Shown piece by piece: positions 1-64,000 of a DNA stretch of 64,000 nucleotides. The notes under the pieces are model-generated. The model worked only from the letters and a program-made list of their open reading frames with translations. It did no database searches and was not told the origin of the DNA. Within the stretch, counting starts at the first letter, position 1, and each line of letters begins with the position of its first letter. Source of the DNA: Clostridia bacterium (lineage in GTDB: Bacteria; Bacillota; Clostridia; Oscillospirales; CAG-272); the NCBI GenBank assembly GCA_017464565.1, contig JAFTZH010000029.1:9767-73766 (forward strand), in the 5' to 3' direction. Position numbers and translations under genes: made by a program.

Positions 1-2
1 GT

Positions 3-3000
3 GATTTCGGGAAGCGTTGGCATTTCGCCTATCTCGTATTTTTCACTGCTCACCACCTCGCCGTTCACTACGAACTCCACGGTATAGCGTATTTTTTCAA
101 ATATAGCGGTGATAACGACGTCGGACGCAGGCAGCTTAAAGGTCTTTAGGTCAGAAACCTTGAACAGCTCGCCGGTATCTTTGCAATATATCTCTATCTC
201 CGAAAGAGAGTAACCTATTTCGGGATAGAATATCGCTGAAACGGTACCGCCCGCTTCAAGCGCCGAGGTGTCGGAGAGTACGCCTCCGTTTTTAGCTTCG
301 GCAAAGGTTATTTTATACAGCTGTTGAAGTATAAAATCGGAATTGCTCGCGGCGGAAAAGGTAAGGTATCCGTCGGAAAGCTTATACTGCGTCTCGCGCT
401 TCACGCTGTCCTCTATCATACGGTAAACGACGAAATTTTCCGATTTTACGCGGGACGTAGGTATTTTGATTCTTACGTCTCCGTCCGAGCTTACGGGGGA
501 GCCGTTCGCGTCTGTGATTTCAATAGCGCACACGCCCGTGGCGTCGTCGGATACGTCAAGCGTGAGCGAAACGACCTCCGCGTCTCCCGAGGCGAGAGAG
601 GAGACCGCCGCTTGGTCGATAGAAACTATCGTTCCGTTCATATCAAGCTCGATTTTTTTGGACTCGGATGCGGCGAGAGCCAGCAGTCCTCCGATATTTA
701 CCGAGGTATCGGAGACTTTTACCGTATAAGCCGTTCCCGACGACGCAAGAGATGCGTTTTCTGCTCCGCTTACGAGAACTGTTTCGGCGTATATTGCGGT
801 GTATTCCGCGTTTTTATTTACGGACTCTATCGTTTTGTCCCATTTTTCAAATTCAAAAAGAGACAAGCCTTCAACGAAAGCGGAAGAGAGGTCGGGGGCT
901 GACGGCATATCGCCGAAGGAATAGCGTTCGGTATAGCTTTTCTGCTTGGTTTTCCATATTACCTCGTATTTTCTCTCCGATTCGGTATACTGCGCCGTGT
1001 ATACGATATCCTCGGTTACGATGTCGGGATATGGGAACCAGCCGTCAAAGGTATATACCGTGGTTTCGGTGGATTCTCTTTCGGTGCTTCCGTCAAACGA
1101 AGGAATCTCGCCGTAAGAGCAGTAAGCGTCGATGACACCGTCCGCCGTTATCCAGCTTACCGTATAGTAACGTTCTTCGGAGGAATATACGGCGTAAATG
1201 CAAATATCTTTAGTCAGGTCAACGTTGCTCTCGCTTGGGATTATCAGCTCGTTCGGAGAGAGCGACCAGCCGAGGAAGGTATATACCCGCGTTCTGTCGG
1301 CGTCTCTCACCGGAGCTTGGGTCGGAAGGGAAATATCCTCAAAGGAAGATACCTCGGAATACGATATAACGGACGACGCGCCGTAATCGTAAACCGTCAG
1401 CACGGGCTTGTTTTCAAAGGATACGGCTTTCGTTACCGTTCGGGACAAGGTTATAGAGGCGTCGCTTTCAAATTCCTCTCTCTCGGTAAGCGTACCGTTC
1501 TCAAGCTCGGATACGATATCGGCGGCTCTTACGAGTTCGATAAGCTTTACGGGTGCTTCTCCCGGAGCTTCTGCTTCATCGGGCTTTACGGGCTTTTGAC
1601 ATACCGCGGGCGCGGCGGGCATTTTAACTTCGTCGGGTTTTAGCGGGTTTGCTGCCTTTTGAGGCTCTACGGGGACGGGGGGAAGTGTAAAGGTCGGTAC
1701 GTTCGTCGGCCACGAAAGTCCCGCGGGGGACGCCGCGTTGCTGTCGGAGATAATCACGTTAGGGGATAGAAGGTCCGAAAAATAGTAGGTGCGGGGATTG
1801 CCCTCGTAATCGTAAAACTCCCACGAGCCCGACGCCGATTCGGTGTCGTCAAGGCATTTGCATACCAGATATATCTGCGAAAGGACGTTGGTTATACGCC
1901 ATTGCTTGTATTTTGCCATTTCGGGATCGTCCTTGTAGTCTATCATCTCTATCTTCGTGCAGATATGGTGGAAAATCGTGGCGGTCATTATCTCGCTCAT
2001 AGAGTCGTAGAGATAATTGAATTTATAGCATATCTCCTCGTAATTCGCGCTGTAAAATGCGAACGCCGCCTGCTCGGATTCCGAGCGCGCGGTGTCGTAA
2101 GCGAGCAGAAGGCCGTTAAGCTCGTCCGATATTTTCGAGAGGTTGTCTATCGTGTTCGGGTCTATACGGTATATCGACGTAAGCTCTCCCTTGTATTTCT
2201 CGAACATTGATACGAGCTCCTTGTTCTGAAGCGCGCGGAAAAGGGAATTGTAGCCCGAGGACGGAGTGGTGTAAATGTTCTCTATCGCGTACATCGACGA
2301 GCGTATCCTGTTCAGCTGCTCGTAATAGCTTATGTAATCCTGCATAGAGCCGCTGTTTTCGGCGTATATTCTTTCGTATTCGGCTTTGTCGGCAAGATAC
2401 TGCTTGTAGTCCTCGGTATATTTGTTGTACGCCGCGAGATCGGCTTCATATTCCTCAAGCTCGTTGAGATATTTCTGGTATGCGGCGTATTCATCGTCGT
2501 ATTCCTTTTTGAGAACGAGATAGTTTTCATACGCTTCAAGCTCGTTTTCGTAAATTTCAAGCTGTTCCAGATATTCCTCGTACGTGCGGTAGCTCTCAAG
2601 ATAAGAGCCAAGCTCGTCAGCGTAGCTTTCCTCAAGCTCTTGCGCTTCCGCCGCCTTGCCGTAAGCGTAATTCAGGATATAATTGGCATCGGACGCGGGG
2701 ATTGAGAGAGAACAGGAATATTCTACCGAGACGAAAGCGTTATCGGATACCGCAACGCCAGAAAGCTCTCCCGAATATACTCCGTCCGAGTTTTTCGAAA
2801 GATCCGTTCCGTTCTCTCCGAGCGAGGCGCGGCGAGGTATCCAGCGGACCTCGGTGCCGTTTTCGGCGGAATACGAGTATTCCGCAGCCGAAACGCTCAG
2901 CGTACCGTTTTCAAAGGAAATACTTACCGAGTCGTTTGAAAAGCAGTCGTTTATAAGAAAAAAGCAGTTGCTGTAAGTGTCAAGATATTTGGCTTCGGCT

Positions 3001-3203
3001 TCCGAGACTTCTGCGTCGGGAGAGAGCAGGGCGAGAAGCTCGGAGGGGCGAAGCTCGGTGTGCTCAAGAGAGTCCGCGTCCGAATAATCGAAGCTCGGAG
3101 TGCCGTCGGAGGGGATATCCGAGACCTCGGCGAAAACGCCGAATATTCCGGCGAACGTGAGAAGGGCAAGCAGAAGCGCGGTTATGGGTACGTATTTTTT
3201 CAT
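3..3203 (-). CDS. Large secreted/surface protein with a Tyr-rich helical repeat, PxxP repeats and probable InlB B-repeat-like domains (C-terminus beyond the window edge)
   Basis: Partial manual translation: ATG at 3203 gives MKKYVPITALLLALLTFAGIFGVFA (signal peptide). The same frame gives sensible protein at the checked positions and at the edge (YTVEFVVNGEVVSSEKYEIGEMPTLPEI). TTGACA-17-TACAAT promoter upstream. Not every codon was checked for stops. Confidence 0.8.
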   Translation of the reverse strand, partial: MKKYVPITALLLALLTFAGIFGVFAEVSDIPSDGTPSFDYSDADSLEHTELRPSELLALLSPDAEVSEAEAKYLDTYSNCFFLINDCFSNDSVSISFENGTLSVSAAEYSYSAENGTEVRWIPRRASLGENGTDLSKNSDGVYSGELSGVAVSDNAFVSVEYSCSLSIPASDANYILNYAYGKAAEAQELEESYADELGSYLESYRTYEEYLEQLEIYENELEAYENYLVLKKEYDDEYAAYQKYLNELEEYEADLAAYNKYTEDYKQYLADKAEYERIYAENSGSMQDYISYYEQLNRIRSSMYAIENIYTTPSSGYNSLFRALQNKELVSMFEKYKGELTSIYRIDPNTIDNLSKISDELNGLLLAYDTARSESEQAAFAFYSANYEEICYKFNYLYDSMSEIMTATIFHHICTKIEMIDYKDDPEMAKYKQWRITNVLSQIYLVCKCLDDTESASGSWEFYDYEGNPRTYYFSDLLSPNVIISDSNAASPAGLSWPTNVPTFTLPPVPVEPQKAANPLKPDEVKMPAAPAVCQKPVKPDEAEAPGEAPVKLIELVRAADIVSELENGTLTEREEFESDASITLSRTVTKAVSFENKPVLTVYDYGASSVISYSEVSSFEDISLPTQAPVRDADRTRVYTFLGWSLSPNELIIPSESNVDLTKDICIYAVYSSEERYYTVSWITADGVIDAYCSYGEIPSFDGSTERESTETTVYTFDGWFPYPDIVTEDIVYTAQYTESERKYEVIWKTKQKSYTERYSFGDMPSAPDLSSAFVEGLSLFEFEKWDKTIESVNKNAEYTAIYAETVLVSGAENASLASSGTAYTVKVSDTSVNIGGLLALAASESKKIELDMNGTIVSIDQAAVSSLASGDAEVVSLTLDVSDDATGVCAIEITDANGSPVSSDGDVRIKIPTSRVKSENFVVYRMIEDSVKRETQYKLSDGYLTFSAASNSDFILQQLYKITFAEAKNGGVLSDTSALEAGGTVSAIFYPEIGYSLSEIEIYCKDTGELFKVSDLKTFKLPASDVVITAIFEKIRYTVEFVVNGEVVSSEKYEIGEMPTLPEI

Positions 3204-3277
3204 TATATAAGGAATACCTTTCGTACAAAGCTTTTTAATCGGAAACAATTCAATTCGAGTGAATAGGTCTTGATATT

Positions 3278-3306
3278 ATTGTAAAATAATATCGTGGATA
3301 TGTCAA
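3278..3306 (-). promoter_or_regulatory. sigma-A promoter of the surface protein gene
   Basis: Minus strand TTGACA (3306-3301), 17 bp, TACAAT (3283-3278). Confidence 0.65.
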
Positions 3307-3355
3307 TATTTTTTGCCCGAAAAGAACGTCCGCAAAAGTAAATTCTTTTTTTCTG

Positions 3356-3384
3356 TTGACTTTTTATTTACTTTATGTTATCAT
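3356..3384 (+). promoter_or_regulatory. sigma-A promoter of the rfbH cluster
   Basis: TTGACT, 17 bp, TATCAT with extended -10 TG. Confidence 0.6.
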
Positions 3385-3495
3385 ATACGCATTAGTAGAA
3401 TTTTGTCGCAAAGACGATTCCGCTATACCAAAACCACACAAAGCGTATCAAAATCATATAAAAACGTTTAGTAAAGTGTACGAAAGGAAAACATA

Positions 3496-4833
3496 ATGAT
3501 AAACGGATTCAATGAACGCGAAGCCAGAGAGAATATTCTCAAGGAAGTAAGGGAGTATTGTGAGAAGTTTCACAAAAAGCCCGAGTATAAAGAGGGCGAC
3601 AGAATACCTTACGCTTCACGCGTATACGACAGCGAAGAAATGTGCAACCTTGTGGACAGCGCGCTTGAATTTTGGCTTACGTCGGGAAGATATACCGATG
3701 AATTCGAGTCTAACTTTGCGGAGTATCTCGGAGTAAAGCACTGCAGTCTTGTCAACTCCGGCTCGTCAGCTAACCTTCTTGCGTTTATGACGCTTACCTC
3801 GCCTCTTCTCGGCGAAAGAGCGATAAGGCCCGGCGACGAGATAATTACGGTGGCGGCAGGCTTTCCCACCACGGTAACTCCGGCTATTCAGTACGGGGCG
3901 GTTCCCGTATTCGTCGATATAACTATCCCTCAGTATAATATAGACGTTACCAAACTTGAGGCGGCTTTGAGCGATAAGACCAAGGCGGTAATGATAGCTC
4001 ATACCCTCGGCAATCCGTTTGACCTTTCCGCCGTTAAAAAGTTCTGCGACGCGCACGGACTTTGGCTGGTAGAGGACAACTGCGACGCTCTCGGCTCCGA
4101 ATACGTTATGGATTCGGTTACTCACAAGACGGGAACGGTCGGAGACATTGGAACGAGCAGCTTCTATCCCCCTCATCATATGACTATGGGAGAGGGCGGT
4201 GCCGTCTATACCAACAATCCCTTGCTCGCGAAGATAATTCGTTCTATGAGAGACTGGGGAAGAGACTGCGTATGTCCGTCGGGCTGTGATAACCTTTGCA
4301 ATCACCGCTTTGACAGACAGTACGGCGAGCTTCCGCTCGGATACGACCATAAATACGTTTACTCACATTTCGGATATAACCTTAAGGCTACCGATATGCA
4401 GGCGGCTATCGGCTGCGCTCAGCTTAAAAAATTCCCCTCGTTCGTCGCGCGCCGCAGAGAGAATTTCAAGCGCCTGCGCGCCGCTCTCGAGTGCGTTTCG
4501 GATAAGCTGATTCTGCCCGAGGCTTGCCCGAATTCCAATCCCTCCTGGTTCGGATTCCTTATAACCTGCCGTGAGGGAGTAGACAGAGAGAAGGTCGTTC
4601 CCTATATAGAGGCTAACGGCGTTCAGACGAGAATGCTTTTCGCGGGAAATCTTACCAAGCACCCCTGCTTTGACCGAATGAGAGCGGAAGGAAAGGGCTA
4701 CAGAATAGTCGGAGACCTCTCGGTTACCGACCAAGTAATGAATTCGACCTTCTGGGTTGGAGTATATCCCGGAATGACCGACGAAATGATAGATTATATG
4801 GCTAAGGTCATTATCGCCTCCGTCAAGGACTGA
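3496..4833 (+). CDS. rfbH: CDP-4-keto-6-deoxy-D-glucose 3-dehydrase (RfbH/DdhC, DegT/DnrJ family)
   Basis: VNSGSSANLLA, EDNCDALGS, SSFYPPHHMTMGEGG (His in place of the PLP Lys), RDWGRDCVC, GYDHKY motifs. Confidence 0.9.
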   Translation: MINGFNEREARENILKEVREYCEKFHKKPEYKEGDRIPYASRVYDSEEMCNLVDSALEFWLTSGRYTDEFESNFAEYLGVKHCSLVNSGSSANLLAFMTLTSPLLGERAIRPGDEIITVAAGFPTTVTPAIQYGAVPVFVDITIPQYNIDVTKLEAALSDKTKAVMIAHTLGNPFDLSAVKKFCDAHGLWLVEDNCDALGSEYVMDSVTHKTGTVGDIGTSSFYPPHHMTMGEGGAVYTNNPLLAKIIRSMRDWGRDCVCPSGCDNLCNHRFDRQYGELPLGYDHKYVYSHFGYNLKATDMQAAIGCAQLKKFPSFVARRRENFKRLRAALECVSDKLILPEACPNSNPSWFGFLITCREGVDREKVVPYIEANGVQTRMLFAGNLTKHPCFDRMRAEGKGYRIVGDLSVTDQVMNSTFWVGVYPGMTDEMIDYMAKVIIASVKD

Positions 4834-4904
4834 AATCTTTTCCGATAAAGCTTTTGAGCGGACCGACGGAGTCATTTGAGCCGCGTACGCGGCAAGGAGA
4901 TTTT

Positions 4905-6506
4905 ATGGGACAGATAAAATTGTTGGATTGTACGCTTCGAGACGGCGGATATATAAACGACTGGAATTTCGGACACGATAATCTCGTAAGCGTATTCGAA
5001 CGCCTGGTTGACGCGGGCGTGGATATAATAGAAATAGGCTTTCTCGACGAGCGCCGTCCGTTTGATATGGACAGGAGCATAATGCCGAATACCGATTGCG
5101 TCGAAAAGGTTTTCGGCGGACTTGACAGAAAGCAGGCTATGGTCGTCGGAATGATAGATTACGGCACCTGCGGACTTAAAAATATAGCGCCCTGCGGCGA
5201 GAGCTTTCTTGACGGTATAAGAGTTATTTTCAAAAAGCATCTTCGCGAGGAGGCTATGGCGTTTTGCGGAGAGCTTAAGAAGCTCGGCTACAAGGTGTTC
5301 GCGCAACTCGTGTCGGTTACGAGCTACGACGACGGCGAAATGCTGGATCTCGTGCGCCTCGCAAATCATTATAAGCCGTACGCGGTGTCTATGGTTGATA
5401 CCTACGGTCTTATGCACAGCAACAATCTTATGCATTATTTCAAGCTTCTCAACGATAATCTTGATACCGATATAGGACTTGGATATCACGCGCACAATAA
5501 TTTCCAGATGGGATACGCGAACTGCATTTCTATGCTTGCCAACAAGACCGATCGTCTTATGGTGGTTGACGGAACTATCTACGGAATGGGAAAGAGTGCG
5601 GGCAACGCGCCGATAGAGCTTATAGCGATGCATATGAATCAGACGCTCGGTACGGGTTATAATATAAGCCAGATACTTGAAGCGATAGATTCGAATATAA
5701 TACAATTCTGTCAGCAGCCTACGTGGGGCTACAGTATGTTTTATTATCTCGCGGCGTCGAACGACTGCCACCCTAATTACGTTACTTATCTTATGGATAA
5801 GAGAACGCTGTCGATAAGCGCCATAAACGAGATACTCGGCAAGCTGGAGGGAGAGAAAAAGCTCCTTTACGATAAGAATTATATCGAGACTCTTTACGTC
5901 GATTATCAGAATAACGAGATAAACGACGAGGAGGACAGAAAGTGCCTTTCCGAGACGCTTGAAAAGCGAAACGTCCTTATCGTAGGACCCGGCGTTACCC
6001 TCAAATCCGATAAAAACAATATAATCGGACATATTGAGGAGAAAAAGCCGATAGTTATTTCGGTGAACTTCATTCCCGACGGAATAGAGCCGGATCTGCT
6101 TTTTTTGAGCAACGCCAAGAGATATCTTCAGCTCGCGACCAAGCTCAATAACGAAAAGCGAAGAATAATAGCTACCTCAAACGTGTCCGAGACGACTACG
6201 GGTTCGTTTGAATACAAGATAAATTACAGCACGCTTATTGATACCGAGGCGGAGTTTATCGACCATTCTATGATAATGCTTATAAAGCTTCTTATGGACT
6301 GCGGTATAAACAAGATAAGTCTTGCGGGCTTTGACGGATACTCGGCTAAAAACACCAACTATTATAAGCGGGCAATGGAATACGATTTCGTCAAGAAAAA
6401 AGCCGATTATCTTAATACCTACACCAAGAATTTCCTGAACGGTATAAAGAATAAGGCGGAGATAGAGTTCGTTACGAAATCGCGTTATGAGGATGAGACT
6501 GTATGA
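4905..6506 (+). CDS. DRE-TIM/HMGL-like aldolase catalytic domain protein with a C-terminal Rossmann-like domain
   Basis: LLDCTLRDGG, GYHAHNN, GMGKSAGN motifs; RBS AAGGAG before ATG 4905. Confidence 0.75.
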   Translation: MGQIKLLDCTLRDGGYINDWNFGHDNLVSVFERLVDAGVDIIEIGFLDERRPFDMDRSIMPNTDCVEKVFGGLDRKQAMVVGMIDYGTCGLKNIAPCGESFLDGIRVIFKKHLREEAMAFCGELKKLGYKVFAQLVSVTSYDDGEMLDLVRLANHYKPYAVSMVDTYGLMHSNNLMHYFKLLNDNLDTDIGLGYHAHNNFQMGYANCISMLANKTDRLMVVDGTIYGMGKSAGNAPIELIAMHMNQTLGTGYNISQILEAIDSNIIQFCQQPTWGYSMFYYLAASNDCHPNYVTYLMDKRTLSISAINEILGKLEGEKKLLYDKNYIETLYVDYQNNEINDEEDRKCLSETLEKRNVLIVGPGVTLKSDKNNIIGHIEEKKPIVISVNFIPDGIEPDLLFLSNAKRYLQLATKLNNEKRRIIATSNVSETTTGSFEYKINYSTLIDTEAEFIDHSMIMLIKLLMDCGINKISLAGFDGYSAKNTNYYKRAMEYDFVKKKADYLNTYTKNFLNGIKNKAEIEFVTKSRYEDETV

Positions 6507-7153
6507 GCCGATACGATATAGCGATTTTTGATCTCGACGGAACGCTTCTCGATACCACAGAGGGAATACTTGCGGCGCAGAAGCATACTATTCGGGAAAT
6601 GGGCTTTGATATGCCGAACGATGAGGAGCTGAAAAGCTTTATAGGTCCTCCCGTTCAGGACGCGTTCGCCAAGGCGTATGGGCTTGAAGGTCCGATACTT
6701 CAGGAGATAGCCACCGTATTCAGAAACTTTTACAGTACCGAGACTCTGCTTTTGGCTAAAGCCTACGACGGAATCTTCGAGCTGCTTGCGGAGCTTCGGA
6801 GAAGGGGAGTAACGCCCGCGGTAGCTACCTATAAAAGAGAGGATTACGCGCTGAGGCTGCTTAAGCATTTCGGATTTGACGAATATACCGACGTTATGTT
6901 CGGCGGAGACCACGAAAATAAGCTTAAGAAAAAGGATATAATAGAAAAGTGTATCGCTGCCGCGGGAATAAAAGACCTCGGCAGAGCGGTTATGATAGGC
7001 GATACCGAGCTTGACGCCAACGGAGCGGAGGCGATAGGAATCGACTTTATCGGAGTTACCTACGGCTTTGGCTTCAAAACCTTGGACGACGTAAAAAAGG
7101 TGAAGTCTGTCGGCGGAGCCGACAGTGCGCCGGAACTTTTGAATTATTTTTAA
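6503..7153 (+). CDS. HAD family hydrolase (phosphoglycolate phosphatase-like)
   Basis: FDLDGTLLDT motif I, MIGDTELD motif IV; ATGA overlap with the upstream gene. Confidence 0.85.
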   Translation: MSRYDIAIFDLDGTLLDTTEGILAAQKHTIREMGFDMPNDEELKSFIGPPVQDAFAKAYGLEGPILQEIATVFRNFYSTETLLLAKAYDGIFELLAELRRRGVTPAVATYKREDYALRLLKHFGFDEYTDVMFGGDHENKLKKKDIIEKCIAAAGIKDLGRAVMIGDTELDANGAEAIGIDFIGVTYGFGFKTLDDVKKVKSVGGADSAPELLNYF

Positions 7154-7250
7154 AATTACCGGAAAGGCATACCTTCGGCGCTTTTCCGGTATGCCTGTAA
7201 AATGTTGAATTTAAATCACGGAAAAATTCTGAAATAAGGAGAAAATACAT

Positions 7251-9056
7251 ATGAAGGTTAAGCTTTCACAGTATATAGCGGATTTTTTGGTGGAGCGCGG
7301 AATTACCGATTGCTTTATGGTAACGGGGGGAGGCGCTATGCACCTCGACGACGCTCTCGGACACAAGGAAGGGCTCAAATGTATTTTTAATCATCACGAG
7401 CAGGCTTGCTCTATCGCCGCGGAGGCGTATACGAGAATGACGGGAAAGCTTGCTGCTGTCTGCGTTACGAGCGGTCCCGGCGGAACGAACGCCATTACGG
7501 GAGTTATGGGCGGCTGGCTCGACTCGATACCTATGTTCGTGCTTTCGGGTCAGGTCAAAAGAGAGACTACCACGCAGTCTTGTCCCGAGCTTGGACTCCG
7601 TCAGCTCGGAGACCAGGAGTTCGATATAATAAATTCGGTATCCAATATGACGAAGTACGCGGCGATGATAATGGATCCCAAGGATATCGCTTATCATCTT
7701 GAAAAGGCGTATTATCTCGCGCTTGAGGGAAGGGGCGGCCCCGTGTGGCTCGATATCCCGCTTGACGTTCAGGGTGCGCAGATAGAAACAGACGAGCTTA
7801 AGCACTTTTCTCCGGAGCAGGAATGTCCGTGGAAGCTTCCCGAGCTAAAAAAGGATACCGTCAAAGATATACTTGATAAGATAAGCAGCGCAAAAGCGCC
7901 TCTTCTTCTCGTCGGAACGGGAGTAAGACTTTCGGGCGCGGGAGAAAAACTTCTTGAGCTTATCGACAAGCTGAAGATACCGGTAGTTACCGCTTGGAAC
8001 GCGAACGACGCTGTTGCGGCTGACAATCCCTATTTTGCGGGAATGCCCGGAACCGTCGGAACGCGCCCCGGAAACTTCGCGGTGCAGAAATGCGACCTGC
8101 TTCTGAGCATAGGCTGCCGTCTTAATATCCGTATGATAGGATATACCCATTACGACTTCGCCAAAAACGCGTATAAAATAATAGTGGATATCGACCCCCG
8201 CGAGCTTATAAAGCCTACGGTCCGTGCCGATATGCCCGTCAACGCCGACGCGGCAGAGCTTATTGACGCTATGCTTGCGGAGGAGTATACGCCCAATCCG
8301 AAGCACGAGAGCTTCGTTGCGTGGTGCAGAGACCTCGTGAAGAGATATCCCGCCGCCTGCGAGAGCTATCGAAACGCGGAGGGACTTATAAATCCGTATA
8401 TTTTCATAGACACTCTCTTTGACTGCCTTGACAGCAGCGACAGAATAATTACGGGTAACGGAAGTGCCTGCGTTATAACCTTCCAGGTAGCGAAGATAAA
8501 GCAGGGACAGCGTATGTTTACCAATTCGGGCTGCGCGGCAATGGGTTACGGTCTTCCCGCGGCTCTCGGCGTAGCGGTTTCCGATAACAGCCGCCGTACC
8601 GTATGTATCGACGGCGACGGAAGCGTTATGATGAATCTTCAGGAGCTTGCCACGATAGCTTACAACAGACTTAACGTCAAGCTTATCATTCTAAATAATA
8701 ACGGATATCTCTCTATCCGTCAGACGCAGACCAATCTTTTCAAGCCTCCGTTTATCGGAATAGACGGCGAGAGCGGTATCTGCTTCCCTGATTTCGGAAA
8801 GCTTGCGGATGCGTTCGGGCTTCCTTATTATAAGACCGACAGCGAGGCCACCGCATCCTATATACTCGACGAATTTCTCAATTCCGACGGACCCGCGATA
8901 TGCGAGGTGGTCGTAGATCCCAAGCAGAATTTCGCTCCGAAATCGTCCTCGAAGGTGCTTCCCGACGGAAGAATAGTTTCGCCCTCTATCAACGATATGG
9001 CACCCTTCCTTGACAGAGACGAGTTTGAAAAGATAGTAGACGCGCCCCTTGATTAA
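7251..9056 (+). CDS. Thiamine diphosphate-dependent enzyme (acetolactate synthase-like, YerE-type)
   Basis: HHEQAC, TSGPGGTN, GDGSVMMN...NN ThDP motif; RBS AAGGAG. Confidence 0.85.
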   Translation: MKVKLSQYIADFLVERGITDCFMVTGGGAMHLDDALGHKEGLKCIFNHHEQACSIAAEAYTRMTGKLAAVCVTSGPGGTNAITGVMGGWLDSIPMFVLSGQVKRETTTQSCPELGLRQLGDQEFDIINSVSNMTKYAAMIMDPKDIAYHLEKAYYLALEGRGGPVWLDIPLDVQGAQIETDELKHFSPEQECPWKLPELKKDTVKDILDKISSAKAPLLLVGTGVRLSGAGEKLLELIDKLKIPVVTAWNANDAVAADNPYFAGMPGTVGTRPGNFAVQKCDLLLSIGCRLNIRMIGYTHYDFAKNAYKIIVDIDPRELIKPTVRADMPVNADAAELIDAMLAEEYTPNPKHESFVAWCRDLVKRYPAACESYRNAEGLINPYIFIDTLFDCLDSSDRIITGNGSACVITFQVAKIKQGQRMFTNSGCAAMGYGLPAALGVAVSDNSRRTVCIDGDGSVMMNLQELATIAYNRLNVKLIILNNNGYLSIRQTQTNLFKPPFIGIDGESGICFPDFGKLADAFGLPYYKTDSEATASYILDEFLNSDGPAICEVVVDPKQNFAPKSSSKVLPDGRIVSPSINDMAPFLDRDEFEKIVDAPLD

Positions 9057-9060
9057 AAAT

Positions 9061-9112
9061 AAAAAGTCCGAAGCGAACGGGGTTGATACCGTTCGCTTCG
9101 GCTTTCTTTTTC
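9061..9112 (+). terminator. Intrinsic terminator
   Basis: CCGAAGCGAACGG / CCGTTCGCTTCGG stem followed by a T-rich tract. Confidence 0.8.
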
Positions 9113-9205
9113 CTCAAACGGAATTTATTTTTTACAGCATAGCGAGAAAATATTGGTATAATAAAATTATTTTTCCGATTTAAGAAAAATATTTTCAAAA
9201 ATCTA

Positions 9206-9234
9206 TTGACAAAGCGAGAACTGCGTTGTATAAT
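9206..9234 (+). promoter_or_regulatory. Consensus sigma-A promoter of recA
   Basis: TTGACA-17-TATAAT, perfect consensus. Confidence 0.85.
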
Positions 9235-9267
9235 GAGACCATATCAAGAAATTTACGGAGAAGGATT

Positions 9268-10383
9268 ATGGCAACTGCAAAGAAAAAAATCGAAATGATT
9301 CCGAGAGACAGCGACAAGGAAGCGAAGAAAAAAGCGCTCAATACCGCGATAGCTCAGCTTGAGCGGGATTTCGGAGCAGGCTCTATAATGAAGCTCGGAG
9401 AACACTCCAGACTTGAGGTACAGGCTGTAAGTACGGGGTCTATCTCACTCGATCTCGCGCTTGGAATAGGCGGTGTTCCGAGAGGAAGAATAATCGAAAT
9501 ATTCGGTCCCGAATCGTCGGGTAAGACAACCGTTGCTTTACATATTATTGCCGAGGTGCAGAAGTCGGGCGGAGAGGCGGCGTTTATCGACGCCGAGCAC
9601 GCGCTCGATCCCGTCTACGCGAAGGCGCTCGGTGTGGATATCAATAATCTTCTCGTTTCACAGCCCGACTGCGGAGAGGACGCGCTCGATATAACCGAGG
9701 CGCTCGTCCGGTCGGGTGCCATCGACGTCGTCGTTATCGACTCGGTCGCGGCTCTCGTTCCCAGACAGGAAATAGACGGGGATATGGGACAGTCGCAGGT
9801 CGGAGTTCAGGCGAGACTTATGTCACAGGCTATGAGAAAGCTTTCTTCGGTTATCGCAAAGAGCAACAGCGTCGTCATATTTATAAATCAGCTTCGTGAG
9901 AAGGTAGGCGTGATGTACGGAAATCCCGAAACCACGCCCGGAGGCCGCGCGCTGAAATTCTACGCTTCGGTAAGAATAGACGTAAGAAAAGCGGATCAGC
10001 TTAAAAACGGAAGCGAGATATACGGAAATCACGTAAGATGCAAGATAGTTAAAAACAAGGTTGCTCCTCCGTTTAAAGTAGCTGAATTCGATATACTTTA
10101 CGGAAAGGGAATATCACGCTCGGGCGAGATAATAGATTATTGTATCGCGCTTGATATTATAAAGAAAAGCGGTTCGTGGTTCTCGTACAACGGCGAGAGA
10201 ATAGGTCAGGGCAAGGAAAACGTGCGCAAGCTCATCGAATCCAATCCCGCGCTCCTTGCCGAGCTTGACGCGAAGATACGCAGTATGAAGGACAACATAC
10301 CTTCGCCCGAGGAGAGCTTTGAGCTTGACGAGGATACCGACGATTTTGATATCAAGACCTTGAAATCGGATATCGAGGAATAA
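9268..10383 (+). CDS. recA: Recombinase RecA
   Basis: GPESSGKTT Walker [32 protein letters not shown]. Confidence 0.98.
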
Positions 10384-11012
10384 TGATAATCGAGATTACT
10401 TCCGTTTCCGCTCGCAGCGGAGGGGCAGAGGTGGAGCTGGGCGTTCGTATATGCAACGGCGAGAACTTTGAAACAAAAAGGATCGTACTGCTTTCGCGCC
10501 GCTATGCCGAGCTTTCCGTTACGAGCGGGAGCGTAAGCCAAGAGTGCTTTGAGGAATTGGAGCTTGAGGCGGAAATTTGCCGCGCGGTAAAGCGGGGAAT
10601 GTATATTCTCGGCTACGGCGCGTCCTCAAAAAAGAATATGGTACTCAAGCTTCGCTCAAAAGGATTTTCAAGGGAGATATCCGAAACCGCGTCGGAATAC
10701 CTATGTGAGCTGGGATATATAAACGAGGAAAAAGACGCCGTTTGCGAGGCGGAGCGGTGTTTAAAAAAATATTGGGGGCGCCGCCGTATCTCCGCGTCTC
10801 TTTACGAAAAAGGATATTCGGACGAGGCAGTACGCGCCGCTTTGGAGTCGCTTCGCGGAGTTGATTTTTCGGAGAGATGCGCCGAGCTTATAAGAAAAAG
10901 ATTTAGGGTTGTTCCCGACGAGCCGCGGGAGCTTCAAAAGCTTATTGCTTCTATGGTTAGATACGGTTATTCCTCGTCTGAGATTAAAGAAGCGTTGAGT
11001 ATGATAAATTGA
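10383..11012 (+). CDS. recX: Regulatory protein RecX
   Basis: Overlaps the recA stop; LRSKGF, LGYINE, GRRRI..L..KG, RYGYS three-helix repeat motifs. Confidence 0.85.
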   Translation: MIIEITSVSARSGGAEVELGVRICNGENFETKRIVLLSRRYAELSVTSGSVSQECFEELELEAEICRAVKRGMYILGYGASSKKNMVLKLRSKGFSREISETASEYLCELGYINEEKDAVCEAERCLKKYWGRRRISASLYEKGYSDEAVRAALESLRGVDFSERCAELIRKRFRVVPDEPRELQKLIASMVRYGYSSSEIKEALSMIN

Positions 11013-11035
11013 ATTACGAATATATTATATTTATA

Positions 11036-11136
11036 TTAAGGGGAGAAACTTTTTTTAAAAAGTTTCTCCCCTTAAACCCCTCTTCAAAACTTTTAAAATT
11101 TGGGTATGGCATTAAAATTTTGTTTTGCTAGCCGCG
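11036..11136. repeat. Palindromic intergenic repeat family, single arm (copy 1)
   Basis: TTAAGGGGAGAAACTTTTT/AAAAAGTTTCTCCCCTTAA hairpin plus an ACCCCTCTTCAAAACTTT tail shared with other copies. Confidence 0.8.
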
Positions 11137-11205
11137 AATACTCATAATCTTTTTTCATAAAAAATAACTTTGAATATTTTGCCACGCTTGGAGAAAAGTG
11201 AGATT

Positions 11206-11441
11206 ATGAGAAAAAAGATTATGCTGATATTCGGAACGCATCCGAGAGGATAGCGGCGGGGGCGCTGTGCTTCGTCGGAACTGCGGAAGAAGGAATTTAC
11301 AATAGTTTTCCCGAGCTATTGAATAATAAATTGGTTTATGATATAATGAATAATACGCCGAATCCTTACGGAGACGGAAGTGTGTGTTCCCGAATTGCTG
11401 ACGTTATAGAGTACGTCAGAATAAAGGCGGAGCATATATAG
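11206..11441 (+). pseudogene. wecB: Internally deleted UDP-N-acetylglucosamine 2-epimerase remnant
   Basis: MRKKIMLIFGTHP (WecB N-terminus) fused with a frameshift to IAAGALCFVGTAEEGIY...NPYGDGSVCSRIADVI (WecB C-terminus). Confidence 0.8.
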
Positions 11442-11535
11442 TCCATTTTTAATCCGAGCTTTGACAGACCTGACTCGGATAAGGCTTTGGTTTATTTTAA
11501 TTACTCGTGAAAAAGGAGTTTGTGCATTCAGGCTT

Positions 11536-12945
11536 ATGATAAGGTTTGGAACAGGCGGCTGGAGAGCCGAGATAGGCGTTGATTTTATTAAATCGAATAT
11601 TGAAAAGGTTACGCAGGGTATCTGCGAGCTGATGAGGGAAGAAGGAAAAACGGACAAGCCCGTAGTGCTGGGACACGACAGAAGATTTCTTTCGGACAGC
11701 GCGGCTATGTGGATAGCCGAGGTGCTCGGAGGAAACGGTATATCGGTACTTTATATAAGCCGAAGCGCCCCGACACCGCTCGTTATGTTTGACGTGAAGG
11801 ATATGGGACTTCACTACGGAATAGAGGTAACGGCAAGCCACAATCCGGCGTCCTATAACGGAATGAAGCTGATAGTTGAGGAGGGAAGGGACGCCTCTGT
11901 TGAGACGACCTCAAAGCTTGAGACTATAATCGACAACGTAACCGACGTCAAGCGTATGCCGTTTGCCGAGGCAATAGAGAAGGGCTTGATACTCGACGTA
12001 AAAAATCCCTTTAACGATTTTATAGATTCGATACTCTCACAGCTTGACATTGATCTGATAAGAAAAGCGGGTCCGAGAATACTTTTCGACCCTATGCACG
12101 GCTCCGGAACTTATCCGCTGACCGTAATTTTGAATACCACGCGCTGTACGCTTGACACCATACATTACAACAAGGACGCTTATTTCGGAGGCGATATGCC
12201 TGCGCCGAACAAGAACGTATTGTGGGACCTTTCCCGTCGTGTATCGAACGGGGGATACGATCTTGGAATTGCGTTTGACGGGGACGGAGACCGGCTTGGA
12301 ATAATCGATCCGTGCGGGGAGTACATAGACGCTAACAGAATATTAGTTATGCTGTATTACTATCTGCACGAGTACCGCGGCTGGAAGGGGCCCGTGGTGC
12401 GTAATTGCGCTACCACGCATATGCTTGATCTCGTTGCCGAATCCTTCGGAGAGAGGTGCTACGAGGTTCCCGTCGGGTTTAAGTATATTTCGGCAAAGAT
12501 AGACGAGGCGGACGCCGTTCTCGGCGGCGAATCCTCGGGAGGGCTTACCGTAAGAGGACATATACACGGAAAGGACTCGGTATATGCGGCTGTGCTTTTC
12601 ATTGAGATGATATGTGCTATCGGAAAAACTCCGAGTGAATTTTGGTGTGAGCTTACCGAAAAATACGGAGTGCACGAAATGGCGGAGGACAATATGCGCT
12701 TTACACTGGAAGAAAAGGAGCGCATTGAGCATATATTGTTTAAGGAAAAGAAGATTCCCGATTTTAGCAGAGGGATAAAAGCTATCAGTTATGAGGACGG
12801 CTGCGTGATAACCTTTGAGGACGGAGCTTTCATTATCTGCCGTTTTTCGGGAACCGAACCCTTGCTTCGTATTTTTGCCGAAGATACCAACGCGGATAAA
12901 GCAAGAAAAATAATATCCCAAATGAAAGAATTTTTGTCGCTTTAA
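11536..12945 (+). CDS. Phosphoglucomutase/phosphomannomutase family protein
   Basis: IRFGTGGWR, TASHNP catalytic Ser, FDGDGDR metal loop, GESSGG, RFSGTEP. Confidence 0.92.
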   Translation: MIRFGTGGWRAEIGVDFIKSNIEKVTQGICELMREEGKTDKPVVLGHDRRFLSDSAAMWIAEVLGGNGISVLYISRSAPTPLVMFDVKDMGLHYGIEVTASHNPASYNGMKLIVEEGRDASVETTSKLETIIDNVTDVKRMPFAEAIEKGLILDVKNPFNDFIDSILSQLDIDLIRKAGPRILFDPMHGSGTYPLTVILNTTRCTLDTIHYNKDAYFGGDMPAPNKNVLWDLSRRVSNGGYDLGIAFDGDGDRLGIIDPCGEYIDANRILVMLYYYLHEYRGWKGPVVRNCATTHMLDLVAESFGERCYEVPVGFKYISAKIDEADAVLGGESSGGLTVRGHIHGKDSVYAAVLFIEMICAIGKTPSEFWCELTEKYGVHEMAEDNMRFTLEEKERIEHILFKEKKIPDFSRGIKAISYEDGCVITFEDGAFIICRFSGTEPLLRIFAEDTNADKARKIISQMKEFLSL

Positions 12946-12969
12946 GTTAGGGGAGTTTTTATGTATGGA

Positions 12970-13013
12970 TTTTTAAGGGGAGAAACTTTTGCAAAAGTTT
13001 CTCCCCTTAAAAA
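12970..13013. repeat. 44-bp perfect palindrome (repeat family copy 2) between convergent genes
   Basis: TTTTTAAGGGGAGAAACTTTTG|CAAAAGTTTCTCCCCTTAAAAA. Confidence 0.85.
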
Positions 13014-13031
13014 ACCTATCCACAAACCAAA

Positions 13032-13985
13032 TTATTTACTATTTATTTCCTTTGCCTGAAGCAATATTATCTCCTCGAGACAATCGGCGTATTCCTGCTC
13101 CGAATATTTTTTTACGACGTAAAGGTGATTTCCGTCGGACGTTTCCTCAAACGAATTACAGCCTGTTTCGGCGTCAAGAGACGCTCTGCCTCTGACCACT
13201 GAATAGCCCGAAAGCTCCTCGTCTCCGACACACGCCATATAAGCGGTAAGCGGGTCCCACGACGGTCTGCCGTTCGGAACGTTATAATCGCAAAGAACCG
13301 CGTAAAGCTTATCGTCGGGATACGTATCCTTAAGTATTCCGCCGCTTATCACGTTATATCCAACTTCCCAGCCAAGCAAGGTTATCGGTACGGGACAAAG
13401 CTCAAGAACCTTGCTCGCCGTGCGGCTCGCCTTGGTGGTTTTGGAGAAATTGAATTCCCGACCGTTCGGAATATCCCAACGGCCGCCCATTATCCATAGC
13501 TTTCTCACCTTTTGTCTGACCAGATCCATTCCGTCAAGCGGCGAAAATTCGTCTGCTTCCGACATCAGAAGGTCGGCAAGAACCTGAGAAAATCCGACCT
13601 CTATTATATCTGCCTTTTCGTCGGAGGCAGCAAGCAGACGGCGGTAAAGCCGCAGCGCGCTCTCGCAGGTATCGTTCTCACGCTTCGCATCTCTGCCCTC
13701 GGCAAGTCTCGCGTGATATTTTCCCTCTCCGCCGTAATCGTAAGCTTCGTGGTCAAGACCTATCGCCACCTCTGGTATCCCCTCGTATTCGGCGAACGCG
13801 CGAAGCGAGGATACCGAATACTCCATAGCCGAGTCAATAGCCATTCCGAGAAGCTTTATTATCTTGTTTTTATGAGCCCACGCAAGAATTCTGATTGCTA
13901 CCGCGTCGTCGCAGTCGGTATGCCAATCGGTTCCGAGAATCACGGGTCTCTCTAAAGGCTTTGCCTTAAGTAACGTATTTTCCAT
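13032..13985 (-). CDS. Nucleoside hydrolase family protein
   Basis: N-terminal TDWHTDCDD Asp cluster, MGG..EFN, SWDPL; RBS AAGGAG. Confidence 0.75.
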   Translation of the reverse strand: MENTLLKAKPLERPVILGTDWHTDCDDAVAIRILAWAHKNKIIKLLGMAIDSAMEYSVSSLRAFAEYEGIPEVAIGLDHEAYDYGGEGKYHARLAEGRDAKRENDTCESALRLYRRLLAASDEKADIIEVGFSQVLADLLMSEADEFSPLDGMDLVRQKVRKLWIMGGRWDIPNGREFNFSKTTKASRTASKVLELCPVPITLLGWEVGYNVISGGILKDTYPDDKLYAVLCDYNVPNGRPSWDPLTAYMACVGDEELSGYSVVRGRASLDAETGCNSFEETSDGNHLYVVKKYSEQEYADCLEEIILLQAKEINSK

Positions 13986-14150
13986 ACAAGGGACTCCTTT
14001 TCAGCGTTTTTCTAATTTTAACATATTTGCGCTAATATTTCAACCGTAACTCCCTTTTTATTTAAAAATTTTTGAAAAAGATAAAAAATAAATAAAACTT
14101 TAACATTTATATGATATAATAAAAAAAATAGTTCAGGGAGGGATCATCGG

Positions 14151-14822
14151 GTGTTTAAAATTTTAGTACTTGAAGACGACGCTATGCTCAACCGCACTAT
14201 GTGTATATTTCTCAACCAAAACGGATATGACACGACCGGCTGTCTCAACGCCGAAGAGGCTTACGACGCTATGTATAAAAGCACTTACGACCTCATAATA
14301 TCGGACATAATGATGCCGAAAATCGACGGCTTTGAATTTGCCGAGACCGTTCGCTCGCTGAGTGAGGATATACCGATACTCTTCGTCAGTGCGAGAGACG
14401 ATATAGCCTCAAAGCAAAAGGGCTTCCGCATAGGAATCGACGATTATATGGTAAAGCCCATTGACCTTGACGAGCTTCTCCTGCGCATCGGCGCCCTTCT
14501 GCGCCGCGCGAATATCGCAAGCGCGAAAAAGCTCACGATAGGCAGCTTCACTATGGACACAGACGAGCACACCGCGTATCTTGACGGGGAGGAGATTCCT
14601 CTGACTATGAGAGAATTCGACCTGCTATTCAAGCTTTTGTCGTACCCCAAAAAGACTTTTACCAGAACTCAGCTTATGAACGAGTTTTGGGACGCCGATA
14701 CCGAATCGGGCACTCGCACCGTTGACGTATATATGACCAAGCTCCGCCAAAAGCTCTCCGCCTGCGATTCTTTTGAGATAGTAACTGTTCACGGTCTTGG
14801 CTATAAGGCGGTGCTCAAATGA
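14151..14822 (+). CDS. OmpR-family response regulator
   Basis: LEDD, DIMMP, DDYMVKP, wHTH RTVDVYMTKLRQKL...VHGLGYK. Confidence 0.93.
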   Translation: MFKILVLEDDAMLNRTMCIFLNQNGYDTTGCLNAEEAYDAMYKSTYDLIISDIMMPKIDGFEFAETVRSLSEDIPILFVSARDDIASKQKGFRIGIDDYMVKPIDLDELLLRIGALLRRANIASAKKLTIGSFTMDTDEHTAYLDGEEIPLTMREFDLLFKLLSYPKKTFTRTQLMNEFWDADTESGTRTVDVYMTKLRQKLSACDSFEIVTVHGLGYKAVLK

Positions 14823-15889
14823 AAAACGAGCGTCAGTTCAGAAAGATACTTCTCGCCCTCAACCATTTTCTGACCTTCTTTATTCTCGTGGCGTTCGTCA
14901 TATCCTGCTGTATGATGCTGTTTCTCTCAACCTTCGCTGACTCGTTGGATCTGGAGCTTACGAACGAAAATCTTAATTCAGCGGCAAAAATAACCTTTTT
15001 GAACGTAATTTTGTTGAGCCTGCTGTTTACGATAATAGACGCGGTGCGCCGCAAGCTTACGGTGAAACGCCCCGTAAAACGTATTACCGAGGCATCTCAA
15101 AAAATCGTTCAAGGAGATTTTTCGATAAGACTTCAGCTTCAGTCTACTGTCTGGAGCGACGACAGCTTCAACGAGATAATCGAGTGCTTCAACAAAATGG
15201 CGGAGGAGCTTTCGAGCGTGGAAACTCTCCGCACCGACTTTATAGCCAACGTATCTCACGAGATGAAAACTCCGCTTGCCGTCATTCAGAACTACGGAAC
15301 GCTGCTTCAGGCTCCCGACCTGTCGGAAGAAAAACGCATAGAATACGCCAAGGCAATAACCGACAGCTCACGCAGACTCGTCGATATGATGACCAATATA
15401 CTGAAGCTGAACCGCTTGGAAAATCAACAGATATATCTGAATACCGAAGAATACGATCTCGGAGAACAGCTCTGTGAATGTCTTTTGCAATACGAAAACG
15501 TATGGGAAGACAAAAATATCGGAATAGAAACCGATATTGAGGACGGATTAACCGTAAAGGCTGACGCCGAGCTTCTGTCTCTCGTATGGAACAACCTTTT
15601 CTCCAACGCCTTCAAATTTACCGAGTCCGGAGGAACGGTATCCCTGTCTCTTGCGTCAGAAGATGAGTTTGCCGTGGTCAAGGTCAGAGACACGGGCTGC
15701 GGAATCTCGTCGGATATAGGCGCTCATATATTTGAGAAATTTTATCAGGGAGACACCTCTCACGCCACCCAGGGAAATGGTCTGGGGCTTGCGCTCGTCA
15801 AGCGGGTAGTCGATATTATGCAAGGTGAGATAGGCGTAGAGAGTACTCTCGGAGAAGGAACTAATTTTACCGTTAAGATAAGGAGGTAA
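14819..15889 (+). CDS. HAMP-domain sensor histidine kinase
   Basis: Two TM segments, NVSHEMKTPL H-box, NAFKFT, DTGCGI, GNGLGL. Confidence 0.93.
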   Translation: MKNERQFRKILLALNHFLTFFILVAFVISCCMMLFLSTFADSLDLELTNENLNSAAKITFLNVILLSLLFTIIDAVRRKLTVKRPVKRITEASQKIVQGDFSIRLQLQSTVWSDDSFNEIIECFNKMAEELSSVETLRTDFIANVSHEMKTPLAVIQNYGTLLQAPDLSEEKRIEYAKAITDSSRRLVDMMTNILKLNRLENQQIYLNTEEYDLGEQLCECLLQYENVWEDKNIGIETDIEDGLTVKADAELLSLVWNNLFSNAFKFTESGGTVSLSLASEDEFAVVKVRDTGCGISSDIGAHIFEKFYQGDTSHATQGNGLGLALVKRVVDIMQGEIGVESTLGEGTNFTVKIRR

Positions 15890-15895
15890 GTCGTA

Positions 15896-16837
15896 ATGGA
15901 CTTTTGGAAAAAGCTTGGAAAAGCGTTGCTTTTCCCCCATATAGCGATTATGATAATCCTCGTTCCGATTTCGATTGCGCTTCTCATCTGCTCTATGGTG
16001 TTCGTCGGAACGGACACGGTGATTTCTTATATATCATACGTTTTAGCGGCGTATACCTTGACGGTCTGGTGCTTCAAAATCCCTTATTTGATTAAATTCT
16101 TTAAAAACTTTAAGAACGAAAATAAATACGTTCAAATTTTACAAAACGACGCGCGGCTTCGCGTCAAAATTTCTCTTTACGGCTCACTGTTATGGAATAC
16201 AGCTTACGCCATATTTCAATTAGGGCTTGGATTTCTTCACTCGACTTTCTGGTACTATTCAATGGCGGGCTATTATATCTGCCTCGCTGTAATGCGATTT
16301 TTCCTCTTGCGGTATACGAGAGTATATAGCCCGGGAGAAAAAATGGAAACCGAACTGAAAAAATACCGCTTGTGCGGCTGGAGTTTCCTGATTATGAACC
16401 TTGCCCTGACGGCTATCATTTTCTTTATGGTATATTGGAACAGAACCTTCGAGCATCATGAGATAACTACTATCACCATGGCGGCGTACACCTTCACCGC
16501 GTTTACCGTGGCAATAGTCAATATAGTAAAATACTCAAAATACAACAGTCCCGTTTTCTCCGCGTCAAAAGCGATAAATCTCGCCGCCGCCTGCGTATCT
16601 ATGCTGACCTTGGAAACCACTATGCTCACTACGTTCGGTGCTGACGGAGACACGAATATGAACCGATGGATGTTAGGCGTTACCGGTATCGTTATATCCG
16701 CATTTATAGTATGTATGGCTATATATATGATAATCAAGGGAAACAAGGAACTTAAAAAGCTGAAGGAAAGTAAAGCAAGGAATAATACCTTTACGGTAAA
16801 AGAACTCAGGGAGAGACTCAATGGAAAACAACAATGA
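15896..16837 (+). CDS. Polytopic membrane protein of unknown function
   Basis: RBS AGGAGG; about 8 hydrophobic segments; co-operonic with the two-component system. Confidence 0.75.
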   Translation: MDFWKKLGKALLFPHIAIMIILVPISIALLICSMVFVGTDTVISYISYVLAAYTLTVWCFKIPYLIKFFKNFKNENKYVQILQNDARLRVKISLYGSLLWNTAYAIFQLGLGFLHSTFWYYSMAGYYICLAVMRFFLLRYTRVYSPGEKMETELKKYRLCGWSFLIMNLALTAIIFFMVYWNRTFEHHEITTITMAAYTFTAFTVAIVNIVKYSKYNSPVFSASKAINLAAACVSMLTLETTMLTTFGADGDTNMNRWMLGVTGIVISAFIVCMAIYMIIKGNKELKKLKESKARNNTFTVKELRERLNGKQQ

Positions 16838-17234
16838 TGACAAAAGCTTCACTTACACGTACTCCGCAAAAGAGCAGGAGGAGCTGAAGCGAATCCGAAA
16901 TAAATACGCTTACACCGCGGATACCGAGGAAGATAAAATGGAGCAGCTTCGCAGACTTGATCGAAGCGTAACCAAAAAAGGAACGATAGCGGCGTGCATA
17001 ATAGGAGTTATAGGCGCTCTGATTCTCGGTATCGGAATGTGTCTCGTTATGACGAGCTTTTCGGATATTCTCGGAAGCTACGAGTATCTCGCTATGCCGA
17101 TTGGAACAGCCGTCGGTCTTTTGGGAATAATTCTCGTCATTCTCGCCTATCCGCTCTATTCGCATATAACGAAAAAAGAACGGGAAAAAGCAGCGCCCGA
17201 AATATTGCGCCTTACTGACGAGTTGTTGAAATAA
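16821..17234 (+). CDS. Small two-TM membrane protein
   Basis: Overlaps the upstream gene; hydrophilic N-terminus and two TM helices. Confidence 0.75.
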   Translation: MENNNDDKSFTYTYSAKEQEELKRIRNKYAYTADTEEDKMEQLRRLDRSVTKKGTIAACIIGVIGALILGIGMCLVMTSFSDILGSYEYLAMPIGTAVGLLGIILVILAYPLYSHITKKEREKAAPEILRLTDELLK

Positions 17235-17247
17235 ATATTTTATATTA

Positions 17248-17529
17248 TAAGGGGGAGGAGCTTTTTGCAAAAAGCTCCTCCCCCCAACCCCCTTCGCAAA
17301 AATCTTAAATGTTTTGGGTATAGTTTTAAATTTTTGCTTTACTTCCTGCGGAGAGCTTATTTTAGGTATTTACCATACACGGTAGGGGAGGGGCTTGTGT
17401 ATGATAAAAAACCGAATTAATCTTTTTGTAGAAAGCAAAACAAAAAGCTAAATCCATACCAACCGTTTAAAGTTTTTTGAAGAGGGGGGTTGGGGGAGGG
17501 ACTTTTTTCAAAAAGTCCCTCCCCCTTAA
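17248..17529. repeat. Palindromic repeat family, two-armed element (copy 3)
   Basis: Inverted ~100-bp arms each ending in a hairpin (GGGGGAGGAGCTTTTT/AAAAAGCTCCTCCCCC and GGGGGAGGGACTTTTT/AAAAAGTCCCTCCCCC). Confidence 0.85.
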
Positions 17530-17534
17530 AAATC

Positions 17535-18434
17535 TCAAAAATTTAAACTCGTAAGCTTTCTAAACAGGTCGGCGTACATAGAATCGCGCCGCAGGCGTCT
17601 TACGTATATATAATGCGGTCTTGCCATATCGAAGGCGTACTTCATATCCGAGGTAATAAACGGGCGGGGCATAGCGACAAGTTCAAAAGCCTTTGGTCTT
17701 ATAAAAAGTCCGATAGCGGTTACGTCCCAGATGACCTTTGACCAAGCGTAAGGATTTTTGGTATAATTCCGCGTAAGCTCGATAAGATAATCGCACAGCG
17801 CGTTCTTTCCGCTCATATAATATTCTATTTCGGGTATTGAGGTAAGAAATTCACTGCACACTCCGCCGCAGGGTATTTGCAGAAGCGGAATACCGCTGTC
17901 GAATACTGCCTGTGCGGCGATGACGTCGCCCGCAAGATTAAAATCTCCCGCGTTCGGGAAATGCTGGGCGTGTCCGCCGAGCCATATAACCGCGGCTTTT
18001 TTGACTATCTCGGGATACTTGACGATTGCCGACGCCACGTTCGTAATAGCCCCTATCGCGACTATATATACTCTTTCGCCGCTGTTCATAACTATTTCGG
18101 CAATTTTGTCTGCCGCCTCTGATTCAACGGGTACGTCCTTTGAGGTCATCACTCTGTCGGAACCCTTGTATATCGGAATAGCGCAGTTTTCGTCAACGAG
18201 CTTGGTTATTTTGAATATTTCGTTGTAGCTCTGTAACATTCCGTCGCCTGCCGACGAGGAGCGCTCGTTGTAAAAGGGAGCCGCACAAAGCGCTAGAAGC
18301 TTGATTTTTTCGGGAGACAGCATAGCGTACGCAATGGCGTATTGATCGTCAACCTCGTTGTACGCGTCCGTATCGAGTATAATGTTTTTTATCTTGTCTG
18401 AATTGAGATCGTTTAAAATATCCTGTATATTCAT
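17535..18434 (-). CDS. Nucleoside hydrolase family protein
   Basis: LDTDAYNEVDD, IGAITN, WLGG..DFN, IWDV motifs; start placed at MNIQ. Confidence 0.8.
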   Translation of the reverse strand: MNIQDILNDLNSDKIKNIILDTDAYNEVDDQYAIAYAMLSPEKIKLLALCAAPFYNERSSSAGDGMLQSYNEIFKITKLVDENCAIPIYKGSDRVMTSKDVPVESEAADKIAEIVMNSGERVYIVAIGAITNVASAIVKYPEIVKKAAVIWLGGHAQHFPNAGDFNLAGDVIAAQAVFDSGIPLLQIPCGGVCSEFLTSIPEIEYYMSGKNALCDYLIELTRNYTKNPYAWSKVIWDVTAIGLFIRPKAFELVAMPRPFITSDMKYAFDMARPHYIYVRRLRRDSMYADLFRKLTSLNF

Positions 18435-18572
18435 AATAAAATGCGGGTTGCATAGTATGGCGGAGCCGCCGCAACCAAAGACGGAGCCGCTCTGCGCGGT
18501 ATTCGCGTTCCGCAAGACAGTATCCGCGCGTCACTGTCTTGCGGATTATTATAAGCTATACACGGTTTTTTG

Positions 18573-18601
18573 ATTATACAGTATTATTCCGTCTTTGTCA
18601 A
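18573..18601 (-). promoter_or_regulatory. sigma-A promoter upstream of the nucleoside hydrolase
   Basis: TTGACA-17-TATAAT on the minus strand. Confidence 0.75.
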
Positions 18602-18897
18602 GTACAAGAGCAAAAATATTTTTTGTTAAAGCTTTTCGTGTTATTGTCGATTATGAGCTGCGCAAAAAATATGTTTTTTGTAAAATTATCCCAAAAAATC
18701 GTTTAAAAACAAGGGTTCTCAGCGTTTGAGAACCCTTTTTGCATAGCTCGGAAACGTTTGATATTTGTGATATTGTTTGTAAAATAAGTGATTATGAGAG
18801 TGCTTTTGCGCTGTTAAAATTGTACAATTAACTTAAGCTTACACGGTACGTATGCGAAACGCTTTGAAAAACGAATAAAAAGGAGAAGCATATTTTG

Positions 18898-20346
18898 ATG
18901 AAAAAACTGATTTTACTGGTGTTGGTTTTGTCGATGACGCTGACCTTTCTTCCGTCCTGCGCCGAAGAGCAAGAGGAAGAGGCGGCTGAAACCACGGCGT
19001 CTACCGTCGAGGCGGCAACCGATATTCCCGTTAAGGATATGCAGGAAAGAACGATAACCTTTCTTACCTATAACAGAGGCGGAGGATATACGACGACTCC
19101 CGAAATTCTCAAGACAGAGGAGCAAGCTGACGTTATTAACGACGCCATAGTTTCGAGGAATCTCACGATTGAGGAAAACTACAACGTCAAGATAGAATGC
19201 TACGAGGACGAGAATATCGTCGAGGAGCTTAACAGACTGACGCTTGCCGGAAGCGACGGCTCGGAGGTGGATTTCGTTATTCCGTCGCAGTCGTACGCTA
19301 TCGCGATGATGGTAGCGGGACATCTAGTACCTCTCAACGATTTGCCGTACTTGAATTTCGGCGCGGAATATTGGGATTCCAATATGATAGCCGACACGGC
19401 TATCGGCGGAAAAAACTATATGATGCAGTGCGATATGAACTGGGTCGCGTGGGATACCACCTATCTCGTTTTCTTCAATAAGAGAATAGCTACCGAGGAA
19501 AATATCGAGGATATGTACGCATTGGTTGACGAGGGAAAATGGACGTTTGAGACCTACGCCGAGATAAGTCAGCGCGTTTACCGCGACGACGGCGACACCG
19601 TGGTGGATAAGGACGATACCTTCGGAACGAGCGCGTGCAACGTATGCGTGGACGCTTTTATGATAGGCGCGGGTATAACTTATATTCAGAAGGACGCGAA
19701 CGGATATCTGGTGCTGCCGTCCTCGACTACCGAGCAGATGGATAATATCTTCAACGAGATAGTTGATTTCTGCAACGCATCCGAAACGCTGTATACCGAC
19801 CATCCCGCGTACAAGGCACAGAGAGTGCAGATAGCTCACGATACCTTTACCGAGGGAAGAGCGCTCTTTTTCGTGGACTGCCTTGCTACCTATACCGACC
19901 TTAAATATATGGAGGACGAGTTCGGTATGCTTCCGCTTCCCAAATACGACGAGGAGCAAAAGGAATACTACACCTTTTCACATTTCCAGAACGGAAGCTG
20001 TCTTGCCATTCCGCAGATGGCGAAGGACGTAGACGACCTCGCGCTTATCGCCGAGGCGATAGCTTATTACTCGCACGACACCGTCCGTCCCGCGTACATA
20101 AACAATATCCTTGAGGGAAGAATAGCGCAGGCGGAGAATGATTACCGTATGATAGACAAAATAACGAGCAACTATCTTTACGATTTCGGTCTTATCCTTT
20201 ACGATTACGGGGTGCCTGTAAACACGACGGTGAGAATGTTGGTTACGAACAATCTCAAGGCGCTTTCCTCACAAATGAAGAGCGTACAGAAGATGTACAG
20301 CGCAAAGGTCGAGGCTATTAACGCGAAGGTGTCGGAAATCGATTGA
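18898..20346 (+). CDS. Extracellular solute-binding lipoprotein
   Basis: Lipobox LPSC; RN..IEE.YNV, GKWTFE, FGMLPLPKYDE motifs of sugar-type SBPs. Confidence 0.85.
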   Translation: MKKLILLVLVLSMTLTFLPSCAEEQEEEAAETTASTVEAATDIPVKDMQERTITFLTYNRGGGYTTTPEILKTEEQADVINDAIVSRNLTIEENYNVKIECYEDENIVEELNRLTLAGSDGSEVDFVIPSQSYAIAMMVAGHLVPLNDLPYLNFGAEYWDSNMIADTAIGGKNYMMQCDMNWVAWDTTYLVFFNKRIATEENIEDMYALVDEGKWTFETYAEISQRVYRDDGDTVVDKDDTFGTSACNVCVDAFMIGAGITYIQKDANGYLVLPSSTTEQMDNIFNEIVDFCNASETLYTDHPAYKAQRVQIAHDTFTEGRALFFVDCLATYTDLKYMEDEFGMLPLPKYDEEQKEYYTFSHFQNGSCLAIPQMAKDVDDLALIAEAIAYYSHDTVRPAYINNILEGRIAQAENDYRMIDKITSNYLYDFGLILYDYGVPVNTTVRMLVTNNLKALSSQMKSVQKMYSAKVEAINAKVSEID

Positions 20347-20357
20347 GGAGGAGCGCT

Positions 20358-21503
20358 ATGAGATATACTACACCCGATACTTACACTAAGGACAGAAACT
20401 GTATTTACAAGCCTTCGGATATCTACGTCGGCAAGGACGCCGAAAGAGAGGAGTTCAGCCGCAAGACGCGGGGCTGGCAGGCTATACCCACTATCGAGAG
20501 GGTGCCGGGCGGAAGGCTTTTCTGCGCGTGCTATGCGGGAGGCTTTGACGAGGGACCGAACAATTATATTCCGATAGCGGTGAGCGACGACGGAGGTGAG
20601 AATTGGAGCAGGGACGTAGCGGTGATAGACCACCCCGATTCGGTAAGACTTCACGAGCCTGTCTTTTGGCTCTCTCCGCAGAACGAGCTTTGGCTGTTCT
20701 TCAATCAATCTTACGTGTGGCGGGATCCCGTGGGCGGAGTTTGGGCGACTAAGTGCGTGGATTACGGAGCGGAGATACCCAAGTGGAGCGAACCGAAGCG
20801 TATATGCGACGGAGTTATGACCTGTAAGCCGCTCACGACTACCGACGGAAAGGTGTTCCTTCCCGTGTCGCATTGGAAGGAATACGTACCGATAGATTAT
20901 TCAAACAGGCATCAGTTCAAAAATATGCCGACAGTCGAGACCTACCGCCTATATCTTATGGATAACGGCGGCTCGGTAACGAAATACGGCGCGGTCGATA
21001 TACCCGACGCGATATTCGACGAGAGTATGGCGGTGCAGACGAGCGATAATCCCGATGATATCAGTATACTCGCGAGAGTTACCACGGGCATCGTCAGATC
21101 CGATTCGCACGACGGGGGACGGAGCTTCGGAGAGGCTTACGGGTTTTCTCTCCCCAGCCCCTCGGCAAGATTTTTCGTAAAGCGTCTGCGTTCGGGAAGA
21201 TTACTTATGCTTACGCATTACGAGTTTACCGAGAGAAACAATATGACCGCTCTTTTGTCGGAGGATGGCGGGGTAAGCTGGCCGTATCACCTGCTTCTTG
21301 ACGAAAGAAAGAATATTTCCTATCCCGATGCCTGCGAGGACGAGGACGGAAGAATATTCGCCATATACGATTTCGAGCGGTATCGGGACAAGGAGCTGTA
21401 CGTTGCCTCCTTTACCGAAAGCGAGATAATGCGCGGAACGCTGCTCAGCGGAAAATCTTATTTGAAAAATATGGCTGTAAAAGCCTTTGGAAAAAAACAA
21501 TAA
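20358..21503 (+). CDS. Sialidase-fold (BNR/Asp-box) glycosidase, cytoplasmic
   Basis: Asp-boxes SDDGGENW, SHDGGRSF, SEDGGVSW; SYPD; QAIP motif; no signal peptide. Confidence 0.8.
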   Translation: MRYTTPDTYTKDRNCIYKPSDIYVGKDAEREEFSRKTRGWQAIPTIERVPGGRLFCACYAGGFDEGPNNYIPIAVSDDGGENWSRDVAVIDHPDSVRLHEPVFWLSPQNELWLFFNQSYVWRDPVGGVWATKCVDYGAEIPKWSEPKRICDGVMTCKPLTTTDGKVFLPVSHWKEYVPIDYSNRHQFKNMPTVETYRLYLMDNGGSVTKYGAVDIPDAIFDESMAVQTSDNPDDISILARVTTGIVRSDSHDGGRSFGEAYGFSLPSPSARFFVKRLRSGRLLMLTHYEFTERNNMTALLSEDGGVSWPYHLLLDERKNISYPDACEDEDGRIFAIYDFERYRDKELYVASFTESEIMRGTLLSGKSYLKNMAVKAFGKKQ

Positions 21504-21526
21504 ATATTTAAACGGAGGAAAAGCAA

Positions 21527-22834
21527 ATGAAAAAATTTTTATCTGTTATTTTGGTTGCGGTACTCGCGTTCAGCGCGGTATTCGCGATCACAGCGGCAAA
21601 CGAGACCAAGTTTGAGACCTACGAGTTCGGAACAGAAAAACCCGCTCTTTCGGGAACGGTTATAAGTCTTGAGGCAGAGACCGCAACCTCTTTTGACGAC
21701 GCGGGCGGAACCAAGACCATCGAGACCAACGAGGTCTCTACCTTTTCGGGAGGAAAGGCTATCACGCTTCAGGTAGGAACAAGCGCTTCCTACAATTTCA
21801 CCGTAGCCGCTGAGGGAACCTATTCGTTCGTAGTTACCTACAACGCGAAGAACAACAGCACCAACAGACAGGCGGGATATAAGATAGACAACAGTGAGAT
21901 TCTGTATATCAAGCACGATCCTACCGCTTCCGACTTTTCGGGCGTCGGATATCTGATACTTAAGGACGTATATCTGAGTGCGGGAGAGCATACCCTCACG
22001 GCTTACTCCTGCGATGGAGTGACTTCCACTATGTCCCTGCGTCTCGACTGCTTCGACATAGCTCTTCAGAACGAGATGAGCGTGGCAACCACGACGACAC
22101 CCGCGACCACCGCGGATATCAACGCGGACTTCCCCTATACCATCGAATTTCCCGCGACCGACATTACCATCCCCGAGCACGCGACTCTTTTTGAGGCGGA
22201 ATTCGGAGATATGTATAAGGATAACGAGACCCTTACCATAGAGAACAACGCCGAGGCCTGCTATTCGGGACTTATGGCTGTGACCTTCCAGAAGGGAACG
22301 GGGGCTACTTACGAATTTGAGATAGAGACCGCGGGCAAATATAATCTTGTGCTTCTCTATAACGCGAAGGACAACAATAACAATCGTCAGCAGGGCTTTG
22401 CTATCGACGGCGCGGAGCCTTCCTATGTAAGACTTGAGCATACGGGAAGCGACTTCCTTGCTCTCGGTCAGCTTATAATCAAGGATATCGAGCTTTCGGC
22501 CGGAGAGCATACTCTCAAAATATGCGCTCCCGGACTTGACGTGTCTAACGTTGCGTCGATAAGAGTAGACTGCTTCTATATCTATAACGACACGGCTTCG
22601 GCAAAAGAGGTTGAGGATGATACCTTCGTAACCACTGCCGCTACCACTACCGCCTCTGCTACGACGGCGGCAAGTACGACTACTGCCGGAACAATGGCGG
22701 CTGCAACGACTACCGAGGCTTCCGCACAGGAAGAGGGCGGATGCGGCTCGTCGATAGGCTTTGCCTCGGCAGCGGCGTGCTCGGCAGTACTCGGAGCGTC
22801 GGTTATAGTTTGCCGTAAAAAAAGAAAATATTGA
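21527..22834 (+). CDS. Secreted protein with two CBM6/CBM35-like domains, Thr/Ala linker and C-terminal membrane anchor
   Basis: Signal peptide; duplicated LEAE/FEAE...LSAGEHTL...RLDCF/RVDCF domain; GGCGSS-TM-RKKRKY tail. Confidence 0.75.
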   Translation: MKKFLSVILVAVLAFSAVFAITAANETKFETYEFGTEKPALSGTVISLEAETATSFDDAGGTKTIETNEVSTFSGGKAITLQVGTSASYNFTVAAEGTYSFVVTYNAKNNSTNRQAGYKIDNSEILYIKHDPTASDFSGVGYLILKDVYLSAGEHTLTAYSCDGVTSTMSLRLDCFDIALQNEMSVATTTTPATTADINADFPYTIEFPATDITIPEHATLFEAEFGDMYKDNETLTIENNAEACYSGLMAVTFQKGTGATYEFEIETAGKYNLVLLYNAKDNNNNRQQGFAIDGAEPSYVRLEHTGSDFLALGQLIIKDIELSAGEHTLKICAPGLDVSNVASIRVDCFYIYNDTASAKEVEDDTFVTTAATTTASATTAASTTTAGTMAAATTTEASAQEEGGCGSSIGFASAAACSAVLGASVIVCRKKRKY

Positions 22835-22870
22835 TAAAACGGCGCGAAGAATAGTTTGATAAAGATAAAA

Positions 22871-24436
22871 ATGAAGAAAAAATTTTTGGTCTGTATATTA
22901 TTGTCGGCGTTGCTTTTCGTCGGCTGTAATCGGAACGAAGCTGAGGGAGCGCCTTCGGGCACTCCCATAGCTTCTTCGTGGACTTCTTCGGCTGAACCCG
23001 AAACCGAGGCGTTTAATCTGACCGATTATGCGGAATACGTGGGCGAGGATAACGACTGGACGTACGCCTTGCAAAAAGCGGTAACGAATTACGACGTTAT
23101 ATATATCCCCGCGGGAACCTATAAGCTTTCTTCGGTTGAAATCGGCGCGTCGGGCAAAACGATTTACGGCGACGGAGATAACACCGTGCTGATACCTAAC
23201 GGAAAAAATCTGTTTAACGTCAGCGGCGGACTTGGCAGGGAGATAAAAATATCCGAGCCGATAGAGGATTTTTCAAATCAGATAAAGGTAACCAACGGGA
23301 AATATTTTGCGGAGGGAGATCTCGTATTTCTCTACGGGCAGAGAAATTGTCAGATAATTGAGGACTGCGGCGAGGAATGGATACTCGGTCAGTCCCTGGC
23401 GGAGGGATATACGATATATTTCGGGGAATATCTCCGCGTCGAGAGCGTTGAAGGAAATACGCTTACGACAGAGACCGATACCATATTCCCGTCATATCTT
23501 GACAACAACGCGTCTGAGAGCTTTCAGAAGCTTACCGCAAGCAATCCGAAATACGACGATTATCTGACGAAACGGGAATCCACCACCGTTCAGAAGGTGA
23601 ACGCTGTCGAGAACGTGGTATTACGGGATTTCAAGGTTAAGGGTAACGCGGAGAACTGTATTCTCTTTGCGTACGCCGATAATTGCCGCGTGGAAAACGT
23701 ATCTATGGAGGTTCCCGAGGACGCCGATTGGGCACTCGGAAACGACAGATTTTTCTTTATAAAATTCAGATACAGCGTAGACTGCGTAATCGAGGGCTGT
23801 TCCTTCAACGCCCTGTGCGAGCTTCCCGAGGATACGCTTAAGATGCAGAGCGGGGAGTATCTCGGAAATTACAATATCTTTATGCTTGACAACTGCCAGA
23901 GGTGCGGATTTAAGAGCTGTAAGGGAAACCTCGGAACGCAGATATTCGCGGTGGGAAGAACCATAACCCCGTCGATAGACTGCTACGTTGAGGGGTGTGA
24001 AGCGTCGGGCGCGATATGGGCGGGAATAAATCTCGCCAATACGAATTACCGCTGTTCTGCCACAGGCAACAGAGTTTCGCTCAGCGGACACGGCATAAAG
24101 GTCGGGTGCAGAGAGTCCACGGTCAAGGGAAATACGATAGACCTCAGCCTCCCCCTTACGAGCAATTATATCTTCGTGCGTCCCGCCGAGGGCGGCAGAG
24201 GAGGTATAGTTATCAACGAGGGATGCAGCGTTGACAGCGTTATCGAGGATAATACCGTTTTCAACTGTTATACGGGAATACTCGTTACCGACGGTTACGA
24301 GTCAACGAATATCTTTTATTTCGGAAGCGTAACCGTAAAGAACAATACGATTATGGGCTGTAAGCAGGATACGTTCCTTTGGAAAAACACGTATAATACC
24401 GCCGTCAGCCGTTTTTCCGTAGACGGAGATTTTTAG
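22871..24436 (+). CDS. Lipoprotein with right-handed parallel beta-helix (pectate lyase-like/tailspike-like)
   Basis: Lipobox FVGC; DWTYALQKA..IYIPAGTY N-terminal motif; Asn/Cys ladder repeats. Confidence 0.7.
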   Translation: MKKKFLVCILLSALLFVGCNRNEAEGAPSGTPIASSWTSSAEPETEAFNLTDYAEYVGEDNDWTYALQKAVTNYDVIYIPAGTYKLSSVEIGASGKTIYGDGDNTVLIPNGKNLFNVSGGLGREIKISEPIEDFSNQIKVTNGKYFAEGDLVFLYGQRNCQIIEDCGEEWILGQSLAEGYTIYFGEYLRVESVEGNTLTTETDTIFPSYLDNNASESFQKLTASNPKYDDYLTKRESTTVQKVNAVENVVLRDFKVKGNAENCILFAYADNCRVENVSMEVPEDADWALGNDRFFFIKFRYSVDCVIEGCSFNALCELPEDTLKMQSGEYLGNYNIFMLDNCQRCGFKSCKGNLGTQIFAVGRTITPSIDCYVEGCEASGAIWAGINLANTNYRCSATGNRVSLSGHGIKVGCRESTVKGNTIDLSLPLTSNYIFVRPAEGGRGGIVINEGCSVDSVIEDNTVFNCYTGILVTDGYESTNIFYFGSVTVKNNTIMGCKQDTFLWKNTYNTAVSRFSVDGDF

Positions 24437-24514
24437 CATATATCGAATCGTCTGTACTTTGAGACTGATTTGAGATATAATATCCATATATGAGTTTTTT
24501 ATATGGAGGTAAAA

Positions 24515-25369
24515 ATGATAAAGGTTTCTTACGTGGAGGAAATTGACAGGTCCTGGCAGGTGTCCCTGCATCATTCGCACATTTACGACGAGATAAATTT
24601 TATCGTGTCGGGACGCGGAAAATATATCGTTAAGGACAAGGAATACGAGGTAAACGCGGGAGACGTCTTTCTGTTTTTACAGAACACGGTACACCGTCTC
24701 GTGTGGGTAGACAGCGCGGAGAAGATGAAAATAATAAAGGTTCACTTCGTTTCGAGCGACCTTATAAATTCAAGGGATATGGACTTGTATCTGCTGCTTG
24801 TGGAGCCGTTTTACCAAAGCGGCGCCGACGTAAAAATACCCGCGCATACCCCAGAGGCAGACGTGCTGCTTGATCTTGCCAAAAGTATGCTTCGCATAAA
24901 GGCGCAGTACGGGAACGACAATACGGCGGTCGCGTATTTGCTTTCCTCCTGCTTGGCGGAGCTTCGGAATTTTTACGACGTAAAAAGAAACTGCGGTCTT
25001 AATTTGATAGACCTGAAAAATTACGACTCTATTTTTTCGGCGGTTTGTTATATAAACGAGCATTATCTTGAGGATATAAGCCTTGATTTGCTTGCCGATA
25101 TAGCGAATATGTCGAAGAACAGCTTTATATATCATTTTAAGCAGTATTTCGGAGTTACGCCGTATAATTACGTTTTGGTCAAGCGTATAGGCAAGGCGGT
25201 AAGCCTTCTCAGAGAGAGCAAGGATTCGATAACGAAAATAGCCTTCAGCTGCGGTTTTAATTCTACGGCGGCGTTCAACAGGCAGTTTTTGAAGATTACA
25301 GGCTTTTCTCCCTCGCAAATGATAAAAAATTACAGAGTTATAAATACCGCGGAGGACGTAACGACTTAA
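24515..25369 (+). CDS. AraC family transcriptional regulator
   Basis: Cupin N-terminus (HSHIYDEI), C-terminal IAFSCGFNSTAAFNRQF; RBS GGAGG. Confidence 0.92.
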   Translation: MIKVSYVEEIDRSWQVSLHHSHIYDEINFIVSGRGKYIVKDKEYEVNAGDVFLFLQNTVHRLVWVDSAEKMKIIKVHFVSSDLINSRDMDLYLLLVEPFYQSGADVKIPAHTPEADVLLDLAKSMLRIKAQYGNDNTAVAYLLSSCLAELRNFYDVKRNCGLNLIDLKNYDSIFSAVCYINEHYLEDISLDLLADIANMSKNSFIYHFKQYFGVTPYNYVLVKRIGKAVSLLRESKDSITKIAFSCGFNSTAAFNRQFLKITGFSPSQMIKNYRVINTAEDVTT

Positions 25370-25409
25370 AAATTACGTTCGGTTATCGCACACAATCGAG
25401 GTTGATTAT

Positions 25410-26186
25410 ATGTTGGAGCTTGGAAAATTATTAAAAGGAAAATTACACGAAAATTTGGTTGGCACGCATATCTCTATGACTGATTCCATATCGTCCGAGA
25501 TACTGGGTCAGCTTGGGTACGATTTTATATGGATAGACAGCGAACATTCCGAAAACGGATATACCTCTATCCGCAATCATCTTACGGCGGTGAACGCGGG
25601 AGGGACGCCCGCCGTCGTCAGAATATCGAGAAACGATTACAATCACGTAAAGCGTATTCTGGAGATGGGACCGCAGGGCGTTGTGTTCCCTATGGTCAAT
25701 ACCGCGGAGGAAGCGGAGGCTGTGGTAAGGTACGTGTCATATCCGCCGCGAGGCATAAGGGGCTTTGGACCCTTGCGCGCGGTGAGATACGGGCTTGACG
25801 ACCTTGGCGACTATATAGCCGAGATTGACGGAGCGCTTTCCTGTTTTATTCAGATAGAAAGCCTTGAGGCTGTGGAAAATCTTGAGGAGATAGTGAAAAT
25901 AGACCGCATCGACGGATATATTTTCGGTCCCTGCGACCTGTCGGGAACGGTCGGGGAGCTGAATATGGTGTTCAATGAAACGACGCAGTCACATATAAGG
26001 CGTGCGATAGATATTTTGAAGAGGAATAACAAGCCTATCGGAATATCCCTCGGAACCACCGATATAAAAATACAGCGCTTTTGGCACGACCTCGGAATAA
26101 ACATACTGTCGGTCGGAACCGACTACGATTATATTCTTCGGGGAGCAAAGAAAAATCTCGAACAGGTCAGAAGCTTTATGAGGTAA
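25410..26186 (+). CDS. HpcH/HpaI family 2-keto-3-deoxy sugar-acid aldolase
   Basis: WIDSEHS, YPPRGIRGFG, QIES, FGPCDLS motifs. Confidence 0.88.
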   Translation: MLELGKLLKGKLHENLVGTHISMTDSISSEILGQLGYDFIWIDSEHSENGYTSIRNHLTAVNAGGTPAVVRISRNDYNHVKRILEMGPQGVVFPMVNTAEEAEAVVRYVSYPPRGIRGFGPLRAVRYGLDDLGDYIAEIDGALSCFIQIESLEAVENLEEIVKIDRIDGYIFGPCDLSGTVGELNMVFNETTQSHIRRAIDILKRNNKPIGISLGTTDIKIQRFWHDLGINILSVGTDYDYILRGAKKNLEQVRSFMR

Positions 26187-26189
26187 GAT

Positions 26190-26882
26190 ATGTTGGAGGA
26201 GCTTAAAGAGAGAGTCTTTTTGGAAAATCTCAAGCTTGTGAAAAACGGGCTCGTCGTGCTGACGTGGGGGAACGTCTCCGCAATTGACAGGGCACGCGGT
26301 CTTGTCGTAATCAAGCCGAGCGGAGTGGATTATTCGGTTATGAAGGCAGAGGATATGGTGGTCGTCGATATGAACGGCAATACGGTTGAGGGAGATCTCA
26401 GACCGTCTACCGACCTTCCGACTCATCTGTATCTTTATCGGGCGTTTCCCGAAATAGGAGGCGTGGTACATACTCATTCGGTGAACGCGTCGGTTTGGGC
26501 GCAGGCGGGGCGTGATATTCCCGCTTACGGAACTACGCACGCAGACGTCTTTTACGGAACTATACCTTGTACGAGACCGCTTACCGAGGAAGAAGTTGAG
26601 AATGCCTACGAGTATAATACGGGCAAGGTTATAGCGGGGTGCTTTTCGGAGAGGGATTATCTTGCAACGCCTGCGGCGATAGTGAAAAACCACGGTCCGT
26701 TTGTATGGGGAGTTACTCCCGAGAAGGCGGTGGAGAACGCGGTTACGCTCGAGAGCGTTGCCGAAATGGCTCTCAAAACCGAATTTATCGGCGGAGCAGA
26801 AAATGTTGTACCGCAATATTTGCTTGACAAGCATTATTTCAGAAAGCACGGAAAACACGCATATTACGGGCAGGAAAAATGA
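26190..26882 (+). CDS. araD: L-ribulose-5-phosphate 4-epimerase (class II aldolase family)
   Basis: TWGNVS, IKPSGV, HTHS, GTTHAD, KHGKHAYYGQ. Confidence 0.92.
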   Translation: MLEELKERVFLENLKLVKNGLVVLTWGNVSAIDRARGLVVIKPSGVDYSVMKAEDMVVVDMNGNTVEGDLRPSTDLPTHLYLYRAFPEIGGVVHTHSVNASVWAQAGRDIPAYGTTHADVFYGTIPCTRPLTEEEVENAYEYNTGKVIAGCFSERDYLATPAAIVKNHGPFVWGVTPEKAVENAVTLESVAEMALKTEFIGGAENVVPQYLLDKHYFRKHGKHAYYGQEK

Positions 26883-26910
26883 AGACCATTCGTGTTCTTC
26901 ACTCCGTAGA

Positions 26911-27090
26911 AGTTAGTTTGTTTTTTATGTTTTTATGTTCATTTTTTGCTGCACGGCAAAAAACGAACCAAAAAAGCGTGCCAAGGGCACTCCCTTGACA
27001 CGCTTCTTCGCATTTAGGTCGCAGACCTAAATAGCACTTCATTGTTGTGTAACAAGAAGTGAACATAAAAACATAAAAAACAAACTAACT
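26911..27090. mobile_element. 180-bp MITE-like element with perfect 31-bp terminal inverted repeats
   Basis: AGTTAGTTTGTTTTTTATGTTTTTATGTTCA (26911-26941) is the exact reverse complement of 27060-27090; four internal hairpins. Confidence 0.6.
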
Positions 27091-27093
27091 AAT

Positions 27094-27265
27094 CTTTTTG
27101 TAGGAAGTAAAACGAACACTTAATGCAAAACCCAAGCTTTAAAGTTTTTGAAGAGGGGTTAGGGGAGAAACTTTTGCAAAAGTTTCTCCCCTGAAAATCC
27201 ATACATAAACTAACTTTACTGTGGGGGTTAGTGGGAGGGACTTTTTGAAAAAAGTCCCTCCCACA
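27094..27265. repeat. Palindromic repeat family, one arm plus an extra hairpin (copy 4)
   Basis: AAGTTTTTGAAGAGGGGTTAGGGGAGAAACTTTTGCAAAAGTTTCTCCCCT and GTGGGAGGGACTTTTT/AAAAAGTCCCTCCCAC. Confidence 0.8.
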
Positions 27266-27285
27266 TAAAACAAATACAAAAATAA

Positions 27286-29208
27286 CTAACTTTGAAAATA
27301 TCCTTTGTCAGACAAATAATCAAGATAATAGACCAAAGCCCAATCCTGATCGTTTGCCCACGGGTCTCGGTAAGAGGCGGGATTTCCATTGACCTTAAGA
27401 GGGAACAACGTGGCGCAGGTCGCTCTTCCGTCGGGCGTGAACTGACAGAGCTGACCGCGCAGAGCATCCTCCGCCATATCAAAATACTCACCTTTACCCG
27501 ACGCTTTGGCGTAATCGTAAAAGGCGTTTGCGCTGAGTACACTCCAATAGTGAGGGAAGGTGTCGCCGTAAAGTCGGCGCTTTCCGAACCAAAAGCCGTC
27601 CCAGTGCCTTATAGCGCACATATACAGATGGTAATTCGGCTGTATACCGCTGAAAAGAGACGCGGTGGCAAGCTGTTTTTCGGCTTCCGCAAGATACCGT
27701 TCCTCTTTCGTCAGAAAATACATCTGCAAAAGGAACTCGGCGGCGGGAGCGACGATGCTCTGCTCGTAGCTTACCTCGTGCGCGGGGTAGTCGGAGGCGT
27801 TAGCGATAATTATTTCGGCGTGCTCTCTGAAATACGATATCATCTCTTGCTTTCGGTCCTCATATCCCGCCTTGCCGAGCAGAGATATCATTTTAACTAT
27901 CGGTATCGTAAACGCGTAGAAATTTTTGCCGCCGAGACGGTAATATTCTCTCAATATATTGTAAGCGTCAAAGAGATATTTTTTATCTCCCTCAAGCTCG
28001 TAAAGCTCAAGGAAAAATCTCGTGGGCCACGGATAATTGTAAAGGCGGACCTTCGAGTTTTCATAGCCGACGTCGTTACTTACCGTGCCCGTGCTCTCGT
28101 CGTATATCTCTCGCTTGAAAAAGGTTACGAACTTCATCAGCTTCTCGTGAAGATAACCGTATTTTTCTTTTGACAGCTTTTTGCCGTAATGCTTTAGATA
28201 AAGCAGAATCAGCAGAGGCATAGCTATTCTTTCGCGTGAGGAATTTATATCGCGTCTGCGGAAGTCGTAAACGGGCGTGTTTTCCTCGTTGTCATACGAA
28301 AGAAAGGCTCCGTCGAGCGAGCTGCCCTCGCAGTTGAACTGCTGACGCTCCGCCAAAAAAACGCATCTTGCCCGAACTATCTCGTCAAAGCCCTCGGATA
28401 CGTAATATACGCAGGACGCCGTTTTTCCGTTTGCCTTGAAAATCAAGTTATGCTCTCCGAGCACGTCCGAACGGGGATTTACCGTGATGACGCTTCCGTT
28501 TTGCTCAAACGGAACAGATATGCCGTCAAGTATTGCCGAGACCGAATACAGCTCGCTTGCGGCGACCGAGGCGCTGACGCGTATATCTTCTCCCTTGAAA
28601 TAGGTAAAGTGCGAAGAGGTAACGGTTATAAAATTCTTTTCTTTCGCAATTATACCGAGGAAATCTTCCTTGCCCTCGTGCCAGAAAAATTTCATTCTTA
28701 CGGTATAGCTTTGCTTTGGCATAAGGTGAACGAAGGGCGGGTGAAGAATAAAATCTCCGCGGTCGTTGCTCTTGTTCTCGCGCTCTATGCTGTACGCCGC
28801 AAGCTCTCCCTCACAAAGAAGCATTCCGAGATGAGGGGCGTCTCCCCCCATACGAAGTCCCATAATATACGACGAGCTTCCGCACGTGTTCAGATGTGCG
28901 TGGCAGCGCTGCGTCATACATATCGACGCCTTGCCATAGCTGTCGTTAAAGGGAACGTATATTCCAAGAGCGCCTTTTTGGAGCAGAAGATCGTAATCGT
29001 TTTCGTTTGAAAAAGTAACGCAAAGCTCAAGATATTCGTTGCCGAGAGTTACCGAGCGGCGTATCTTTACGTCTCCGGGGGCTATCGTGTCTCCGAGCTT
29101 GTGCGTACTTTCTATCCAATTCATTCCGTGCTTATCGTCGGGATGAACGATACTGCTCAGCTTATTTTCTCTTTCTTCGAGCAGAAAGGATTTTGATTGC
29201 ATAGTCAT
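27286..29208 (-). CDS. Putative six-hairpin glycosidase-like protein, cytoplasmic
   Basis: 640-aa ORF with RLYNYPW, HEVSYEQ, RHWDGFWFGK, ANDQDW motifs; downstream of an SBP; family inferred. Confidence 0.6.
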   Translation of the reverse strand: MTMQSKSFLLEERENKLSSIVHPDDKHGMNWIESTHKLGDTIAPGDVKIRRSVTLGNEYLELCVTFSNENDYDLLLQKGALGIYVPFNDSYGKASICMTQRCHAHLNTCGSSSYIMGLRMGGDAPHLGMLLCEGELAAYSIERENKSNDRGDFILHPPFVHLMPKQSYTVRMKFFWHEGKEDFLGIIAKEKNFITVTSSHFTYFKGEDIRVSASVAASELYSVSAILDGISVPFEQNGSVITVNPRSDVLGEHNLIFKANGKTASCVYYVSEGFDEIVRARCVFLAERQQFNCEGSSLDGAFLSYDNEENTPVYDFRRRDINSSRERIAMPLLILLYLKHYGKKLSKEKYGYLHEKLMKFVTFFKREIYDESTGTVSNDVGYENSKVRLYNYPWPTRFFLELYELEGDKKYLFDAYNILREYYRLGGKNFYAFTIPIVKMISLLGKAGYEDRKQEMISYFREHAEIIIANASDYPAHEVSYEQSIVAPAAEFLLQMYFLTKEERYLAEAEKQLATASLFSGIQPNYHLYMCAIRHWDGFWFGKRRLYGDTFPHYWSVLSANAFYDYAKASGKGEYFDMAEDALRGQLCQFTPDGRATCATLFPLKVNGNPASYRDPWANDQDWALVYYLDYLSDKGYFQS

Positions 29209-29230
29209 TTTTGTTTCCTCGTAAAACGGT

Positions 29231-30697
29231 TTAGTCCATTTCCAGATATTTGTCTATCAGATTTGCGAGAAGGTCGGTGGCGTTCTTTTCTTTCGTTTTC
29301 CAGCTTGATGAGAAATTATAGTTTCCGAATCTTATGTTGTCTATCATAGAACCGATATCTTTTATGACACTGCTGTAAACGAAGCCAAAGTTAAAGCTTA
29401 TTTTTTCTCTCGCGAGCTTTATCATTTCGAGCGAGTCGTTATCCTGAGAATTCTGCATCTGAAGGACTATCGAGAAATATTCAGGAGTTACGTAGTCATA
29501 GCTTGCCGCGCCGAGCGCTTCAAGAATCAAGCCCGATTCCTCCGCGCTTGCCGCGTTCGCGGGAATGGTGAAGACGGTCAGAGTCTCGTAAATGTGAGTA
29601 TAGTAGTCCTCCTGCGCGCTGTCGTACATAGGATAAGGAACGACACCGTAGTTGACAGAATAGGAATTGCGGAGCTTTATGATATCCGAAAGAGTAACGA
29701 ACTGCATAAGCGCTCTGCCCTCGCCAAAGGTGGTCATAGGATCGAATGTGTCGTCGTCATTCTCTGTGGAGCCGTTTTTGAAGTAAGCGGTGTTCTGATC
29801 GGTCATAAACGCCTGGAACTGATCGAATATGTCAATCGTTCTGGCGCTGTTGTAGGTTATTTCGGGATATCCCATACTGTCCTTTGATACGAGCTTCATA
29901 TCAAACGAGGTGTTCAGACCGCGGAGCATAGCGCCTCCTCCGACGAGACCGAAGGTATCTCCGCCGTCAACGAGGTCATCGTTGTGAGTATCCTGATAGG
30001 GGAATTTTTCAAGCATCGTGTCCATAGCCTCAAGCGTCCAGCTCTTGTTCCTTACTGCGTCGTAGGGAAGCTCTATGTTGTTTTGCGCGCAGAGCTCCTT
30101 GTTGAATATAACGACGTTCATATTTTCAAGCAGGGTAGGACCCGCGTCTCCGACGGTGAAGTAGAGGCGGTCGTTTATGGTCATATTGTCAACGAAGCCG
30201 TCGAACCACCAAGCGTTCTCGAAGTTCAGATTTTTGTTGGCGTTGAGGTCAAGAAAATATCCCTCGGTTACGTATTGGCATATCTGGTTCTGCGCTCCGC
30301 AGATGATATCGTATTCACAGGTGTCTCCGCCCATTACCGAGTTGTATATCTTGTCCTTGTAATTTGCGCGCTCCGACCAGATACCCTTGCTCGTAACGGT
30401 ATTGAGAGTAACGTTGTAGCGGTTTTTAATGGCAACGTTTCTGTCAAAGACGAATTGGCTGATGGGGGACGAGGTGTCGCCCTCGTTATCCAGCTCGTAT
30501 TTGAATTCCTCTCTTGTAAGAATAGTTATCGTTCTTCCCGCGAAGTCGTAGTCGGGCAGGGAGTCAAGACTTACTTTTTCGTCAGCGGCTTTTGTGGAAG
30601 CGGTAGTCGAGCCTTCTTCCTCTTCGTTCTTTTTACAGGAAACCAAAGCGGAAAAAAGCAAAAGAAGCGCGAGAGTCAAAGCGATTATTTTTTTCAT
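29231..30697 (-). CDS. Extracellular solute-binding lipoprotein
   Basis: Lipobox LVSC; RN..I..RYNV, WTLE, YGVVPYPMYD; paralogous to 18898..20346. Confidence 0.85.
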   Translation of the reverse strand: MKKIIALTLALLLLFSALVSCKKNEEEEGSTTASTKAADEKVSLDSLPDYDFAGRTITILTREEFKYELDNEGDTSSPISQFVFDRNVAIKNRYNVTLNTVTSKGIWSERANYKDKIYNSVMGGDTCEYDIICGAQNQICQYVTEGYFLDLNANKNLNFENAWWFDGFVDNMTINDRLYFTVGDAGPTLLENMNVVIFNKELCAQNNIELPYDAVRNKSWTLEAMDTMLEKFPYQDTHNDDLVDGGDTFGLVGGGAMLRGLNTSFDMKLVSKDSMGYPEITYNSARTIDIFDQFQAFMTDQNTAYFKNGSTENDDDTFDPMTTFGEGRALMQFVTLSDIIKLRNSYSVNYGVVPYPMYDSAQEDYYTHIYETLTVFTIPANAASAEESGLILEALGAASYDYVTPEYFSIVLQMQNSQDNDSLEMIKLAREKISFNFGFVYSSVIKDIGSMIDNIRFGNYNFSSSWKTKEKNATDLLANLIDKYLEMD

Positions 30698-30773
30698 AAT
30701 CATATCTCCTTTACTTTAATTTATTTTATTGTAACACCTTTTATCGGCGTTTTCTTCTTAAATAAAAACGGGA

Positions 30774-31691
30774 TTATTCCACTTTTTTGCTATATGAGGC
30801 GCGTTCTTTTCTGAATGCGCCGGGAGATATTCCGTTTTTTTGCTTGAAAAAAGCGTTGAAATAATATTCGTTTTCAAAGCCTACGGCGGAGCTTACGTCC
30901 GCGAGCGAGAGGTCGGTCGAGAGCAGAAGCTCCTTCGCCCTCTCGTTTTTTTGATTGTGAATATATTTCAGGACGGTCGTGTTCATATACTCCGCAAACA
31001 GGCGATTAAGCTGTTTATAGCTTATATGGACGTGATTCGATACATCAAGAGCGGTTATAGGAACGTCGAGATTGTCGTTTATAAATCTTATCGAGCTTCG
31101 TACCCTCTGGTCGATATTTTGCTGCGGAAGCTCGCATTTCTCAAGAGATTTATATACCGGCTTTTGCTGACGACAGAGACGGTATATTATATTGAAGAGA
31201 AAATTGCGGATTATTATCGGCGTGAGCTGTGAAGGAAAATCAAGCTCGGCTACGATATTCATAAAGACGTCCTTGATATCGGGAGGAATAAGACTTATAA
31301 AGGGCTCGTCCGCGCGGAGAAAGGCGTTGAGCGATTCGTCAGCGCTCTCGTTTTTTTGCGGAAGCTCGTAAGCCAAGGAAAATCGCAGAGTATTCTCGTC
31401 GCTTACCGTTTTTTTGTGAGGAGTGTTCGGCGGGAAGAAAATGAAATGATTTTTATCTATAATAAAAATGTCTTTTTCCTTAAGAACGTATTCCGCTCTG
31501 CCTTCAAAGTAAAAATGCATCTCGTAAAAATTGTGATGATGCTCCCTTGCTTCGCAGTCGTTTGATTTCAGAAGCGGGTGGCTTGATTTAAACCATAATA
31601 TCTTGAACGGAAACGGCTCGGAGATATCGGGAAAGAGCATTTTGCCAAGCGCTTTTGACTGCTTGGCGGATATTTGAAGAAAGGATTCCAT
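30774..31691 (-). CDS. AraC family transcriptional regulator
   Basis: HHHNFYEMH cupin; VGFENEYYFNAFFKQKNGISP; RBS GGAGG. Confidence 0.92.
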   Translation of the reverse strand: MESFLQISAKQSKALGKMLFPDISEPFPFKILWFKSSHPLLKSNDCEAREHHHNFYEMHFYFEGRAEYVLKEKDIFIIDKNHFIFFPPNTPHKKTVSDENTLRFSLAYELPQKNESADESLNAFLRADEPFISLIPPDIKDVFMNIVAELDFPSQLTPIIIRNFLFNIIYRLCRQQKPVYKSLEKCELPQQNIDQRVRSSIRFINDNLDVPITALDVSNHVHISYKQLNRLFAEYMNTTVLKYIHNQKNERAKELLLSTDLSLADVSSAVGFENEYYFNAFFKQKNGISPGAFRKERASYSKKVE

Positions 31692-31857
31692 GTTATACCT
31701 CCTCTTGATATGTCAATTATATACTATAACCAATATTTTTTCAACATAAAGAAAATTTTATGTCCAAAATTTATAAATATGTCCTACAAACACATTGAAA
31801 GAGATACAGTAAGATTTTATAATATGTATGTAAACTATCTATAAGGAAGGGCAGACG

Positions 31858-33492
31858 TTATTGGTCGAATTTTTCTTCGTTTATCTCGTCTATTATTTTG
31901 CCCGTACCGATGTTTCCCGACATATGAGGCATCTCGCATTTTTTACCGACGTAAATATCCCGCTTTTCGCCCTGAATTATATTCGATTCAAATATAATAT
32001 TCCGTCCTCCGTTATGGAAGGCGACGGCGGCGGAGCAATGAGGCGTAGTCTTTATTATATTGGAACGCATTATGACCGCACCGTACTCGGCGTCCTTCTC
32101 CCAGGTTGTGAAATATATCTCGGGATAGCACTCGTATCTGCCCGAGTTGGGGGTAAGACGGCCTACTGTGGGAGAGGGGGTACACTTGTTGGTGTTTTCC
32201 GAGAAGATATTGTCGGAAATTATAATGTTATAGGGTTGATTTATCCAAGTTCCGCGTCCGCCTCCCATAAAGGTGTTGCCGACTATGGTGATATCCTCGG
32301 TGGATTTCTCGACGCTCATAACGCGCGAGCCGTTCGTTCCGAGGACGGTGTTGCAGCTTACCGTAACGTTTTTGCAGAATTGGGCTATAAAGAACGCGCC
32401 CATTCTTGAGCCGGTTATCTGATTTGAGCAGAAGACCACGTTGTGAGAACGGTGTATATGCATAGAGTCGCCCGACGCGTTCATTCGGCAGTCGGATACC
32501 TTGACGGCGTCGCAGACCGATATATCAAGCGGACCCTTACCCGTTCCCGCTCCTTGAGGAGCGTAAAGATTGTGGTGAACGGTAAAGAGATTTCTGAAAA
32601 GCTTACATTCGCCGCGGACTGCGGAGAAATGAGATATCGGCGTACCGTTCGGGTGCTGTGATATCGTTACGTAGGATAGCTCTCCGCGCTTGACACAGCT
32701 CGTTATATAGTAGCAGCAGCCGCGCAGAATTTCGGGAGGAACGTCTCCGAAGAAGGAGACGGTGTTTGATTCGTTCTCAATAGGAGCGGGCATATTCTCG
32801 ACGCATATTTCGGCTGACGACGCGGAGAAGCGCACGCTTCCCGATATAAGCTCGTCTGGCATATATCTGTATGCGTTTGAGATTTCCTCGGCGGAATGGT
32901 GTTCGGGGAAAACTATCCTCTGCCAGAGATATCCGTAATCCCACATAAATTTACCCGAATTTTCAAAAGAACAGCCCTTTACGTCAACGCTGCGTATAGG
33001 ATAGCGGGTATCGGTCGCCTCGTCGTAAGCGCCGTATATACTTATTGCCGCGCCCGCGACGTCAAGGCTGCGTACGTTTTCAAAACGGATATTTTTCGAT
33101 TCTCCGTCGGGCGTTCTCAAAAGCTCTATTCCCTTGGTGCAGACGTGCGGCTCCCATATGCTGCTTTTATCGAGGGGATTGTAGACGTAACCGCGGAAGG
33201 TGCCGCCGAACCAATAGAAGTCGGACACGTCGGTTCCGCGGAACATAGAGCGGTGGAGCGTGCTTCCGAGCGAGCGGGGGAATATAAATTCGGCGTTTTG
33301 CGCGAATACCGAGCTTCCCGAGGAAAGCGGTATCGGCTCGGCGTTGTCAATGAGATAGCTTCCCGCCTCGATTATTATTATATTTTCGTCCCCGTCTGCC
33401 GATTCAAAGCACCTGCGGAGAGCGTCGTAATCGTTGCTCTTTCCGTCGGCGGCGGGATTGAAATCCGATAAACGAATAGTTTTTTTAGACAT
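31858..33492 (-). CDS. Right-handed beta-helix protein (pectate lyase-like), no signal peptide
   Basis: DFNPAADGKSNDYDALRR..IEAGSY N-terminal motif; Asn-ladder repeats. Confidence 0.7.
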   Translation of the reverse strand: MSKKTIRLSDFNPAADGKSNDYDALRRCFESADGDENIIIIEAGSYLIDNAEPIPLSSGSSVFAQNAEFIFPRSLGSTLHRSMFRGTDVSDFYWFGGTFRGYVYNPLDKSSIWEPHVCTKGIELLRTPDGESKNIRFENVRSLDVAGAAISIYGAYDEATDTRYPIRSVDVKGCSFENSGKFMWDYGYLWQRIVFPEHHSAEEISNAYRYMPDELISGSVRFSASSAEICVENMPAPIENESNTVSFFGDVPPEILRGCCYYITSCVKRGELSYVTISQHPNGTPISHFSAVRGECKLFRNLFTVHHNLYAPQGAGTGKGPLDISVCDAVKVSDCRMNASGDSMHIHRSHNVVFCSNQITGSRMGAFFIAQFCKNVTVSCNTVLGTNGSRVMSVEKSTEDITIVGNTFMGGGRGTWINQPYNIIISDNIFSENTNKCTPSPTVGRLTPNSGRYECYPEIYFTTWEKDAEYGAVIMRSNIIKTTPHCSAAVAFHNGGRNIIFESNIIQGEKRDIYVGKKCEMPHMSGNIGTGKIIDEINEEKFDQ

Positions 33493-33624
33493 AGCTGTTT
33501 CCTTTCAAATGACCTAATGATAGCTTATTCGAGTTTATTCTAACACAAGGAAAAAATTATTTCTTCCATTATACATATAGTAATTTCCAAATTATTGCTA
33601 ATCTGCCGCGAAGGAGGAGAGGAT

Positions 33625-34530
33625 ATGTCCGCGCCCATAGATATTTATAAAATAACCGATAATAAGCTCAATACCTTTTATTTCAGGCGTCAGGAGTATT
33701 TTTCAGGTACCGATTTCGACTTCCGCACCTACGACGAATATCTCAAGATATTCCGAGTGGTGTCGGGTTCTGCCGTGTGGAAGATAGAAAAGCGGGAGTA
33801 CAAGCTTGAGCGGGACGACGTATTCATTCTCAACAATACCGAAAGACGAGGCTTTATAATAGAGGACGGAGCGGAGAAGCTGGTTATCGAGTACATACAA
33901 TTTCTGCCGATTATGATGTATCCCAATCAGCAGTGCGTGATGCCCTTCTTTCTGCGCTACGCGGGCTTTTCAAACAAGCTCTCACGCAGCAGTCCGTACC
34001 GCGGGGAGATACTCGGGCTTTTCGACGCGATGAGGGACGAGTGCGAGCGGAACGACAAATTCAAGAACGAGTGTATATATTCTATCCTGCTGAAAATGCT
34101 TATCAGCGTGGGGCGCGAGACGCACGCCGAGAATATCGACGAAAATTCGAGACAGTATTGCAGTGTAAAGAATTACGAGATAATTTCCGAGGCGGTGAGA
34201 TATATCACGCAGTACCCTTACGAGGATCTTTCAGAGGACGTTCTGGCGAGAAAATTCTATATAAGCAAATATTATTTCTCGCACCTTTTTAAGTTTTACA
34301 ACGGAATGAATCTGCTGACCTACGTAAAGACCTGCAGGGTGAATTACGCGCTCGACCTGATACGGAACAAGAATATGGATATCGCAGACGCGGCGTTCAG
34401 CAGCGGTTTCGGAAGTATGTCGGGATTTTACAAAGCGGTCAAGGACGTTACGGGTATGTCTCCCGGCAAATTCGCAAAGCAAAAGCGCTCCGACGAGGGA
34501 ACGGGGAATGATTCTTCCACGAGAGAGTAA
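33625..34530 (+). CDS. AraC family transcriptional regulator
   Basis: C-terminal AFSSGFGSMSGFYKAVKDVTGMSP; RBS AGGAGG; divergent from the beta-helix gene. Confidence 0.9.
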   Translation: MSAPIDIYKITDNKLNTFYFRRQEYFSGTDFDFRTYDEYLKIFRVVSGSAVWKIEKREYKLERDDVFILNNTERRGFIIEDGAEKLVIEYIQFLPIMMYPNQQCVMPFFLRYAGFSNKLSRSSPYRGEILGLFDAMRDECERNDKFKNECIYSILLKMLISVGRETHAENIDENSRQYCSVKNYEIISEAVRYITQYPYEDLSEDVLARKFYISKYYFSHLFKFYNGMNLLTYVKTCRVNYALDLIRNKNMDIADAAFSSGFGSMSGFYKAVKDVTGMSPGKFAKQKRSDEGTGNDSSTRE

Positions 34531-34660
34531 CATTTTTCCAACCTTTTGCAATCTTCTTTTGGATATCTTGCTTTTGAAGCGAGTTCAATGTAGAATAGCT
34601 TTACGGCAATATCAATAAAAATGCCCGAAAGGGCGAAATATTAAGAAAGGAATGAAATTT

Positions 34661-35842
34661 ATGAAAAGAAAAATTTCAGCCGTGCTCGTTGCCGTAATGC
34701 TCTTTACGGCATTGTTCAGCATCGGAGCAACGGCAGCGACCCCTGTTACGACCGAGCAGAGCTACACGCATAATTTTAACGTCAACACAGACGTTATCAA
34801 GTGTGAGCAGGGCGGAGCAAACGTATCGCTTCAAGGCGGTGACGATACGTGGTTGCCTCCTGTTGACGAAAGCGAAGAGACAAACAGCAAGGGGCTTCAG
34901 ATCAAAGCAACTACCGGAGATGCAGCTTATTCAAGAAATACCATTTTGTTTTCCGCGCAGAACGCAGATGTGATACCCGTTGGAACGTATACGGTATCCA
35001 TTTGGGTAAGACATAATGATGCAAATTCCGCTGACTGGGCTTCCAGATTTACAGAAAAAAAGGCTGACGGTGCTACAAATGCGACCCAGTCGGGAGCAGT
35101 GCTTAGCAATATAGCTCTCGCTTTCTATGGCAAAGGAATGACCGACAGCACGGCTACACTTGAAAACGGACAGCTTGTAAGACTTTTCTGTGATGATGCT
35201 GGAACAAATAATTTTGTTCCAACAAGCTATGTCTCCGATGACATTAGAACGTCTACCGCAAACAGCAAGGTATGGGTAAAATGGACTGCTACCGTTACCT
35301 TCACACAGCCCGTTGAGTCTATGGCTTTCTGGGTATGGAAGGACACGGAGGGAGCAGAGGGAAAGCAGTGGGCTACGTATATCGAGGACCTCACCATTGA
35401 GGGAACTCCCGCCGAGCAGGCAGAGGGCATAACCTTCAGAGGAGTTCAGGAGACCGCTCCCGCCGGAACCTTCAATTCAAGACTCGTATCGACGGTTGAC
35501 GCTCTTGACGGTAAGTATAAGGCTATCGGATACGACGTTTCGATAGAGGAAAACGGCGTTGAGACCAAGTCTAAAAAGTCGGTCGTCTGCGAATACGCTT
35601 ACGACAAGATAACCGGAAGCACCGACACGGGAGTTGCGATTGAATACTCGGCGCTTGATTACAACGCTACGCATATCGCGGCTCTCACGCTCACGGGGCT
35701 TCCCGCTGACGTCGCGGCTCTTGACATAATCGTAACTCCTTTCGTCGTTGACAAGGACGGAAACAGAGATACGGCGAACGAGACGACTTATAAGATAACA
35801 TATGCTAACGGTGTTTTCCAAAGCATAACGAAGGAGGCTTAA
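34661..35842 (+). CDS. Secreted protein with a CBM-like beta-sandwich and an uncharacterised C-terminal domain
   Basis: Signal peptide MKRKISAVLVAVMLFTALFSIGATA; domain shared with 36011..36946; alternative start 34652. Confidence 0.7.
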   Translation: MKRKISAVLVAVMLFTALFSIGATAATPVTTEQSYTHNFNVNTDVIKCEQGGANVSLQGGDDTWLPPVDESEETNSKGLQIKATTGDAAYSRNTILFSAQNADVIPVGTYTVSIWVRHNDANSADWASRFTEKKADGATNATQSGAVLSNIALAFYGKGMTDSTATLENGQLVRLFCDDAGTNNFVPTSYVSDDIRTSTANSKVWVKWTATVTFTQPVESMAFWVWKDTEGAEGKQWATYIEDLTIEGTPAEQAEGITFRGVQETAPAGTFNSRLVSTVDALDGKYKAIGYDVSIEENGVETKSKKSVVCEYAYDKITGSTDTGVAIEYSALDYNATHIAALTLTGLPADVAALDIIVTPFVVDKDGNRDTANETTYKITYANGVFQSITKEA

Positions 35843-35846
35843 TTTT

Positions 35847-35975
35847 ATGAAAAAGAAATATCAGGCTCCCGAAGCTATGGAACAAAAGTTTAATTCGTCC
35901 GACGTTATTACCGTTTCGATAACCGTATATTCGGAATCGGGCAACGGAGATATGCTCGGATATGACGAGTGGTAA
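35847..35975 (+). CDS. 42-aa peptide MKKKYQAPEAMEQKFNSSDVITVSITVYSESGNGDMLGYDEW (not in ORF track)
   Basis: RBS AAGGAGG (35831-35837) just before the upstream stop; fills the intergenic gap in operon orientation. Confidence 0.75.
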   Translation: MKKKYQAPEAMEQKFNSSDVITVSITVYSESGNGDMLGYDEW

Positions 35976-36010
35976 TCCTTAAATCGCTTTATTAATAAGG
36001 GAGAGTTATT

Positions 36011-36946
36011 ATGAATAAAAGATTTTTGTCTTTACTTATAAGCGCGGTGCTGATAATATCGGCAATAGCCGCCGTCGGTACGTCAGCCGCGGATCCGATA
36101 ACTGCAAAGCACAGTCTTGACGCGCTTGAGGCTATGGTAGGCTCGCTTACCAAGAGCGACACGGGAACGGTAGCTATGAGCGGAAAGAGTCTTAAGATAC
36201 AGACGCAGAACGCGGATTACGGTCTTAACGGCGATCCGAGCAATATCGAGCAATATAAAGCCACGTACAATTATTCTAGAAGAACCAAGCTTACCTCTTT
36301 TGAGGACGGAATAGTTCTTCCAGCAGGTACCTACACCGTTTCTCTCTACGTTTACGAGAACGGCTCGCATCTCGGAACACAGCTTTCACACAAGTGCGAG
36401 ATAGCGGTTTCACTGCATACCGCGGAGGAGACCGACGACACGCTGGGCTACAATCACGCAAGCGCTAACCTCATAGAGCTGTTTAACGCCACCGAGGGCT
36501 CTCGCGCGGGAACTCCGGCCAACGCGTTTACAAAAACGGAGGTTACCGAGAAGGTCGGAACGAGAACCTGGGCGCAGTACACCGCTGAAATTACCGTGAA
36601 CGAGCCCGTAAGTCAGTTTACCTTCTGGCTTATCGGAGACGCGAGCGACGATGGCGGAGAGGGAGCTACCTATCAGACTTGGATAGATAATTTCTCGGTA
36701 TATAACGAGGAGGCAACTCCCGCTACCACGACCACGGCAGAGACCACCACCGCCGCGACCACCACTGCCGCCGCTACGACTACGGCAGTTTACGCGACCT
36801 CGACCACCACCGCGGAGACGAGCGCGACGGAGGAAGAGAGTGAGGAAGGCGGCTGCAAATCCAGCGTACTTACTGCTTTCTCTGCGGTAACGGTATGCGG
36901 AGCCGCGGCGACTGCGGTGCTCTTTAAGAGGAAAAAAGAAGACTAA
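36011..36946 (+). CDS. Secreted CBM-like protein with Thr/Ala linker and C-terminal membrane anchor
   Basis: Signal peptide; TTTAAA linker; GGCKSS-TM-KRKKED tail. Confidence 0.75.
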   Translation: MNKRFLSLLISAVLIISAIAAVGTSAADPITAKHSLDALEAMVGSLTKSDTGTVAMSGKSLKIQTQNADYGLNGDPSNIEQYKATYNYSRRTKLTSFEDGIVLPAGTYTVSLYVYENGSHLGTQLSHKCEIAVSLHTAEETDDTLGYNHASANLIELFNATEGSRAGTPANAFTKTEVTEKVGTRTWAQYTAEITVNEPVSQFTFWLIGDASDDGGEGATYQTWIDNFSVYNEEATPATTTTAETTTAATTTAAATTTAVYATSTTTAETSATEEESEEGGCKSSVLTAFSAVTVCGAAATAVLFKRKKED

Positions 36947-36960
36947 ACGATAAATACCTT

Positions 36961-36988
36961 TTCGGCGGCGGTGAGATCTGCCGCCGAA
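36961..36988 (+). terminator. Hairpin (terminator or mRNA stabiliser)
   Basis: TTCGGCGGCGG / CTGCCGCCGAA stem; weak U-tract. Confidence 0.5.
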
Positions 36989-37012
36989 GCGTTAATATAA
37001 AGAGGAAAAAAT

Positions 37013-38722
37013 ATGCAGACAGAGCAGAATATAACCAACACGAACGTAGTAGTCCCCAAAAGGCTTTCGGGAGAGACTAACGACAGCCCCGCGATAAGAC
37101 GCGCGCTTGACAGCATAAAGGATACGGGCGGTACGCTCTACCTTTGCGAGACGACCTATACTATATCCGAGCCTATAATTATTTACAGAGACGTCTCGTA
37201 TATCGGGCGAGGCGTCGGACAGACCACGATATACGTAGAGAAGGGAGCTGACTGCGACGCCTTCAAGAGCTTTGAGTTTGAGAGGTTCGTCGATCAGAAG
37301 ATGTACTCGGAGTCTGTGGACGATAATTTCGGACCGAAGAGCCGTATGCCCCAGAACTTTATGATAAAGGGAATGACTATCGACTGCGGAGCCGATTTCG
37401 AGGAGACCGAGACCGAGCATATATTTAGATGTACGGGAAACAAAAAGGGCTACGGAATGAAGATATTCGGCAAAAGATATATCATCGGGGAAGTTCAGAT
37501 ACAGAACGTTCCCGAGGTAGGCTTTTACACCGAATTCAACTCGGGCGAGGTCGTTACCGTCGCCAACAGCTTCCGCTACTTTATCGGAAGCCGTATATCC
37601 GTAAGAGTTATATCGAGCGGAGAGGAGGGCGTTATTTACAGAGGTCCTTCCGACCAGAGAATAGACGACCTTTGGGTATGCTCGTCCTGTCTTACGGGAA
37701 AGACTACCGTTTTTGCCGACAGAGAGGATTGGGAGCTTGCGGCGGTGGTATTTGACGACAGAGATCCCGCGTATAACAACGTTCCTTACTGCGCCAGCCC
37801 CGAGCTTGGCTTTGGACATATATGGCGCGGATTTAACTGCTGGGGACTCGTCGTTTGCGGACACGCGCGCTTTAAAGCCGACCACCTTATAATCGAGAGC
37901 ACGAACGGCGGATTCAAAAACAGCCGTTTCAGCTATTCACAGATAAATATGCTCGACGTTCACGACTGCCGTTTCGGAAACAGCGAAAGACCTTATATGT
38001 GGCTGAGGAGCAAGTCTCATACGAAAATATCCAACCTTGAGATACGCTTCTCGAGAGAGACCTCGCACAAGGATATGATACGGCTTGACGGCGACAACGT
38101 TCTGATATCAAAATGTTTGCTTCGCGGAAACCACGATATAGTCGGAATGGAGAACGCGGGAGGACACGGACTTATTATCAACGGTAACTTCAATCAGATA
38201 CTCGGACTCCACGGAATGTATATCGGAGGAAAGGGAAGCGACGGAAGAGACGCGACTGCCTGCACCATAAACGGATGCAGAAATATCGTCCGAGGTATCG
38301 CCAACGACTGTACCTGCGGCGTTGAGGTGAACAATCCCGACAACACGGTGGAGCTTACAGTGAGCCGCGACTCGGAGAAGGGACAGAAATCAATATCGTG
38401 CAACGCCCGTCCCGCCTCGCTCGCCCTCAACGATTTTGACAGAGCGGATAAAACCTATACGAGATATCCTTACAGAACTTTGCTTGAGGGTATATTCAAG
38501 GGAGATACCGACGAGCTTCAGACGGTGAAACTTCCTCACGGGCTTCCGTTCGCGCCCTCGCTCTGCGATATAGTTCCCGTTCTTACGTCAAACGGAGAGA
38601 CTTTGGACGTAGCGCAGCTTTCGGTAAGCGGAGCCGACGAGGAAAACGTAACGCTTTCGTTCAGACTGCGCGCTCCCGCCGAAGCGGAGACGGTAAGCGT
38701 GGCTCTTCATATAGGCGTATAA
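37013..38722 (+). CDS. Pectate_lyase_3/tailspike-like beta-helix protein, no signal peptide
   Basis: ETNDSPAIRRALD..GGTLYL...YTIS motif; tandem paralog of the next gene. Confidence 0.7.
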   Translation: MQTEQNITNTNVVVPKRLSGETNDSPAIRRALDSIKDTGGTLYLCETTYTISEPIIIYRDVSYIGRGVGQTTIYVEKGADCDAFKSFEFERFVDQKMYSESVDDNFGPKSRMPQNFMIKGMTIDCGADFEETETEHIFRCTGNKKGYGMKIFGKRYIIGEVQIQNVPEVGFYTEFNSGEVVTVANSFRYFIGSRISVRVISSGEEGVIYRGPSDQRIDDLWVCSSCLTGKTTVFADREDWELAAVVFDDRDPAYNNVPYCASPELGFGHIWRGFNCWGLVVCGHARFKADHLIIESTNGGFKNSRFSYSQINMLDVHDCRFGNSERPYMWLRSKSHTKISNLEIRFSRETSHKDMIRLDGDNVLISKCLLRGNHDIVGMENAGGHGLIINGNFNQILGLHGMYIGGKGSDGRDATACTINGCRNIVRGIANDCTCGVEVNNPDNTVELTVSRDSEKGQKSISCNARPASLALNDFDRADKTYTRYPYRTLLEGIFKGDTDELQTVKLPHGLPFAPSLCDIVPVLTSNGETLDVAQLSVSGADEENVTLSFRLRAPAEAETVSVALHIGV

Positions 38723-38746
38723 AAATTAATAAAGAGAGATAGTTAT

Positions 38747-40630
38747 ATGATGAAAAGAATAATTTCGATACTTTGCTGTATCACTTTGCTTTTCGGTGCT
38801 TTATCGCTGATGTCCTGCCAAAAGGAGAACGGAGAAGGCGACGCCGAAACGACGGCATCGGGCTTTAACGCCGACGATTGGACGGGAGACGTTGAGCTTC
38901 CCGAAGCCGAGGCGACGGAGGTTCCCGATAATTACGTAGTGCCCGTCCGCAAGGAAGGGGAGACCGACGACAGCCCCGCTATCAAGCGCGCGCTTGACAG
39001 CATAAAGGAAAGCGGCGGAACGATATATTTCTGCGAGAACGATTATACGATATCCGAGCCGATAATCATTTATAAAAATATCAGCTACGTCGGACGCGGT
39101 ATAGGACAGACGACTATAACGGTTAAGGCGGGCGCAAACTGCGACGCGTTCGTTACAAATCTTTTCGATTCCTACCGTGACCAGCAGAATTACGATAAGC
39201 TTGTAAGCGCTTATTTCGGACCTAACAGCGACCTTCCGCAGAACTTTGAGATAAAGGGGCTTACCATTGACGGAAACGCTGATTTTACGATTGACAACGC
39301 CGTCAATATGACCTATAAGGCGACGAAAAACACCAAGGGAAGCGGTATCAAGATATTCGGCAAGCGTTATATAATAGAGAACGTTCAGGTGCAGAATTTT
39401 GCCGAGATAGGCTTTTATACCGAGTTCAACGCGCCCGAGGTTACCGACGTTGACAGCAGCTACGATTATTTTATCTGCACGAAGATAGACGGACTGCGCG
39501 TTATAAGCACGGGTGAGGAGGGACTTATATACAGAGGACCTTCCGATCAGGAGGTGGACGGACTTTGGGTGTGCGCAAGCTGCCTTACGGGCGAGTCTAC
39601 CGTATACGCCGACAGAGACGGCTGGGAGCTTGCCTCGGTGGTCTTTGAGGATAAGGAGGCGTCCAACAACAATACGTCGTATTGCGCAAGCCCCGAGCTT
39701 GGCTTCGCTCATATCTGGAGAGGATATAATTGCTGGGGAATGGTGCTTGTCGGGCAGCTTCGTTTCAAGGCGGATCACCTTATCATCGAGAGTACCTTCG
39801 GCGGACTTAAGACCAGCAAGGACTGTTATTCGCAGATAAGCATACTCGATATACATAACTGTATGTTCGGGGATAATTCAAGACCTTACTTTGAGATAAA
39901 CAGTACGGCACATACGAAGATATCAAATCTTGAGATACGTTACGGAAAAGACTCTACGCAGAAGGATATGCTCCATATAAACGGAAACAACGTTACTATC
40001 GGAGAATGTCAGCTCAGAGGCAACAGCGACCAGATAGGAGTTTCAAAGGCAGGCGGTCACGGGGTTGTGATAAAGGGCAGATGGAATCAGATATCCTCTC
40101 TTAACGCAATGCGCTTTGCGGGACTCGGAAGCGACGGAAAGACCGCATCGGCAATAGTTATCGGAAGTGACGCAACTCTCAACAGAATATCGGGTGTCGT
40201 AAGTTTTTCGGCTATTGCGGCTACCGTAAACAATGGAAATAACACCCTTGACCTTTCTACGAGAAGAGACGTGGGACAGGTGGCTGTATCAGCAGGGGAA
40301 AGCGTTATGGAGATACTTGATCTTACCCTTGTGGATTATATCTCGGGCGGAGGCTGGACGAGATACCCCCATCAGGTTCAGGACGTTGACGTCTTCGACG
40401 CCACGACCACAGAGGTACAGACGGTTACGATAGCTCACGGCTGTACGATAACTCCTTTCCCTGCCAACGTTCAGCTAACGCTGCTCAACGAGGACGGGCT
40501 TACCGATTTTGCCGTAGCGTATATGAGCGTCGCTGCGGTGGATTCGACAAACGTTACCGTAAGCTTTAAGCTGTCAGAGGCGAGTGATGCAGCTAACGCG
40601 AAGCTCGGACTGCTCGTGAGTGTAAATTGA
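38747..40630 (+). CDS. Pectate_lyase_3/tailspike-like beta-helix lipoprotein
   Basis: Lipobox LMSC; ETDDSPAIKRALD..GGTIYF; C-terminal VQTVTIAHG domain. Confidence 0.7.
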   Translation: MMKRIISILCCITLLFGALSLMSCQKENGEGDAETTASGFNADDWTGDVELPEAEATEVPDNYVVPVRKEGETDDSPAIKRALDSIKESGGTIYFCENDYTISEPIIIYKNISYVGRGIGQTTITVKAGANCDAFVTNLFDSYRDQQNYDKLVSAYFGPNSDLPQNFEIKGLTIDGNADFTIDNAVNMTYKATKNTKGSGIKIFGKRYIIENVQVQNFAEIGFYTEFNAPEVTDVDSSYDYFICTKIDGLRVISTGEEGLIYRGPSDQEVDGLWVCASCLTGESTVYADRDGWELASVVFEDKEASNNNTSYCASPELGFAHIWRGYNCWGMVLVGQLRFKADHLIIESTFGGLKTSKDCYSQISILDIHNCMFGDNSRPYFEINSTAHTKISNLEIRYGKDSTQKDMLHINGNNVTIGECQLRGNSDQIGVSKAGGHGVVIKGRWNQISSLNAMRFAGLGSDGKTASAIVIGSDATLNRISGVVSFSAIAATVNNGNNTLDLSTRRDVGQVAVSAGESVMEILDLTLVDYISGGGWTRYPHQVQDVDVFDATTTEVQTVTIAHGCTITPFPANVQLTLLNEDGLTDFAVAYMSVAAVDSTNVTVSFKLSEASDAANAKLGLLVSVN

Positions 40631-40635
40631 TAATT

Positions 40636-40677
40636 CGGACTATGCTCGGACTGTGTCCGAGCATAGTCCGTACTTTT
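40636..40677 (+). terminator. Intrinsic terminator
   Basis: CGGACTATGCTCGGAC / GTCCGAGCATAGTCCG perfect stem followed by TACTTTT. Confidence 0.75.
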
Positions 40678-40738
40678 AAATCGAAATTTTTACTTGAATA
40701 TATCTTGTACGTATGATATTATTAAAGTATAACTATAA

Positions 40739-43807
<3,069 letters not shown>

Positions 43808-43820
43808 GTTTCGGCTAAAT

Positions 43821-43861
43821 AAAAAACCGAAAACGCTTTTTACGGAGCGTTTTCGGTTTTT
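43821..43861 (+). terminator. Intrinsic terminator
   Basis: AAAAACCGAAAACGCT / AGCGTTTTCGGTTTTT. Confidence 0.8.
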
Positions 43862-43866
43862 AGATC

Positions 43867-43895
43867 TTGACAATTTTTTGATTATGTGATACAAT
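43867..43895 (+). promoter_or_regulatory. sigma-A promoter of the sugar kinase gene
   Basis: TTGACA-17-TACAAT with extended -10 TG. Confidence 0.7.
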
Positions 43896-43962
43896 CTTAA
43901 TTGTCGGGCGTATTTGACGCCTGTTTTTATAGATTGAATAATTTTTATTAGGAGATAATAAT

Positions 43963-45066
43963 ATGGTTTTCGCCGATTTGGAAAACGTTTCGAAAGCTTT
44001 TGGGCACGAAGGAAGCTTCAAGTCTCTTGAAGAAATAAGAGCGGGACACATAAACTGCACGTATAAGCTGACTTTTACGCGGCAGAGCGGAGAAGAGATA
44101 GCGTACATAGTTCAAAAGATAAATACCGTGGCTTTCCGCGATCCCGACGGACTTATGAACAATATAGGTCTCGTAACGGAGCATCTCGCAAATAAATTTG
44201 ACAGAAACGACCCCGAATATAACAGAAGATTTCTTCATTTTCTAAAGACGGAAGAGGGTTCGTATATATACCGCGACGGTAACGGGGGCTGTTGGCGCTC
44301 GTATATCTACGTCGATAACGCTACCGCGCACAATTTTATCAGTGATCCCCGTCTTTTCTATGAATCGGGCAAGGGATTCGGCGCGTTTCAAAAACAGCTT
44401 TCCGATTTTCCCGCCGAACAGCTTATAGAGACCATTCCCAATTTCCATAACACCAAAAAGCGCTTCGTCGATTTCGTTGCCGCGGTCGCCGAGGACAAGG
44501 CGGGCAGGGCGAAGGAGGTCGAGCAGGAGATAGATTTCTTCTTTGAACGCAGAAAAATGATGGGTGAGATAATCGACAAGATGAACGCGGGAATACTTCC
44601 TATGCGCGTTACGCACAACGATACCAAGCTCAACAACGTTCTTATAGACGACACAACGAAAGAGGCTATCTGCGTAATAGACCTTGATACCGTAATGCCC
44701 GGTTCGGCGCTTTACGATTACGGAGACTCTATCCGCTTCGGCGCTTGTACCGCTACCGAGGACGAGAGCGATCTCTCAAAGGTAGACGTAGACCTTGAGC
44801 TGTTTAAGCTTTATACCAAGGGATATCTTGAGGAGTCGGGAGACGCACTCACCAAGGACGAGATACATTATTTCCCGCTCGGCGCTAAAATTATGACCTG
44901 TGAGGTCGCTATGCGCTTCCTTACCGATTATCTCAACGGAGACGTCTATTTCAAAATAAGATATCCCGAGCATAACCTCGTAAGAGCAAGAGTGCAGATG
45001 AAGCTGCTCACGGCTATCGAGGCTAAATTCGACGAAATGACGGCTTACGTCGATTCGCTTATATAA
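43963..45066 (+). CDS. APH-fold phosphotransferase, N-acetylhexosamine 1-kinase-like
   Basis: GHINCTY, THNDTKLNN, IDLDTVMPG, RFLTDYL.GD.YF motifs. Confidence 0.8.
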   Translation: MVFADLENVSKAFGHEGSFKSLEEIRAGHINCTYKLTFTRQSGEEIAYIVQKINTVAFRDPDGLMNNIGLVTEHLANKFDRNDPEYNRRFLHFLKTEEGSYIYRDGNGGCWRSYIYVDNATAHNFISDPRLFYESGKGFGAFQKQLSDFPAEQLIETIPNFHNTKKRFVDFVAAVAEDKAGRAKEVEQEIDFFFERRKMMGEIIDKMNAGILPMRVTHNDTKLNNVLIDDTTKEAICVIDLDTVMPGSALYDYGDSIRFGACTATEDESDLSKVDVDLELFKLYTKGYLEESGDALTKDEIHYFPLGAKIMTCEVAMRFLTDYLNGDVYFKIRYPEHNLVRARVQMKLLTAIEAKFDEMTAYVDSLI

Positions 45067-45085
45067 GATATATATTAATGAGTTA

Positions 45086-45371
45086 TAAGGGGGGAGTGCC
45101 TTTTTGCAAAAAGGCACTCCCCCCCAAACCCCCCTCTTAAAAAAACTTTAAACGTTGGGTTTAATTTTAAATTTTTATCTTGCTTTCTACGGAGAGTTTA
45201 TTTTGGATTCAACCATACTCGGTAGGGGAGGGACTTGCTCTTCCCGTTTCGTTCATATAAAATATACTTCGTGAGGACGACTAAGGCAAAAATTAAATTC
45301 ATACCCGACTTTTAAAAATTTTTGGGGTGGGGTTTGGGGGAGGGACTTTTTATAAAAAGTCCCTCCCCCAT
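45086..45371. repeat. Palindromic repeat family, two-armed element (copy 5)
   Basis: GGGGGGAGTGCCTTTTT/AAAAAGGCACTCCCCCC and GGGGGAGGGACTTTTT/AAAAAGTCCCTCCCCC terminal hairpins; internal GTAG REP-like hairpin. Confidence 0.85.
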
Positions 45372-45387
45372 TATAATAATCCCTGCG

Positions 45388-45421
45388 AAAAAAGGAAGCG
45401 AGATATCTCGCTTCCTTTTTT
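45388..45421 (-). terminator. Bidirectional intrinsic terminator after rplA
   Basis: AAAAAAGGAAGCGAGA / TCTCGCTTCCTTTTTT. Confidence 0.8.
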
Positions 45422-45436
45422 ATTATTCATTTGAGA

Positions 45437-46123
45437 TTAACCAAGCTTTGCCTGATTTATCTTGATGCCGGGGCCCATAGTGCTTGCGATAACGCAGCTC
45501 TTTATATACTGACCATTTGCAGCGGCGGGCTTTGCCTTTATAACGGCACCAACGAGGGTGTTGAAGTTTTCGGAGAGCTTTTCAACTCCGAAGGAAGCCT
45601 TACCGATAGGGCAGTGAATGATATTGGTCTTAACAAGACGGTATTCAATCTTACCTGCTTTAGCCTCGGTTACTGCGCGCGCAACGTCGGGAGTAACGGT
45701 TCCTGCTTTAGGAGAAGGCATAAGTCCCTTAGGACCGAGAACCTTACCGAGCTTACCGATAACGCCCATCATATCGGGGCTTGCGATAACTACGTCAAAG
45801 TCAAACCAGTTTTCAGTCTGAATTTTTTCCGCGTATTCAGCTCCGCCTGCGTAATCAGCGCCTGCGTCGAGAGCCTTCTGAACGTTGTCGCCCTTGGCGA
45901 AAACGAGAACCTTAAGGGTCTTACCCGTTCCGTTGGGGAGAACAACCGCGCCTCTGACCTGCTGGTCTGCGTGGCGGGAGTCAACGCCGAGACGAATGTG
46001 AATTTCTATGGTCTCGTCAAATTTTGCTTTTGACGTCTGGCAAACGAGCTCAAGCGCTTCAGCCGGCTCGTAGGTTTTGCTCTTATCAAAAAGTTTTACG
46101 CTGTCTGTATATTTCTTTCCCAT
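45437..46123 (-). CDS. rplA: 50S ribosomal protein L1
   Basis: [28 protein letters not shown]. Confidence 0.98.
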
Positions 46124-46136
46124 TGTTCAATCCTCC

Positions 46137-46562
46137 TCAGTCCTCTACGACTACGCCCATACTGCGCGCGGTTCCGGCTATCATACTCATAGCGGTCTCG
46201 ATATTCGCAGCGTTAAGGTCGGGCATTTTAGTCTCGGCAATTTTGCGAACCTGCTCTTTGGTTATCTTCGCAACCTTGGTCTTGTTAGGCTTATCGGAGC
46301 CTGACTCGATTCCGCAAGCTTTCTTTATAAGAACGGGAGCGGGAGGAGTCTTGGTGATGAACGTGAAGGAACGGTCTGCGTAAACGGTAATAACTACGGG
46401 AATTATCAGACCGATATCATTTTTTGTTCTTTCGTTGAATTCCTTCGTGAATACGGGAATTGCAACACCGTACTGACCGAGTGCGGGTCCTACGGGGGGC
46501 TGGGGAGTTGCCTTACCTGCGGGCAACTGAAGCTTAATGTAACCTAATACTTTCTTTGCCAT
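46137..46562 (-). CDS. rplK: 50S ribosomal protein L11
   Basis: [28 protein letters not shown]. Confidence 0.98.
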
Positions 46563-46583
46563 AATTAAATTTTACCTCCATAC

Positions 46584-46623
46584 GTGGTTTTTTACGGGAG
46601 ACTCAAAATTTTCTCCCTCCCAC
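46584..46623 (-). promoter_or_regulatory. Probable L1-binding leader of the rplK-rplA operon
   Basis: GTGGGAGGGAGA...TCTCCCGTAAAAAACCAC just upstream of the rplK RBS, matching the L1 autoregulatory hairpin shape. Confidence 0.65.
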
Positions 46624-46643
46624 TGCGGCGAAAAGCCGCAATT

Positions 46644-47180
46644 TCAAGCGAGCTTAATTACCTTCGTATCAAGCTCAACGGGCATATCGCGGTTTCCTCT
46701 CTTAACGAGTACCGTTGCCGTTTTCATATCGTCGGAAATCGATTGAACGGTTCCTTTGTATCCCTCAAACAAGCCCTCTGTGATAGCGACCTCGTCGCCC
46801 GTCTTGAAGGAAAGCTCAACTCTCTTGTGGTCTATATTGAGCGCCTCGACCTCTGCCTCGCTCAGCGGGGTGGGACGGGAGCCGGGACCGACGAAGCCCG
46901 TAACGCCCGTAATGCTTCTTACGGCGTGCCAGCTTTCATCGTTCATAACCATTTTTATGAGGACGTAACTTGGGAAAACCTTTACCTCAACTTCCTTTTC
47001 CACGTCGCCGTTCTTTTCTATAACGGTTTCAACGGGAATCTTGATGTCGAAAATGAGATCTCCGAGACCTCTGTTTTCAACGATTTTTTCAAGGTTTGCT
47101 TTTACCTTGTTTTCGTAACCTGAGTAGGTATGCGCCACGTACCATCTCGGTCCAACGTTCATTTCATTTATATCACTCAT
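46644..47180 (-). CDS. nusG: Transcription termination/antitermination factor NusG
   Basis: WYVAHTYSGYENKV, VFPSYVL, GVTGFVG, KOW motif. Confidence 0.96.
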   Translation of the reverse strand: MSDINEMNVGPRWYVAHTYSGYENKVKANLEKIVENRGLGDLIFDIKIPVETVIEKNGDVEKEVEVKVFPSYVLIKMVMNDESWHAVRSITGVTGFVGPGSRPTPLSEAEVEALNIDHKRVELSFKTGDEVAITEGLFEGYKGTVQSISDDMKTATVLVKRGNRDMPVELDTKVIKLA

Positions 47181-47195
47181 ACCTATTCTCCGTAA

Positions 47196-47456
47196 TTAAC
47201 CGAAGAGCTTGGTGAGCGCAGCCACACCCGTTCCGAACGCATAGTCCAGAGCACCGATTATGACCGCACAGATGAGAACGACACAAAGAACGACGCCGGT
47301 ATTTTTGAGAACCTGCTTCCACGATGGCCAGACGACTTTTTTGACTTCGCTTCTGAATCCACGCCAAGCCTCTTTCAATCTGCCCTTTTTCTTTTCTTTA
47401 ACAGGTTTCTTCGGCTTACTTTCGACTTCTGCGACCTTTTTTTCCTTATCTGCCAT
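47196..47456 (-). CDS. secE: Preprotein translocase subunit SecE
   Basis: EVKKVVWPS motif plus single TM; located between rpmG and nusG. Confidence 0.92.
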   Translation of the reverse strand: MADKEKKVAEVESKPKKPVKEKKKGRLKEAWRGFRSEVKKVVWPSWKQVLKNTGVVLCVVLICAVIIGALDYAFGTGVAALTKLFG

Positions 47457-47475
47457 ATCTTTTCTCTCTTTCAAA

Positions 47476-47637
47476 TTATTTTGACTCTTTGTGAAGAGTG
47501 TGCTTGCGGCAGAACCTGCAGTGCTTTTTCATTTCAAGTCTGTCAGGATCGTTCTTCTTGTTCTTGGTTGTGTCATAGTTTCTCTGCTTGCACTCAGTGC
47601 ATACCAAAGTGATTTTGACTCTTGAATCATTAGCCAT
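47476..47637 (-). CDS. rpmG: 50S ribosomal protein L33, Zn-binding form (not in ORF track)
   Basis: Manual translation [53 protein letters not shown]; RBS GGAGG. Confidence 0.97.
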
Positions 47638-47775
47638 TTTGCGGCACCTCCGTTTTTAATTTATTAGACACGAGACGTGTCCGTGTACCTCCCTCATTGA
47701 GCGGTGTGCGTTTTGTACTGAAAGTACGGCGCAAAAAACTGCACAATAAAAAAGCCCACTCGCAGAGGTATAGCC

Positions 47776-47804
47776 ATTATACCACGCAATCAAGGGCTTG
47801 TCAA
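47776..47804 (-). promoter_or_regulatory. sigma-A promoter of the rpmG-secE-nusG operon
   Basis: TTGACA-17-TATAAT on the minus strand. Confidence 0.8.
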
Positions 47805-47835
47805 TAGTTTTTTCTTATTTTTTGGGGAGTTTTAT

Positions 47836-48061
47836 GTGGGGGGAGTGCCTTTTTGCAAAAAGGGCCGCCCCCCCCACCCCCTCTTCAAAAAACTTTAAAC
47901 GTATTGGATTTAATTTTAATTTTAATTTTTTGTCTCGTTTCCTACGGAAACCGAATTAAGCTCCCCGTAGGAAGCAAGACAAAAAGCCAAGATTAAACCC
48001 AATACGTTTAAAGTTTTTGAAGAGGGGTTAGGGGAGAAACTTTTGCAAAAGTTTCTCCCCT
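47836..48061. repeat. Palindromic repeat family, two-armed element (copy 6)
   Basis: CCCCTCTTCAAAAAACTTTAAACGTATTGG inverted with CCAATACGTTTAAAGTTTTTGAAGAGGGG; terminal hairpins. Confidence 0.85.
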
Positions 48062-48082
48062 ATATATTACTACATTCGTTCT

Positions 48083-49027
48083 TTACAGCGCCGCGGCGCC
48101 GATAATACCCGCGTCGTTTCCAAGCTCGGCGATTCTTATTTCGGTAAGTTCGTCGAGAAAACCGTGTCCGTACTGCTCGCTTCTTATGAGAGGCATAAGA
48201 GCGTCTATGAGAGACTGACCCTCGTTCGATACTCCTCCGCCGAGGGAAATTACCTCGGGCTGAAATATATTGACTATATTCGTGAGTCCGGCGGCGAGAT
48301 AGGAGACGTATCTGTCGTATACTTCTTTACCAGCCTCGTCCCCCGTACGCATAGCGTCGCAGGCGGTGCGTCCGTTTATCTTAGGAGCGTCCAGCATAAC
48401 GGTGCTGAGACCTTTTTGGCGGTATTCCTCTATCTTTTCCTTAGTCATACGGATAAGAGCGGTAGCGGAGGAATACGCCTCCCAACAGCCTCGTCTTCCG
48501 CAGGAGCAGGGAACTCCTCCGTGCTCTATTACGATATGTCCAAGCTCGGCGCCCGCGCAGTTAAAACCGGAATATATTTTTCCGTCTATTATGATTCCGC
48601 CGCCGACACCCGTGCCAAGAGTTATCATAACGCTGTTGAGCGTACCCTTTGCCGCACCCGCGACCGCTTCTCCGAGCGCCGCCGCGTTTGCGTCGTTTTC
48701 TACCTTTATATTATTAACTCCCGTTTTCTCTTTGAGCGATGATGCAATATCAAAATTTTTGAAGGGGAGATTGCAGGAATACTGCACTATTCCCGTATTG
48801 TGATTTGCGATACCCGGTGAGGCAATGCCTATCGTCTCAACGTCGGATAAGCTTATGCCCTTGTCGGCGCAAACCTCAAAGCATAGCTTCGCGATATCGG
48901 CAACTATGGCTTCCGCTTCTCTCTGCGCCATAGTGGGAAGGCTTTTTTTGACGGCTATTCTGTGTTCGCCGTCTACCAAACCTACCGCGATATTTGTTCC
49001 GCCCAGGTCAACTCCTATTTTATACAT
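48083..49027 (-). CDS. ROK family sugar kinase (glucokinase-like)
   Basis: GVDLGGT, ENDANAAA, TLGTGVGGG, ELGH, CSCG..GCWE. Confidence 0.92.
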   Translation of the reverse strand: MYKIGVDLGGTNIAVGLVDGEHRIAVKKSLPTMAQREAEAIVADIAKLCFEVCADKGISLSDVETIGIASPGIANHNTGIVQYSCNLPFKNFDIASSLKEKTGVNNIKVENDANAAALGEAVAGAAKGTLNSVMITLGTGVGGGIIIDGKIYSGFNCAGAELGHIVIEHGGVPCSCGRRGCWEAYSSATALIRMTKEKIEEYRQKGLSTVMLDAPKINGRTACDAMRTGDEAGKEVYDRYVSYLAAGLTNIVNIFQPEVISLGGGVSNEGQSLIDALMPLIRSEQYGHGFLDELTEIRIAELGNDAGIIGAAAL

Positions 49028-49126
49028 TCAAATCTACTCCTTGTTAAAAGACTTTAAAACTATACATATTATAAATATCCGACCGCGTAAAGTCAAGTAT
49101 ATTATACGGAATATTTTCGGTTTTTA

Positions 49127-49876
49127 TTATTCGTTTTCAAAAAGAGCAGACGGAGTATAATTTATCCCCGCTCTCTCGGCTTGACGCAGCTGCATATTTC
49201 TGGGAATAGAGTATATACGCCCGTCTTTCTTGAAATTCGCGCCCGTCTGTCTGAAGCGGAAGCTTACGCCGTAGCGGACGCACTGATCCCTCGTCCATAA
49301 TATCCAATCAAAATCACACAGCCGCGCGCCCGCTCCCGATTCTCCGCCGCAGCTTACGCTCTCTATTTCTTTTCCGTATACTGAAAGATAGCGCTCGATA
49401 TTGATACCTTCAAGCATAGGCTCGTGGATTATGGATTTGTGCTTTATCGGAAGCTCGAGATATACGGGAAGTCTCTCGTCCGCCGTTTTCTGATTCTCGC
49501 AGGTACAGCAGATATATACGTTGCCGCAGCCGTCCCCCCAATCGTCGGGCAGGGATTCGTAAAAGCGTTCGGGACGCTTGGTTACTATGAAGAAATTCAA
49601 ATCCTTCCGCTCTCTTATCATTCGCCACGCGTCAGTCCGCCACGCGTCGGCGGCGGGGTGGAAAAAATCCGAGGTGAAGCAGGTATATACGAAATCTCCG
49701 TCGTCCTGCAGAAGATAGCTTCCGTCCCGCTTGCGTCGGAGGGGAAGGTCAAATGACGAGGTTTTTTCGAGCAGGGACGAGTCTTTTCCAAACTCCGAGT
49801 CCCGCCGATATACGTAGCAATTCTGACAGCCCGCGCTTATTTTGGTGCAGCCGTGCCACAGATTCCAGCTTGCCAT
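49127..49876 (-). CDS. DUF5131 (phage Gp37/Gp68-like) family protein
   Basis: WNLWHGCTKISAGCQNCY, SDFFH, TKRPER, EPML, GGESG motifs. Confidence 0.8.
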   Translation of the reverse strand: MASWNLWHGCTKISAGCQNCYVYRRDSEFGKDSSLLEKTSSFDLPLRRKRDGSYLLQDDGDFVYTCFTSDFFHPAADAWRTDAWRMIRERKDLNFFIVTKRPERFYESLPDDWGDGCGNVYICCTCENQKTADERLPVYLELPIKHKSIIHEPMLEGINIERYLSVYGKEIESVSCGGESGAGARLCDFDWILWTRDQCVRYGVSFRFRQTGANFKKDGRIYSIPRNMQLRQAERAGINYTPSALFENE

Positions 49877-49913
49877 AGCTTCCCCTCCTTTCTCGGCTAT
49901 GCTGATAATATTA

Positions 49914-50354
49914 TCACGGGGCGTCAAGCTCCATAGCGACGTGAAGCACACCCTCCTCTAAAAAATCGTCCGATACCGGCTTGAAGCCGAAGAGAGCGTA
50001 AAAGCTCTCGGCGTGCTTTTGGGCGTGTACCGATATTTTTTGACAACCCAGCCTGTTTTTTATTTCGGGAATAGCTAATCTCATAAGCTTCGTGCCGTGT
50101 CCCTCTCCGTGCGTTACCGACAGCACTCTGCCTATCTTTACCGTCCCCGTTTTTTCGTCCTCGACGAAGGCGCGCAGATAGGCAATTATATTTCCGCCGT
50201 CCTCCAAAAAGCAATGAAGGCTTTGGTAATCCATACCGTCGGGGTCAACGCAAATGATTTTCTGCTCTACCGTGAAAATAAGGCATCTCGCCTTGAGAAT
50301 TTCGTAAAGCTCACGCGTCGTAAGCTCGTCAAAGGTTTTTGCTTCAAATTCCAA
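49914..50354 (-). CDS. GNAT acetyltransferase, ElaA-like
   Basis: F.ELT..ELYEIL.AR..IF.VEQ, IGRV, HAQ, FLEEG..H; TTG start after GAGGAG. Confidence 0.85.
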   Translation of the reverse strand: MEFEAKTFDELTTRELYEILKARCLIFTVEQKIICVDPDGMDYQSLHCFLEDGGNIIAYLRAFVEDEKTGTVKIGRVLSVTHGEGHGTKLMRLAIPEIKNRLGCQKISVHAQKHAESFYALFGFKPVSDDFLEEGVLHVAMELDAP

Positions 50355-50376
50355 AATTTTTCTCCTCGTTGTTTTT

Positions 50377-51090
50377 TTAGTCAAGTGCGTCAAGTATAGC
50401 CCTGCGGAACTGAACGCTCGCTTCTGCCGAGAGGTTGCAATGGCTGCGGAAGGGCACCTTTATGAGCTTGATATCGTGCGAGTCCTTCATAGCCTCGACG
50501 AACGCCTCCGAGTGCATATGTATATTTACCGCTTTGTCGCCCTCGCAGTGGAATATAGTGTAGGGAATGTCAGGCATTTTATCGACGAGATGCAGGGGAG
50601 AGTGAGCCGCGAGCGCCTCTTCCATAGTGCCGTCAAAATTTGCGTAAGCGCTGTAAAGCGTGCGGGGAAGATCGGGTCGCTCGTGAAAATGTTTTACGTT
50701 GTCGCATACGGGGCAGTTGGCAACGCACGCGGCGGGCGTTCTCTTTGAGTATACGCAGTATACGAGAGAGGAAAGACCGCCCATACTGTTACCCGTAGAT
50801 ACTATTTTGACCGAGTCCCCGAGAGAATATTTCTCGCAGAGAACGTCTATTATCTCGTCGGTATAGCTTACCGCCTGCTCGTTCATCCAGCACCAAGGGT
50901 TGTTATAAGGTATAACGTAGAGTACGTTTTTGTCGGCGTATTCAAATGCGTCGTTGGGGTCGTCGTTATTTATCGTCAGGCGGTTAAGACCCGTGAACTC
51001 GATAACGATACCGCGAATCTCTCCTTTTATCAATTTGTCGTTTGAGTAAGTAAAACTGCGCAGGTTTTCGTAGTTGATGATTTTTTCCAT
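50377..51090 (-). CDS. Alpha/beta hydrolase (esterase or S9 peptidase-like)
   Basis: GNSMGG nucleophile elbow, HCEGD, C-terminal His. Confidence 0.8.
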   Translation of the reverse strand: MEKIINYENLRSFTYSNDKLIKGEIRGIVIEFTGLNRLTINNDDPNDAFEYADKNVLYVIPYNNPWCWMNEQAVSYTDEIIDVLCEKYSLGDSVKIVSTGNSMGGLSSLVYCVYSKRTPAACVANCPVCDNVKHFHERPDLPRTLYSAYANFDGTMEEALAAHSPLHLVDKMPDIPYTIFHCEGDKAVNIHMHSEAFVEAMKDSHDIKLIKVPFRSHCNLSAEASVQFRRAILDALD

Positions 51091-51115
51091 TTGATTTCTC
51101 CTTTAAGTTTTATAC

Positions 51116-51550
51116 TTATATTTTTTCGCAGTGCATACGGTCTGCCATAAAACGATGAAGGCACTCTTCGGCGACGGCTTTTTCTTTTCTTACGCGAAAG
51201 GGGAAACTGAAAAAGGCGTATACGTAGGAGCAGATGAACAGTGGTGCGAGAGAGAGATACATGAGAGGCATGAATATAATCATTTTAAAAGGAAGTTTTT
51301 CTTTATATTTATACTTTCTTTTGACGAGCTCTCCAAATATGACCGAGCCGCCGAGGCTGTTCTTCGTTACCGTTGCCGAATAGAAGAAGTTTCCTCTTGT
51401 TTTGGCGGAGGCTACGAACACCTCAAAGCCATTTTCAGTCGTCGTAAGCTTTTTGTTCAGGGATGCGGATTCGCGTATGACTTTTGCGATAAAATCGTCG
51501 GGAGCGAGGCCGCTGACGAAAGTAAAGCTCTCATTTTTAATTTTGCTCAT
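51116..51550 (-). CDS. Hypothetical membrane protein
   Basis: 4-nt overlap with the rlmD stop; one hydrophobic segment. Confidence 0.6.
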   Translation of the reverse strand: MSKIKNESFTFVSGLAPDDFIAKVIRESASLNKKLTTTENGFEVFVASAKTRGNFFYSATVTKNSLGGSVIFGELVKRKYKYKEKLPFKMIIFMPLMYLSLAPLFICSYVYAFFSFPFRVRKEKAVAEECLHRFMADRMHCEKI

Positions 51551-52977
51551 TGCGGTTTTCTTTCTTTGGAAGGTATATTTTTAAAATTCAGTTTCATTTG
51601 AATTTGAGTTTTGAGTAGGAGACAAACGACAGACTCGACGTGCCCTGTCCTCGGAAACATATCCACGGGCTGAACGGCGCCTATGGCGTAACCAAGCTCT
51701 TTGAAGCAGACGCAGTCGCGGGCGAGGGTGTCGGGGTCGCAGGAAACGTATACTATCTTCGGAACGCCAAGCTCCGCGAGACATTCGGCAAGCTCACGCG
51801 TGCTTCCTTTGCGCGGAGGGTCGATAACCACGACGTCGGGACGCTCTCCGCCCGCGGCGAAAAGAATCTCGTCCCTGCTTCCCGCGTCGGCACAGAAAAA
51901 TTCGGCGTTGGTAATTCCATTGCTTTTCGCGTTCTCACGCGCGCATTCGACGGCAGAGCTTACTATCTCAATACCGCACAGCTTTCTGACCTTTTTTGCC
52001 ATCGACAGACCGATAGTTCCCGTTCCGCAGTAAAGGTCCATAAGTATTTCGTCTCCCTCAAGCTTTGCCGCGTCGGCGGCGAGCGAGTAGAGAAGCTCCG
52101 CTCCGTCCCGATTCACCTGATAAAAGGCATCGGGAGCTATCTTAAAGCGCATTCCGCAGAGTACGTCCTCGATATAATTTTTTCCATAGAGCAAAACGAA
52201 GGTGTCTCCGAGAACTACGTTGGTATTTTTCTCGTTTACGGAAAGACAGATTCCCGTTACGGCGGGGAAGCGCCGCCTTATCTCTTTTACGAATTTATCG
52301 GAGCGGGGAACGGTCTCGCCGTTTACGACGAGACATAGCATTATTTCTCCCGTCGCGTCTCCCGCGCGAAGATATATATGGCGCAAAAGCCCGTTTCCTT
52401 TTTCCTCGTCGTAAACGGTCCAGCCGTTATCGTCGGCAAAGCCGCATACGAAGCTTACGATATCCGCAAAAGCGGGGTTTTGAATGGCACAGCTGTCAGC
52501 GGGTATTACGTTGTGTGATTTCGCGGCGAAAAAACCCGCTTTTACGCCGTTTTTAGTCATAGCAACGGGGAAAACTCCCTTGTTTCGATAGCCGCGTATC
52601 TTGCCCGCCGAGCGCACGTCAAGCACGCGCACCTCGGGAAGACCAACCTTGACGAATGCGTTTTTTACGTAATCGCGCTTTATATCCAGCTCGTGTTCGT
52701 AGGTTATATGGCGGTATATACATCCGCCGCAGGCAAGAGGAGCGTCGCAAAAGCTTTCGGCGCTTCTGTGGGGTGAAGGGGATATTATTTTGCAGAGCCT
52801 TGCCGCGAGGAAGCTTTTGTTTACCTTTATTATTTCCGCCTCAACCGAATCTCCGCTCACTGCCCCCTTGACGAAAACCACTCGTCCGTCAGGCGCTCTT
52901 CCGACGCCGCAGCCGAGATTGTTGAGGTCGGTGATATCGAGCGTCAGACGGTCTCCTTTGTTAAGCCGATTTTCCAT
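51547..52977 (-). CDS. rlmD: 23S rRNA (uracil-5)-methyltransferase RlmD
   Basis: TRAM domain, CGGC Fe-S motif, FYQVN, DLYCGTG, DPPRKG, YVSCDP, DMFPRTGHVE. Confidence 0.93.
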   Translation of the reverse strand: MENRLNKGDRLTLDITDLNNLGCGVGRAPDGRVVFVKGAVSGDSVEAEIIKVNKSFLAARLCKIISPSPHRSAESFCDAPLACGGCIYRHITYEHELDIKRDYVKNAFVKVGLPEVRVLDVRSAGKIRGYRNKGVFPVAMTKNGVKAGFFAAKSHNVIPADSCAIQNPAFADIVSFVCGFADDNGWTVYDEEKGNGLLRHIYLRAGDATGEIMLCLVVNGETVPRSDKFVKEIRRRFPAVTGICLSVNEKNTNVVLGDTFVLLYGKNYIEDVLCGMRFKIAPDAFYQVNRDGAELLYSLAADAAKLEGDEILMDLYCGTGTIGLSMAKKVRKLCGIEIVSSAVECARENAKSNGITNAEFFCADAGSRDEILFAAGGERPDVVVIDPPRKGSTRELAECLAELGVPKIVYVSCDPDTLARDCVCFKELGYAIGAVQPVDMFPRTGHVESVVCLLLKTQIQMKLNFKNIPSKERKPQ

Positions 52978-53657
52978 CAGACGTAAAACTCCTCGCCGTC
53001 CTCAAGGCGCAGACAGCCGAGAGAGCTTCCGTAAGCCGCCCCGCAGTCTATATGGATAGAATACTCCCCGTACACGATACGTCCGTTTCCTCCAAGCTCG
53101 GAGGTTGGAACGTGTCCCGCGATGACCGTTACTCCGTCAAAATATTTCTCGTCGGTGCCTATGGGAGAGGATATAAAATCCTCGGGCATATATTCGTCGA
53201 GCGATACGGCAGGGTCGAAATCGGCTATGCCCGCGTGTACGAGCAGATAGCGTTTGCCCGCAACCTCAAGCTCCTCGTAAAGTGCCATATCCGAGAGATA
53301 ATCGAGCACTCCCTCCCTCATATCGGCGTCAAGTGCCTTAAAACCTTCAATAGTGTTTTTTCCGCCGTCGTTCATCCATTCCGCCATACGCGCGAGATTT
53401 GCGCCGTCGGGCGATTCGCCGGCGAGTATTTTGTCAAGCTCGGTGAGCATTTCAAGCGCCGCGTAATCGCGTTCTCCGAGAATGGGGAGAACGTTATATC
53501 TCATACTCAAATCACAGATAAGACCTATGGGGTCCTCTCCGTAATCGACGATATCACCGAGAACGTACATAACGTCGTTGTCGGTGAAATTTATTTTTTG
53601 GGTAAGCTCCTTGAATTTTTCGTAATTTCCGTGTATATCGGATATAACGTAAGTCAT
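52977..53657 (-). CDS. Calcineurin-like metallophosphoesterase (PphA/ApaH-like)
   Basis: SDIHG, LGDIVDYG, VHAG, GHVP, IDCG; the GNHE motif is altered to GERD. Confidence 0.85.
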   Translation of the reverse strand: MTYVISDIHGNYEKFKELTQKINFTDNDVMYVLGDIVDYGEDPIGLICDLSMRYNVLPILGERDYAALEMLTELDKILAGESPDGANLARMAEWMNDGGKNTIEGFKALDADMREGVLDYLSDMALYEELEVAGKRYLLVHAGIADFDPAVSLDEYMPEDFISSPIGTDEKYFDGVTVIAGHVPTSELGGNGRIVYGEYSIHIDCGAAYGSSLGCLRLEDGEEFYV

Positions 53658-53675
53658 ATTTATTTTCCTCCGAAA

Positions 53676-54443
53676 TTATATCAATTTTATGCGGTTGCTG
53701 AAAAAGGGAACGCACTCTATATTGCGGTCTGCGCGCTTTACGAGCGATGCGAGAAAATCGCATACGGGAAATTCGGTGTAGAAATGTCCCGCTTCGATAA
53801 GGTTTATTTTGTTTTCGGGGGCATCGGTCATAGCGTGATATCCGAGCCTTCCGCTCACGTAGGTGTCGGCTCCCGCCGCTCTCGCGGCGTCAATATCGTC
53901 TCCGCCCTCGCCTCCGAGAAGAGCCACGGTGTAAACGTCCCGTCCCGCGTCCGCGAGAAGGACCGCGGGCGCTCCGAGAGCTTTTTTGACAAGCTCGGCA
54001 AAGACCTCAGGCTTCATAGGAAGCTCAAGCGTTCCCACTCTTCCGATAGCTTCGCCGCCGACCCCGAAGGGAACGGTGTTGTGAAGTCCGAGCTTTGAGG
54101 CGAGAACGTCGTTCACTCCTCCCGCAAGCGCGTCAAGACGGGTGTGGAAGGACATTGCGGCAATACCGCTTCGTATCAGCTCTATCGCTTTCGCGGGCAC
54201 GCACTCGGACGGCGTTATGGATTTTATGCCTTTAAATATCAGGGGATGGTGCGACAATATCACGTCGCAGTTCTCGCTCTTTGCTTTTTCTACCGCGCCG
54301 GAGGTTACGTCAAGCGTAACGAGCACGCGCCTCACCTCTTTTTTTTCGTCGGGACAGCACATAAGCCCGTCGTTGTCCCATTCGCAAGAGAGGGAGGACG
54401 GAATTTTTTTGTCGAGAAATTTATAAAGCTCAATAACCTTCAT
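53676..54443 (-). CDS. Nif3-like dinuclear metal centre protein
   Basis: EWDNDGL, SHHPLIF, HTRLD, AGHFYTE. Confidence 0.9.
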   Translation of the reverse strand: MKVIELYKFLDKKIPSSLSCEWDNDGLMCCPDEKKEVRRVLVTLDVTSGAVEKAKSENCDVILSHHPLIFKGIKSITPSECVPAKAIELIRSGIAAMSFHTRLDALAGGVNDVLASKLGLHNTVPFGVGGEAIGRVGTLELPMKPEVFAELVKKALGAPAVLLADAGRDVYTVALLGGEGGDDIDAARAAGADTYVSGRLGYHAMTDAPENKINLIEAGHFYTEFPVCDFLASLVKRADRNIECVPFFSNRIKLI

Positions 54444-54467
54444 AAAAAACCTGCCTTTTCGTATTTA

Positions 54468-55157
54468 TTAAGTAATATTTTTATTTAACAGTCGGTCGAT
54501 ATCCGATATGACGCGCTCCTCCTCGGACGCGTCCTTTTCAGCGCGCCTTTTTCCCTCGTACCTTGTGAGAAAAACGCGTCTCACGTATTCGGCGTATTCG
54601 CGAAAGACCTCTCCGTCCTTGCGTATATTGTGTTTTCCGAATATAAGCTCAAGCTCGGAGCAGGTTTCGGGCGTTCCCGTATATTCCGCGCAGATAAGCT
54701 GATATATCTTCTCCTCCTTGACGAGTTTCTCGTCGATTACGGAATATCCGTTATCCGCGAGATAAGCGCGGAGCTTGTCCGCGTGGGTCATAGGCTGAAG
54801 TATAAGTCTTATTTTCCCGTTTTTCGTCCAAGGAGCTTTTTTTAGTATTTCCGTTATCAGCTCTCCGCCCATTCCGCAGATAACTATATCGTCGGGGGAG
54901 TATTTCTCAATACCCGCAAGACCGTCCGCGAGAAGAAGCGATATTCTTTTTTCAAGGTGATATTCTTTTACGTTTATCATCGCGCGCGCAAGCGGTCCTT
55001 CGTTTACGTCGGAAGCGACGGCACCGCGTATCTTGCCCGTCAGGCAGAGATATATCGGAAGATACGCGTGATCGGAGCCGACGTCGGCTACGATTGAATC
55101 CCGTCTTACAAGGTCAGCCGCGGCAAGCAGTCTCGCCGCGAGATTTGGAGCGTTCAT
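54468..55157 (-). CDS. trmK: tRNA (adenine(22)-N1)-methyltransferase
   Basis: ADVGSDHAYLP, GMGGELI, LILQP; adjacent to nif3. Confidence 0.92.
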   Translation of the reverse strand: MNAPNLAARLLAAADLVRRDSIVADVGSDHAYLPIYLCLTGKIRGAVASDVNEGPLARAMINVKEYHLEKRISLLLADGLAGIEKYSPDDIVICGMGGELITEILKKAPWTKNGKIRLILQPMTHADKLRAYLADNGYSVIDEKLVKEEKIYQLICAEYTGTPETCSELELIFGKHNIRKDGEVFREYAEYVRRVFLTRYEGKRRAEKDASEEERVISDIDRLLNKNIT

Positions 55158-55244
55158 ACAGCCTCCTCGTTTATATTATATCGTTTAAAACCGTTATTGC
55201 TTTACAGGGGCTGCGGCAACAAGTGCGACAGCCCCCGAAAGTTT

Positions 55245-55448
55245 TTAGTTTTTGGAATCAAGATATTCGTTGATTTTTGCGACCAGCGCATCGGCGTCGG
55301 TGCCGTGTACCATACACGCATCTTCAATAGACTCGCCTCTTGCCGAGGGACAGCCGAGACAGTGCATACCTATCTCGAAGAAGAATTTAGCCGTATCGGG
55401 CGCATAGTCGAGAACGTCTCCGATTATGCTTGCTTTAGTAATTACCAT
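55245..55448 (-). CDS. DUF1858 domain protein
   Basis: GMHCLGCP...ESIEDAC.VHG motif. Confidence 0.85.
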   Translation of the reverse strand: MVITKASIIGDVLDYAPDTAKFFFEIGMHCLGCPSARGESIEDACMVHGTDADALVAKINEYLDSKN

Positions 55449-55598
55449 AGTTTTTCCTTTCCGAGAAAACTTTTTCGTTTTCTCTTTACCTTTCATAATA
55501 TTATTATATCCTTAAAAGCCTCTTATGTCAATATATTTGGTAAGCTTTAAGAGTAAAAAATTGCCGCTTCGGTATAACCGAAGCGGCAAGGAGATTTA

Positions 55599-58500
55599 TT
55601 ATCTGTTCTGTATTGCGTCTATGGGCTTTTTACGCGCTATTCTCATAACGGGGAGGAAGCTTCCGACGAAGGCTACCAGGATTCCAAGTCCGAGAATGAG
55701 GAGGAATTGGCGTATTCCGATATTGAGAATAGTTATAACGAGTCCGTATTCGGTGCGCAGGAAGTTGTTCAAAAGCTTTACGAGCGTGAAGGTCGCCGCA
55801 GACGAAAGCAGGAAGTTTATCAGAGTAATGATAAGGCTTTCGTTGAAGAAGATGCCGAACACGTCGCTTGACTTTGCTCCGACGGCTCTCAATATACCGA
55901 TTTCGCGCTTCTTGTAGTTTATGGAAACCGATATGAAGTTAAACATCATAAGAGCCGCGAATACGGCGAAGAATATACCGACGTAGAAGAATCCCTGAGC
56001 GAGCGGTACGATAAAGCTGTCCACGCTGTTCAAAATATAGGTTGCTCCGTTGTTGAGAGGATATACCATATTGTCGTCGGTCTCGGTCTCGCTGAAGGAG
56101 ATGATTTTTTCTATCGCTTGATTGTTTCCGAGAGGCATAACGCCGACTGCGAACGAATAGTCTCCCGATTCGGGCTCCTTGAGAGCGCCGTAAACGTAGT
56201 CCGAAACGATACAAGGCAAATAGTGGCCCACGTTCGTGTAATTTTCGTTGGGCATATAATATCCGACTATCGTATATTGGTCGGTATCAAGCTCTACGCT
56301 TATAGGACCGTAAGCCTTCATAGATCCCGTTGAGGGAACGGGAGAGGTAACGTTTTCAGCTTCGTAGACTATCTTCAGAAATTCATTATAATAGGAAGCC
56401 CCCGCCTTTCCGCCGTAAGCGTTTTCTTTGTCTCCCTCGTTGAAGAGATATTCACGGTACAGATTGAGGTATTCTTCGTCGGTTGTGCTAAACTCAGAGG
56501 AGTCCATATTGGGATCCATCTGCGCCTTATGCTGACTGTCAACGTAATTCTTGAAGCTTTCGGGAACGTCGTTTATCGTAAGCTTTGAAAGATAAACGTT
56601 CGTCGGCTTTCCGTTATACGAAAGATCAAATATGGAGATTTCACGGAGCTGTTCTTTTTCGTATTCCTCAAAGATATATCCCGCGTTTTCAAGAGCTTCA
56701 ATCGTGGAAGCCTTTATCCTTGCCGAGCCGTGAGTCTCGTGATCCGGCTCGCGCGCGACTATCACCTCACCATTTTCGAGAGAGGTCTTTTCGCCGTCAA
56801 GCCAGGTTATGTCAACGTAATTCTTCGCCTGCGACAGGGTCGCGACGTGATTGAAGGACCAACCGGAAAGATTGTTAGAGAGATTGAAATAAATGTTGTT
56901 ATTGACTTTTCCGAACGCAACGTCAGATAAGCCGTTAAGGACTTTTCCTGCCGAGACTATCCGTGACAGCATACCCTCGTTTACCGCTACAAGCGCGTCG
57001 TAGCTGTAAAGCAGGGAAGCGTTAAGCTCCTCGCGGTTTATCATATCTACAATCGTCTGCTCGGATGACGAGGCCTGATTTTCGCCGCTTGAGGGCAGAT
57101 ACGACTGATATTTTTCGGCAACCGTAAGCCCCGTGTCGATTATTCCGACTATCTTTACTTTTCTTTCGTTTACGTTGGGATAAGAGGAATTACTGTTTAA
57201 AATTACGGTCTTGCCGATGACGTCCTCAAAGGAGTTTATATCGTCGGGGTTGAGGGATACGTTCTGGCGGGTTGCCGTATCGTAATAGGAAAGACCAGCG
57301 TAATCGAAGTGGTCGTAGATATACTTGGTTATGGCAATCTCGTCGTCGGCAGAGGGAAGAGCGCCGGTAAGGGAGAATCCCGCTCTGTCAAGCGTTTCCT
57401 GCGTTATTTCCGCGTATCCGCTGTATTTACTCATATAGAAGTTGGTTCCGCTGGAGGAATTGAGCTTGGTCGAGTCAACGAGAAGGTTGGAGAAGGTAAA
57501 GCCTCGGTTCCAACTGTCGGTACCGCCGTATACGGGAATTACGTCAAGACCCGTTTCGCTTTCTATTTTGAGAAGGTCGTCGTCGGTGAGGTTCAGGTCG
57601 GTCTCGCTTGTGTAATTTTCGTTATGCGAGCGGTAGGTCTTTGAAAAAGAAGCGAAAGATACCTGGCTGTCGTTTATGGATTGAAGCAGAACGGTAGGTC
57701 TGTCGTACGTGCTTGCGGTGTCGGATATTCCGAACAGAGTGAAGGCAACGAGGCACAAAAAGATTGTAAATACCAGCCTTACGGGCTTTGATTTGAGAGA
57801 GGACGCTCCTATCTTCAAGGAGTTCTTATAGGGCAGGCGGGAACGGATAAATTTGCTGTCCTCGGGAGAGTATTCCTTCAGCTTTATATCCTTGCCGTCG
57901 GTATCCTTGAAGGCGTCCTTTGCGCCGTCGTCTCCGATGCCCGCGGCCTTTTTGAGGTCGGAATTGCTCTTTGCGTCGGTCGAGATAAAGGTATCGTTAT
58001 CCGCCTTCGCGATATATTCGTTTATGAGGGCGAGATCTTCGGGTGTGAGGGAATAACCCTTTTTGATATGAAGCATACCTCCGTCTATCACGCTGACGCC
58101 TTCCGAAACCGAGGTAGGCTGTATCTGCGTCTTGCTTACGTCGGAAAGAATTTTTCCGTCCTTGAGCTCGATGATTCGGTCGGCATACTGCTCGGCAAAA
58201 TCACGGTCGTGCGAAACTATGAGAACGAGCTTGGTGCGGCTGAGCTTTTTGAGGGTGTCAAATACCTGTTTGCCCGTTTTTGAGTCAAGCGCGCCGGTCG
58301 GCTCGTCAGCCATAATTATCTCGGGGGATTTTACGAGCGCGCGGGCGATAGCGACTCTTTGCTTCTGACCGCCGGACAGCTCGTTGGGCTTTCTTGAGCC
58401 GTATCCCGTGAGGTCTACCTCGTCAAGTATTGCCGAAAGCTCTTCGTCCGTGGCTTTCTTGCCCTGAAGCTCCATAGCGAGCGCAATGTTCGCTCCCACG

Positions 58501-58799
58501 GTAAATTCGGGGAGAATATTGTACTCCTGGAATATAAAGCCTATAAAGGTGTTTCGATAGCTGTCAAAATCGGCTTGAGAGAAGTCTTTGCTGGATTTGC
58601 CCTTGATTATAAATTCGCCCGTGTCTGCGGCGTCAAGTCCGCCGAGAACGTTGAGCAGGGTCGATTTACCGCTTCCCGATTTACCGAGAATGAATACCAT
58701 TCCCGTCTCCTGAAATTTCAGGCTTACGTCGTCGAGCGCTTTTACGGGTACGCCTTTCTTGGGGCGATACGTTTTAGATACGTTTCTTATTTCTAACAT
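55599..58799 (-). CDS. Fused ABC ATPase/FtsX-type permease (MacB-like)
   Basis: GKSGSGKST, LSGGQKQR, ADEPTGALD; large extracellular domain; REIGILRAVGA FtsX motif. Confidence 0.9.
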   Translation of the reverse strand: MLEIRNVSKTYRPKKGVPVKALDDVSLKFQETGMVFILGKSGSGKSTLLNVLGGLDAADTGEFIIKGKSSKDFSQADFDSYRNTFIGFIFQEYNILPEFTVGANIALAMELQGKKATDEELSAILDEVDLTGYGSRKPNELSGGQKQRVAIARALVKSPEIIMADEPTGALDSKTGKQVFDTLKKLSRTKLVLIVSHDRDFAEQYADRIIELKDGKILSDVSKTQIQPTSVSEGVSVIDGGMLHIKKGYSLTPEDLALINEYIAKADNDTFISTDAKSNSDLKKAAGIGDDGAKDAFKDTDGKDIKLKEYSPEDSKFIRSRLPYKNSLKIGASSLKSKPVRLVFTIFLCLVAFTLFGISDTASTYDRPTVLLQSINDSQVSFASFSKTYRSHNENYTSETDLNLTDDDLLKIESETGLDVIPVYGGTDSWNRGFTFSNLLVDSTKLNSSSGTNFYMSKYSGYAEITQETLDRAGFSLTGALPSADDEIAITKYIYDHFDYAGLSYYDTATRQNVSLNPDDINSFEDVIGKTVILNSNSSYPNVNERKVKIVGIIDTGLTVAEKYQSYLPSSGENQASSSEQTIVDMINREELNASLLYSYDALVAVNEGMLSRIVSAGKVLNGLSDVAFGKVNNNIYFNLSNNLSGWSFNHVATLSQAKNYVDITWLDGEKTSLENGEVIVAREPDHETHGSARIKASTIEALENAGYIFEEYEKEQLREISIFDLSYNGKPTNVYLSKLTINDVPESFKNYVDSQHKAQMDPNMDSSEFSTTDEEYLNLYREYLFNEGDKENAYGGKAGASYYNEFLKIVYEAENVTSPVPSTGSMKAYGPISVELDTDQYTIVGYYMPNENYTNVGHYLPCIVSDYVYGALKEPESGDYSFAVGVMPLGNNQAIEKIISFSETETDDNMVYPLNNGATYILNSVDSFIVPLAQGFFYVGIFFAVFAALMMFNFISVSINYKKREIGILRAVGAKSSDVFGIFFNESLIITLINFLLSSAATFTLVKLLNNFLRTEYGLVITILNIGIRQFLLILGLGILVAFVGSFLPVMRIARKKPIDAIQNR

Positions 58800-59023
58800 A
58801 ATACCACTCCTTTTTCGTCGTGTGTTTTTTCTCGTTTTGAAGTTATATCAAAGCAAAGGCATAACCAAGTGTTAGGAAAGACTTTGCGGTGTCCCGAACT
58901 GCAAACGATTTTATGGCAATATTATAACAGATTTTGCTTTTTCTGTAAATAGGTGCGGAATAAAAAATAAAATCTTAATAAAAAGTTTTCATACGAGAGA
59001 GAACCTTCCGGCTCAAAATTCAA

Positions 59024-59068
59024 ACGGCGGCAGGCTCCGCTTTTGGCGGAGCCTGCCGCCGTCTTCTT
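59024..59068 (-). terminator. Intrinsic terminator after the XRE gene
   Basis: ACGGCGGCAGGCTCCGC / GCGGAGCCTGCCGCCGT perfect stem. Confidence 0.75.
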
Positions 59069-59101
59069 AATTTTCAAGGGAGCTTGAAGGAGAAATTTTC
59101 T

Positions 59102-59719
59102 TTATTTTTCTTCCTTGTTCAGCACCTTTTTTTGCCAGGACTTTTCGTTGCATTTCGGACAGCGCATATATCTTGTTCTGCCCGCGTGCATAGCCCATAA
59201 TACGCTGCTGTATTTCGGAACGTATCTGAATCCGCATTTTTTGCACGAGTAATACCCCGCGCTCTGCTCGATAGTCAGGGCAAACATAATTCCCACGATA
59301 CCAACGGCGAGTCCGAAGGCTATGAGCGTTATTCTCAGCCACGCGGGCATATCTACGAAGGACGCGACGAAGGTAAAACCTAATAAAATGATAACCGACA
59401 ATACGCCTATGAGTATTTCCAAGGACAACAATTTTTTGTCAGCCGTTTCCTTTTGTTTTGCCATTTCAAGTATGTTTTTTTCTAATTTTTCATTATAATC
59501 GTTCACTGTAACTACCTCTCCGCTTAATAAATCGTTTACGCTGATTTTCAGCTCGCCGCACAAATCGAGCATAATGGAGGAATCGGGCATTGATTTACCG
59601 TTTTCCCATTTTGATACCGCTCTGTCGGTAACGTTCAATTTTGCCGCCAGCTGCAATTGCGTCATATTGTTCATTTTTCTGCGCTCGGCAATAAATCTTC
59701 CGATTTTTATCTGGTCCAT
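59102..59719 (-). CDS. XRE-family HTH regulator with two TM helices and a C-terminal Zn ribbon
   Basis: MTQLQLA..LNVTDRAVSKWENG; CKKC...CPKC. Confidence 0.88.
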   Translation of the reverse strand: MDQIKIGRFIAERRKMNNMTQLQLAAKLNVTDRAVSKWENGKSMPDSSIMLDLCGELKISVNDLLSGEVVTVNDYNEKLEKNILEMAKQKETADKKLLSLEILIGVLSVIILLGFTFVASFVDMPAWLRITLIAFGLAVGIVGIMFALTIEQSAGYYSCKKCGFRYVPKYSSVLWAMHAGRTRYMRCPKCNEKSWQKKVLNKEEK

Positions 59720-59895
59720 TTTTTCGCCCCCTTTTCGTGTTCAAGTATATACCCTATTTCCCTGAAAGTCTACACACCGTAGGTTGAGCGGAGAGATATC
59801 AACCGTCGGTAGAGAAGACCGCCTTCTTACATGTCTAACCGATTATACCGTATTTAACGCACAAAGTCAATTGAAATCGTCAAAAAGCAAAAGTA

Positions 59896-59992
59896 TAGGG
59901 AACGGGATAAGGGTTGGGGTAAAATTGCCGTCATTCCGACAATTTAACCCCTTTCCGAAAGTTTCGCAAAGTAATACCCACCTTGCGAGAAA
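59896..59992. repeat. Double-hairpin repeat A (copy 1), candidate oriT-like site
   Basis: Diverged direct repeat of 63781-63880 with both stems preserved. Confidence 0.7.
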
Positions 59993-60024
59993 GAAAAAAG
60001 CAGCCGAAATCGACTGCCAAATCA

Positions 60025-60633
60025 TTATTTCAAATTTTCCGCTTTAAAGGTAGTATAGCCCTCGTAGTAGTAGCTGTGGTCAATTCCTTTCATAAATACC
60101 TGTCTGTCGTTTACCTTGTCTGTCAGGGCATTTTTTAGGAGGTGCTTGATTTCAATATCCTTGATAGGACTTCTTTCCATAGCAAGAAGATAATCCTCTT
60201 TATCCACAAGACTCCAGTCCACAACCATTCCAATTTCGTTTTTTAATATATGGTCAAGCCAAATGCGAGTCGAACGGCCGTTTCCCTCTCTAAAAGGGTG
60301 AGCCACGTTCATTTCAACGTATTTTTCAACGATTTCATCAAACGTACTCTGAGGCATTTTTTCGATATTTTCGAGTGCTGTATGAAGATACATAAGTGGA
60401 GCAAATCTGAAATTGCCTTTTGCGATATTGACAGTGCGAATTTTCCCGGCAAATTCGTATATATCCGAAAAGAGAAAGGCGTGTATTTTAGAAAGAGCAT
60501 CAAACGTTCCCGGATTAAGAGAAGAAAGAAAATTAGTTTCAAAAAGTTCTATTGCGCGTGTTTTGCTTATTCTTTCTTCTTCGCGGGCAAGCTCTGCAGA
60601 ATTGGTTATTCCAAGTTTGTTTTCAAGTGCCAT
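60025..60633 (-). CDS. Fic-domain adenylyltransferase, class III
   Basis: HPFREGNGRSTR active site; C-terminal SYYYEG inhibitory motif. Confidence 0.92.
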   Translation of the reverse strand: MALENKLGITNSAELAREEERISKTRAIELFETNFLSSLNPGTFDALSKIHAFLFSDIYEFAGKIRTVNIAKGNFRFAPLMYLHTALENIEKMPQSTFDEIVEKYVEMNVAHPFREGNGRSTRIWLDHILKNEIGMVVDWSLVDKEDYLLAMERSPIKDIEIKHLLKNALTDKVNDRQVFMKGIDHSYYYEGYTTFKAENLK

Positions 60634-60722
60634 ATTTTCTCCTTTCTCAAATACATATATCCACTGATATTATACCACAAATTATCATTTATTTCAAGTG
60701 TATAATAATAAATAAATCGTTT

Positions 60723-60789
60723 GGGTGTACAAAGGATGTACGCTCCCCTTACTTATTCACTTTTCGTATTACCTATTACTTAAATTCCG
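60723..60789. repeat. Repeat B (copy 1) with the GGGTGTACAA arm-like motif
   Basis: Diverged direct repeat of 63931-64000. Confidence 0.75.
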
Positions 60790-60865
60790 TGCGCCGATTT
60801 AGTGAAAAGTGAAGAGTTAAGAGTGAAAAAGTAAAAATTCCGCACGCTATTGCGCACGGAATTTT

Positions 60866-60909
60866 TGGCACCCGCAACGGGAATCGAACCCATAACTACC
60901 CCTTAGGAG
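60866..60909 (-). mobile_element. 3' half of tRNA-Arg(CCT): attachment-site remnant
   Basis: Minus strand CTCCTAA GGGGT AGTT ATGGG TTCGATT CCCGT TGCGGGTG CCA (anticodon loop, T arm, acceptor, CCA); 5' half absent; hairpin downstream at 60834-60865. Confidence 0.85.
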
Positions 60910-61065
60910 TTTTTACAAATGTTTGAGGCTATCTGTGAATGGGGGATTTTTGTGTGAAATAAGCGTAAAATCCACCTAAAAGGAAGATTTTACGCTTGGT
61001 AGGTTGTGTGGTTGTTGATGATTTTTATGACGCTCAATACTTGCGGGTGTACAAAAGGTGGATAT

Positions 61066-62112
61066 TCAGAGGTTTCTTGTGTAGAAAGTAGTCCTGCCCT
61101 TTCCGTGTTTTTCAACAATGCCGTTGCGCACTAATTTTTTAAGTGAGCTTTCCACAGAACTTGCGCTTATGGAAGGACACAAAGAGGCGATATCTGCTTT
61201 TTTAAATTTACCAATCCTTGTTTCAACAGCTTTTACAACTATATTCATAGCGGAATCTTTATCGCTTACAATCTCCATTCGCTCTTCAAAATCACGATAT
61301 GCGGAAATAATTGTACCAAGCAAATACTTAACGAAGGGAGTGGGAGCATCGTTACCCTCGTGCCACTCTGCTTGCGATAACTCCAAGGTATCGTAATAAA
61401 GATTTTTATTCTTTGCGATTTTTGCTTCCAAAGAGATATATTTGCCGACCATATATCCGCTACGGTACAAGAGAAGCGTTGTGAGCAGTCGGCTCATTCT
61501 TCCATTTCCGTCAAGGAAGGGGTGAATGCAAAGAAAATCATGAATAAAGATTGGAATGAGAATAAGTGGATCAACCTCGCATTCCGCAATAGCACGGTTA
61601 AACTCGTCACAAAGCTCCGATATCATATCGAGTGTTTCATACGGCGCAGGCGGTGTAAACAGGGTAAACTGCTTTCCTTCACTATCTGTAGCGCTGATAT
61701 AATTCTGCACGTTTTTGAATTTTCCACCAATGTCTTTTACCGAGTGACTATATAAAATTTTATGCAACTGTAAAAGATAATTCGGTGTCAAAGGAATATA
61801 TTCAAAGCTTTCATGAATAACGGCAAGCGCATCACGATATCCGGCGATTTCTTGCTCGTCACGATTTTTTGGTGTTGTTTTTTCCGATATGAGCTGCTTT
61901 AGACGAGTGTTAGTCGTGCGGATTCCTTCAATCTCGTTGGAACTTTCGGTACTTTGTACCTTTGCGATTTCCACAAGCTTATCAAGGGTTTCGGGTTTTT
62001 GCCTAAGATAAAGCACTTGCTTGCCCTTCATCTCGTGAATGATGGCAACGTATCCCATCATTTCGGAATCCCACTTCATATTTTTTAATGCAGTATAATT
62101 AAATTTTCTCAT
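61066..62112 (-). CDS. Fic-domain protein, class II, with a C-terminal winged-helix domain
   Basis: HPFLDGNGRMSR; N-terminal SNEIEG inhibitory motif; C-terminal L..LV..GIVEK.G.GR.T.Y. Confidence 0.9.
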   Translation of the reverse strand: MRKFNYTALKNMKWDSEMMGYVAIIHEMKGKQVLYLRQKPETLDKLVEIAKVQSTESSNEIEGIRTTNTRLKQLISEKTTPKNRDEQEIAGYRDALAVIHESFEYIPLTPNYLLQLHKILYSHSVKDIGGKFKNVQNYISATDSEGKQFTLFTPPAPYETLDMISELCDEFNRAIAECEVDPLILIPIFIHDFLCIHPFLDGNGRMSRLLTTLLLYRSGYMVGKYISLEAKIAKNKNLYYDTLELSQAEWHEGNDAPTPFVKYLLGTIISAYRDFEERMEIVSDKDSAMNIVVKAVETRIGKFKKADIASLCPSISASSVESSLKKLVRNGIVEKHGKGRTTFYTRNL

Positions 62113-62427
62113 ATAAGCTCCTAACGAATCGACTTTTCTCGTAAATTATATCATGTTTTGCGAGATTAGTCAATATATTATGAGATGAAATTTAAGTTTT
62201 CTCGTAAATATTGTGTGTTTTTGTGAGAATTTTATTCAAGATAGGAGCTTTAGAAGCGTTTGAGTCTATCTGCGTTTGGGTGTACAATTTGTGGACAAAG
62301 TCACTTCGTTCTTGCAATATCCTATAAAATTATATCACAAAAGACAATTGTATCAATGTGTTTTAATTTTTATTACTACAGAAAGCAGAAAAACATAGCA
62401 ATAAAATTGTCATCAACACAATCCTAC

Positions 62428-63471
62428 TTAATTGCTTTGTTGTGTGTTTTCAAGATTAATTATTATGCTTTCACTACCAAAACGCTCACCATCATTTATA
62501 ACTAATTTTAAATCATTCACATAAACATCTTTTCCTATTTCAAAAAACAAATCATATTCTTTTGTGATTGTAGCACCTTGATTTATATCGTAATAGCCAT
62601 TTTGATATCGCTTAGCTATGTCTACTTGATGAATTTTAACATTATCTTTTAACAACCATACGTCTGTTCCATTTGAAGTAAATGTTTCCGAGCTTCCATT
62701 ATATACACGAAGTTTAATAATAAGAAATTGATTATCAGTAGTAAAGTGATATAATGTACCTTTGATTTCTGTTGTTTTCTCGAAGTCTAAAACTTTAAAT
62801 TCTATACCATTACTCCATCGTCCTGTTTCATTCATTTTAATTTCTTTTTCATTTACCGACTGCTCGATTTTAGTAATTGCATTAGAGCCATCTCGATTGT
62901 ATAGATAATACTCTTTTCCTACAGAAAAAATACTCCAAGAGATACAAAGAGTATATTGTTTATTATCTTCAAGTTTATGGGGTACATAGAATTCAATATC
63001 ATAAGTCTTTGTTGCGCCTGCTATAATATCATCTCCAAAATCAAATATAAAGCCACTACTTCCAGAAAACGCATGAACATCGTATAGTTCTTCTGTATCC
63101 ATAGCCTTTAAATAAAAGTCAGAAGAAGATATTTCAAAATCTTGTTTCGAATTATTCTTACAGGTCAAATTAACTGTTAATTTCACCAAGCCTTGATAAT
63201 CTACATTTGTCCCTTCATACAACTGACCTGTAATGTTGTTTACTATAATATCGATGTTATCGCAACTTAAAGTTTCACCGATATAAACGGGAGTATCTAC
63301 TTCTTCATCTTTCCTATTTTCACTGTTTCCTATAATGCTAGTAATGCTAGACACCATAATTACTGCAAGTGATACGAAAATAACAATAAAAATTATTATT
63401 GCTTTGGGCGTTAAAGGCTTTTGGCTTTGATTATAATTTTGATTATAATTCTGATTGTAATTGTAGTTCAT
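62428..63471 (-). CDS. Membrane-anchored protein with two DUF4352-like domains and N-terminal NYNQ repeats
   Basis: NYNQ repeats, single TM, repeated N.S...F...AGAT....I.F domain; AT-rich; RBS GGAGG. Confidence 0.7.
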   Translation of the reverse strand: MNYNYNQNYNQNYNQSQKPLTPKAIIIFIVIFVSLAVIMVSSITSIIGNSENRKDEEVDTPVYIGETLSCDNIDIIVNNITGQLYEGTNVDYQGLVKLTVNLTCKNNSKQDFEISSSDFYLKAMDTEELYDVHAFSGSSGFIFDFGDDIIAGATKTYDIEFYVPHKLEDNKQYTLCISWSIFSVGKEYYLYNRDGSNAITKIEQSVNEKEIKMNETGRWSNGIEFKVLDFEKTTEIKGTLYHFTTDNQFLIIKLRVYNGSSETFTSNGTDVWLLKDNVKIHQVDIAKRYQNGYYDINQGATITKEYDLFFEIGKDVYVNDLKLVINDGERFGSESIIINLENTQQSN

Positions 63472-63484
63472 TTTCTCCTCCAAA

Positions 63485-63739
63485 AATAAAAAAGTGCGTC
63501 AACCGAAGTCAACGCACCGAAAAACGCAAACCCCGATTGTCGCCAAACAAATCGAATATAGAAATAGGGATAAAAAATCCTTCGTATTCTAATCCTTGGA
63601 ATTTGCGCTTTTACCAAATTCATTTAGATTAAAATACGCAGAAAAAAGGTATAGTATCCCTAAAAGAAAAAATACCCCCTACTTTATTATTCGATTTGTT
63701 TGGCATAATTACTATATCACACTAACTTACCTTTGTCAA
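63485..63739 (-). promoter_or_regulatory. Promoter plus long structured leader ending in a terminator
   Basis: TTGACA-17-TATAGT (63739-63711); 17-bp IR 63542-63558/63688-63704; UUCG-loop hairpin with U-tract at 63485-63517. Confidence 0.65.
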
Positions 63740-63780
63740 GCGAAATCATAAAAAATAGCAAACATTATAAAACTCAATTT

Positions 63781-64000
63781 TAGGGAACAGGATAAAAGGT
63801 GGGGCTAAATTGCCGTCACTAACAGCAAATTAACCCCACTTCGAGAGTTTCGCGAAGTGGGAACCCCACCTTGCGAGAAATGCAGTTTCAAAACTTGAAA
63901 AACATTAAATTTTCGAAAGCAATTTTTTTCGGGTGTACAAGGGGTGTACGCTCCCATTTACCTATTCACTCTTCACTATTACCTATTGCTTCAAATTCCG
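63781..64000. repeat. Repeat A copy 2 (63781-63880) and repeat B copy 2 (63931-64000)
   Basis: Direct similarity to 59896-59992 and 60723-60789. Confidence 0.75.

Follow-up and report, generated by a model that had tools for sequence, protein, structure and literature searches.

Introduction

Integrative elements are usually detected through their integrase, which is generally held to demand several kilobases. Among the described systems that the islets of this study resemble, streptococcal CIMEs and microCIMEs are small, att-flanked, devoid of integrase and relaxase, and arranged in tandem at the 3' end of the target gene (available text of PMC7563491 and PMC5704250), with sizes of 1.2-13 kb and 130-220 bp, respectively (PMC7563491). 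Those texts define CIMEs as products of decay whose movement is confined to cis; in the study concerned they were detectable only beside ICEs or IMEs. The islets differ from them by a conserved backbone with an oriT-like module and by crossing genera, and no tandem helper was seen. The iOriT/MGI elements, in the available part of bioRxiv 10.64898/2026.01.13.699239, are integrative, lack relaxase and mating genes and carry defence genes, as the islets do; they carry an oriT and are otherwise unrelated to their helper, whereas the oriT of the islets is a predicted one. In the same text an integrase is placed at ≤2 kb in 92% of att-delimited islands, and the integrative elements exceed 4 kb with one exception of 2 kb; the islets, in contrast, lack an integrase, and their median span is 2.1 kb. 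CALINs and MITEs, as presented in the available text of PMC11389934, resemble the islets in consisting of cis sites only, with the recombinase in trans, as presumed for the islets, and compact cargo against the sites. Where those have attC sites or terminal inverted repeats, the islets have a tRNA core and arm-like repeats, together with a putative transfer origin. No description of the islet family or of its motif was found in the literature searched, which covered few subscription papers and no supplements.

Organization of the tRNA-Arg(CCT) locus

The window, that is, the whole stretch of 64,000 nucleotides analysed, ends just before an intact tRNA-Arg(CCT) gene of the same contig, located on the minus strand at window-equivalent positions 64077-64151 (C5 c73843-73917 according to ARAGORN). 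A tRNA-Arg sequence had been predicted about 70-80 bp beyond the window in a preliminary description, and the intact gene ends 77 bp past the edge; no integrase stands beside it. The features that follow are all on the minus strand. The terminator of the second copy of repeat B, a dispersed hairpin repeat (63950-64000, continuing to window-equivalent 64076), meets the intact tRNA gene. Next to it lie an arm-like direct-repeat doublet of left-end type 1b (63931-63949), 180 bp from the tRNA core, and the second copy of repeat A (63778-63877; profile match E 3e-24, DNA fold z -6.0), a predicted oriT with two inverted repeats followed by a MOBP nick consensus at 63787-63794. A sigma-70-type promoter and a structured 5' leader, which is conserved and has a terminator-like hairpin (63483-63739), adjoin the cargo gene for a DUF4352 protein (62428-63483), of 351 aa if translated from the TTG, the true start being perhaps later. 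An arm that has lost ~105 bp internally and ends in 6 bp of the anticodon-loop core (62242-62296) separates this gene from that of a Fic protein of 348 aa (61066-62112; best PADLOC match SoFic). Then come a full conserved arm, composed of the motif doublet, a 13-bp hairpin and a core-proximal box (60910-61063), with its motif 145 bp from the core, and the core itself with the tRNA 3' half (60866-60909, tRNA positions 32-75), which carries paired T-stem changes relative to the intact gene. Beyond the core are the first copy of repeat B, with terminator and dispersed hairpin repeat (60742-60865), an arm-like doublet (60723-60741) 177 bp from the internal core, a gene for a Fic protein of 202 aa, a candidate defence gene (60025-60633; best PADLOC match PDC-S04), and the first copy of repeat A (59895-59989), belonging to a remnant unit, with a mutated nick consensus and followed by no arm or core. 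Each cargo gene of the window has a promoter-like site of its own, and none of A, B, the arm and the leader has a real match in Rfam.

The motif reported at 60723, 61045, 62278 and 63931 is present at all four positions (n = 4). None of 100 window shuffles matched the pattern, which was itself derived from these four copies; its 10-mer has exactly four copies in the 1.67-Mb genome, all at the locus, compared with an expectation of about one genome-wide. The tRNA half had been described as flanked by motifs at about 140 bp; both flanks were confirmed, and the distances to the anticodon core are 145 and 177 bp. The duplication of repeats A and B also stood: A is duplicated in the window with 78% identity over 100 bp, and B forms part of a block of motif, B and tRNA 3' half that is duplicated (60720-60909 versus 63928-64119, 92% over 193 bp). 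B, however, proved largely a dispersed repeat, its middle being a hairpin repeat that occurs at many unrelated places in the genus. The repeats seen at the locus are tRNA cores, arms and A. The tandem accretion that had been suggested is supported. The notion of a cassette-like array held as to the tandem stack and not as to one cassette per motif. The copy at 62278 is the internally deleted arm with only 6 bp of core, and the remnant unit has no far end. Most simply, the window contains one 3.2-kb composite (DUF4352 and Fic348) and an older remnant (Fic202 and a decayed A), not four free cassettes. The older unit would have integrated first and then lost its far end; the composite would have integrated later at the same tRNA, displacing the older unit outward.

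A family of islets with a common backbone

A search with the arm/core pattern returned 26 stretches in genome contigs and 3 in metagenomes, all with a tRNA-Arg core and most with A upstream; the loci with A, arm and core number 26 (25 plus L223). The backbone runs from the tRNA core through a cargo slot, repeat A, a second cargo slot and the conserved arm to another core. Core-to-core spans, measured in 22 cases, extend from 347 to 6592 bp with a median of 2148 bp, mostly within 0.35-3.9 kb, and only that of L056, which includes an unrelated unit, is longer than 3918 bp. The GC content is below that of the flanks in 35 of 38 units. The backbone is shared across the family and conserved across genera while the cargo turns over.

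The distance between motif and core is fixed by class of end: 145-146 bp in all six intact arms measured, 101 or 112 bp in the three type-2 left ends and 177-182 bp in four type-1b ends. Type-2 and type-1b units have their core in the anticodon loop of the tRNA and, on either arm, direct repeats whose spacing is fixed, in agreement with the att-like arrangement previously claimed; the left-arm motif is absent from many units. The units are flanked by attL- and attR-type ends, with core duplications and arms, the exception being the window remnant without far end. In one subtype the unit interrupts the tRNA and bears a whole spare copy; in L156 an unrelated tRNA-Arg(CCT) gene lies behind the cut one. 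In the spare-tRNA subtype, deletion of the ~180 bp that separate the two tRNA 5' halves would give rise to the many left-armless units and leave them locked in place.

Cargo and exchange of slots

In five relatives that share the downstream genes, the content of the site differs in every case, as had been anticipated. The preliminary description had regarded the lack of a downstream tRNA-Arg or integrase, together with invariant gene content, as evidence against its reading; the tRNA is present and the content variable, while no integrase stands beside the tRNA. The cargo includes defence-type genes (Fic, restriction-modification, GmrSD and HNH). About two-thirds of the scanned cargo proteins are without a match in PADLOC and many without one in Pfam, which makes the slots a source of candidate defence genes. 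Some cargo is closely similar in distant hosts: between G000 and L059 the Fic348 segment shows 89.7% identity across 1391 bp, with XerC-like proteins only 65% identical, and L157 and L160 have 1060 bp in common at 89.8%, with XerC at 55%. Slots are also shuffled, slot 1 being common to L157 and L160 and slot 2 to L057 and L067.

The breakpoints of this shuffling lie in or near A, and cargo abuts the anchors: of the 29 arms that have an ORF upstream, 22 have its stop codon ≤20 bp from the motif. Such an arrangement would also be expected if the backbone were an old fixed scar whose tRNA, A and arm served as anchors of homology, cassettes being swapped by RecA-type exchange following transformation or transduction. 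This explanation is considered improbable, since the patchy distribution (carriers are 11 of 301 family genomes), the empty sites found in relatives, the tandem copies and the fixed arm spacing point to site-specific integration, and 100-bp anchors with 75-85% identity make poor substrates for recombination.

Repeat A as a putative transfer origin

Repeat A extends over ~100 bp with sharp borders (27 aligned copies) and holds two hairpins, then a MOBP nick consensus directly 3' of the inverted repeat. Both the consensus and this layout are those described in PMC3772185. The fold z ranged from -3.0 to -6.0 across four copies. The covariation score was reached by 2 of 500 shuffles; of the five measures of structure, three gave weak results (15, 38 and 88 of 500), with the caveat that related sequences can outscore shuffles without having structure. 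The nick match, spotted after the fact, is an 8-mer that arises in 1.1% of shuffles. It is intact in 21 of 27 A copies with arm and core versus 4 of 12 without them (Fisher p 0.012, kin not being independent), or in 22 of 28 versus 3 of 11 with L223 re-binned. A is not an att arm; with its two hairpins and the nick consensus, kept in complete units more than in remnants, it is an internal oriT-like module and likely a transfer origin.

A role of A as a sigma-70 promoter was discarded, with no match inside either copy and with cargo genes served by their own sites. No A-like site was found within 1.5 kb of 30 relaxase matches in the genus. An order-wide pattern for A gave 0 of 401, a result that is uninformative given that the pattern missed G000's own A. 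The match to the end of A in G025, between replication-type and recombinase-like ORFs, was attributed to chance, since the rest of A and the tRNA are absent.

Absence of mobility genes and search for a helper

No recombinase or relaxase family was recognized among the ORFs scanned (70 of 106 listed, and 15 more), and complete units contain no integrase or relaxase scrap. As far as these scans show, the units encode no excision or integration of their own and no relaxase or mating-pair genes; no integrase was found in any of them, in keeping with their description as integrase-less. In G000, PF03432, PF02534 and PF02486 had no match; the Rep_1 search of that genome was run without a positive control. 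In tblastn searches with 39 ORFs picked at integrase matches just two loci responded, L028 through a C-terminal scrap and L029 through an element whose arm is a different one. The L028 scrap, which most resembles scraps in the vicinity of tRNA-Ser genes, was rejected as the cognate enzyme.

No integrase-bearing element with these arms appeared in the genus, family or class draws, which consist of fragmented assemblies, nor was a helper found in plasmid and phage records or, with six patterns, in viral contigs, where ten motif matches had no tRNA or integrase nearby. In ten carrier genomes the only widely shared integrase is a chromosomal XerC-like protein, and no doublet lies beside any of their integrases. 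No excision joint was found in the contigs of four runs from one study, contigs being prone to drop rare forms; the joints seen there were short-sided and probably derive from other organisms. Contig depth in the same runs was lower over the DUF4352 gene, an observation set aside because AT-richness could explain it. For the excision or mobilization in trans first proposed, neither a helper nor a circle junction was found.

Since neither was found, the main alternative is that the units are CIMEs or microCIMEs, remnants of decayed IMEs that keep att ends and move only in cis beside an ICE or IME, A being a left-over oriT. Their sizes, att ends, missing mobility genes and tandem stacking would fit (available text of PMC7563491), decayed units are common (12 A copies without arm and core), and several loci are cut off by the end of the contig, beyond which a helper might lie. 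The alternative nevertheless appears rather unlikely: in the family loci examined no ICE or IME bearing this arm stands in tandem, the complete units are free of integrase or relaxase scraps, the backbone is conserved across genera despite cargo turnover, and complete units retain the nick.

The viral contigs L115, L117 and L118 have an array matching the doublet upstream of a Rep3 initiator gene, and rolling-circle origins and oriTs have nick motifs in common. A might hence be a rolling-circle or other replication origin for a phage or phage-plasmid helper, with the doublets as initiator-binding iterons and the units as phage satellites. This possibility is improbable, because the doublets of the islets do not form an array but come in pairs whose distance from the tRNA core is fixed, and the viral contigs searched have no match to A or the arm beyond the last 20 bp of A.

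A model for mobility in trans

The explanation favoured here, with modest confidence, is that the locus is a tandem stack of tRNA-Arg(CCT) islets free of mobility proteins, probably double hitchhikers on a helper integrase and a helper relaxase. A helper tyrosine integrase would excise the units and insert them at the anticodon loop, using the doublets as putative arm sites. A would act as oriT, nicked by a MOBP-type relaxase for conjugative transfer, and the helper would supply both enzymes. The 145-bp arm, the 100-bp A and the predicted nick are defined baits for finding it.

More tentatively, the islets may represent a class of integrative element with zero mobility proteins, in which att arms and an oriT surround two swappable slots in as little as 0.35 kb. 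Such elements would borrow integrase and relaxase in trans, renew their target via the spare tRNA, move defence genes between genera of gut Clostridia and be missed by integrase-anchored island finders. If this is true, a family made of cis sites only, crossing genera with defence-type cargo, would constitute a missed route of gene flow.

Structure of the tRNA-Arg(CCT) locus

The four copies of the direct-repeat motif (the doublet), the tRNA 3' half and repeats A and B were all re-found in the window where the preliminary description had placed them, and the tRNA-Arg that it predicted beyond the window end proved to be an intact tRNA-Arg(CCT) gene on the same contig, at window-equivalent positions 64077-64151. 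No integrase was recognized, judging from their sequence, among the genes downstream of it up to the contig end, and the three tyrosine-recombinase matches of the source genome (G000) all lie on other contigs. The 10-mer of the motif occurs four times in this genome, always inside 3.2 kb. Even when as many as two mismatches are tolerated, the doublet is confined to the locus, whose GC content is 27-42% against about 47% for the genome.

Read in the tRNA direction, the intact tRNA is followed by a terminator with hairpin B, a doublet, A, a leader and the DUF4352 gene; then come a shortened arm (the conserved stretch next to the core) ending in 6 bp of core (the tRNA anticodon-loop sequence), Fic348, a full arm, and the core with the tRNA 3' half, 3211 bp from core to core. 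B, a doublet, Fic202 and a second A occupy the far end, with neither arm nor core after this A. Paired changes in its T-stem set the internal tRNA half apart from the intact gene and suggest that this half formerly served as the working 3' half. The junction of arm, 6-bp core and Fic348 recurs in three other loci (L056, L059 and L078), behind an A each time, so that Fic348 most likely travels as an additional slot of a composite unit, a unit being an integrase-less islet with the backbone core, slot, A, slot, arm and core. Of the tandem array proposed earlier, the tandem arrangement and the lack of an integrase stand, but the simplest reading of the locus is two integration events.

The Fic348 promoter is surrounded by direct and inverted repeats (62130-62230) that are kept in the same three loci and are likely operator sites. 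An HTH gene and a 1066-aa ABC gene (55599-59719) are missing from the site in five syntenic relatives, and an ABC gene 62% identical to the latter sits behind a related unit in locus L096. Both may share the hotspot with the units; behind the two genes, no att end was found.

Left ends and the spare tRNA

At nine of the loci compared the chromosomal tRNA ends just past the anticodon loop and continues into a conserved arm terminating in the doublet, after which a whole tRNA-Arg(CCT) follows. In L156 (9433-9728) the replacement tRNA-Arg(CCT) behind the cut gene and left arm is unrelated to it in sequence, which shows that the spare tRNA is cargo. In lambda-type systems the integrase attachment site has repeats on both sides of the core; a circle excised from the cut-tRNA type would likewise have the doublet flanking the core on both sides. 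Losing the sequence that separates the two tRNA 5' halves could turn such units into ones without a left doublet. In the window units the left end is of a third kind: 177-180 bp separate the doublet from the core.

Extent of the family

The arm/core junction pattern was found in 26 stretches of the genome contigs and three of the metagenomes, with no match in the viral contigs; the titled records among the matches are Clostridia genomes, many of animal-gut origin. The doublet is present in 10 of 72 genomes of the genus; counts including G000 are 5 of 301 genomes of the family by pattern, or 11 of 301 by arm sequence, and 1 of 300 in a class-wide draw, where G000 was the only match. Every new doublet match examined sits at tRNA-Arg(CCT). 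After duplicate loci representing one and the same contig had been removed, 26 loci combined A, arm and core. L080, L056 and L206 hold units in tandem, and the smallest unit (genome G011) spans 347 bp and is gene-free. The feature is real, and the family apparently undescribed as far as the literature searched goes.

Other elements were seen in the compared DNA. In viral contigs L115, L117 and L118, near position 4000, a doublet array lying upstream of genes for a Rep3 initiator and a ParA-like protein probably represents phage-plasmid iterons. Contig C13 of G000 (L053, 5400-16409) holds an element bounded by an integrase, with genes for small membrane proteins and without obvious tail genes, and an island in L208 (12115-17554) combines an unannotated 343-aa recombinase-like ORF with no Pfam match, a large serine-recombinase-like ORF and an ORF of replication type. 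Separate from the islet family, the last 20 bases of the tRNA are duplicated just behind it in L025, L032, L097, L098 and L209, the short copies flanking other non-coding hairpin insertions.

Repeat B and the leader

Matches to the middle part of B lie at many unrelated positions in the genus. The B hairpin (60742-60837, and 63950-64000 running past the window end) is a non-coding repeat, dispersed in many copies through the genus and through some other families, possibly a MITE- or REP-like element. The conserved leader of about 220 nt (63483-63739, minus strand), behind a sigma-70-type promoter, is also present in L160 (8210-8455), L224, L226, L210 and G000 contigs C28 and C29. It has a long stem with covariation (both sides changed in 13 of 71 pairs among five sequences) and a terminator-like hairpin ahead of the start codon, and the downstream accessory genes vary. 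A search of Rfam gave no match; an undescribed riboswitch or attenuator is possible.

Gene content and relation to known elements

Pfam was run on 70 of 106 listed ORFs in or just behind units, flanking and antisense ORFs being omitted, and on 15 more; no recombinase or relaxase family appeared among them, and a tblastn screen of the loci matched nothing but a scrap in L028 and, in L029, an unrelated element. The cargo comprises Fic, GmrSD, a Bpu10I-type restriction pair, methylase and specificity subunits, HNH, DUF4236, zinc-ribbon and SHOCT proteins. PADLOC matched 13 of 43 cargo proteins, including the Fic proteins of the window (PDC-S04 and SoFic). The units share two defining features of CIMEs but differ from CIMEs as described in having a conserved backbone with an oriT-like module that seems to be under selection; moreover, no tandem helper was seen beside them. 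They lack the integrase that defines IMEs, and differ from iOriTs in smaller size and, again, in having no integrase.

Turnover and proposed mobilization

Repeat A has sharp borders and contains two inverted repeats followed by a match to the MOBP nick consensus, (C/T)ATCCTG(C/T), described with an inverted repeat immediately upstream (PMC3772185). Among the 46 copies found, the consensus is intact in 21 of 27 with arm and core behind and in only 4 of 12 without them, as well as in 6 of 7 near contig edges; the window parallels this contrast, the consensus being intact in the A of the composite and mutated in that of the remnant. Against reading A as oriT count the mixed support for its structure, the shortness of the consensus and the result that no A-like site was found within 1.5 kb of 30 relaxase hits from the genus.

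A comparison of content among relatives (the preliminary description had called for one among strains) revealed five different contents at the site in five relatives sharing the downstream genes. Slots swap independently of each other, and shared segments are much closer than their hosts. One pair is 89.7% identical over 1391 bp against about 67% for the hosts' xerC-like genes; another, between two genera, is 89.8% identical over 1060 bp against 55% XerC-like protein identity. The second unit of L080 matches L225 at 95.1% over 878 bp. Contigs from four sequencing runs of a single study, one run perhaps being that from which G000 came, showed no excised form. With the helper missing, mobilization in trans through A stays at the level of a best guess, one towards which the sequences incline us slightly, with A as the predicted oriT. 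That the family is mobile, and carries no mobility genes, is well supported.
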